A stretch of DNA of 63,613 bases, filler included, from Reclinomonas americana ATCC 50394 (Eukaryota): NCBI GenBank assembly GCA_048213135.1. It is 11 parts of 11 records of this genome, joined end to end, with 100 filler letters (N's around TTAATTAATTAA, not from the genome) between each part and the next. Parts side by side here need not be neighbours in the genome. Positions count along the whole stretch, not along the records: positions 1 to 12,052 come from AFZH01016975.1; 10 more parts are not named here. The stretch is one strand, 5' to 3'. Numbering within the stretch: the first letter of the stretch is position 1; every line of letters starts with the position of its first letter. A program made the position numbers and the translations under genes. Under the pieces are notes generated by a model, which saw only the letters and a list, made by a program, of their open reading frames with translations, did no database searches and had not been told where the DNA came from. Below, piece by piece: positions 1-63,613 of the stretch.

Positions 1-500
1 CGGTGTTAGCGATCGCGAATCGAACCGACGCGTACGTCGATATGGAGAGGCAGTGTGTTCTCGACAGTGTTCGCTACTCTCCTCTCTAGCAATCATCTCC
101 AACGCTGATCCCCCGTCCTCCCTCCTTCCCACCCTTCCCACAACGCTGATCCCCCGTCCTCCTTCCTTCCCACCCCTCCATTGTCAAAGTTTGCTTCCTT
201 TTTTGTCACTCCGTTTCCGAACCGAACACTCGTCGGCGATTGGGGGTTAATGCCATCTCACCCTGTCGGTGATACCAACACGCCGTGATGAGACAGAGGT
301 GCATCTGCATGCGACACTCTCCTCTCGCACCAACCGACGCCGCAACTCCGCAGAAAACAATCGCGAGCGCGCTGCCTCGTTTGTCCCATCGCCATCGTTT
401 CCATTTTTGGTGGTTTTCTTTCTTTCGGGGAGCAGACAGACAGCGCTGTTTTTGTGTGTCAGAGGACGAATCCGTCTCAAGAAGAGAGAGAGACGCAGAG

Positions 501-3500
501 ATGAAGTTTGGCACATACCTCAAGCTGCATGCGCTGAGCAAGTGGCGCGGGCACTACCTCCGCTATGACCGCCTCAAGGAGCAACTGAGTTTGCTTCTCG
601 CGGCCATTCAGTCGTGCAAAGAGGCGACAGACTCCTCTGCTGGCAGGTGTTTCTCTCTCTCCCTCATACATACAGCAGACATACAGACAGAGAGAGAGAG
701 GAGAGTGTACACCACGCACGAAAAGAGCACTCGGTGAAGAACGCTCTTTTAGACACTATTGACGTCGCTGCAGCTGATGCAAACTGTTTTGTGTGTCTCA
801 TTCCACATCATCTCCTCGCACACTCGTCCTCGCTGTGTCTCTCTCGCGTACATGAGTTGGCGTCATGATGCGGACCGAAAAAAAGTGGTCGTGCTCACAC
901 GCTGTGCGTGGACATGAGAGAGGCTTTTCACGCGCGCGCGACTCACACTCTTCCCCCCCCCCCCTTTTGCTATTTTCTCCTGAAGCAGTGCGGCTGCCAA
1001 GGTCGACTTTATGCCCGAGGAGAAGGCCTTCGAGGAGGAGATTCGAGAAGCCATGCGGTAAGATCGCAGCGAGTATTGGTACCAAGCAATCAAAAAAGGG
1101 TGCATATTTTCTTAACTCCTGTACGCGTGTATGTGTCTTCTCTCTCTCTGCGTGTGTCTCCACAGCGACTTGAACAACTTTGTGGCGTCGCAAAAGTCGT
1201 CTATTGACGCGCAACTGCTTGCGTTTGAGCGACGATTCGCCGCTGATGATTCCCCGCCTTCGCCTTCGACTGCTGCCGCTGAGTCGCAGAACAACGCGAA
1301 TGCTGTGCCTGCATTGACACGACGCATCAGCTTCCGCAGCTCGTCTGCTGCTGGCGGCAAGTTCAGTGCCGCACTGGAGGATGTGGCGCGCTTCCGAACA
1401 CTGTGCGTTGATTTTGTGCAGCTGTGGCACTTTGTGCTGCTCAACGCCGAGGGCGTGCGGAAGCTGCTCAAGAAGCACCGCAAGCACACGGGCTACAAGG
1501 ATGACCCGCGCTTGGATCCGGCCATTGCCTACAAGCAGCCGTTTGCGGAGCAGGAGTCGCTGACGTGGTTTTGTTGCGCAGTGTGTCTCGTTGGTGTCAT
1601 GACGCGCGCTCCTTTGGTTCCTGATTGCTCCTCCTCATCCCCATGCAGCCAAGCGCTTCACCTCTCTGCGCACCGTGTTCCAGGAGCGCGCCTCAGCGCA
1701 TGTCCGCGAGACCGAACTCTTCAAGCAGCTGCTGGAGATTGATCTTTCGCGCGCCCCGCTGCTGTTGGACGGTGGTGCGACCAAGGGCGCTGACACGCCC
1801 ACTCGCTCCGCACTCCACCGCGTGCTCCACCATCGTCAGTTGGTGCCACTTGTGCTCGGGTGGACCCAAAAGGCACGTTCACATTTGCTGTATCTCACAC
1901 TGATTGCTTCCCTCTTTCTGCCACCCAACAACTTGCTGATTGCCCACGACGCTGCAGTTTGTCGACTCGTTTGCCAGCGCTCTGACGCTAGCCGTGGTGG
2001 CACAGTTCATGTGGAACTCTCAGTCGTCGGTTGACGACGGCGGCAGCGTGCACATGATTGGATTCTTGTTCGGTGCAGTAGTGCTCGTTCGTGGACTGGT
2101 GCACATCTCCGCCGCGTATCTGTGGCGTGAGACCGCACCCGGTGCCAGCTGGATGTGGAGTCTCCTGCGCGCCACTGCGCTTCTCCTCATGGCGTCCCTC
2201 GGGGTGTGTGTGTGCCATATCATGAATATCGCGAGTCTGTCCTCACACCATTTGGCCTCTCGCTGCTATGTGTGCAGACTCCTTCGACGGTGTGGCGCTG
2301 GCGACTGTTCTGTGTGCTTCTGCTCGTCGACACCTGGTGCGCGGCGTACGCCAAACTCACGACGCGGGCTCTCGTCGAGGAGAGCAATGGCGGTGACTCA
2401 GCCGGCGGCAGCAACGGCAAGCAGAAGCGCAAGTCGCGTGGTGCGTACCTCCCTCTCCTCCTCTTCCACCTCCACGCGATCTCACTCTCTCGGTGCTCAG
2501 CCAATGCCAGTGAGGCGTACGAGAAGCTCGCGGGCCAATCGGCACCGTCGAGCAGCAACAGCAAGGATCAGGAGGGCTCCGAGTCGTTGCTGCGTCCACG
2601 CACTCGTCTCTTGGTGACACGTGTGTTCTCGTTGTGTGGCACGGGCACCGCAGCATCCGCCGCCTTTGCCGGCATGTCAGTGGGAACGGGCTTGGTGGTG
2701 GCGGCAGTGGCCGTGATGGCACAGCTGCCCGTCTTCTACGCGTACTTTGTGAAGCGTCGTGCCGCTGCGGAGACCGGCGGAAGCGCAACCTCCTCGCGCA
2801 ACCTCCGCCTGACCGCTGTGTCGGTCTTGTCGCAGCACAGCGCCATTCGCTGGCTGCTGGTGATCGCTCTCGCCGGCACTGGCGGTGGTGCGTCGGTGTG
2901 GCTGTCGTGCGCGTTGCTGAGTGTGGCCGTCCGATTGGGTCAGTTGGTGGCCCAGATGTCGGTCAAGAAAGTCACTGGGTTCGTGCATCCTCTTCTGTTC
3001 CTGTGTCGACGATCACACGATGAGCTCATCCCCTCTCTGGCAGCACGTACTCGCCCCGCTTGGCCTCGGCCATGGTCGCCATTAGCCTCGCGCTCCACGG
3101 AACGCTGGCGGCACTGTGCGATTCGAGCCTGTCACGCTTGCTGGCCGACTCGGTGGTCACGAGGTGCGCGTTGGGTGGTGTTCGTGAAGCCGCCTGTCGC
3201 CGATTACTCACTTATTTCAAAACTCTCCAGCGAGTCGGTGACGTTCGCCAACCCGCGCTTGTTGCTGGCCGCTGTGGTGTTGGCCGCGCTCGGCGGCGTC
3301 TCGTCGGTGGCGCTGGCCACGTCGGCGGATCGCGACAAGGAGAAGCAAAGCGGCGGCGACGCTGAGTCCCGTCATCCGTCGGCTCGAGCGCGCCCGTGGC
3401 TCTTCCGCTTTGTGCGTTTCTCATTCATTGTGCTGGCCAGCATCATCATGGAGGTGTGTGTGTTGCGGGATGAAAAACTGTGGCGCTTTGCATTGCTCTA

Positions 3501-6500
3501 CTCACGCTCTTTCCGGCCAACAGCCATTGGCGGGCGACGCTCTCGGCCTTGTGGTGCTCACGCTGTCGCTGAGTGCATTGTCGCCGGTGGTGGGCGCCTC
3601 GGAGGTGTGGCTCGCTCCCAAGCTGCGCAATCGTGTGTCGTTTGGCAACGCCGACCAGCTGGCGGCGGAGCTTGGATTCGAGCGCCGAGGACGCTTCATT
3701 GTGGTGGAGGGGTTGGATGGTTTGTTGGGGCACAGGGGAGGGAGAGGGGAAGGGAGAGGAAAAGGGAAAGGGAGGGAGGGAGGAGGAGAGGAAGAGAGAG
3801 AGGGTAACACGGAGAGTGAGAGAGAGAGAGGGAGGAAGAGAGGAGGAGAGGACTATACTTGGAGAGTGAGTGTGTGGGAGAAAGATGTACATATCAGTGT
3901 GCTGCTGGAGAGAATGTGCACGGGAGCAGAGAGGCATGCACAGCTGCATCTGCACAACTGACAGTATGCGCGAATGGCAGGTTCCGGCAAGTCCACCCAG
4001 CTTTCCCTGCTGGAGATGAAGCTGCGTCTGGCGGGCTACGATGTGGTGACGACGTGCTGGAACTCGTCGTCCATGATGTCGGAGGCCATCAAGGGCGCCA
4101 AGCGTATGCGCCGCATGCGCCGTCGCACTTTTGCTCTCAGTCAGGCGGCCGATCTCACGGAGCAGCTGTACGATCTCGTGATTCCGTCGCTGAGGTGTGT
4201 TGGTGTCTTGCAGACTGCGATACCTTTCTGTTACTGAAAACTCCCTCCCCCACCACCAGTGCCGGCAAGATTGTACTCTCCGACCGCTACTTTTTCACCA
4301 GCCTCGCCCGCGATGTGGTTCGCGGAAACGATCGCAGCTGGCTGACCAATCTCTACTCGACGATGATCCGACCGGATCTGGTCATGTACTTCCGCGTTCC
4401 GGTGGAGACGGCCATCTCCCGTGTGGTGAAGCGACGTGTCGAGATCTCGTCGCAGACGGCCAACGATTCCGAGGACGAGGGCCAGGAGTCGGACGACGAT
4501 GGAGCCGGCACGCAGGCGGACACGCAGGTCAGTGGCACTCGCCGTGCCGCCAGTGGTGAGTACGCCGAGGAGCGATTCCGCACCACGTCTGGATCTGCGT
4601 CTGGATCGGCTTCCGGCTCACGCAGCCGCTCGGCCGCCGCTGATGCCGTCGACGTTGAGCCACATGCAGGGGACCACGATGACATTGAGCATGACGAGGA
4701 CCACGATGCCACCGAGCTGGTGACCGAGGGCGAGAAGGTGGAGCCGCAGCTGTCGTATTATGAGGCTGGACTTGATTTGCACTTGGACAATGATCCGCTC
4801 AAGGTGGGCAGGGGGAGAAGGGGAAGGGGATGGAGAAGAGAGGATGCACGGGGAGGGTGTGCAAGAGAGAGAGAGAATAGAGAAGTGGTGGTGTGCGGGG
4901 AGATAGAGGGGATAGAGAAGAGAGGATGCACAGAATGAGGGACGAAGAGTGGGAGAGAGAGAGAAAAGAAGAGAATTGAGAAGTTGAGGTGCGCGGGAGA
5001 GGAAGTGTGCACGGAAAGGGAGAATGCAGGGAAGTGAGTTTGTGCAAGAAGGGAAGGGACGGAGAGGAAAGTGAGATAAGAAAGCTGCAGAGTGCGTTGC
5101 AGCAGCTCGCCAGCTGTGGGATACGTGATCGAAAACTAACTTAATCCTCGTCTTGTCTTGCAGAATTTCGTCACCTTCCAGACCATGGTGGCCCAGCAGT
5201 ACGACAACATGGCTGACGGTACACCCCTGCATGGTCTCGTGATCGGCTTGTCCTTGTAATGACGCGCTGTGTTTGTTGCAGAGTACGGATTCGAGGTGTT
5301 CGACGCCACTCAGGCCATGGAGCTGCAGCACAACCGCGTGATGAGTCTGGTGAACCAGACGCTGATGCGTGGCCATCCTGTGCGCACCAAGAATCGCAAC
5401 GTGTTCGACAAGGATCCTGAAGACGATCCGCCAGCGATTCGCGCCAACTACATGAAGAAGCAGATCACCACCGGTCTCAACTTCTTCTACCGCACCTCTC
5501 ATCAGGTGTGTAACCTATACCAGTGCGTGGTGGCGGAGATGATGCTGACCAGCACTGGTTATTGCTGCAGACCATGCTGGAGCGCATGGAGGCACTGATG
5601 GATGTGCAATCGATGCCGCGTGTGCTGTTGCACGGCAATCCGCACGTCGACAATTTTGCCAAGGTTCTCGATTTGAGCGCTTCTTCTTTCTTTTCACTCG
5701 TGTGTGTGTGTCTGAGTCCCGGTTTGTACGCAGGGTGTGTTGGGCACGGCCATGATCGATTTCGATCGCTCCAAGTTCGGTCCGTACGCCTGGGACCTCA
5801 TCCGTCTGATGGTGTCGCTCTCCATTCGCACCAAGAACCCGGCCAGCCACGTGCTGCAGTGGTCGCTGGTGCAGAGCATCATGGACGGCTATCGCTGGGG
5901 ATTCCTGCGCCCCTCGGTTCCGTTCCGTCAAATGAGCAAGCTCACGGTGCGATCAAAGGTGGTCTTGCAAAGTTGCCCACACACTCTGCTTACTTTCGAG
6001 TTCGCCAGGTCATCAAGCCGACGGCGGATGAGCTGAGCATGACGGCGTACCTGAAGGCGAACCGCGGCTGGGCGGCGCAGATGCGCGAGAACCCGCTTGC
6101 TGCTGACCACGAGGATGTGGTGACGCTGGTGCGCCTATATGCGGAGAACACGGAGAATCCGAGTCTGCTGACCGAGTTGCGATGGTTGCGGTGGTGGTTT
6201 TGGGGGTGGTGATTACTGACGCCACAACACTCGCAGCTATCGCATTGAGGAGGCCGGCAAGGGCTTTGGTTCATTCCTGGTCATCCGCTACTTGGTGGTG
6301 ATGGCACCGGTCGACGAATCGTCGGGCGCTGATCGCATTTTCCTCGACATCAAGGAGTCGCGTCACGATCCGGACACGCAGTTCTTTACCAATCCGTTCG
6401 AGCACAGCGGCAAGCGCATGATTGTGGCCTCGGACTTGTATGCGCCTGGTTGGGGCGATCATGAAGTTGCGTGACGGGAAAGAGGGGGGAGGGGGAGAGA

Positions 6501-6679
6501 TGGGAAAGGGGGAAGGGAGGGAAGGGAGAGGCAAGAGACTGGGATGCAAGTACTTGTCGTGGTGAGAGTTTTGCTGTCGGCGAGGGAGTGGATGTTGTGG
6601 GATGAGCCAGAAGAGAAGAGCGCTTGCTGATGAGGTACACAGTGAGTTGGTTGGCAAGGGAGGGAGGGAGGGAGGGAGG

Positions 6680-6719
<40 letters not shown>

Positions 6720-7224
6720 AAGAAGAAAGAGAGAGATATGGATGCGAAAGCAGCACAAGTCTGCTGAGTTGAAGATCGTCTTGGACAAGCAGTCGTTTTC
6801 GACCTGTATTCTATGGGGACAGTGGCGTTCCATTTCTCTTTCCCTAACGTTCTCCCACACGCAGGGGTACTGCACGTACAAGGGCATCGAGTACCACGTT
6901 CGCCACATTCCACCGCACAAGGCCAAGCTGACGGGCCAGCTGAACCCGGCCGATGCCAAGGAGTTCGCCATTGCCGTGGCGACCCAGCTCGGCCGTGGCC
7001 ACCGCCTCTCGCTGCAGCCAAAGTGGATGCCGCGTGATCTGCTGCTGCATCTGGATGAGTTGAGTCGCTGCCGGAGAGGAAGAGAAACATCACCGCTCAC
7101 ACTGTTTGTCATCTTTGCGCGCAGCAACATGCCGGCCATCACTGACACGGCGAACCAGCTGCGTCAGGAGCTCACTGCAGCATACTGGCGATACCGCTCC
7201 AAGGCCTCGGCCACGTCGGACTGA
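501..7224 (+). CDS. Multi-exon fusion protein: SPX domain + ~11-12 TM MFS-like region + thymidylate-kinase-like P-loop domain + DUF2252-like kinase-fold domain
   Basis: SPX start MKFGTYLK..W..HYLRYDRLKEQL (501) and end LNAEGVRKLLKKHRKHTG (~1440-1495). Hydrophobic exons 1958-3620. P-loop IVVEGLDG|SGKSTQ is split by intron 3720-3980, followed by WNSS, SDRYFFTSLARD, PDLVMYF and YYEAGLD. Then FFYR, VLLHGNPHVDNF, IDFDRSKFGPYAWDLIRL, GFGSFLVIRY, LDIKE, YHVRHIPPHK, QLGRGH; stop TGA 7222-7224. GT-AG joins keep the frame; the junction near 1565-1648 is uncertain. Confidence 0.85.
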
Positions 7225-7456
7225 TTTGTGATATCGCGACTGCCACAAAGAAAGGCAAAGGAGAGAAAAAAAGCAAGCAAAAAAACCACGGAAAGTATCA
7301 ATGAGGAAATAAATCACAGGGACACGCTGCAGCGGCTCTGCGCTGCGTGCCGGACGAGTACGGAGGAGAAGGATCTCTGGAAAGTCCCACCACGCATTGC
7401 GACTTGTCCCCCGAAGCATTGATTTTTCTTTTTTCACGTTCGTGCGCAAAGGTCGC

Positions 7457-10400
7457 ATGCCGAGGGACTCTACAACAAGAGAGGAGCGCGATGAGCTCGC
7501 AGCAGGTGAAACGTCGCAAGATATAATGGCCACTGATGCAGCTGCAGTGGCGGTTGCGGTGCCAGTGGAAGTGTCGCCTGAGAGTACACATGATGAGGCC
7601 GTGCGAGGCAAGACACGGTGGGAGGCTGTGTGGGCGTTCTTGGTGGGAGTGTTGATGACACAGGTGAGTGAGACAGAGACAAGAAGGAGGAGGAGTGGAG
7701 TTGTGAGAGTAAGGAAAAAAGGGAGAGTCTGACTTGAGATGGTGTGTCTTTGTTGTAGGTGTGGAACAATGCGAATCAGGTCGTACAACCGCTGATTGTG
7801 CTCAATCTGACTGGGGATGTTGAGTGGGAAGACGTTGATGTGCATTACAATTGCCTCTGTCTCACTTGCATGCTGGCGTTCTGCAGCCGTCTCTGGTGGC
7901 TTTCTTGTTGGTGAGATCGGCAGTGGACCATTTTTTTTTTGTTTTTCCCACATCTCGTGCCGCTCACTGCATGGTGTGTTTGTTGGTAGATGGCATATGC
8001 TGTGGCGAATGCCTTCGGCAGCGCGTTTAGTGGATTCGTGTACCCGTTCTGCTCGCCGAGGTTCCTGTTGGTGGTGTTTTGCCTTGGACGGTGAGCGAGG
8101 GGTGAGGGTGAGGGGAAGGGGGGAAAGAGAGGCGCAGAGGAAAGAGAATGAGAGGGACAGAGACAAGGAAGAAAAAGAGGCGAGCAGACTGCCGACAGCG
8201 TGTGTGGAAGGAGGCTGAGAGGGACATGAGATCTGAAGGTGAAGCGAGATGGAAGGGCGGAAGGGAGCGATGATGCAAGAAAGGCATGAAGGACGAGCGT
8301 GTTGAAGAAAGCTGGGAAGTGACACCAGTGAGTAGTGCGAGTGATGCGAGGAATGCACGAAGAGTGAAAGAAGTTGGCAGCTCTTACGACAGTAGAGGAG
8401 AGAAGGAACTGATGCAAGGAAAGTGTGAAAAAGAGTTTGTTGATGGAGCAAGTGGAGAGATGAGAGGAAGGTAACAGTCATGCGTGATGAAGAAAGCTGG
8501 AATAGAGAGAAGGAGGCACGCTGTAAGATGACACTTGGGATTTGACACCTGTGAGCAGTGCGAGTGATGCGAGGAATGCATGAAGAATGGAGGAAGGTGG
8601 CAGCTCATACGACAGCAGTGGAGAGAAGAAGACAAGCTGAAGCCTGGCAGGCAAGGGAGTGATGTAAGGAAAGCACGAAAAGGAGTTTGTTGATAGAGGC
8701 AAGCAAATAAAAAATGAGTGGCAGCAGTGATGCGTGGTTAGCTTGAAAGACAAGTGTTAACGAAGGCTGAGAACGCCACTGAACATGACAGACAGATGTG
8801 AGCAGAATGATGGGGACGTAGAGATTGGTTTGACTGAACGAAGAATGCAGAGAGCTTGAGTTCGATAGACAGCATGAGCGATTCAATCGAGTCAGAAGAA
8901 GTGTTGAACAGTTGCAGTGCCGTATGCAACCTTTCTTTGAACAAGAAGGCGCTTGAGAGATAACATTGATTGTTTCTTGGTTGCGCTCACACCGTTATTA
9001 CAGCTCGTGTTGTCAACTCGCTGTCGCCCTGTGTTGCGTTCACTGTGCCATGTCTCCTTTTGCGATGATGCGCTGACACTCTCCCACAGTGTACTTGTCA
9101 AAATGGGGTCCTGGCTGGATCATTCTCATTCTGTTCGCATGTGATACGGCGTTCATCGGTGAGAACGGCCAACCAGTGTCCTGCTCAGCAGTCTCTCCCA
9201 AGCCTCATTTCTCACCGCAGGCTGTTTGGACACGGTTCGCATGTCGTTCCCACGTTCGGCATACGGCTCCGACAAGGCCGCCCTGAACAAGCTCAATGCC
9301 GACTATCAGTTCTCTTTCGACCTCGGCACTCTTGTCGGTGCGTGTCTCCCTGGCAGAGGGAGAATGCGTGAAGCCGAGCAGCTGCTCACATGAAATTTCT
9401 CAGGTCCGCTGCTGGTCGGCTTTGTCATGTCATACACGGAGGACGTGTACGTCTCCAGCTTCCTTGCACCAGCCGGATTTGTTGTGGCGGCCTTTACGTT
9501 CTTGTGAGTGATGCAGACGGCAGAGTGTGTGCCACTAGATGCTCACCACCACCGCATGTGCGTTAGGTTTGTTCCTCCCGTCAAGAGTGACGCCGAGGCA
9601 GCACGGGCCGCCAGCGGTGGCACTCTGAACAAAAAGGCCAGCAACAAGGAGATCATGAAACAGCAGTCGCCGTGGGCCACCTGCCGGTACTTGTGCGGCA
9701 ACACCAAGATGGCGGTGGCCTTCTTTTCGTTCCTCACGCTGCAAGGTGAGTTGTGTGTGTTGGAGAAGTCAAGGAAGGTGACCTCACTCCCTCACTCCGT
9801 GCGCAGTGTATCGGCTTCGCAGCGTGTACTCGTCGCTGTTTGCGACGCAAGTGCTGCATTCACAGACGTATACGGCGTGGATGGTGTGTGTGCGGTTGCA
9901 AGAAAGTGATATGTGGCACAGTCGCTTGGTCTGACGCACGGTATGTGTCCCTTTGCAGATGGCTGCTTTCGGTGCTGGCGGCATGCTCGGCTCAGTGATT
10001 TATCGCATGCTGGAGAAGCGCGACAAGATCTCCGCCGTGTGGTTGACGGCCTTTGCGGCCATTTCACTGGCCGTGTTTTCGTTGGTGTGGATTCCGGAGG
10101 TGGTTTTCGAGACGTGGCCCGTCGGCGTGCGTTTTGGCATTGCCGAGGCCGTCATCTTTTTCATGCTGACGGGGAATGTCATGGCGCGTCTGGCGTCCAC
10201 TGTGGTGTTGCAGGAGGAGATGAAGAGTTGCGGGACAAGGGGGAGGGATGGGGAGGGGGTAAGGAGGGGAAGGGGGAGAGGGGGGAGCGGAGAGGGAAGG
10301 GGAAGGAGGGTAAGAGGGCAGAAGGTATGTATCCTGTTGTACTTCGGGATTCTGAATATGTTTCATGAGTTACGCGCTCGCGTGATATAGAGATCATATC

Positions 10401-11486
10401 TATACGCGCAGTGTCGTGTGCGATCGTGAGCTTCTTGAGCGAGTCACACTTCTACCTTGTGCGAGTCAATCATGCAACCGAGCGATATTGTGATGTCGAA
10501 TCCACTCGTATCTGTATGCTATACGTGTGTGCATAGTTAGTCTCAACGTGTCATACCCTCCTGAGTGACGCGAACTCCATGAGTATGCATTACGTCTTTA
10601 CTAACGGCGTGTCTCACTCTTGTACCGTACAGGAGAGCGCAATGCTGGAGTCATGGCGCTGGTTGCGTTTTTCGTGTACGCACTCTTGCGCTGCCATGAG
10701 TGCGACGCGCTGACTGTTCCATTTTCGTGCAGCGTGGCTTCCTGACCAAGTGCGTGGCCGGTGGATTGCAGGGACTGCTGGGCCTGTCGTTCAAGCTCAC
10801 CAACAACGACGGCATCCTCTCGTTTGTCATTTTCTCGTCGGTTACCCTGGTGTTTGGCGGGCTGCAGGTGGGTGGCGGGATAAGGGACAAGGAGTGGGGT
10901 GAGAGAGCAGAGGTGGAAGTGTCTCTTGTGAAGATGGTGAAGGGAGAGAGTGATGAATGAGAGAGAGGGACAATGATACTGAGTGTGTAATGTCTCTGAG
11001 AGAAAGCGCGAAGAGCATCTGTAACACTTAACAGTTTTAGTTGTAGAAGAAAAAGTACACGAGACTTGGCGATCACTGGTAGATGCTCATTGTTGTGTAT
11101 GGACCAGTGAAGTTTCTATTATTTGAGCAGCTGCAGCCTTTCGAAAGTGATCATGACTGTGTCATGCCTGTGAGAGTGTGAGGTAGGTAGAGAAAGGTGC
11201 GACTGTGGGAGGCAGGGCAGGCTTGATTGGTGAAGCGTCTACACTTGGTGGTGCACTCCCACTCATCGCTTGTTGCGCACAGATTATGTTTGCCATTCTG
11301 TACCGCTGCGTCGGCGCCGAGTCCAGCTCTGGACAGACCCGCAAGCCGGAGAAGAAGGACATTGAGATGGCGACCCGGAAGAAGAGCAGCACCGATGGAG
11401 ACGAAGGAGAAGAAGGAGAGGGAGGAAGCACCGGCAATCTGCGTTTGTTGGCGGCAGATGAGCAGCGGTCGGGTGCAATGCAATAA
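7457..11486 (+). CDS. MFS transporter (DHA3/macrolide-efflux-like), multi-exon
   Basis: Spliced translation gives PLIVLNLTGD|PSLVAFLL|MAYAVANAFGS, LNKLNADYQFSFDLGTLV|GPLLVGFV, MAAFGAGGMLGSV and many TM segments; acidic C-terminal tail; stop TAA 11484-11486. Confidence 0.75.
8310..8760. repeat. Degenerate ~225-bp direct repeat inside an MFS intron
   Basis: GTGCGAGTGATGCGAGGAATGCA...GGCAGCTC.TACGACAG.AG.GGAGAGAAG...GAGTTTGTTGAT occurs at ~8335 and ~8558. Confidence 0.6.
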
Positions 11487-11726
11487 GTGACCGCAAGTAC
11501 AGCAGTGTGATTGTTTTTTCGTAGCCGACTCATTATCAATACCGGACCTCGATATTTGACTCCGAACAGACGCAGGAAGCCTCTGCTGCCATCGACATTG
11601 CATCGTCGCTGGTGACAGGGACACAATAGGGATTTGCACCGCGATGGCCGTCGCTGGCTTCCCAGCCGAGTAACACTTCCACAGTCCGATCGATCGGCCG
11701 GGCAGTGAGCGTTAAATCACTCGCAA

Positions 11727-12257
11727 ATGCCTCCGCGAAGGAAGACTGTGCGCAAATCGCCCGAAGAGCGCTTCTTTGAGGCATGCGAAGGTACAAGAGA
11801 GAGAAGAGGGAGAAAGAGAAGAGGAGAAAGAGAAAGGGACAGATTGACAGAGAGAGAGGGCGAGAAAGAGAGAGAGAACGAGAGAGAGAGAGAGAGGAGA
11901 GAGAGGAGGGAGGGAGGAGAGAGAGAGAGAAGAGTAGAGGAAGAACGAGGAAGCAGACGAACGACGAGGACAAGAAGAGAGTGAGTGGGAGAGACGTGAG
12001 ACAGACAGACAGACAGACAGACAGAGAGAGAGAAAGAGAGAGAGAAGAGAGANNNNNNNNNNNNNNNNNNNNNNNNNNNNNNNNNNNNNNNNNNNNTTAA
12101 TTAATTAANNNNNNNNNNNNNNNNNNNNNNNNNNNNNNNNNNNNNNNNNNNNAGAGAGAGAGAAAGAGTTCAGGAAGGAACAGGGAAAGGCAGACAGACA
12201 GGCAAGAAGAGAGTGATTGGGGAGAGACTGAGACAGACAGACAGACAGACAGACAGA

Positions 12258-12303
<46 letters not shown>

Positions 12304-51815: not shown

Positions 51816-52876
51816 TTCTGCAAGTGCAACGGTGAGCGATCATGAGTGGAGCCCCGAGGTCACTCTGCATGCTGATCATGTTTTGACTTGTTTGCTTCTT
51901 TCCCCCGTCAGACTACGTGTCGTGCAACCTGCACGGAACCTGCAACAGCAGCGGCGCCTGTGTGTGCACTGACGGATGGACGGGTGCTGACTGCAAGACG
52001 GCCCCGCCGCCACCGCCGCCACCGCCGCCGCCACCACCACCACCACCGGCCAGCCCAGTGTCCTGCACACCCGACGCCAACGGCAACGACAGCAAGTGCG
52101 GCGACAACGGCAACTGCCAGAAGGTCGGCTCCGTGTACCAGTGCGTGTGCCACTTGAACTGCATTGGCGGTGTTTGCGTCACGTGGACCGACAGCGCGGC
52201 CGGTGCCTGCTCCGACTGGTCCAACATTGTGCCGGCCGGCAGCTCGTTCGCCGGCAAGACCCTCGGCGAGTGGACTGGCGAGTGGTGGAAGTTCGCCCTC
52301 AGCCGCCCCGTGGCCGTGCATCCCTTTGTTGATGAGACCAAGGACCTGTCGGTGGGCCAGCCTGCCGATCTGTGGTTCCTCGGCGCCTTTGGCTCGTCTC
52401 TGTTGGTCTCGGCCGGCACCACCCGCATCCGCAGCTTCCAGGTTCCCTACGGCAAGGCGCTGATGTTCCCGATCTTCTTGGTCGCCAACTTTGACGACAC
52501 TCGTGTCATCACCGGCAACAACGCGCCCTTCTCCGGCGACCTTGACACGGAGGAGAAGTTTCGCGCGGATCTCACCACGCTGCAGGCCGACCCCGCCAGC
52601 ATCCGCATCATCATCGACGGTGTAACGTTCCCGGTGGCCTTCGGTGGCCGCCTGCGCTCGCAGTCGCCTCTGGTCACGTTCGACATTGTGGCGGGCTCGC
52701 TGGCGGATGGCCTCGGCGACAACTACTGGGCTGCCGACACCACCACTATCGACCTCGTCTCTGACGGCCTCGCCTTCATCGTCAAGTCGCTGACGAAGGG
52801 CTCGCACGTGGTGCGCGCCGAGTCGATTCGTTCCGGCGTGTTCAACGTCCGCGAGTTCCGCCTCACCGTCGTTTAA
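51816..52876 (+). CDS. EGF-like + polyproline + prokaryote-type uncharacterised domain protein, copy A (5' end in gap)
   Basis: CNLHGTCNSSGACVCTDGWTGADC, P14, a second Cys-rich module, then GKTLGEWTGEWWKFALS..WFLG..VPYGKALMFP..DG..LTKGSH..RLTVV*. Confidence 0.8.
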
Positions 52877-53283
52877 GTGTGAAAGCTGGAATAGCGCGTC
52901 TTGAACCAGTACTGCATGTTCTCAACCATGAATTCGAACTTGCAATTGAAACGTGCTGATCTTCATGCATATCAAGGAGAGTTTTGTTGAGGATGACGGA
53001 CCTTGGTGGCCATGGCGTCGTATTTGTTGGTGGTGAGGTTGAAACAGAAGAGAGCTTATACGACGCCATGGCCACCATGGCCACTGCTGCTTCTCGGCGG
53101 ACCCGGACCCGGCTCTGCTTTGTTTGCCTGGCTATGACTTATACCGACATGGGATGCGCCGTGCACGACCGCAGAAAACGCTATGCGTCTATATATGCAA
53201 GTGCGTCAAATCCACTGTTCCACCACGCTTATGCGGTGAAGATCGCAGTTCTCGACTTGTTCGGATCCGGAGCTCCTAGAGCG

Positions 53284-53316
<33 letters not shown>

Positions 53317-53841
53317 GGAACCTGCTGCTGCCTCAAGACTCGTGTTTTGGATATGGTTGAACTTGGTCATTGTTGCTTGTTTGTTGGTAAATTTAAAGAC
53401 ACGGGTCAATTTAAATGAATTTGTTGTTGCTCCCGACCGCAGCGCAGTCGCAACTTGAGAGAGTACCCGCATGCGCAGCGTGACTTCGAACTCTTTGGGA
53501 GTAATATGTTGTAGACTTTTGCGCAGCGCTGCTGCAGCACAAGTAAGCGATGCACGAGCATTCGGAGACGACCCTGCTGCGGTCATGATCGTCGCAGGCC
53601 GCGGATCCGGACGCTGCGGACTTTTCCTTCCTTTTTTTTTGCCGGTTTCTCTTTTCTCTCCACACTTTGCAATCGTCAGTTGCCTAGATAGCTGTGCCTG
53701 CATCTGGCGTGGTCTGTGCTGTGGGAGCGGAGACGCACATCCGCACGGTGCCATTCTCCACGCTGCGCAGCGCTAGCTAGCGCATGCAGTTGCAACGCGT
53801 ATGAGCGTCGGAAATATTCGTGTGTTCGCGTCCGCTCGCAC

Positions 53842-53901
<60 letters not shown>

Positions 53902-54027
53902 TGCATGGGATCATGCCGTACGAGTGAGTGGGTACGATGCTGTTGAACGAGTGCGTGAGTGTGAGAGATCGCGATCGCCATCATGATTGCAAGTTTGTGC
54001 ACGTGGTTTGTGATTGTGTGTGTGTTG

Positions 54028-54071
<44 letters not shown>

Positions 54072-54409
54072 GTGTACATATATATATGTGTGTGTGTGTG
54101 TGCGTGCGTGTACTTGTGTGTGTGTGTGTGCAAAAACCGCTGTGCATGCATGCATGCGAATCTGGTTTTGCGTGCATGTGCATGCCTTGGCCCAGCTTTC
54201 TTCTTCCCTGCTTTCTTCCCATCCTTTGTGTCTCATGACAAGAAGACACAAAGAATCTGCTGCGCCGTGAGCCATACGGAGTTGCACGACACCAAATATG
54301 GGGTGTTTTACGTTGCCATAAATGGCTCGTTCATTTTTCCGGAAAACCAATGCATGACAGTTTTTCCGCATTCTTTTTCTTTTCCTTGCAGTGCAGGAGC
54401 ACAGACAAC

Positions 54410-55750
54410 ATGACCCACTCTCCTCCTCGGCCTCACAGTGGCCATTCTCCTCGTGGCCACCGGCCACACTGTCTCGGCGCAGGGCGGCAACTGCGCTGCC
54501 GACCGCAGCCTCTGCAACCCGAATGGTTTCTGCAACTCCAGCAACGTGTGCGAGTGCAACTTCAACTGCTACAACTTTGGCGGCAACGACAATNNNNNNN
54601 NNNNNNNNNNNNNNNNNNNNNNNNNNNNNNNNNNNNNTTAATTAATTAANNNNNNNNNNNNNNNNNNNNNNNNNNNNNNNNNNNNNNNNNNNNTTCTGCA
54701 AGTGCAACGGTGAGCGATCATGAGTGGAGCCCCGAGGTCACTCTGCATGCTGAATTGACATGCATTCCCTTCTTTCCCCCGCCAGACTACGTGTCGTGCA
54801 ACCTGCACGGAACCTGCAACAGCAGCGGCGCCTGCGTGTGCACTGACGGATGGACGGGCGCTGACTGCAAGACGGCCCCGCCGCCACCGCCGCCACCGCC
54901 GCCGCCACCACCACCACCACCGGCCAGCCCCGTGTCCTGCACACCCGACGCCAACGGCAACGACAGCAAGTGCGGCGACAACGGCAACTGCCAGAAGGTC
55001 GGCTCCGTGTACCAGTGCGTGTGCCACTTGAACTGCGTTGGCGGCGTTTGCGTCACGTGGACCGACAGCGCGGCCGGTGCCTGCTCCGACTGGTCCAACA
55101 TTGTGCCGGCCGGCAGCTCGTTCGCCGGCAAGACCCTCGGCGAGTGGACTGGGGAGTCGTGGAAGTTCGCCCTCAGCCGCCCTGTGGCCGTGCACCCCTT
55201 TGTTGATGAGACCCAGGACCTGTCGGTGGGCCAGCCTGCCGATCTGTGGTTCCTCGGCGCTTATGGCTCGTCTGTTTCGGTGTCGCCCGGCAACGTCCGC
55301 ATCCGCAACTTCAAGGTTCCCTATGGCAAGGCTTTGTTCTTCCCCATCTTCATGGTCGCCAACTTTGACGACACTCGTGTCATCACCGGCAACAACGCGC
55401 CCTTCTTCGGCGTCCTTGACACGGAGGCGAAGCTCCGCGCGGATCTCACCACTCAGCAGGCCGACCCCGCCAGCATCCGCATCATCATCGACGGTGTGAC
55501 GTTCCCAGCGGCCTTCGCCAGCCGCCTGCGCTCGCAGTCGCCTCTGGTCACGTTCGACATTGTGGCGGGCTCGCTGGTCGATGGCCTCGGCGACGACTTC
55601 TGGGCTGCCGACACCACCGCTATCGACCTCGTCTCCGACGGCTTCGCCTTCATCGTGAAGTCGCTGACGAAGGGCTCGCACGTGGTGCGCGCCGAGTCGA
55701 CCTACAACGGTGCGTTCAACGTCCGCGAGTACCGCCTCACCGTCGTCTAA
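54410..55750 (+). CDS. Secreted EGF-like + polyproline + prokaryote-type domain protein, copy B (spans gap)
   Basis: Signal peptide MT(T)LLLGLTVAILLVATGHTVSA requires removing one C right after ATG; Cys-rich module; main exon 54786-55750 is a close paralog of copy A. Confidence 0.78.
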
Positions 55751-56432
55751 GTGCGAGAGCTGGAAGAGCACGTCTGTTAACCTCTGCATGTGGTCACCAC
55801 GTGCATCAATGAACTGGCAGCGTGCTGATCTCATATCCAGGAGAGTATTGTTGCTGTGCGTCGTGGAAGTAGGCAGCGACAAACACAGGGAGAGACGGGA
55901 GGGCGATCAACATCGCGTCGACCAACCATATGCCGCTCTCGGTCGCGATCGCGATCGGGTTCCGGATCCGTCACACGTCGCATACTGTAACAATGACACC
56001 ACGAGTAGCACATGACCAGTAATGGTGCCTTGGTTGGTGACGGCGTCTCACCTGATCTTCATCGCAGTTTCTCCGACTTCACCCTTGCGATCACTGGAAA
56101 CGCATCGGTTACTTTTCTTTCGCGAACTGATCACAGCCACTGGCACGCTGCATCGTCCTTTCTGTGTTTTTCGAGGTACGCCAGTGGCTCAGCAGATTGG
56201 TGTCAGACACGAGCACAGCGCTGCGTGGGAAAGTCGGAGCGCTGTCATGACAAGAAAATCAACTTTTTCGACTGCGCATGCAACAACGAACCGCCTCTGT
56301 TGTCATGTGCCGCACATCATTCCACAGAGTGAAGCACGCGCTCTCTGCTTAATAGCGAGTGTGGACGCCAAGTGCGTTGTTACTCCATCCATTCGTTCAT
56401 CTGAGCGAGCGCATCAAATTCACTTGTCTTCC

Positions 56433-57014
56433 ATGAGTGCCACGGATAGCGGCATGTTTCCTCTGCTCGACTGCGCGCCTGCAGATCGTCAGCGTGTGTG
56501 GGCGCAACAACGTCGCACGACCACGTTGTCGGCCACAGCGCAGCGACGAGTGCGCGTTCTGCTGGGACACTTGTCCACGACGAGTGATAACAACGAGAAG
56601 AAGAAGAAGAAGGAGGAGCAGCAGCACAGTCTCTTGCGCTTTCAGTGCAGTGTGGTGTGGCGACTGCGAGATGTGACACGTGTGAGACGGATGCATGTGC
56701 TGGTGGCAGATGCGCGCTTGTCACTGGTGCAGTGGTGGGTGGGCGAGAGGCGCGCGGATGTGTGGTATGATGTGATTGTGGCGAGTGATGTCAGCGAGGT
56801 GGAGGTGGAGGCGCACAGTGTGTGTCACTCGCGAGGGGTGCTGCTGGTGCCGAGTGATGTGCGGTTGGATGAGAGGGTGTGGCGGTTGGTGGCGAGGCGC
56901 AGGTGGATTTGCGAGTATGAGTTGGTGGGGAGGGTGGGGTCGGTGTTGGTGGAGGGGGAGAGGTTGGGTGAGGTGCCGCCGGTGTTGATGCGGATGAGGG
57001 ATGCGCTAAGGTGA
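56433..57014 (+). CDS. Hypothetical protein with possible PTS2 peroxisomal signal
   Basis: Open frame from ATG 56433; contains RVRVLLGHL near the N-terminus; no family recognised. Confidence 0.4.
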   Translation: MSATDSGMFPLLDCAPADRQRVWAQQRRTTTLSATAQRRVRVLLGHLSTTSDNNEKKKKKEEQQHSLLRFQCSVVWRLRDVTRVRRMHVLVADARLSLVQWWVGERRADVWYDVIVASDVSEVEVEAHSVCHSRGVLLVPSDVRLDERVWRLVARRRWICEYELVGRVGSVLVEGERLGEVPPVLMRMRDALR

Positions 57015-57299
57015 AGGGAAGGACGGACACAGCCTCTGATAGGAAAAGGGAAGTGAACGGGAGGTGGACGGAAAAGAAGAGCGGTGTTGACCGGAAGACA
57101 TGAATGGTGAAGGACGGAGAGGGAGAGTGGTGGCTTGACTCACCGAGGGAGACAAGGGGGATACAGTCTCTGCAGGCGGATGAGCTGTGTTGGTCGTTGT
57201 TGGGTCAGTGAAGTACGGTGGTGATGCGCTCATGAGGAGGAGTCTGTCTCGGGAATGACGCCATGGCTGACAAGCACTTGCCACGCATTGTTGACGTTG

Positions 57300-57845
57300 G
57301 AGAAGAGTATGGTGGCGATGCACAGGAAGACGCGAACGACAAAGGAAGGGGTTTGGCTGAACGAGAGGAGGCAATAGGGAAGCAGCCTGTGATAGGATAA
57401 GGCGATGAGCTGTTTGGTTGACGGAAAAAGGAAGAGGAGGACGAATATGACGACATCGTTGACAAGGACGAGGAGATGAGACAGAGGGGCTGGAGAAGAG
57501 AGCACGTGGCGGTGCACCGGAGGATGCGAACGATTGACGGGAGAGGGAGGAAGGAGTCTTGCCTCAAGGCAGGGCACAGCCTCTGCAACGGATGCAGAGG
57601 AGAGGACGGAGGTGGGTGAGCTAGTTTGGTCGACCGATGTGAACCGAGGCGGAGGAGTCGCCACGGAGATGACGCCGTGGTTGACGAGCACGAGGGGATG
57701 AGAGAGAGAGGGGGTGGAGAAGAGAGCACGTGGCGGTGCACAGGAAGACGCGAACGATGAAGGGGAGATGGCGGAAGGAGTCTTGCCTCAAGGCGGGGCA
57801 CAGCCTCTGCAACGGATGTAGAGGCGAGGACGGAGGTGGGTGAGG
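57300..57845. repeat. Degenerate ~225-bp intergenic direct repeat
   Basis: GAAGAGAGCACGTGGCGGTGCAC...GGAGTCTTGCCTCAAGGC.GGGCACAGCCTCTGCAACGGATG...GGACGGAGGTGGGTGAG at ~57495 and ~57720, partial copy at ~57310. Confidence 0.75.
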
Positions 57846-58190
57846 GTGACTGAAAGCACGAGTGGATGAAGGAGATGGGTGCTTGCGGATGATGATTGTG
57901 TGGGAGGAGACAGCATGGTGGCGGTGCGCATGAAACATGAACGGTGCAGGACGGAGTGGGAGAAGCAGTGAGTGGAGGCAAGCAGGACACTGTCTCGGGC
58001 ACGGTTGAGTGGCGAAGTGAGGAAGTATGACTGAATGAATATGGCACTGAGAAAAGGCTCTTGAAAACAAGACACAGTTTGAGCAAAACAACTCGATCCA
58101 CTGTACTGCCGCACGGCTTATAAACATTGTTTGTGTGTGTGAGAGAGGGGGAAAAACAGGAGGCGAGAGACACATTGTGTTAGAGAGGGT

Positions 58191-59070
58191 TCAGCAGCAG
58201 CCCTTCTTTCGTGGTGGCGGATCCCGGCAAAAGTCCTCAATGTCGCCCTTGATGGAGGCCTGGGGGGACAACGGGTGTGAGACCACGAAATCTATCCACT
58301 GTCCTCTGCTCTGAGCGCACACACCTGCAACTGTTTTTGCTGCTCGTCTAGCCGGTCCATGATGTGCTCCGTCATGGTCAAAAACACTCGCGCCACATTC
58401 ACGTCGTCCTTTGCCGATGTCTCCACGTACTCCATGCCAAACTCGCCGGCCAGTGATGCTGCGTCCTTGGTGGCCACCACCTGCGGCAGCGACCGTGAGT
58501 GACGGGGAGGGACTCGAGAACGGCGTGTGTGGAAGACGCACTCGCTTGTCCTCCATGTCGCACTTGTTGCCGACGAGCAGTTTGCACACGTCGGGCGCAG
58601 CGTGCATGTCAATGTTCTTCATCCAGTTCCTCACGTTACCGAAGGAGGATTCCTTGGTGATGTCGAACCTGAGTGCAAAAAGGAAGGAGATGAACAATGT
58701 AAGTGGGAAAGGGATAAAGAGGACAGCGGACGCAACACGAGGAGGATGCCCATGGCGCCGCGGTAGTATGCTGCACGGGTGGGGAGGTGAGAGTTGTCAG
58801 GGCGGAACCGGGAGAGCGAGGGAGTGATGCGCAGACCTGTGGTAATCGTGCGGAATCGCTCTTGGCCGGCCGTGTCCCAGATTTGCAGCTTGACCTTCTT
58901 TTGTCGCACCTCCAGTGTCTTGATCTTGAAGTCGATGCCGATGGTACTGACGAAATTGGGCTGGCGAAAAGGGGGTGAGGGAAGGGGAAGGGGCAAAGGG
59001 GAAAGGGGGAAGAGGCTCACGGAAAATGTGTTGTCGCTGAATCGCATCAACAGGCAGCTCTTGCCGACGG
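58191..59070 (-). CDS. Rab8/Sec4-like small GTPase, multi-exon; first exon not identified
   Basis: [79 protein letters not shown]. Confidence 0.9.
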
Positions 59071-59684
59071 CTGTGAAGGAAGGGAGGGGGGAGGAGGTAA
59101 GAGAGGGCACGGATAGATTTGTCGACCAGAGTGGACACATCGATCAGAGCACTTGACAGATCGCACATGAACGACGGGTAGACCACAGAGGGAGGGAGGG
59201 AGACAAAACGCACAAGGTTGAAGCAAGACGCTCGGATGGAAGACAAAATCTCACGCAGCAACGATGAAAAAGGAGAGGCGGGAGAGAGAGAGAGAGAGAG
59301 GAGGAGAGAAGGAGGAGGAGTATTAGATACGAAGTTCGTTGACCGTAAACCACATCCGGACCGGAAAGGGTAGGGAAGGAACAGCACACACACTAAGAAC
59401 AAGAGAGAACGTCGTTCGTAGAACGATGTGAANNNNNNNNNNNNNNNNNNNNNNNNNNNNNNNNNNNNNNNNNNNNTTAATTAATTAANNNNNNNNNNNN
59501 NNNNNNNNNNNNNNNNNNNNNNNNNNNNNNNNTCGGAAATAGATTTAAGGACACGGATTCTGTCAACGTCGATCGGCCCTTCAGCGCTGCATGACTTTCA
59601 CTGCATATCACAACAAAGACGACCTCGAAACGCAAAGAAACGTACAAAAAGAAAACAACGGCAAAAGCACAGGAAAGCAAACAA

Positions 59685-60782
59685 TCACAAACGGAGACGG
59701 TCGTCGGTGAAACAGCGATGAACAACAACTTCGGCCTCCTCGAACAGGAAGCAACGCATCACAATCTCTGGGAGGCAGCGCGGATCTTCGTCTTCTACCT
59801 CTTCGTCTTCTTCCTGCATCTCCTGCACAGCGCACATGGCCGCCCGGGCACAGTCGAGCTCCTGGCAAGCGAGACCGCATGGTGAAGACCACACACGCAC
59901 GGTGGAGTCACAGCTCCCGCTTACAATGTGCTGCCCGTCAGGTGAAATGGCAACCGACCACACGTAGTTTGTGTGTCCCTCCAGCCGTCGCACCTCCTCT
60001 CCACTCTCCATAGACCACACTCGCACGGTCTTGTCTTGACTCCCACTCACGATGTGTTGCCCGTCAGGAGTGATGGCCACGGTGCGCACCCAGTCAAAGT
60101 GACCCTCAAGCCGTCGCTCCTCCTCTCCGCTCGCCATTGACCACACGCGGACAGTGCTGTCACTGCTCCCACTGACAATGAGCTCTCCATCGAGAGCGAC
60201 GGCGACGGAAAAGACGAGACCAGTGTGCCCCTGCAGTCGGCGCACCTCCTCGCCAGTCCCCAATGACCATACTCGCACTGAGTAATCATACGAGCCACTA
60301 CCACTCACAATGTGCTGGTCATCGGCGGTGACGGCGACAGACCACACCGCCCCAGTGTGTCCTTCCAACCGTCGTACTTCTCTGCCACTCACCAACAACC
60401 ACACGCGCACAGTTGTGTCGGCACTTCCGCTCACAACGTACTCGCCGTTGCGTGTGATGGCGACAGAGTACACGGCATCCTTGTGCCCCACCAAACGTCG
60501 CACTTCCTTCCCGCTCGCCAGCGACCACACTCGCACCACTCCGTCTGTATTCCCACTCACAACGTACTGGCCATCGGGAGTGACGGTGATGCACTTTACC
60601 CAGTGCGAGTGCTCATTCAACAATCGCACTTGCTCTCCTCGCGCCAGTGACCACACGCGCACAGTTCTGTCATCATTCCCGGTCACAATGTGCCGACCGT
60701 CAGGAGTGATGGCCACTGATCGTACAGCGCGACTGTGGCCACGCAGACACTTGCACGGGAGGGAAGGGAGAGGCGAGGTCAT
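59685..60782 (-). CDS. Intronless WD40 protein copy 7
   Basis: 7 repeats + tail PCGLACQELDCARAA..PRCLPEIVMRCFLFEEAEVVVHRCFTDDRLRL. Confidence 0.9.
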   Translation of the reverse strand: MTSPLPSLPCKCLRGHSRAVRSVAITPDGRHIVTGNDDRTVRVWSLARGEQVRLLNEHSHWVKCITVTPDGQYVVSGNTDGVVRVWSLASGKEVRRLVGHKDAVYSVAITRNGEYVVSGSADTTVRVWLLVSGREVRRLEGHTGAVWSVAVTADDQHIVSGSGSYDYSVRVWSLGTGEEVRRLQGHTGLVFSVAVALDGELIVSGSSDSTVRVWSMASGEEERRLEGHFDWVRTVAITPDGQHIVSGSQDKTVRVWSMESGEEVRRLEGHTNYVWSVAISPDGQHIVSGSCDSTVRVWSSPCGLACQELDCARAAMCAVQEMQEEDEEVEDEDPRCLPEIVMRCFLFEEAEVVVHRCFTDDRLRL

Positions 60783-61036
60783 TGTGAAGAGATGAAGAAG
60801 TAATTGTTGTGCAGGACGTTTTGCACATGCCCTTCAACAGGGCATGGCATGGCTTTCNNNNNNNNNNNNNNNNNNNNNNNNNNNNNNNNNNNNNNNNNNN
60901 NTTAATTAATTAANNNNNNNNNNNNNNNNNNNNNNNNNNNNNNNNNNNNNNNNNNNNTGGCTGTCATTGTGTTTCACAACAAGGATGCCATATGCATGCA
61001 CAAAGAAACAACAGCTAAAGCGCAAAAAACAAATGA

Positions 61037-62143
61037 TCACCAGCGAAGGAGACGGTCGTCCACGAAACAGCGATGCACAATGACTTCGGCCTCCTCGACC
61101 AGGAAGCAGCGCAGCACGACCTCTGGTAAGCAGCGCGGATCTTCGCCACCCTCTCCGCCGTCGTCCTGCATCTCTTGCACAGCGCTCATGGTCAAGCACG
61201 CGCAAGAGAGCTCTAGTTGAGCGAGACCACATGGCGTGGACCACACTCGCACAGTGGTGTCATGACTCGAGCTCCCACTTGCAATGTACTGACCGTCGCG
61301 AGAGACGGCAACCGATGTAACCTCTCCTGTGTGTCCCGACAACTGCCTTCTCTCCTCGCCGTTCGCGAGGGACCACACTCGCACCGTCTTGTCGCCACTC
61401 CCACTCACTACGAGCTCGTTGTCGGGAGTCACGGCGACAGACGACACCCACTCAGTGTGCCCTTCCAGCAGTCGCACTTCTTTCCCTGTCGCCAGCGACC
61501 ACACTCGCACTTTCCTGTCACTGCTCCCGCTCACTATAAACTTACCATCGGCGGAGGTGGCGACAGAATACACCGGACCAGTGTGTCCCCGCATCTGCCA
61601 CACATCCTCACCGGTCACCATTGACCAGACTCGCACCGTGTTGTCAAACAAGCCGCCACCGCTCACAATGTGCATGGCGTCGGAAGTGACGGCGACAGAA
61701 CGCACCGCCCCAGTGTGTCCTTCCAACTGTCGCACTTCGCTGCCACTCGCCAGCGACCACACGCGCACTGTCTTGTCGGCACTTCCACTCACAACGTACT
61801 CACCATCGCGCGTGACAACGGCAGAGAACACCACATCCTTGTGCCCTTCGAGTCGTCGCACTTCCTCCCCGCTCGCCAGAGACCACACTCGCACGGTTCC
61901 GTCTGCGCTGCCACTCACAATGTGCTTGCCGTCGGGAGCAATGACGACGGACCACACCCAGTTGGTGTGCCCCACCAGCAGACGTACTTGTTGTCCACTC
62001 GCCAGTGACCACACGCGCATTGTTTTATCTCGGCCACCACTCACCACGTGTTGGCCGTCGAGAGTGAAGGCGACGGAGAGCACCCCTCGTGTGTGCGTTT
62101 GTATGCACTTGCAGGGAAGGAGGGGAGGAGGAGGCGAGGTCAT
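61037..62143 (-). CDS. Intronless WD40 protein copy 8
   Basis: 7 repeats + conserved tail; intact ORF. Confidence 0.9.
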   Translation of the reverse strand: MTSPPPPLLPCKCIQTHTRGVLSVAFTLDGQHVVSGGRDKTMRVWSLASGQQVRLLVGHTNWVWSVVIAPDGKHIVSGSADGTVRVWSLASGEEVRRLEGHKDVVFSAVVTRDGEYVVSGSADKTVRVWSLASGSEVRQLEGHTGAVRSVAVTSDAMHIVSGGGLFDNTVRVWSMVTGEDVWQMRGHTGPVYSVATSADGKFIVSGSSDRKVRVWSLATGKEVRLLEGHTEWVSSVAVTPDNELVVSGSGDKTVRVWSLANGEERRQLSGHTGEVTSVAVSRDGQYIASGSSSHDTTVRVWSTPCGLAQLELSCACLTMSAVQEMQDDGGEGGEDPRCLPEVVLRCFLVEEAEVIVHRCFVDDRLLRW

Positions 62144-62278
62144 GGTGCTTGTGCGTGCGAGATGACGGTGTTGTGAGAATCACGGGACAACTTCGAACAC
62201 CTTGCTCCATCACAGCATGCCATACATTATCGTGCAAGGCGCGTAGATGAAAACGAAAGATGAGGAACAACCAGACAA

Positions 62279-63385
62279 TCACCAACGGCGACGATCGTCC
62301 ACGAAACAGCGATGAACAACGACCTCTGCATCCTCGACCAGAAAGCAGCGCATCACAATCTCCACGAGACAGCGCGGATCATCGTCATCGTCCCCGTCTT
62401 CTACTAGCATCTCCTGCACAGCCAGCATGGCCGCCCGCGCACAGTCGAGCTCCTGACGCGCGAGACTGCACGCGGAAGACCACACTCGCACGGTGCCGTC
62501 AAGGCTGCCGCTGACAATATACTGAGCGTCGGAAGAGACGGCAACGGATTGCACCGTATTAGTGTGCCCTTCGAGCATTCGTACTTCTTGTCCACTCGCC
62601 AGCGACCACACCCGCACGGTCATGCCTCGAGTACCGCTCACAACGTATTGACCGTCGAGAGTGACGGCGACAGAACGCACCGCGTCAGAGTGTTGCAACC
62701 GCTGCACCTCTTCCCCTGTCGCTAGTGACCACACTCGCGCTGTCGCGTCACTGCTCCCGCTCACGACATGCTGACCATCAGGCGTGAAGGCGACAGAATA
62801 TACAGGACCATTGCGACCCGGCAACTGCCGCACCTCCTCGCCGGTCATCATAAACCATACACGCACGGAGTTGTCAAACAAGCCGCCACCACTCACAACG
62901 TGCTGGGCATCGGCGGTAACGGCGACAGAATTTACCCATCCAGCGTGTCCCTTCAACTGTCGCACTTCGTCTCCTCTCTCAAGTGACCACACTCGCACTG
63001 TCGCGTCCGTACACCCACTCACGATGTGCTGTCCATCCAGAGTGACAGCGACGCACGTCACCCACCCTGTATGTCCCTTCAACCGTCGTACTTCTTCCCC
63101 GTTCTCGAATGACCACACCCGCACTGTTGTGTCAGCACTCCCGCTCACCACGTGTGCACCATCGGGAGTGATGGCGACAGACGACACTCCGCCACCGTGC
63201 CCCTCCAACCGTCGCTCCTCCTTGCCACTCGCCAGTGACCACACTCGCACTGTCATGTCGTCACTCCCACTCACCACGTGGTGGCCGTCGGGAGTAAGTG
63301 CAACAGAGTGCACGTATCCAGTGTGGCCACGCAGGCACTTGCATGCGAGAGGAGGAGAAGGAGGAAGAGAAGGAGTCGACGCCAT
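62279..63385 (-). CDS. Intronless WD40 protein copy 9
   Basis: Starts MASTPSLPPSPPLACKCL; 7 repeats + conserved tail. Confidence 0.9.
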   Translation of the reverse strand: MASTPSLPPSPPLACKCLRGHTGYVHSVALTPDGHHVVSGSDDMTVRVWSLASGKEERRLEGHGGGVSSVAITPDGAHVVSGSADTTVRVWSFENGEEVRRLKGHTGWVTCVAVTLDGQHIVSGCTDATVRVWSLERGDEVRQLKGHAGWVNSVAVTADAQHVVSGGGLFDNSVRVWFMMTGEEVRQLPGRNGPVYSVAFTPDGQHVVSGSSDATARVWSLATGEEVQRLQHSDAVRSVAVTLDGQYVVSGTRGMTVRVWSLASGQEVRMLEGHTNTVQSVAVSSDAQYIVSGSLDGTVRVWSSACSLARQELDCARAAMLAVQEMLVEDGDDDDDPRCLVEIVMRCFLVEDAEVVVHRCFVDDRRRW

Positions 63386-63613
63386 CGATGGTGAGAGCGT
63401 GATGGAATGCGAGGGAGAGGACACTCACTTCGTCGACGTTCAAACAACGCAACAACAAATTCATTCACCAACAAACAAGCAACAGCTGTCTTGATGACCA
63501 AGTTCAACCGTATCCAAAACATCAACACAAACACCAATCTTGAGGCAGCAGCAGGTTTCTTGTGTGTGTGTGTGTGTGTGTTCGCTCGAGCTCTCGCGAT
63601 CGGAGCTCCGAAC

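Follow-up and report, generated by a model that had tools for sequence, protein, structure and literature searches.

Introduction

To our knowledge, the synthesis of polyphosphate (polyP) in eukaryotes and its control are settled only for organisms that carry VTC. The membrane domain of VTC has few helices. The plant SPX-MFS transporters for vacuolar phosphate (PHT5/VPT1), XPR1 and Pho87/90/91 also place an SPX domain ahead of a polytopic membrane domain, and we know of none of these with kinase domains. According to the part of PMC9911596 available to us, the VTC polymerase Vtc4 has the order SPX-TTM-TM, works coupled to translocation, and carries in its SPX domain the residue pattern Y22, K26, K133 and K129, K132, K136. 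In Dictyostelium, a bacterial polyP kinase family is at work in a eukaryote, the PPK1 gene there being a bacterial gene acquired by gene transfer (cited in the available part of PMC12995831).

The polyP kinase PPK3 was described in 2026 from archaea and a few bacteria (PMC12995831, cited throughout for the part available to us). In Sulfolobus acidocaldarius, it is a soluble heterotetramer built from two small paralogues, the catalytic Saci_2019 and the regulatory Saci_2020, which form a reversible polyP kinase, and the characterised archaeal enzyme favours the direction from polyP to ATP. The regulatory subunits have lost the P-loop lysine and the arginine of the DRX motif, the catalytic subunit requires the regulatory subunit for good activity, and the residues that bind dTMP are not kept in PPK3; the PDB entry 5h70 is the S. 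tokodaii homologue of the catalytic subunit (cPPK3). The available part of PMC12995831 makes no mention of MFS, SPX, membrane or Elusimicrobia.

Here, we describe a gene in a stretch of Reclinomonas americana DNA (the window, 63,613 nucleotides including filler) that joins an SPX domain, a membrane domain, a PPK3-like P-loop domain and a DUF2252-like domain. Comparison of sequences leads us to favour, by a little, the reading that this is one four-part membrane protein with SPX-regulated, PPK3-like phosphotransfer involving polyP, and with a core of bacterial origin. The literature search found no paper that describes this architecture, in agreement with an earlier note on this DNA, which knew of no SPX protein with these two kinase domains.

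Results

The gene model runs on the + strand from the ATG at 501 to the stop codon at 7222-7224. Splice-site enumeration and a frame check gave 17 introns and 18 exons (501-646, 1166-1593, 1649-1842, 1958-2209, 2278-2978, 3044-3163, 3231-3453, 3524-3719, 3981-4194, 4260-4803, 5164-5218, 5282-5505, 5571-5663, 5734-5946, 6009-6175, 6237-6465, 6865-7058 and 7125-7224) with an open frame of 1430 codons, which encodes 1430 aa. All 17 predicted introns have the form GT..CAG. In tblastn, the protein P0001 (1401 aa; Pfam SPX, Thymidylate_kin and DUF2252) was colinear with the gene, with residues 7-1392 of the query lying over 489-7200 of the window, and its kinase parts reached summed E values of 1e-57 and 4.5e-86, which far exceeds chance. 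The order of the parts is SPX, 11-12 hydrophobic segments, a P-loop domain of the thymidylate-kinase fold and a DUF2252-like domain, and the colinearity with P0001 together with the open frame thus bears out the earlier proposal that one frame within 501-7224 joins four parts in this order on the + strand. The exon at 3524-3719 spans the junction between the last hydrophobic helix and the P-loop, and the exon at 5282-5505 spans the junction between the end of the kinase domain and the start of the DUF2252-like domain. Uncertain parts of the model are the first donor (647, with 734, 707 or 614 as alternatives), intron 2 and, at 2979 or 3003, intron 5, and an additional in-frame intron of 60 nt is possible near 2440-2500; the architecture is unaffected by any of these.

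The SPX domain lies in exons 1 and 2 (501..1593, + strand, about residues 1-190). Scored exon by exon on single open-frame pieces and not spliced, against a gathering cut-off of 27.8 bits, the window matched Pfam SPX (PF03105) at 501-737 (E 1.8e-5, 25.4 bits, profile 1-38) and at 1116-1742 (E 0.09, 13.2 bits, profile 305-330). With the same cut-off, P0001 scored 26.3 bits and the Ancoracysta protein P0040 scored 41.6 bits, above the cut-off; the SPX domain of P0040 matched those of XPR1 (8tyu, E 5e-13) and Vtc4/Vtc3 (about 1e-7) in the PDB. For exon 1, all PDB matches at E<=1 (21/21) were SPX-domain proteins (XPR1/SLC53A1, PHO90, 'SPX domain' and 5ijp, which we take to be an SPX-domain protein), the best at 0.047, and the best match of exon 2 was 5ijp (E 0.027). 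The translation at 501-590 reads MKFGTYLKLHALSKWRGHYLRYDRLKEQLS, and its N-terminal MKF... helix, MKFGTYLKLHALSKWRGHYLRYDRLK at 501-578, aligns with residues 1-30 in the SPX domains of XPR1, PHO90 and Vtc and holds Y22 and K26, predicted residues of the phosphate binding cluster (PBC), at 564-578. RKLLKKHRK at 1458-1484 aligns to KIIKKHDK of 5ijp and gives the K..KK..K pattern of helix alpha-4 (K148, K151, K152, K155), that is, the lysine surface cluster and the third PBC lysine. The motifs quoted earlier for an SPX domain with intact basic ligand-binding clusters are therefore present, and Y22, K26 and K148/K151/K152/K155 fit the Vtc4 pattern given in the available part of PMC9911596. In P0001, which is the nearest relative, the lysine helix is degenerate (RILEKHAH in place of K..KK..K), so that InsP gating is perhaps not conserved.

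Hydropathy of the membrane domain (1958..3595, + strand, about residues 256-712) gave 11-12 hydrophobic segments, arranged as four, a long loop and seven to eight, which agrees with the 11-12 transmembrane helices counted in the earlier note. The check for an MFS domain gave a negative result: no Pfam family, MFS families included, matched the membrane domain in the open-frame pieces of the window or in P0001 at E<=1, and hmmsearch and hhalign found no similarity between the window's membrane domain and the MFS profile of the bacterial homologues (probability <1%). The profile did match the membrane domain of P0049, at 96-98%. As leads only, the ESM look-alikes of the membrane domain were all of the MFS clan (0.96-0.97), and those of the N-terminal half of P0001 were SPX and SPX+MFS_1 clusters (0.92). 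A single-sequence AlphaFold model of the membrane domain had a pLDDT of 43, too low for a reading of the fold.

Like VTC, the gene encodes a single polypeptide in which an N-terminal SPX domain with the same basic residues is combined with a catalytic domain related to polyP and with a membrane part; unlike VTC, it has the catalytic fold of a P-loop kinase and about 12 hydrophobic segments. Among the 13 Pfam families of P0001 at E<=1, there was no VTC family (SPX, Thymidylate_kin, DUF2252/APH and generic P-loop families only), and a VTC/TTM domain was therefore not detected. The likeness to VTC would at most be one of working in a similar way, not of membership. The earlier description of a VTC analogue built from unrelated parts holds with respect to VTC, but the core is no new invention, since bacteria have it too. 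The gene resembles the plant SPX-MFS transporters, XPR1 and Pho87/90/91 in the position of SPX; unlike the plant transporters, P0001 has no MFS_1 match at E<=1. It differs from Dictyostelium PPK1, which belongs to another family and is fused to neither SPX nor a membrane part.

The P-loop domain (3686..5343, + strand, residues 743-1045) matched Pfam Thymidylate_kin on single open-frame pieces at 3962-4237 (E 4.7e-6) and 3820-4938 (E 1.3e-7), and a profile from bacterial homologues scored 253.6 bits on it. The P-loop kinase of the thymidylate-kinase fold that had been read from the sequence is confirmed, and its closest solved relative is the PPK3 homologue 2plr/5h70. P0001 matched the 2plr/4nzy/4rzx/5h70 group at E 2.4e-33 and the best canonical dTMP kinase at 4.8e-13, the corresponding values for P0040 were 2.9e-35 and 1.1e-16, and 2plr was the only PDB match of the window exon piece 3962-4237. 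The P-loop GLDGSGKST is split by an intron (3710-3719 plus 3981-3997), and further motifs are WNSS at residue 780, DRY at 4282-4290 and YYEAGLD at residue 991. In the lid region, about 75 aa of acidic, low-complexity sequence are inserted, and a very basic stretch, KGAKRMRRMRRR, lies where 2plr has KEAKKKDLL. GKST and DRY are found in the window, P0001, P0040, P0049, P0053, P0003 (as DRW) and P0012, and between Elusimicrobiota and eukaryotes the P-loop lysine, the DRY arginine and many further columns do not vary. With PPK3 the gene shares the fold, the P-loop GKS/T, DRY with its arginine and the WNSS...K.AK...TF block; it differs in that one catalytic-type domain is fused to SPX, membrane and DUF2252-like parts, in a eukaryote and without a regulatory paralogue.

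In a quick IQ-TREE tree of 139 domain rows, with 5 canonical dTMP kinases included and the Sulfolobus sequences left out, the PPK3-like group, to which the window belongs, was separate from the canonical kinases with 99% SH-aLRT. Tandem pairs of catalytic-like and regulatory-like domains formed a clade (99% SH-aLRT), split into a GK type and a GR type, and in this tree without Sulfolobus the DUF2252-fused domains all lay outside the tandem-pair clade, yet inside the PPK3-like group. Against 2plr, the catalytic-like pair member scored 186 bits, the regulatory-like member 153.5 and the fusions 118-125. Because of this position and these lower scores, the domain is PPK3-like and not a demonstrated cPPK3 orthologue. 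No regulatory-type (rPPK3) gene was found in the window, where there was no second thymidylate-kinase-like match, and in two complete Elusimicrobiota genomes there was, besides the fusion, only the canonical kinase and a distant, weak match of 23 bits, with no adjoining rPPK3.

The DUF2252-like domain (5383..7206, + strand, residues 1059-1425) is predicted to have the protein-kinase-like fold with permuted lobes that is stated for DUF2252 (PMC9758233; bioRxiv 10.64898/2026.09.18.752743). Pfam DUF2252 (PF10009, cut-off 22.3 bits) matched at 5716-6036 (E 3.6e-5, 23.4 bits) and 6220-6474 (E 0.1), P0001 scored 45.2 bits, and the bacterial-homologue profile scored 416.9 bits on the domain. Its motifs are HGNPHVDN at 5631-5654, DFDRS at 5758-5772, in which DFD is kept, and QLGRGH at residue 1374. 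In the alignment, typical DUF2252 members (two proteins, L080 and L084, 465-471 bits) read CGDCHxLN; the window reads HGNPHVDN, without the catalytic-loop Asp, and the bacterial fusions read HGSPHVDN. A model of the stand-alone relative P0043 (pLDDT 92.8) found nothing in the PDB at E<=0.001 with Foldseek, just pieces of kinase C-lobes; with VIA-align, the best Z was 6.1 (NahK, rmsd 5.5, 159 aligned), and other APH-type kinases gave Z 4-5. Of the two kinase domains claimed earlier, the DUF2252-like domain itself is supported by Pfam, and a second kinase may be an overstatement, with N where typical members have the catalytic-loop Asp.

With MFS-PPK3-DUF2252 proteins of Elusimicrobiota, the PPK3-DUF2252 core of the window shares 51% and 46% identity. 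All 28 bacterial-type proteins found at E 1e-135 to 1e-167 have Thymidylate_kin and DUF2252, and MFS_1 is listed for 26 of them. At the 19 Elusimicrobiota loci with a full-length fusion, an ApaH-like Metallophos gene and a second MFS gene are each present in 19/19 and PPK1 in 13/19; three of the six loci without PPK1 are contig ends, and the adjoining PPK1 is genuine (TIGR03705, 700 bits). The bacteria with the fusion also carry PPK1 and PPK2, so the fusion is not their sole polyP route. These fusions, labelled 'dTMP kinase' or 'MFS transporter', share with the window gene the PPK3-DUF2252 module, the motifs, the position of the membrane domain and an MFS gene nearby. They differ in having no SPX domain, no introns and an Ala/Pro-rich, signal-like N-terminus, and their membrane domain is a clear MFS_1, whereas that of the window is not recognisable as such. 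The literature search found no paper on the Elusimicrobiota MFS-PPK3-like-DUF2252-like fusion.

Other forms combine the same parts differently. The Ancoracysta transcript P0040 is SPX-PPK3-DUF2252 without a membrane part, a bdelloid rotifer has an MFS-PPK3-DUF2252 form without SPX, and P0036, P0038, P0039 and P0047 are MFS-DUF2252 forms without a P-loop domain. Inorganic pyrophosphatase (InPase) is fused to a PPK3-like domain in P0071, P0073, P0075 and P0117, and a 791-aa ORF of Phycisphaera has a C-terminal PPK3-like domain behind an N-terminus that, by eye, we presume to be Ppx/GppA-like.

Discussion

The link to polyphosphate that the earlier note drew from the SPX domain alone is supported in part, since the P-loop domain is homologous to PPK3 (2plr/5h70), PPK1 adjoins the bacterial fusion at most loci, and related domains are fused to presumed Ppx/GppA-like or to pyrophosphatase parts. 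This is support by homology and context. In the reading that we slightly favour, the PPK3-DUF2252 core would have a bacterial origin, as would probably the neighbouring MFS gene, and the SPX domain would have been added in eukaryotes. The N-terminal SPX domain would be cytosolic, with all six predicted inositol-(pyro)phosphate-contacting residues kept, and would set the PPK3-like activity by the phosphate status of the cell. The PPK3-like domain, with its predicted catalytic-type P-loop lysine and DRY arginine, would move phosphate between ATP/ADP and polyP, and the membrane domain of about 12 helices would anchor the enzyme at the membrane, perhaps also as a carrier of phosphate or of some other solute. 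The DUF2252-like domain appears always fused behind the PPK3-like domain, with no regulatory PPK3 subunit nearby, and would most likely serve the kinase as a fixed partner or a regulator, or act as a module that binds nucleotide or polyP, and less likely be a conventional second kinase.

A more specific proposal, which we put forward tentatively and would not expect to hold in full, is a second polyP machine, independent of VTC, in some eukaryotes. A PPK3-type kinase would have been acquired from bacteria along with its adjoining transporter gene, the added SPX domain would have brought this membrane-set kinase under inositol-pyrophosphate control, polyP synthesis or mobilisation would be coupled to solute movement across the membrane, and the DUF2252 fold would be a built-in activator in place of the regulatory PPK3 subunit.

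It is also conceivable, if rather unlikely, that the protein is an SPX-regulated transporter or 'transceptor' whose two kinase-like domains are non-catalytic sensors of ATP/ADP or polyP that tune transport without making or using polyP. The missing catalytic-loop Asp, the lack of a regulatory PPK3 partner in the window or beside the fusion in the two complete Elusimicrobiota genomes, the MFS-DUF2252 forms without a P-loop domain and, as a lead, the SPX-MFS look-alikes of the N-terminal half are consistent with such a protein. However, the invariance of the P-loop lysine, the DRY arginine and many other columns from Elusimicrobiota to eukaryotes is as expected for an active kinase, and the soluble P0040 has no transporter to regulate.

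We regard as improbable a machine for nucleotide salvage, in which the P-loop domain would be a true (d)NMP kinase acting on a nucleotide or analogue imported by the membrane domain, with a second phosphorylation by the DUF2252-like domain. Pfam Thymidylate_kin and NCBIfam TIGR00041 'dTMP kinase' are matched above their cut-offs (P0001, 95.9 against 83.25 bits), relatives are labelled 'dTMP kinase' in databases, and the model of the DUF2252-like relative appears nearest to small-molecule kinases (NahK, fructosamine-3-kinase, homoserine kinase, choline kinase). Against this, canonical dTMP kinases are matches weaker by 20 orders of magnitude than the PPK3 homologue, a separate canonical dTMP kinase is present in each of the five genomes checked (128-181 bits, against 69-92 for the PPK3-like copies), and PPK1 adjacency and the SPX fusion indicate phosphate and not nucleosides. 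The loss of conserved dTMP-binding residues in PPK3, according to the available part of PMC12995831, argues in the same direction.

Finally, it is very improbable that the single gene is an artefact of the model, with separate SPX-membrane and PPK3-DUF2252 transcripts or a pseudogene, for although the join of SPX to the membrane part depends on predicted introns 2 and 3 and the window's own protein was absent from the collection of 5.8 billion proteins searched, the last membrane helix and the start of the P-loop share one stop-free exon (3524-3719), the introns are uniform and the frame stays open over its full length, P0001 has the identical order in one ORF on a 4452-nt contig, and P0040 is a complete transcriptome ORF that links SPX to PPK3-DUF2252.

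If the favoured reading of an SPX-regulated, PPK3-like membrane protein is true, the PPK3 family extends to eukaryotes, a second, independently assembled SPX-controlled polyP enzyme exists at a membrane, polyP is controlled in a eukaryotic way that was previously undescribed, and the uncharacterised DUF2252 fold gains a concrete biochemical context. A bacterial module of phosphate metabolism is also documented in several unrelated eukaryotes, a bdelloid rotifer included, probably by entry from bacteria. The natural variants with and without the SPX, membrane and P-loop domains lend themselves to dissection.

Downstream of the gene, an MFS-like gene or gene remnant lies at 9208..10225 (+ strand). 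Generic Pfam MFS_1 had no match to the pieces in this interval, and the family-specific profile of the Elusimicrobiota MFS matched four exon-like pieces, colinear in the profile, at 9208-9354, 9400-9504, 9803-9889 and 9962-10225 (25.9, 7.7, 22.6 and 31.0 bits), which were its sole matches in the six-frame window. In sequence, the pieces are similar to the Elusimicrobiota MFS, both that of the fusion and that of the operon, and this gene may correspond to the second MFS of the operon.

A single spliced frame joins the four parts

The gene at 501-7224 (+ strand) has a GC content of 54-64%, and its plus-strand open frames are many and short. When 13 open-frame pieces were scanned with Pfam, Thymidylate_kin matched at 3962-4237 and 3820-4938; for DUF2252 there was one match above the cut-off, at 5716-6036, and another at 6220-6474. 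The P-loop exon, used as query in a word-based search, retrieved one longer protein, P0001 (1401 amino acids). This protein is 75% identical over the exon and has an SPX, a Thymidylate_kin and a DUF2252 domain; its residues 7-1392 match 489-7200 colinearly by tblastn. Introns were placed by enumerating GT/GC..AG pairs between adjacent matches, and the weakly conserved membrane part was read by eye in three frames. The resulting model has 17 introns, all of them GT..CAG (17/17), 12 being 55-70 nt long and the others 115, 261, 360, 399 and 519 nt, and its spliced frame is open for 1430 codons from the ATG at 501 to the stop at 7222-7224. The Pfam matches, the colinearity with P0001 and the spliced frame bear out the claim of the earlier note that four parts are joined in one frame. 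Near alternatives exist for the first donor, intron 2 and intron 5, and an additional 60-nt in-frame intron is possible at about 2440-2500. Two junctions each lie within one exon and are independent of splicing: exon 3524-3719 (+ strand) runs from the last hydrophobic helix into the beginning of the P-loop strand, and exon 5282-5505 (+ strand) takes in the end of the P-loop domain together with the beginning of the DUF2252-like domain. Only a short linker separates these two domains. Single-transcript support for the fusion comes from two relatives only, P0001, a single ORF nearly filling its 4452-nt contig, and P0040, a complete ORF derived from a transcriptome.

The long introns (e.g. 3730-3960, 4810-5150 and 6480-6850) and the intergenic stretch (7090-8600) are filled with purine-rich/pyrimidine-rich low-complexity DNA of the GA/GGA type, which reads GREGGRE... 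or SLSLSL... and yields long spurious minus-strand open frames. The whole window holds 880 N, with N runs about 5 kb downstream of the gene (e.g. about 12050-12150) and none within 501-7224.

The SPX domain keeps its basic residues

The SPX family of Pfam matched 501-737 (E 1.8e-5, the first 38 profile positions) and 1116-1742 (E 0.09, the last 25 positions). Exon 1, which translates as MKFGTYLKLHALSKWRGHYLRYDRLKEQLS, had 21 PDB matches at E<=1, and all 21 are SPX-domain proteins (best E 0.047); they were classed by molecule name with the exception of 5ijp, titled 'Putative uncharacterized protein', which we take to be an SPX-domain structure. These matches (XPR1, PHO90 and SPX domains) align at residues 1-30. 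The best PDB match of exon 2, which contains ...FVQLWHFVLLNAEGVRKLLKKHRKHTGY, was 5ijp (E 0.027). The single SPX scores are weak because the exons were tested one at a time. According to PMC9911596, the InsP6-contacting residues of the Vtc4 SPX domain are Y22, K26, K133 and K129, K132, K136. The SPX domain of the window has Y22, K26, K148, K151, K152 and K155, with the K..KK..K spacing of Vtc4, and its basic ligand-binding clusters thus appear intact at the sequence level, as had been noted earlier. The lysine helix is degenerate in P0001 (RILEKHAH). In P0040 the SPX domain is clear (Pfam, 41.6 bits; XPR1 SPX 8tyu, E 5e-13; Vtc4, Vtc3 and XPR1 chains, E about 1e-7).

The P-loop domain is PPK3-like

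Against all PDB sequences, the best match of P0001 was 2plr/4nzy/4rzx/5h70 ('probable thymidylate kinase', E 2.4e-33), compared to E 4.8e-13 for the best canonical dTMP kinase. P0040 gave E 2.9e-35 for the 2plr type and 1.1e-16 for a canonical dTMP kinase, and the sole PDB match of the window exon 3962-4237 was 2plr (E 4.6e-7). In PMC12995831 (J Biol Chem 2026), Saci_2019 and Saci_2020 of Sulfolobus acidocaldarius, both annotated as thymidylate kinases, are described as the reversible heteromeric polyphosphate (polyP) kinase PPK3, which is composed of catalytic and regulatory subunits and runs preferentially from polyP to ATP; 5h70 is a homologue of the catalytic subunit from S. tokodaii, and the Arg of the DRX motif is lost in the regulatory subunit. 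The paper's text places the PPK3 family in Crenarchaeota and a few bacteria, where it frequently adjoins ppx and other polyP genes; it contains no mention of MFS, SPX, membrane or Elusimicrobia, and mentions eukaryotes for canonical kinases only. The window domain keeps GLDGSGKST, WNSS, DRY and YYEAGLD, and has the strongly basic KGAKRMRRMRRR at the position of KEAKKKDLL in 2plr. Of the earlier assignment to a P-loop kinase of the thymidylate-kinase fold, the fold is upheld by Pfam, and the affinity is closer to PPK3-like proteins than to canonical dTMP kinases.

The position of the domain was examined in a quick IQ-TREE tree (LG+G4, SH-aLRT only) of 139 thymidylate-kinase-like domains, comprising 115 single-gene domains (L021-L093), 5 canonical kinases and 19 fused forms; it left out L094/L095 and identical rows and contained no Sulfolobus sequence. 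All PPK3-like rows split from the 5 canonical kinases (99% SH-aLRT). The members of tandem gene pairs form a clade (99%) that divides into a GK-type (57 rows) and a GR-type (55 rows). This clade includes neither the pyrophosphatase-fused domains nor the DUF2252-fused ones, whether from bacteria or from eukaryotes. The window domain groups with P0001 (89%), then with the related proteins P0049 and P0044 (95%), and then with P0040 (86%). Bit scores against 2plr were 186 for a GK-type pair member, 153.5 for a GR-type member, 118-125 for the fusions and at most about 63 for canonical kinases. Since the fusions lie outside the pair clade and have lower 2plr scores, the window domain is assigned by sequence to the PPK3-like lineage with catalytic-type motifs, and orthology to the catalytic subunit cPPK3 is not established.

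Bacterial homologues lie among polyP genes

A search with full-length P0001 returned P0001 and 28 proteins of 821-1332 amino acids (E 1e-135 to 1e-167), all with Thymidylate_kin and DUF2252 (28/28) and most with MFS_1 (26/28); where a source is named it is Elusimicrobia, and the label is 'dTMP kinase' or 'MFS transporter'. In five bacterial fusions, the Pfam order is MFS_1, Thymidylate_kin, DUF2252, with 170-300 Ala/Pro-rich, signal-like residues ahead of MFS_1. With one genome per prokaryote species, 294 relatives were found and 79 loci were kept, among which L001-L019 (Elusimicrobiota or unclassified MAGs) encode the full-length fusion. A calcineurin-type phosphoesterase (closest to ApaH, with a score under the cut-off) and a second MFS gene are present in 19/19 of these loci, and PPK1 in 13/19. 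Three of the six PPK1-less loci (L004, L006 and L008) stop at a contig edge; in the other three (L012-L014), glucokinase and phosphoglucose isomerase genes, encoded on the opposite strand, come after a second MFS gene. The four successive genes of L018 overlap at their stops and starts (8001-11636, 11633-12307, 12304-13545 and 13254-15701). The PPK1 of the operon is genuine (TIGR03705, 700 bits), and in two complete Elusimicrobiota genomes it lies about 4 kb from the kinase domain of the fusion on the same strand; these two genomes also have canonical dTMP kinase and PPK2 genes.

Loci L021-L079 contain tandem pairs of genes of about 225 amino acids, one with the P-loop GKST and the other with GRST. 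They come from many phyla of Bacteria and Archaea, with Candidatus Obscuribacter phosphatis among the sources. In Phycisphaerales (L028, 8727-11102; L029-L031), a 791-amino-acid ORF with a C-terminal GK-type PPK3-like domain adjoins a GR-type paralogue, and its N-terminal two-thirds, judged by eye, are putatively Ppx/GppA-like with an HD region.

The membrane and DUF2252-like domains are divergent

Hydropathy gives 11-12 hydrophobic segments at residues 256-712, in agreement with the roughly 11-12 transmembrane helices counted in the earlier note. The window and P0001 share only 29% identity in their membrane parts, which matched no Pfam family and, by hmmsearch and hhalign, matched neither the bacterial MFS profile nor P0049 or P0053 (a rotifer relative). 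The membrane domain of P0049 matches the bacterial MFS (hhalign 96-98%). ESM-feature look-alikes are leads and not tests: for P0001 275-712 every one is an MFS-clan cluster (ferroportin-like and MFS_1, 0.96-0.97), and for P0001 1-712 they are SPX and SPX+MFS_1 clusters (0.92-0.93). A single-sequence AlphaFold model reached a pLDDT of 43. The membrane domain is either a strongly diverged descendant of the bacterial MFS or the membrane part of a eukaryotic SPX transporter that took its place.

None of the publications found to mention DUF2252 gives it a function. The family is classed as protein-kinase-like, its N and C lobes being permuted (PMC9758233; bioRxiv 10.64898/2026.09.18.752743), and in Burkholderia a DUF2252 protein is listed among those depleted when phosphate is limiting (PMC13700237). 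We aligned the window, P0001, P0040, P0053, two bacterial fusions, two stand-alone relatives and two typical DUF2252 proteins (465-471 bits). The motif CGDCHxLNFG...DFDET of typical members corresponds to HG(N/S)PHVDNF...DFDRS in the fusion family; where typical members have the catalytic-loop Asp, the eukaryotic forms have N and those of Elusimicrobiota have S. His, Asn and DFD remain in place, with an Asp directly before the Asn, and the fusion-family motif positions are invariant or near-invariant in 25 sequences. A DUF2252-like domain, as the earlier note had it, is upheld by Pfam (above cut-off), but without the usual catalytic-loop Asp. A model of the stand-alone relative P0043 (43 sequences; pLDDT 92.8, pTM 0.90) had no PDB match at E<=0.001 in Foldseek, only kinase C-lobe pieces of 95-115 columns. 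With VIA-align against 48,161 chains, the best match was N-acetylhexosamine 1-kinase 4ocj (Z 6.1, rmsd 5.5, 159 aligned), followed at Z 4-5 by fructosamine-3-kinase, homoserine kinase, choline kinases and antibiotic phosphotransferases, interspersed with cystatin-like sheets. These model-based searches agree with a permuted APH-like fold and are not decisive.

The exact architecture is rare in the collections searched

The profile of alignment A2 (7 rows) was searched against 1.84 billion representatives and picked up 23,290 proteins at E<=0.001, of which 476 reached E<=1e-30. Variants were collected by domain mapping and Pfam on long A2 matches; P0001 is absent from the 150 listed, so that they are no census of eukaryotic members. 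P0040 (794 amino acids, Ancoracysta twista transcriptome) is SPX-PPK3-DUF2252 without the membrane part, and P0053 (1350 amino acids, Rotaria sordida, contigs up to 252 kb) is MFS-PPK3-DUF2252 without SPX and with Asn-rich inserts. P0049/P0177 have a degenerate N-terminus followed by MFS, PPK3 and DUF2252; P0036, P0038, P0039 and P0047 are MFS-DUF2252 proteins in which the P-loop domain is absent; and P0071, P0073, P0075 and P0117 combine a PPK3-like domain with an 'InPase' pyrophosphatase domain (PF18823). Many stand-alone DUF2252-like proteins of about 370 amino acids are also among the A2 matches. A word-based search with P0001 residues 1-712 among proteins of 770-2452 amino acids returned P0001 alone, and the exact architecture of the gene is thus rare in the collections searched.

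The MFS-PPK3-DUF2252 genes of the bdelloid rotifer Rotaria sordida (P0053/P0178/P0179) are labelled 'dTMP kinase' and are a candidate case of genes passed from bacteria to an animal. P0075 (2575 amino acids) also has an ART-PolyVal domain of the kind usually found in the polyvalent proteins that mobile elements encode.

Proposed working of the gene product

The observed basis for a functional reading is the fusion with its conserved motifs of catalytic type, the affinity to PPK3-like proteins, the residues kept in SPX, and the polyP genes that surround the bacterial homologues. With a confidence little better than even, we lean towards a polyP-linked, SPX-controlled kinase. The P-loop domain would swap phosphate between nucleotides and polyP, and SPX would tie this activity to PP-InsP levels, as in VTC; an even helix number would put SPX and the kinase module on the same (cytosolic) side. 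The DUF2252-like domain may replace the missing regulatory subunit, or may bind nucleotide or polyP, and the membrane domain could be an enzyme anchor or a solute transporter. A transporter whose soluble parts act only as a sensor would fit the SPX+MFS_1 look-alikes and would fit the kept P-loop motifs poorly, and we consider it unlikely. Nucleotide salvage would suit the Thymidylate_kin match, and the better match to 2plr than to canonical dTMP kinases makes it more improbable still. A wrong gene model, which the predicted introns between SPX and the membrane part would allow and against which the one-exon junctions speak, is the least probable of all.

A literature search found no publication pairing an SPX domain with a thymidylate kinase. 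For SPX with PPK3, the sole match apparently concerns an older, unrelated use of the name, and among the publications listed on SPX domains, polyphosphate kinase and horizontal gene transfer, none is on this protein to judge by title and abstract start. Within the literature searched, the statement that no SPX protein with both kinase-like domains had been described holds. The constituent families are known; what is new is a member of the PPK3-like group that is eukaryotic, fused to SPX and embedded in a membrane.

A downstream MFS-like neighbour and other window contents

All six-frame window ORFs of at least 30 amino acids were searched with the Elusimicrobiota MFS profile. Only three matched at E<0.01, all directly downstream of the gene on the + strand, and a relaxed search added a fourth, weaker piece. 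The pieces (9208-9354, 9400-9504, 9803-9889 and 9962-10225, + strand) are colinear in the profile, with family-specific profile scores, in that order, of 25.9, 7.7, 22.6 and 31.0 bits, and family motifs are recognisable in them, e.g. NVMARL for NVAARL. The profile of the second MFS of the operon scores slightly lower on these pieces, and the generic Pfam MFS_1 does not match them. Profile searches found no PPK1 or phosphoesterase homologue in the window, and tblastn (1e-5) of the bacterial PPK1, Metallophos and MFS2 genes gave no match to it. By its sequence, 9208-10225 appears to be a eukaryotic copy, interrupted by introns, of the partner transporter of the bacteria; it lies next to the fusion gene and suggests that the transfer took in more than one gene of the bacterial cluster. 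The MFS-like region perhaps starts at about 7765.

Elsewhere in the window, 30812-36942 (+) and 59685-63424 (-) contain long open frames full of WD40 repeats (5-7 per piece), which match beta-propeller families with E down to 1e-95. These regions resemble tandem propeller-gene arrays or one giant repeat protein.

Follow-up and report, generated by a model that had tools for sequence, protein, structure and literature searches.

A polyphosphate kinase 3-like domain joined to SPX, membrane and DUF2252-like regions in a predicted protein of Reclinomonas americana

A gene of Reclinomonas americana ATCC 50394 is predicted to encode a 1425-aa protein in which an SPX domain, a multi-pass membrane region, a PPK3-like kinase and a DUF2252-like domain follow one another, and sequence comparison places the kinase in that branch of the thymidylate-kinase superfamily which holds polyphosphate kinase 3 (PPK3). 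On balance, we lean towards the view that the protein is an SPX-gated membrane ATP/polyphosphate phosphotransferase and not a DNA-precursor enzyme; here we infer the activity, its direction and the role of the DUF2252 domain. The gene lies in a 63,613-nt stretch of joined genomic DNA, which we call the window, and its main parts and its downstream neighbour are the following:

501..7224, + strand: whole gene model, 20 exons and 19 GT-AG introns, 1425 aa
501..1562, + strand: SPX domain, aa 1-205, exons 1-3, with the basic helix RKLLKKHRK at 1458-1484
1840..3595, + strand: multi-pass membrane region, aa 273-707, from a hydropathy scan
3677..5373, + strand: PPK3-like (thymidylate-kinase-fold) domain, aa 735-1050, with Pfam Thymidylate_kin on two exons
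3720..3980, + strand: purine-rich intron splitting the P-loop, GTTTGT...GCAG, 261 nt, G+A 0.77
5386..7221, + strand: DUF2252-like (protein-kinase-like) domain, aa 1055-1425, with HGNPHVDNF at 5631-5657 and IDFDRS at 5755-5772
7458..11486 (approximate, model unfinished), + strand: downstream MFS transporter gene, in one subfamily with the family's MFS domain

The model was built by hand from reading frames and GT/AG sites, from an ATG at 501 to a stop codon at 7222-7224, with splice sites predicted from frame, the GT-AG rule and homology. Exons from 3524 on agree with tblastn matches of relatives; the join between the SPX and membrane exons relies on predicted splice sites and on the matching domain order of the relatives P0002 and P0009, and intron 3 (1573-1648) has an alternative at 1581-1653. 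Since a single exon (3524-3719) encodes both the final membrane segment and the beginning of the kinase, the two regions are fused. The GT-AG intron 3720-3980 cuts the P-loop as GLDG / SGKST, after the first base of a Gly codon, and three further introns lie within 3680..5365 (4195-4259, 4804-5163 and 5219-5281), just as the sequence-only reading had described an intron-bearing domain with a split P-loop. Among 58 long frames scanned with Pfam, nothing phosphate-related came up in the rest of the window; the only matches were ankyrin, WD40 and EGF-like repeats.

The kinase had initially been assigned, from seven motifs, to a WNSS/YYEAG-D branch distinct from housekeeping dTMP kinases. All seven occur in the spliced translation, between 3707 and 5181, and the features of the domain are given below (motifs as in the gene-model translation):

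3677-3719, 3981-4194, 4260-4803, 5164-5218 and 5282-5373, + strand: kinase coding pieces
3707-3719 joined to 3981-4000, + strand: EGLDGSGKSTQ
4052-4069, + strand: TCWNSS
4091..4126, + strand: basic stretch KGAKRMRRMRRR, aligned to the K/R-rich stretch found in catalytic-type and three-domain relatives and in ST1543
4130-4156, + strand: FALSQAADL
4279-4326, + strand: SDRYFFTSLARDVVRG
4372-4392, + strand: PDLVMYF
4432..4755, + strand: acidic/Ser-rich lid insert, aa 878-985, 108 aa, in frame
4756-4779, + strand: YYEAGLDL
5167-5181, + strand: FVTFQ

In the alignment, GxDGSGKSTQ, WNSS, the basic stretch, DRY..ARD..RG and YYEAGLD are common to the window, to catalytic-type kinases and to three-domain relatives (the bacterial MFS + kinase + DUF2252 proteins considered below), whereas EPGGT and AYQG are found instead in canonical kinases, which are devoid of the YYEAG segment. 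CWNSS takes the place of EPGGT; the basic stretch is retained, in enlarged form. The domain retains the full catalytic set (P-loop Lys, DRY and basic lid) without the dTMP-binding 'EP' region, and the P-loop Lys, the DRY Arg and the basic lid residues are invariant or nearly so in the sets of 34 and 49 family members.

Among solved structures, the two main kinase exons match Sulfolobus tokodaii ST1543 (2plr/4nzy/4rzx/5h70) with E values of 3.2e-5 and 6e-13 and about 40% identity (~56 of 136 positions over both exons). Since one exon alone reaches 6e-13, this match is not due to chance. The first exon found no canonical kinase in this set at E up to 10, and for the second the best canonical kinase came only at E 0.084. 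Profile scores for the two exons are 121+81 bits for the three-domain family, 91+56 for catalytic and 71+46 for regulatory PPK3-type subunits, and 30.5+15.8 for canonical kinases (totals of 202 bits for three-domain versus 46 for canonical). The fold agrees as well: in the AlphaFold model of the relative P0009, which is 54% identical to the window's kinase, the kinase and DUF2252 parts have pLDDT mostly >90, and the best eight Foldseek matches in the PDB are ST1543 chains (E 6e-14 to 7e-12, target TM 0.87-0.92, 31-33% identity), followed by canonical kinases at E ~1e-9. What these matches mean is set out in excerpts of PMC12995831 (JBC 2026), in which 5h70 (ST1543) is described as a homologue of cPPK3, the catalytic subunit of PPK3. 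There, the S. acidocaldarius pair of Saci_2019 (catalytic) and Saci_2020 (regulatory) is a reversible polyphosphate kinase with ATP formation favoured, formerly annotated as thymidylate kinases, and the basic cleft is conserved while the dTMP-binding residues are not. This bears out the earlier statement on a Sulfolobus 'thymidylate kinase' pair forming a family-3 polyphosphate kinase.

Two trees were also computed, one of 99 rows and one of 57 rows (quick search), both on sets without Sulfolobales PPK3 and eukaryotic DTYMK. In both, the window falls among PPK3-like rows and apart from the canonical dTMP kinases (support 97-99), and adjoins the bacterial three-domain family. The three-domain and eukaryotic group is, in these trees without Sulfolobales, sister to the catalytic + regulatory pairs and not inside the catalytic clade, so that its substrate could differ from that of PPK3. 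A single clade of eukaryotic and three-domain rows was not rejected (p-AU 0.397). As to the proposed horizontal acquisition of a PPK-like module, transfer from bacteria is plausible; however, its direction is not seen in the trees, where the eukaryotic rows are not nested within a bacterial clade. The PPK3-like kinase does not stand alone, however: the part held in common with bacteria comprises kinase + DUF2252, to which an MFS domain is added in the other eukaryotic members.

That the domain is simply the dTMP kinase of the organism (the CDC8/DTYMK equivalent) fused to other domains is, in our opinion, extremely improbable. Such a reading could draw on the Pfam Thymidylate_kin matches (PF02223, 23.6 and 31.7 bits for the two exons), on the public labels of the relatives and on the title of 2plr, which shows that ST1543 was originally presented as a dTMP kinase. 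Relatives also pass the NCBIfam dTMP kinase equivalog cut-off, by few bits (86-104 versus 83.25), and thus are routinely mislabelled. The window's kinase is not itself a full-length canonical match in PF02223 and TIGR00041 searches: with TIGR00041 (cut-off 83.25) one exon scores 32.9 bits, while the other gives nothing within an E limit of 0.001. Against this reading stand the replaced EP/REPGGT and AYQG substrate regions, the low canonical profile scores and the reassigned Sulfolobus pair of PMC12995831. Moreover, prokaryotes with the PPK3-like type also carry a canonical Tmk; a separate full-length one (138-162 bits) was found in 4 out of 5 such genomes, both Elusimicrobiota genomes included, and the fifth, an archaeon, has a canonical match in two pieces only. 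A membrane-anchored, SPX-fused housekeeping dTMP kinase would probably also be without precedent.

The basic stretch at 4091-4126 probably lines a polyphosphate cleft, judging from its alignment and from what is stated in parts of PMC12995831. The lid insert, put by the earlier reading at ~95 aa (~4440-4745), is present and somewhat longer, 108 aa with 28 Asp+Glu, 15 Ser and 9 Arg+Lys. The alignment puts it after the lid helix and ahead of the YYEAG motif, and it exceeds stand-alone bacterial forms by ~106 aa and bacterial three-domain forms, which already have a ~22-aa acidic loop at this position, by ~80 aa. A missed intron at 4432-4755 was considered and rejected: the insert is in frame, and the ORF P0005 of a related assembly (54% identity, 191 aa) keeps identical exon ends together with an acidic insert of similar length but different spelling, which argues that it is coding. 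It could be a lineage-specific enlargement of a loop of the family that may regulate access to the basic cleft. A strongly acidic loop next to a site meant for polyanion binding is an odd feature, and counts against the polyphosphate reading.

A further difference from PPK3 concerns the partner. According to sections of PMC12995831, catalytic and regulatory subunits are encoded together and work as a heterotetramer, and in the one PPK3 characterised the catalytic subunit needs the regulatory one for full activity. Four profiles detected only one kinase-like domain in the 63.6-kb window and no regulatory PPK3 subunit; the three-domain relatives likewise have a single kinase domain. Both carry a DUF2252 domain, a family for which excerpts of PMC9758233 and a bioRxiv preprint report a swapped-lobe kinase fold. 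The exon 5734-5946 matches Pfam DUF2252 (PF10009) at E 2.3e-5 (24.1 bits, cut-off 22.3), along with a weak APH match, and full-length relatives score 36-74 bits. The HG.PH.DN and DFDR motifs are present and vary little or not at all within the family. In this subfamily Asn or Ser (HGNPH.DN / HGSPH.DN) occupies the position at which typical DUF2252/APH proteins have the catalytic Asp, and the domain may be inactive. In structure searches with it, the best Foldseek match (E 0.067) fell short of the 0.001 threshold, VIA-align gave a best Z of 5.8 in a mixture of APH-type kinases and partial cystatin-like matches (N-acetylhexosamine 1-kinase, Z 5.8; fructosamine-3-kinase, Z 5.2), and in the ESM Atlas the kinase + DUF2252 part of P0009 reached 0.76-0.78 to APH + AAA_33 'bifunctional' clusters, which is chance level.

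The nearest relatives of the protein are bacterial MFS + kinase + DUF2252 proteins of ~1200 aa, mostly from Elusimicrobiota and labelled 'dTMP kinase' in public records; a literature search that included DUF2252 and SPX + thymidylate kinase found no paper on this family. An analysis of gene neighbourhoods, as had been suggested for the closest prokaryotic hits, revealed a metallophosphatase and a second MFS gene adjoining the three-domain gene at all 11 loci, and in eight of them a same-strand PPK1 gene downstream of these three (in two of the remaining loci the contig ends first). PHO4, PhoU-like, SixA-like and PhoB/R-like genes are found near several. The earlier statement that tandem kinase pairs lie near ppx/CHAD/phoU genes was also correct, CHAD, Ppx-GppA, PhoU, PPK1/2 or SixA-like neighbours being present at 11 of the 14 pair loci sampled. 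Furthermore, the PPK3-like kinase occurs fused to Ppx-GppA domain III/HD, to inorganic pyrophosphatase and to NUDIX domains. None of the operon partners PPK1, metallophosphatase, PHO4, PhoU-like and SixA-like was detected in the window at E up to 1e-3. The gene directly downstream (tblastn matches at 7759-7821, 9169-9492 and 9806-10225) matches the MFS of P0002 (E 4e-9), that of the MFS + DUF2252 proteins P0071 and P0075 and also the second MFS encoded in the bacterial operons, and may be a working partner of the kinase protein.

These neighbourhoods could, however, reflect only a common control through phosphate supply, with the kinase acting on another acceptor (either a nucleotide or some small molecule that the membrane/MFS part carries), perhaps in series with DUF2252. 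We regard this as possible, if on the unlikely side. It is consistent with the sister position of the three-domain and eukaryotic group outside the characterised pairs, with the constant fusion to an APH-like domain, with the small-molecule kinases among the weak DUF2252 fold matches and with the existence of MFS + DUF2252 proteins without a kinase (P0071 and P0075); besides, PPK1 is already encoded in the bacterial operons, so that a second polyphosphate kinase is not required there. It fits less well with the retention of the basic stretch and of all motifs that separate catalytic PPK3-type from dTMP kinases, or with the Ppx-GppA, pyrophosphatase and NUDIX fusions, which point to phosphoanhydride chemistry. 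In addition, no candidate acceptor is known, and the DUF2252 fold matches lie below the level at which they would mean more than a common arrangement.

As for the SPX domain, to which the earlier reading had linked the kinase, exon 1 matches Pfam SPX (PF03105) at E 1.4e-5 with 25.7 bits, slightly under the cut-off of 27.8, and the end of the profile matches exon 3 weakly (E 0.038); the introns split the domain, so there is no whole-domain score. A BLASTP match to the SPX region of P0002 covered 184 aa at E 4e-5, and single ORFs of P0002 and P0009 include SPX (52.7 and 41.6 bits). SPX-bearing forms were found in Ancoracysta twista and in other assemblies. The lysines of the domain may serve in the binding of inositol pyrophosphates. 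In the membrane region the hydropathy scan indicates ~10-12 hydrophobic segments with a hydrophilic central loop. Its exons have no Pfam MFS_1 (PF07690) match and score -13.2 (E 1) with the MFS profile of the family, while relatives match MFS_1 at 58-82 bits; a very diverged MFS is possible. The idea that this region is a paralogue of the downstream MFS was dropped, since it shows no likeness to that gene or to any protein in the comparison set.

Kinase and DUF2252 might instead be mainly nucleotide- or polyphosphate-sensing regulatory modules of a transporter, with little or no turnover, and the protein an SPX-controlled phosphate carrier. The Asn/Ser at the catalytic-loop Asp position of DUF2252, the family-type MFS gene directly downstream and the PHO4 and PhoU-like genes near bacterial relatives speak for it, and SPX-transporter fusions (SPX-MFS, SPX-EXS) are already known. 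Yet the near-invariance of the catalytic residues fits an active enzyme better than a sensor, and P0009 of Ancoracysta joins SPX, kinase and DUF2252 without a membrane part. We thus consider a sensor-carrier quite improbable.

In the phosphotransferase reading, the kinase would work at a membrane and shuttle phosphate groups between inorganic polyphosphate and ATP/ADP, whether to make the polymer or to use it. By analogy with the VTC polyphosphate polymerase, SPX would switch the kinase according to cellular phosphate status via inositol pyrophosphates, and the fused DUF2252 domain might replace the missing regulatory PPK3 subunit or add a second phosphotransfer step. A more far-reaching version is that of a second, VTC-independent eukaryotic polyphosphate route, in which DUF2252 substitutes for the regulatory subunit and the membrane part and the neighbouring MFS couple polyphosphate synthesis or use to transport; we offer it as speculative and rather unlikely.

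How polyphosphate is made or used in most eukaryotes without VTC is an open question, as put in the introduction of the PPK3 preprint. PPK3 was described in 2024-2026, in archaea and few bacteria only, and in the main texts of the PPK3 papers neither a eukaryotic member nor any fusion to MFS, SPX or DUF2252 is mentioned. The locus would add a new output domain under SPX control and a new domain architecture for a PPK3-type kinase, and the conserved bacterial operon with PPK1 would give DUF2252 its first functional context. If the VTC-independent route is true, the three-domain gene, metallophosphatase, MFS and PPK1 would make up a new polyphosphate module, and DUF2252 would gain a first function. 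Only a few protist sequences represent this family among eukaryotes in the collections that we searched; given such rarity, it does not solve the problem of animal polyphosphate.

Among known systems, PPK2 (PF03976) is alike in being a polyphosphate-using P-loop kinase that also occurs in two-domain forms, active + inactive. It differs from PPK3 in its N-terminal helix and helix bundle, as noted in a passage of PMC12995831, and the window's exons have no PPK2 Pfam match, a marginal one being seen only in the bacterial fusion P0003 (24 bits, 45 residues). With PPK3 (Saci_2019/Saci_2020, ST1543/STK_15430) the protein has in common the thymidylate-kinase fold with its P-loop, DRX and lid, the replacement of the EP region by WNSS, the basic stretch that follows, and ARD..RG; relatives adjoin polyphosphate genes. 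Unlike PPK3, which has a regulatory paralogue, it possesses a single kinase domain, an acidic lid loop of 108 aa and fusions to SPX, membrane and DUF2252 regions, and it is eukaryotic, intron-bearing and known from sequence alone. The bacterial three-domain proteins are closer, with 50-58% identity in the kinase and 42-46% in DUF2252, and with the domain order, the position of the acidic loop and the invariant residues all in common. They differ in having a signal-peptide-like, Pro/Ala-rich N-terminus where the window has SPX, a recognisable MFS, no introns, and operons with metallophosphatase, second MFS and PPK1. The catalytic fold of Vtc4 is unrelated: Vtc4 is a triphosphate tunnel metalloenzyme, while the window's protein is a P-loop kinase. 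In VTC of fungi, trypanosomatids and algae, an SPX-controlled polyphosphate polymerase (Vtc4) is coupled to a membrane channel and inositol pyrophosphates exert their control via SPX (sections of PMC9911596 and PMC10167327). Nothing in the window's protein points to conduction of polyphosphate by its membrane part. Both systems nevertheless have SPX at the N-terminus of one protein that also contains a membrane part and a phosphotransfer domain in the cytosol, and the expected logic is alike, with phosphate status gating polyphosphate turnover.

The kinase region belongs to an intron-rich eukaryotic gene on the + strand with a moderate GC content (57%). The gene model, which we built by hand from open frames, GT/AG splice consensus and homology, runs from an ATG at 501 to a stop at 7222-7224 and comprises 20 exons and 19 GT-AG introns, encoding 1425 aa; for intron 3 an alternative splice choice exists. 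Sixteen introns are 60-115 nt long, the first measures 339 nt, and the other three (261, 360 and 399 nt), unlike the short ones, are rich in purines (G+A 0.70-0.77) and contain runs resembling GGGAGG/GAGAGA:

3720-3980, + strand, purine-rich long intron
4804-5163, + strand, purine-rich long intron
6466-6864, + strand, purine-rich long intron

All motifs quoted in the sequence-only reading were found in the translated model (3707-5181), and the P-loop is indeed split, as intron 3720-3980 parts GLDG from SGKST. The acidic, Ser-rich lid insert is also present, at 108 aa (nt 4432-4755), of which 28 are acidic, 15 are Ser and 9 are basic.

The Pfam scan, run exon by exon and not on the spliced protein, gave an N-terminal SPX match of 25.7 bits, just below the cut-off, with a weak match to the end of the profile, Thymidylate_kin matches on two exons (23.6 and 31.7 bits) and, downstream of these, DUF2252 together with a weak APH match. 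About 10-12 hydrophobic segments separate SPX from the kinase, and in these no likeness to any family was detected, including the MFS domain of the relatives. Since the membrane region and the start of the kinase share one exon, these two are certainly fused, and the SPX exons are predicted to be joined to the membrane exons in one gene. The earlier interpretation (not a housekeeping dTMP kinase, a domain of the polyphosphate kinase 3 (PPK3) type, linked to SPX) was sound at its core, although the architecture it gave was incomplete.

When the two main kinase exons were compared with all solved structures, ST1543 of S. tokodaii (2plr, 4nzy, 4rzx, 5h70) came far ahead, with E 3.2e-5 and 6e-13. 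Among canonical thymidylate kinases the best E for one exon was 0.084, while the list for the other exon, which extended to E 10, contained none. For P0009, a relative from Ancoracysta, an AlphaFold model was computed from 49 aligned sequences (pLDDT 83 on average, and mostly >90 in the kinase and DUF2252 parts). With this model, the eight best Foldseek matches were ST1543 chains, and canonical kinases trailed by four to five orders of magnitude. Profile totals on the two exons were 202 bits for three-domain proteins (bacterial MFS + kinase + DUF2252), 147 for catalytic-type and 117 for regulatory-type partners of bacterial pairs, and 46 for canonical kinases, all profiles being made in this analysis and the canonical one from four sequences only. 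In the alignment with canonical kinases, WNSS stands for EPGGT and is followed by a K/R-rich stretch, ARD..RG stands for AYQG.GRG, and there is an extra YYEAGLD segment. The structure matches, profile totals and replaced regions weigh against a housekeeping dTMP kinase.

The statement that a Sulfolobus pair forms PPK3 proved correct. In a 2026 J Biol Chem paper (PMC12995831), the products of Saci_2019 and Saci_2020, which had been annotated as thymidylate kinases, are shown to constitute a heteromeric polyphosphate kinase; its reaction is reversible, with the making of ATP from polyphosphate and ADP favoured. The same paper gives 5h70 as homologous to the catalytic subunit, the dTMP-binding residues as not conserved while the basic cleft is, and the operons as containing both subunits and adjoining ppx, CHAD, SixA, NUDIX and pst genes. 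The preprint version describes the 'EP motif' as lost. NCBIfam offers no PPK3 model, and P0006, P0009, P0021 and L014:8576-9460 score 86-104 bits against TIGR00041, the dTMP kinase equivalog, whose cut-off of 83.25 bits they thereby pass. Public 'dTMP kinase' labels arise because catalytic-type, regulatory-type and three-domain proteins all exceed this cut-off, by 3-21 bits.

Tandem pairs had been expected near ppx/CHAD/phoU genes, and 11 of the 14 sampled pair loci have neighbours of this kind: CHAD (8 loci), a SixA-like phosphatase (6), Ppx-GppA (5), PhoU (2), and PPK1 and PPK2 (1 each). Of 129 listed ORFs, the scan covered the 73 lying closest to the pairs; in loci L019, L026 and L057 it gave none of the above. 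The regulatory-type partner is the second ORF of each bacterial or archaeal pair (loci L012-L080); the three inspected (L014:8576-9460 and those of L030 and L016) lack WNSS, keep DRY and have Arg for the P-loop Lys (G.GRST). As Saci_2020 has instead lost the DRX Arg (PMC12995831), the manner of disabling the regulatory partner may differ between lineages. The pair proteins of L030 (genome G004, 7.3 Mb), titled Akkermansia muciniphila, are nearly identical to those of Pedosphaera record L058, and the label looks doubtful.

The largest kinase exon and, after it, P0002 served as search queries and gave 52 proteins covering kinase and DUF2252, most of about 1200 aa with MFS + kinase + DUF2252; all eight organism-named ones are from Elusimicrobiota. 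In the DUF2252 loop, this subfamily reads HGNPH.DN or HGSPH.DN, with a non-Asp residue at the position that holds a catalytic Asp in typical members, so this domain may be inactive. The precomputed Pfam column shows SPX in 2 of the 52:

P0002, 1297 aa, SPX-MFS-kinase-DUF2252
P0009, 794 aa, EukProt, Ancoracysta twista, SPX-kinase-DUF2252 without a membrane part

P0069 has no SPX by Pfam at E up to 1e-4, but its N-terminus resembles a degenerate SPX domain by eye; P0072 and P0074 cluster with it in the concatenated tree, and all three are taken to be eukaryote-like. Exhaustive phmmer with P0009 over 1.84 billion representatives yielded 13,995 matches at E<=1e-3 (195 at E<=1e-30), including P0069, P0072 and P0074, kinase + DUF2252 forms without MFS and MFS + DUF2252 forms without the kinase. 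Further matches join the same kinase type to InPase (inorganic pyrophosphatase), to NUDIX, or to a second kinase-like domain with Ppx-GppA domain III/HD (P0083, P0086, P0088, P0118, P0172, P0082, P0087). One 2575-aa fusion also carries the ADP-ribosyltransferase domain of polyvalent proteins. In our literature searches no paper linked SPX to a thymidylate or dTMP kinase, and none on DUF2252 treated the SPX/MFS-kinase-DUF2252 architecture; MFS, SPX, DUF2252, Elusimicrobiota and eukaryotic members are all absent from the main texts of the PPK3 papers. A supplementary table of PMC12995831 lists one Elusimicrobiota genome with counts 1/2/1, presumably PPK1/2/3, so the authors' profile may have counted a three-domain-like protein.

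The window kinase is 50-58% identical to bacterial three-domain proteins and its DUF2252 42-46%, as close as to eukaryotic P0002. Two kinase trees with four canonical kinases as outgroup (99 rows, and 57 rows by quick search, the latter leaving out both P0003 domains, P0001's second domain, P0008 and all pair rows beyond 16 chosen loci) share the backbone canonical kinases, eukaryotic rows, three-domain bacterial rows, catalytic and regulatory pairs. The splits of pairs versus the rest and of {canonical, eukaryotic} versus the rest each have support 98; the three-domain/eukaryotic group is sister to the pairs and not nested in them, which counts against a polyphosphate function. The basal place of the eukaryotic rows may be attraction, since their long branches lie beside the long outgroup branch; forcing them into one clade with the three-domain rows lowers the log-likelihood by 2.35 units, a constraint that is not rejected (p-AU 0.397). 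In the concatenated kinase + DUF2252 tree (49 rows), a core clade with support 98 unites 38 bacterial rows; outside it the three SPX-bearing rows fall together with weak support (53), P0069, P0072 and P0074 being another long-branched group. As judged from these placements the family relationship is clear, while they do not settle the direction and number of transfers. Transfer from bacteria would explain this more economically, because the rest of the PPK3-like branch is prokaryotic and its eukaryotic members form a small, scattered set.

When each prokaryotic species was scanned through a single genome, 550 candidate stretches gave 525 confirmed relatives, and 11 of the best 80, which were kept, are three-domain genes (nine Elusimicrobiota by name, including one Endomicrobium, and two 'bacterium'). 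In 11/11 loci the three-domain gene adjoins a second MFS gene and one for a calcineurin-like metallophosphatase, and PPK1 follows on the same strand in 8, the contig ending earlier in two of the remaining three; L002 has glucokinase and phosphoglucose isomerase in the place of PPK1. Nearby lie a SixA-like phosphatase (6 loci), an OmpR-type regulator (4) and PHO4 together with a PhoU-like gene (2); PhoB/R-like genes are among the neighbours in some loci. This conserved neighbourhood is the strongest independent link of the three-domain family to polyphosphate. That PPK1 is already in these operons counts against the polyphosphate reading. Both Elusimicrobiota genomes searched have a separate canonical Tmk. 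The Elusimicrobiota gene row (three-domain, metallophosphatase, MFS, PPK1; L001-L011) can be seen at L006:7482-15179 and L005:3190-10851, and in P0033 (1438 aa) the metallophosphatase is fused at the C-terminus of the three-domain protein.

A second gene starts about 230 nt past the stop of the first:

7458-11486 (approximate), + strand, intron-rich gene, MFS transporter

Its product belongs to the subfamily of the three-domain family's MFS and the bacterial operons' second MFS (best E 4e-9). Its position beside a gene without an MFS-like region may be due to a split, to co-transfer of a neighbour or to chance. Elsewhere, at 15002-15793 (+), 30812-37778 (+), 59688-63424 (-) and 51887-52873 (+), the window contains ankyrin repeats, two very long WD40 repeat arrays on opposite strands and an EGF-like stretch; it also has short blocks of N.

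With its intact P-loop kinase of the PPK3-like branch, the protein would most likely carry out ATP/ADP:polyphosphate phosphotransfer at a membrane. The lack of a regulatory partner speaks against this function; DUF2252, a member of the protein-kinase clan with swapped lobes (PMC9758233; 2026 preprint), might replace the absent subunit or add a step. In a Burkholderia proteome, one DUF2252-family protein is listed with those that become depleted when phosphate is limiting (value -2.70; PMC13700237), a faint independent hint that DUF2252 is tied to phosphate status. The acidic lid loop, common to the family (108 aa in the window, against some 30 in P0002 and P0009 and some 22 in bacteria), might, speculatively, act as an internal polyanion over the basic cleft. 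SPX would gate the kinase through inositol pyrophosphates, by analogy with the SPX control of VTC by these compounds (PMC10167327, PMC9911596).
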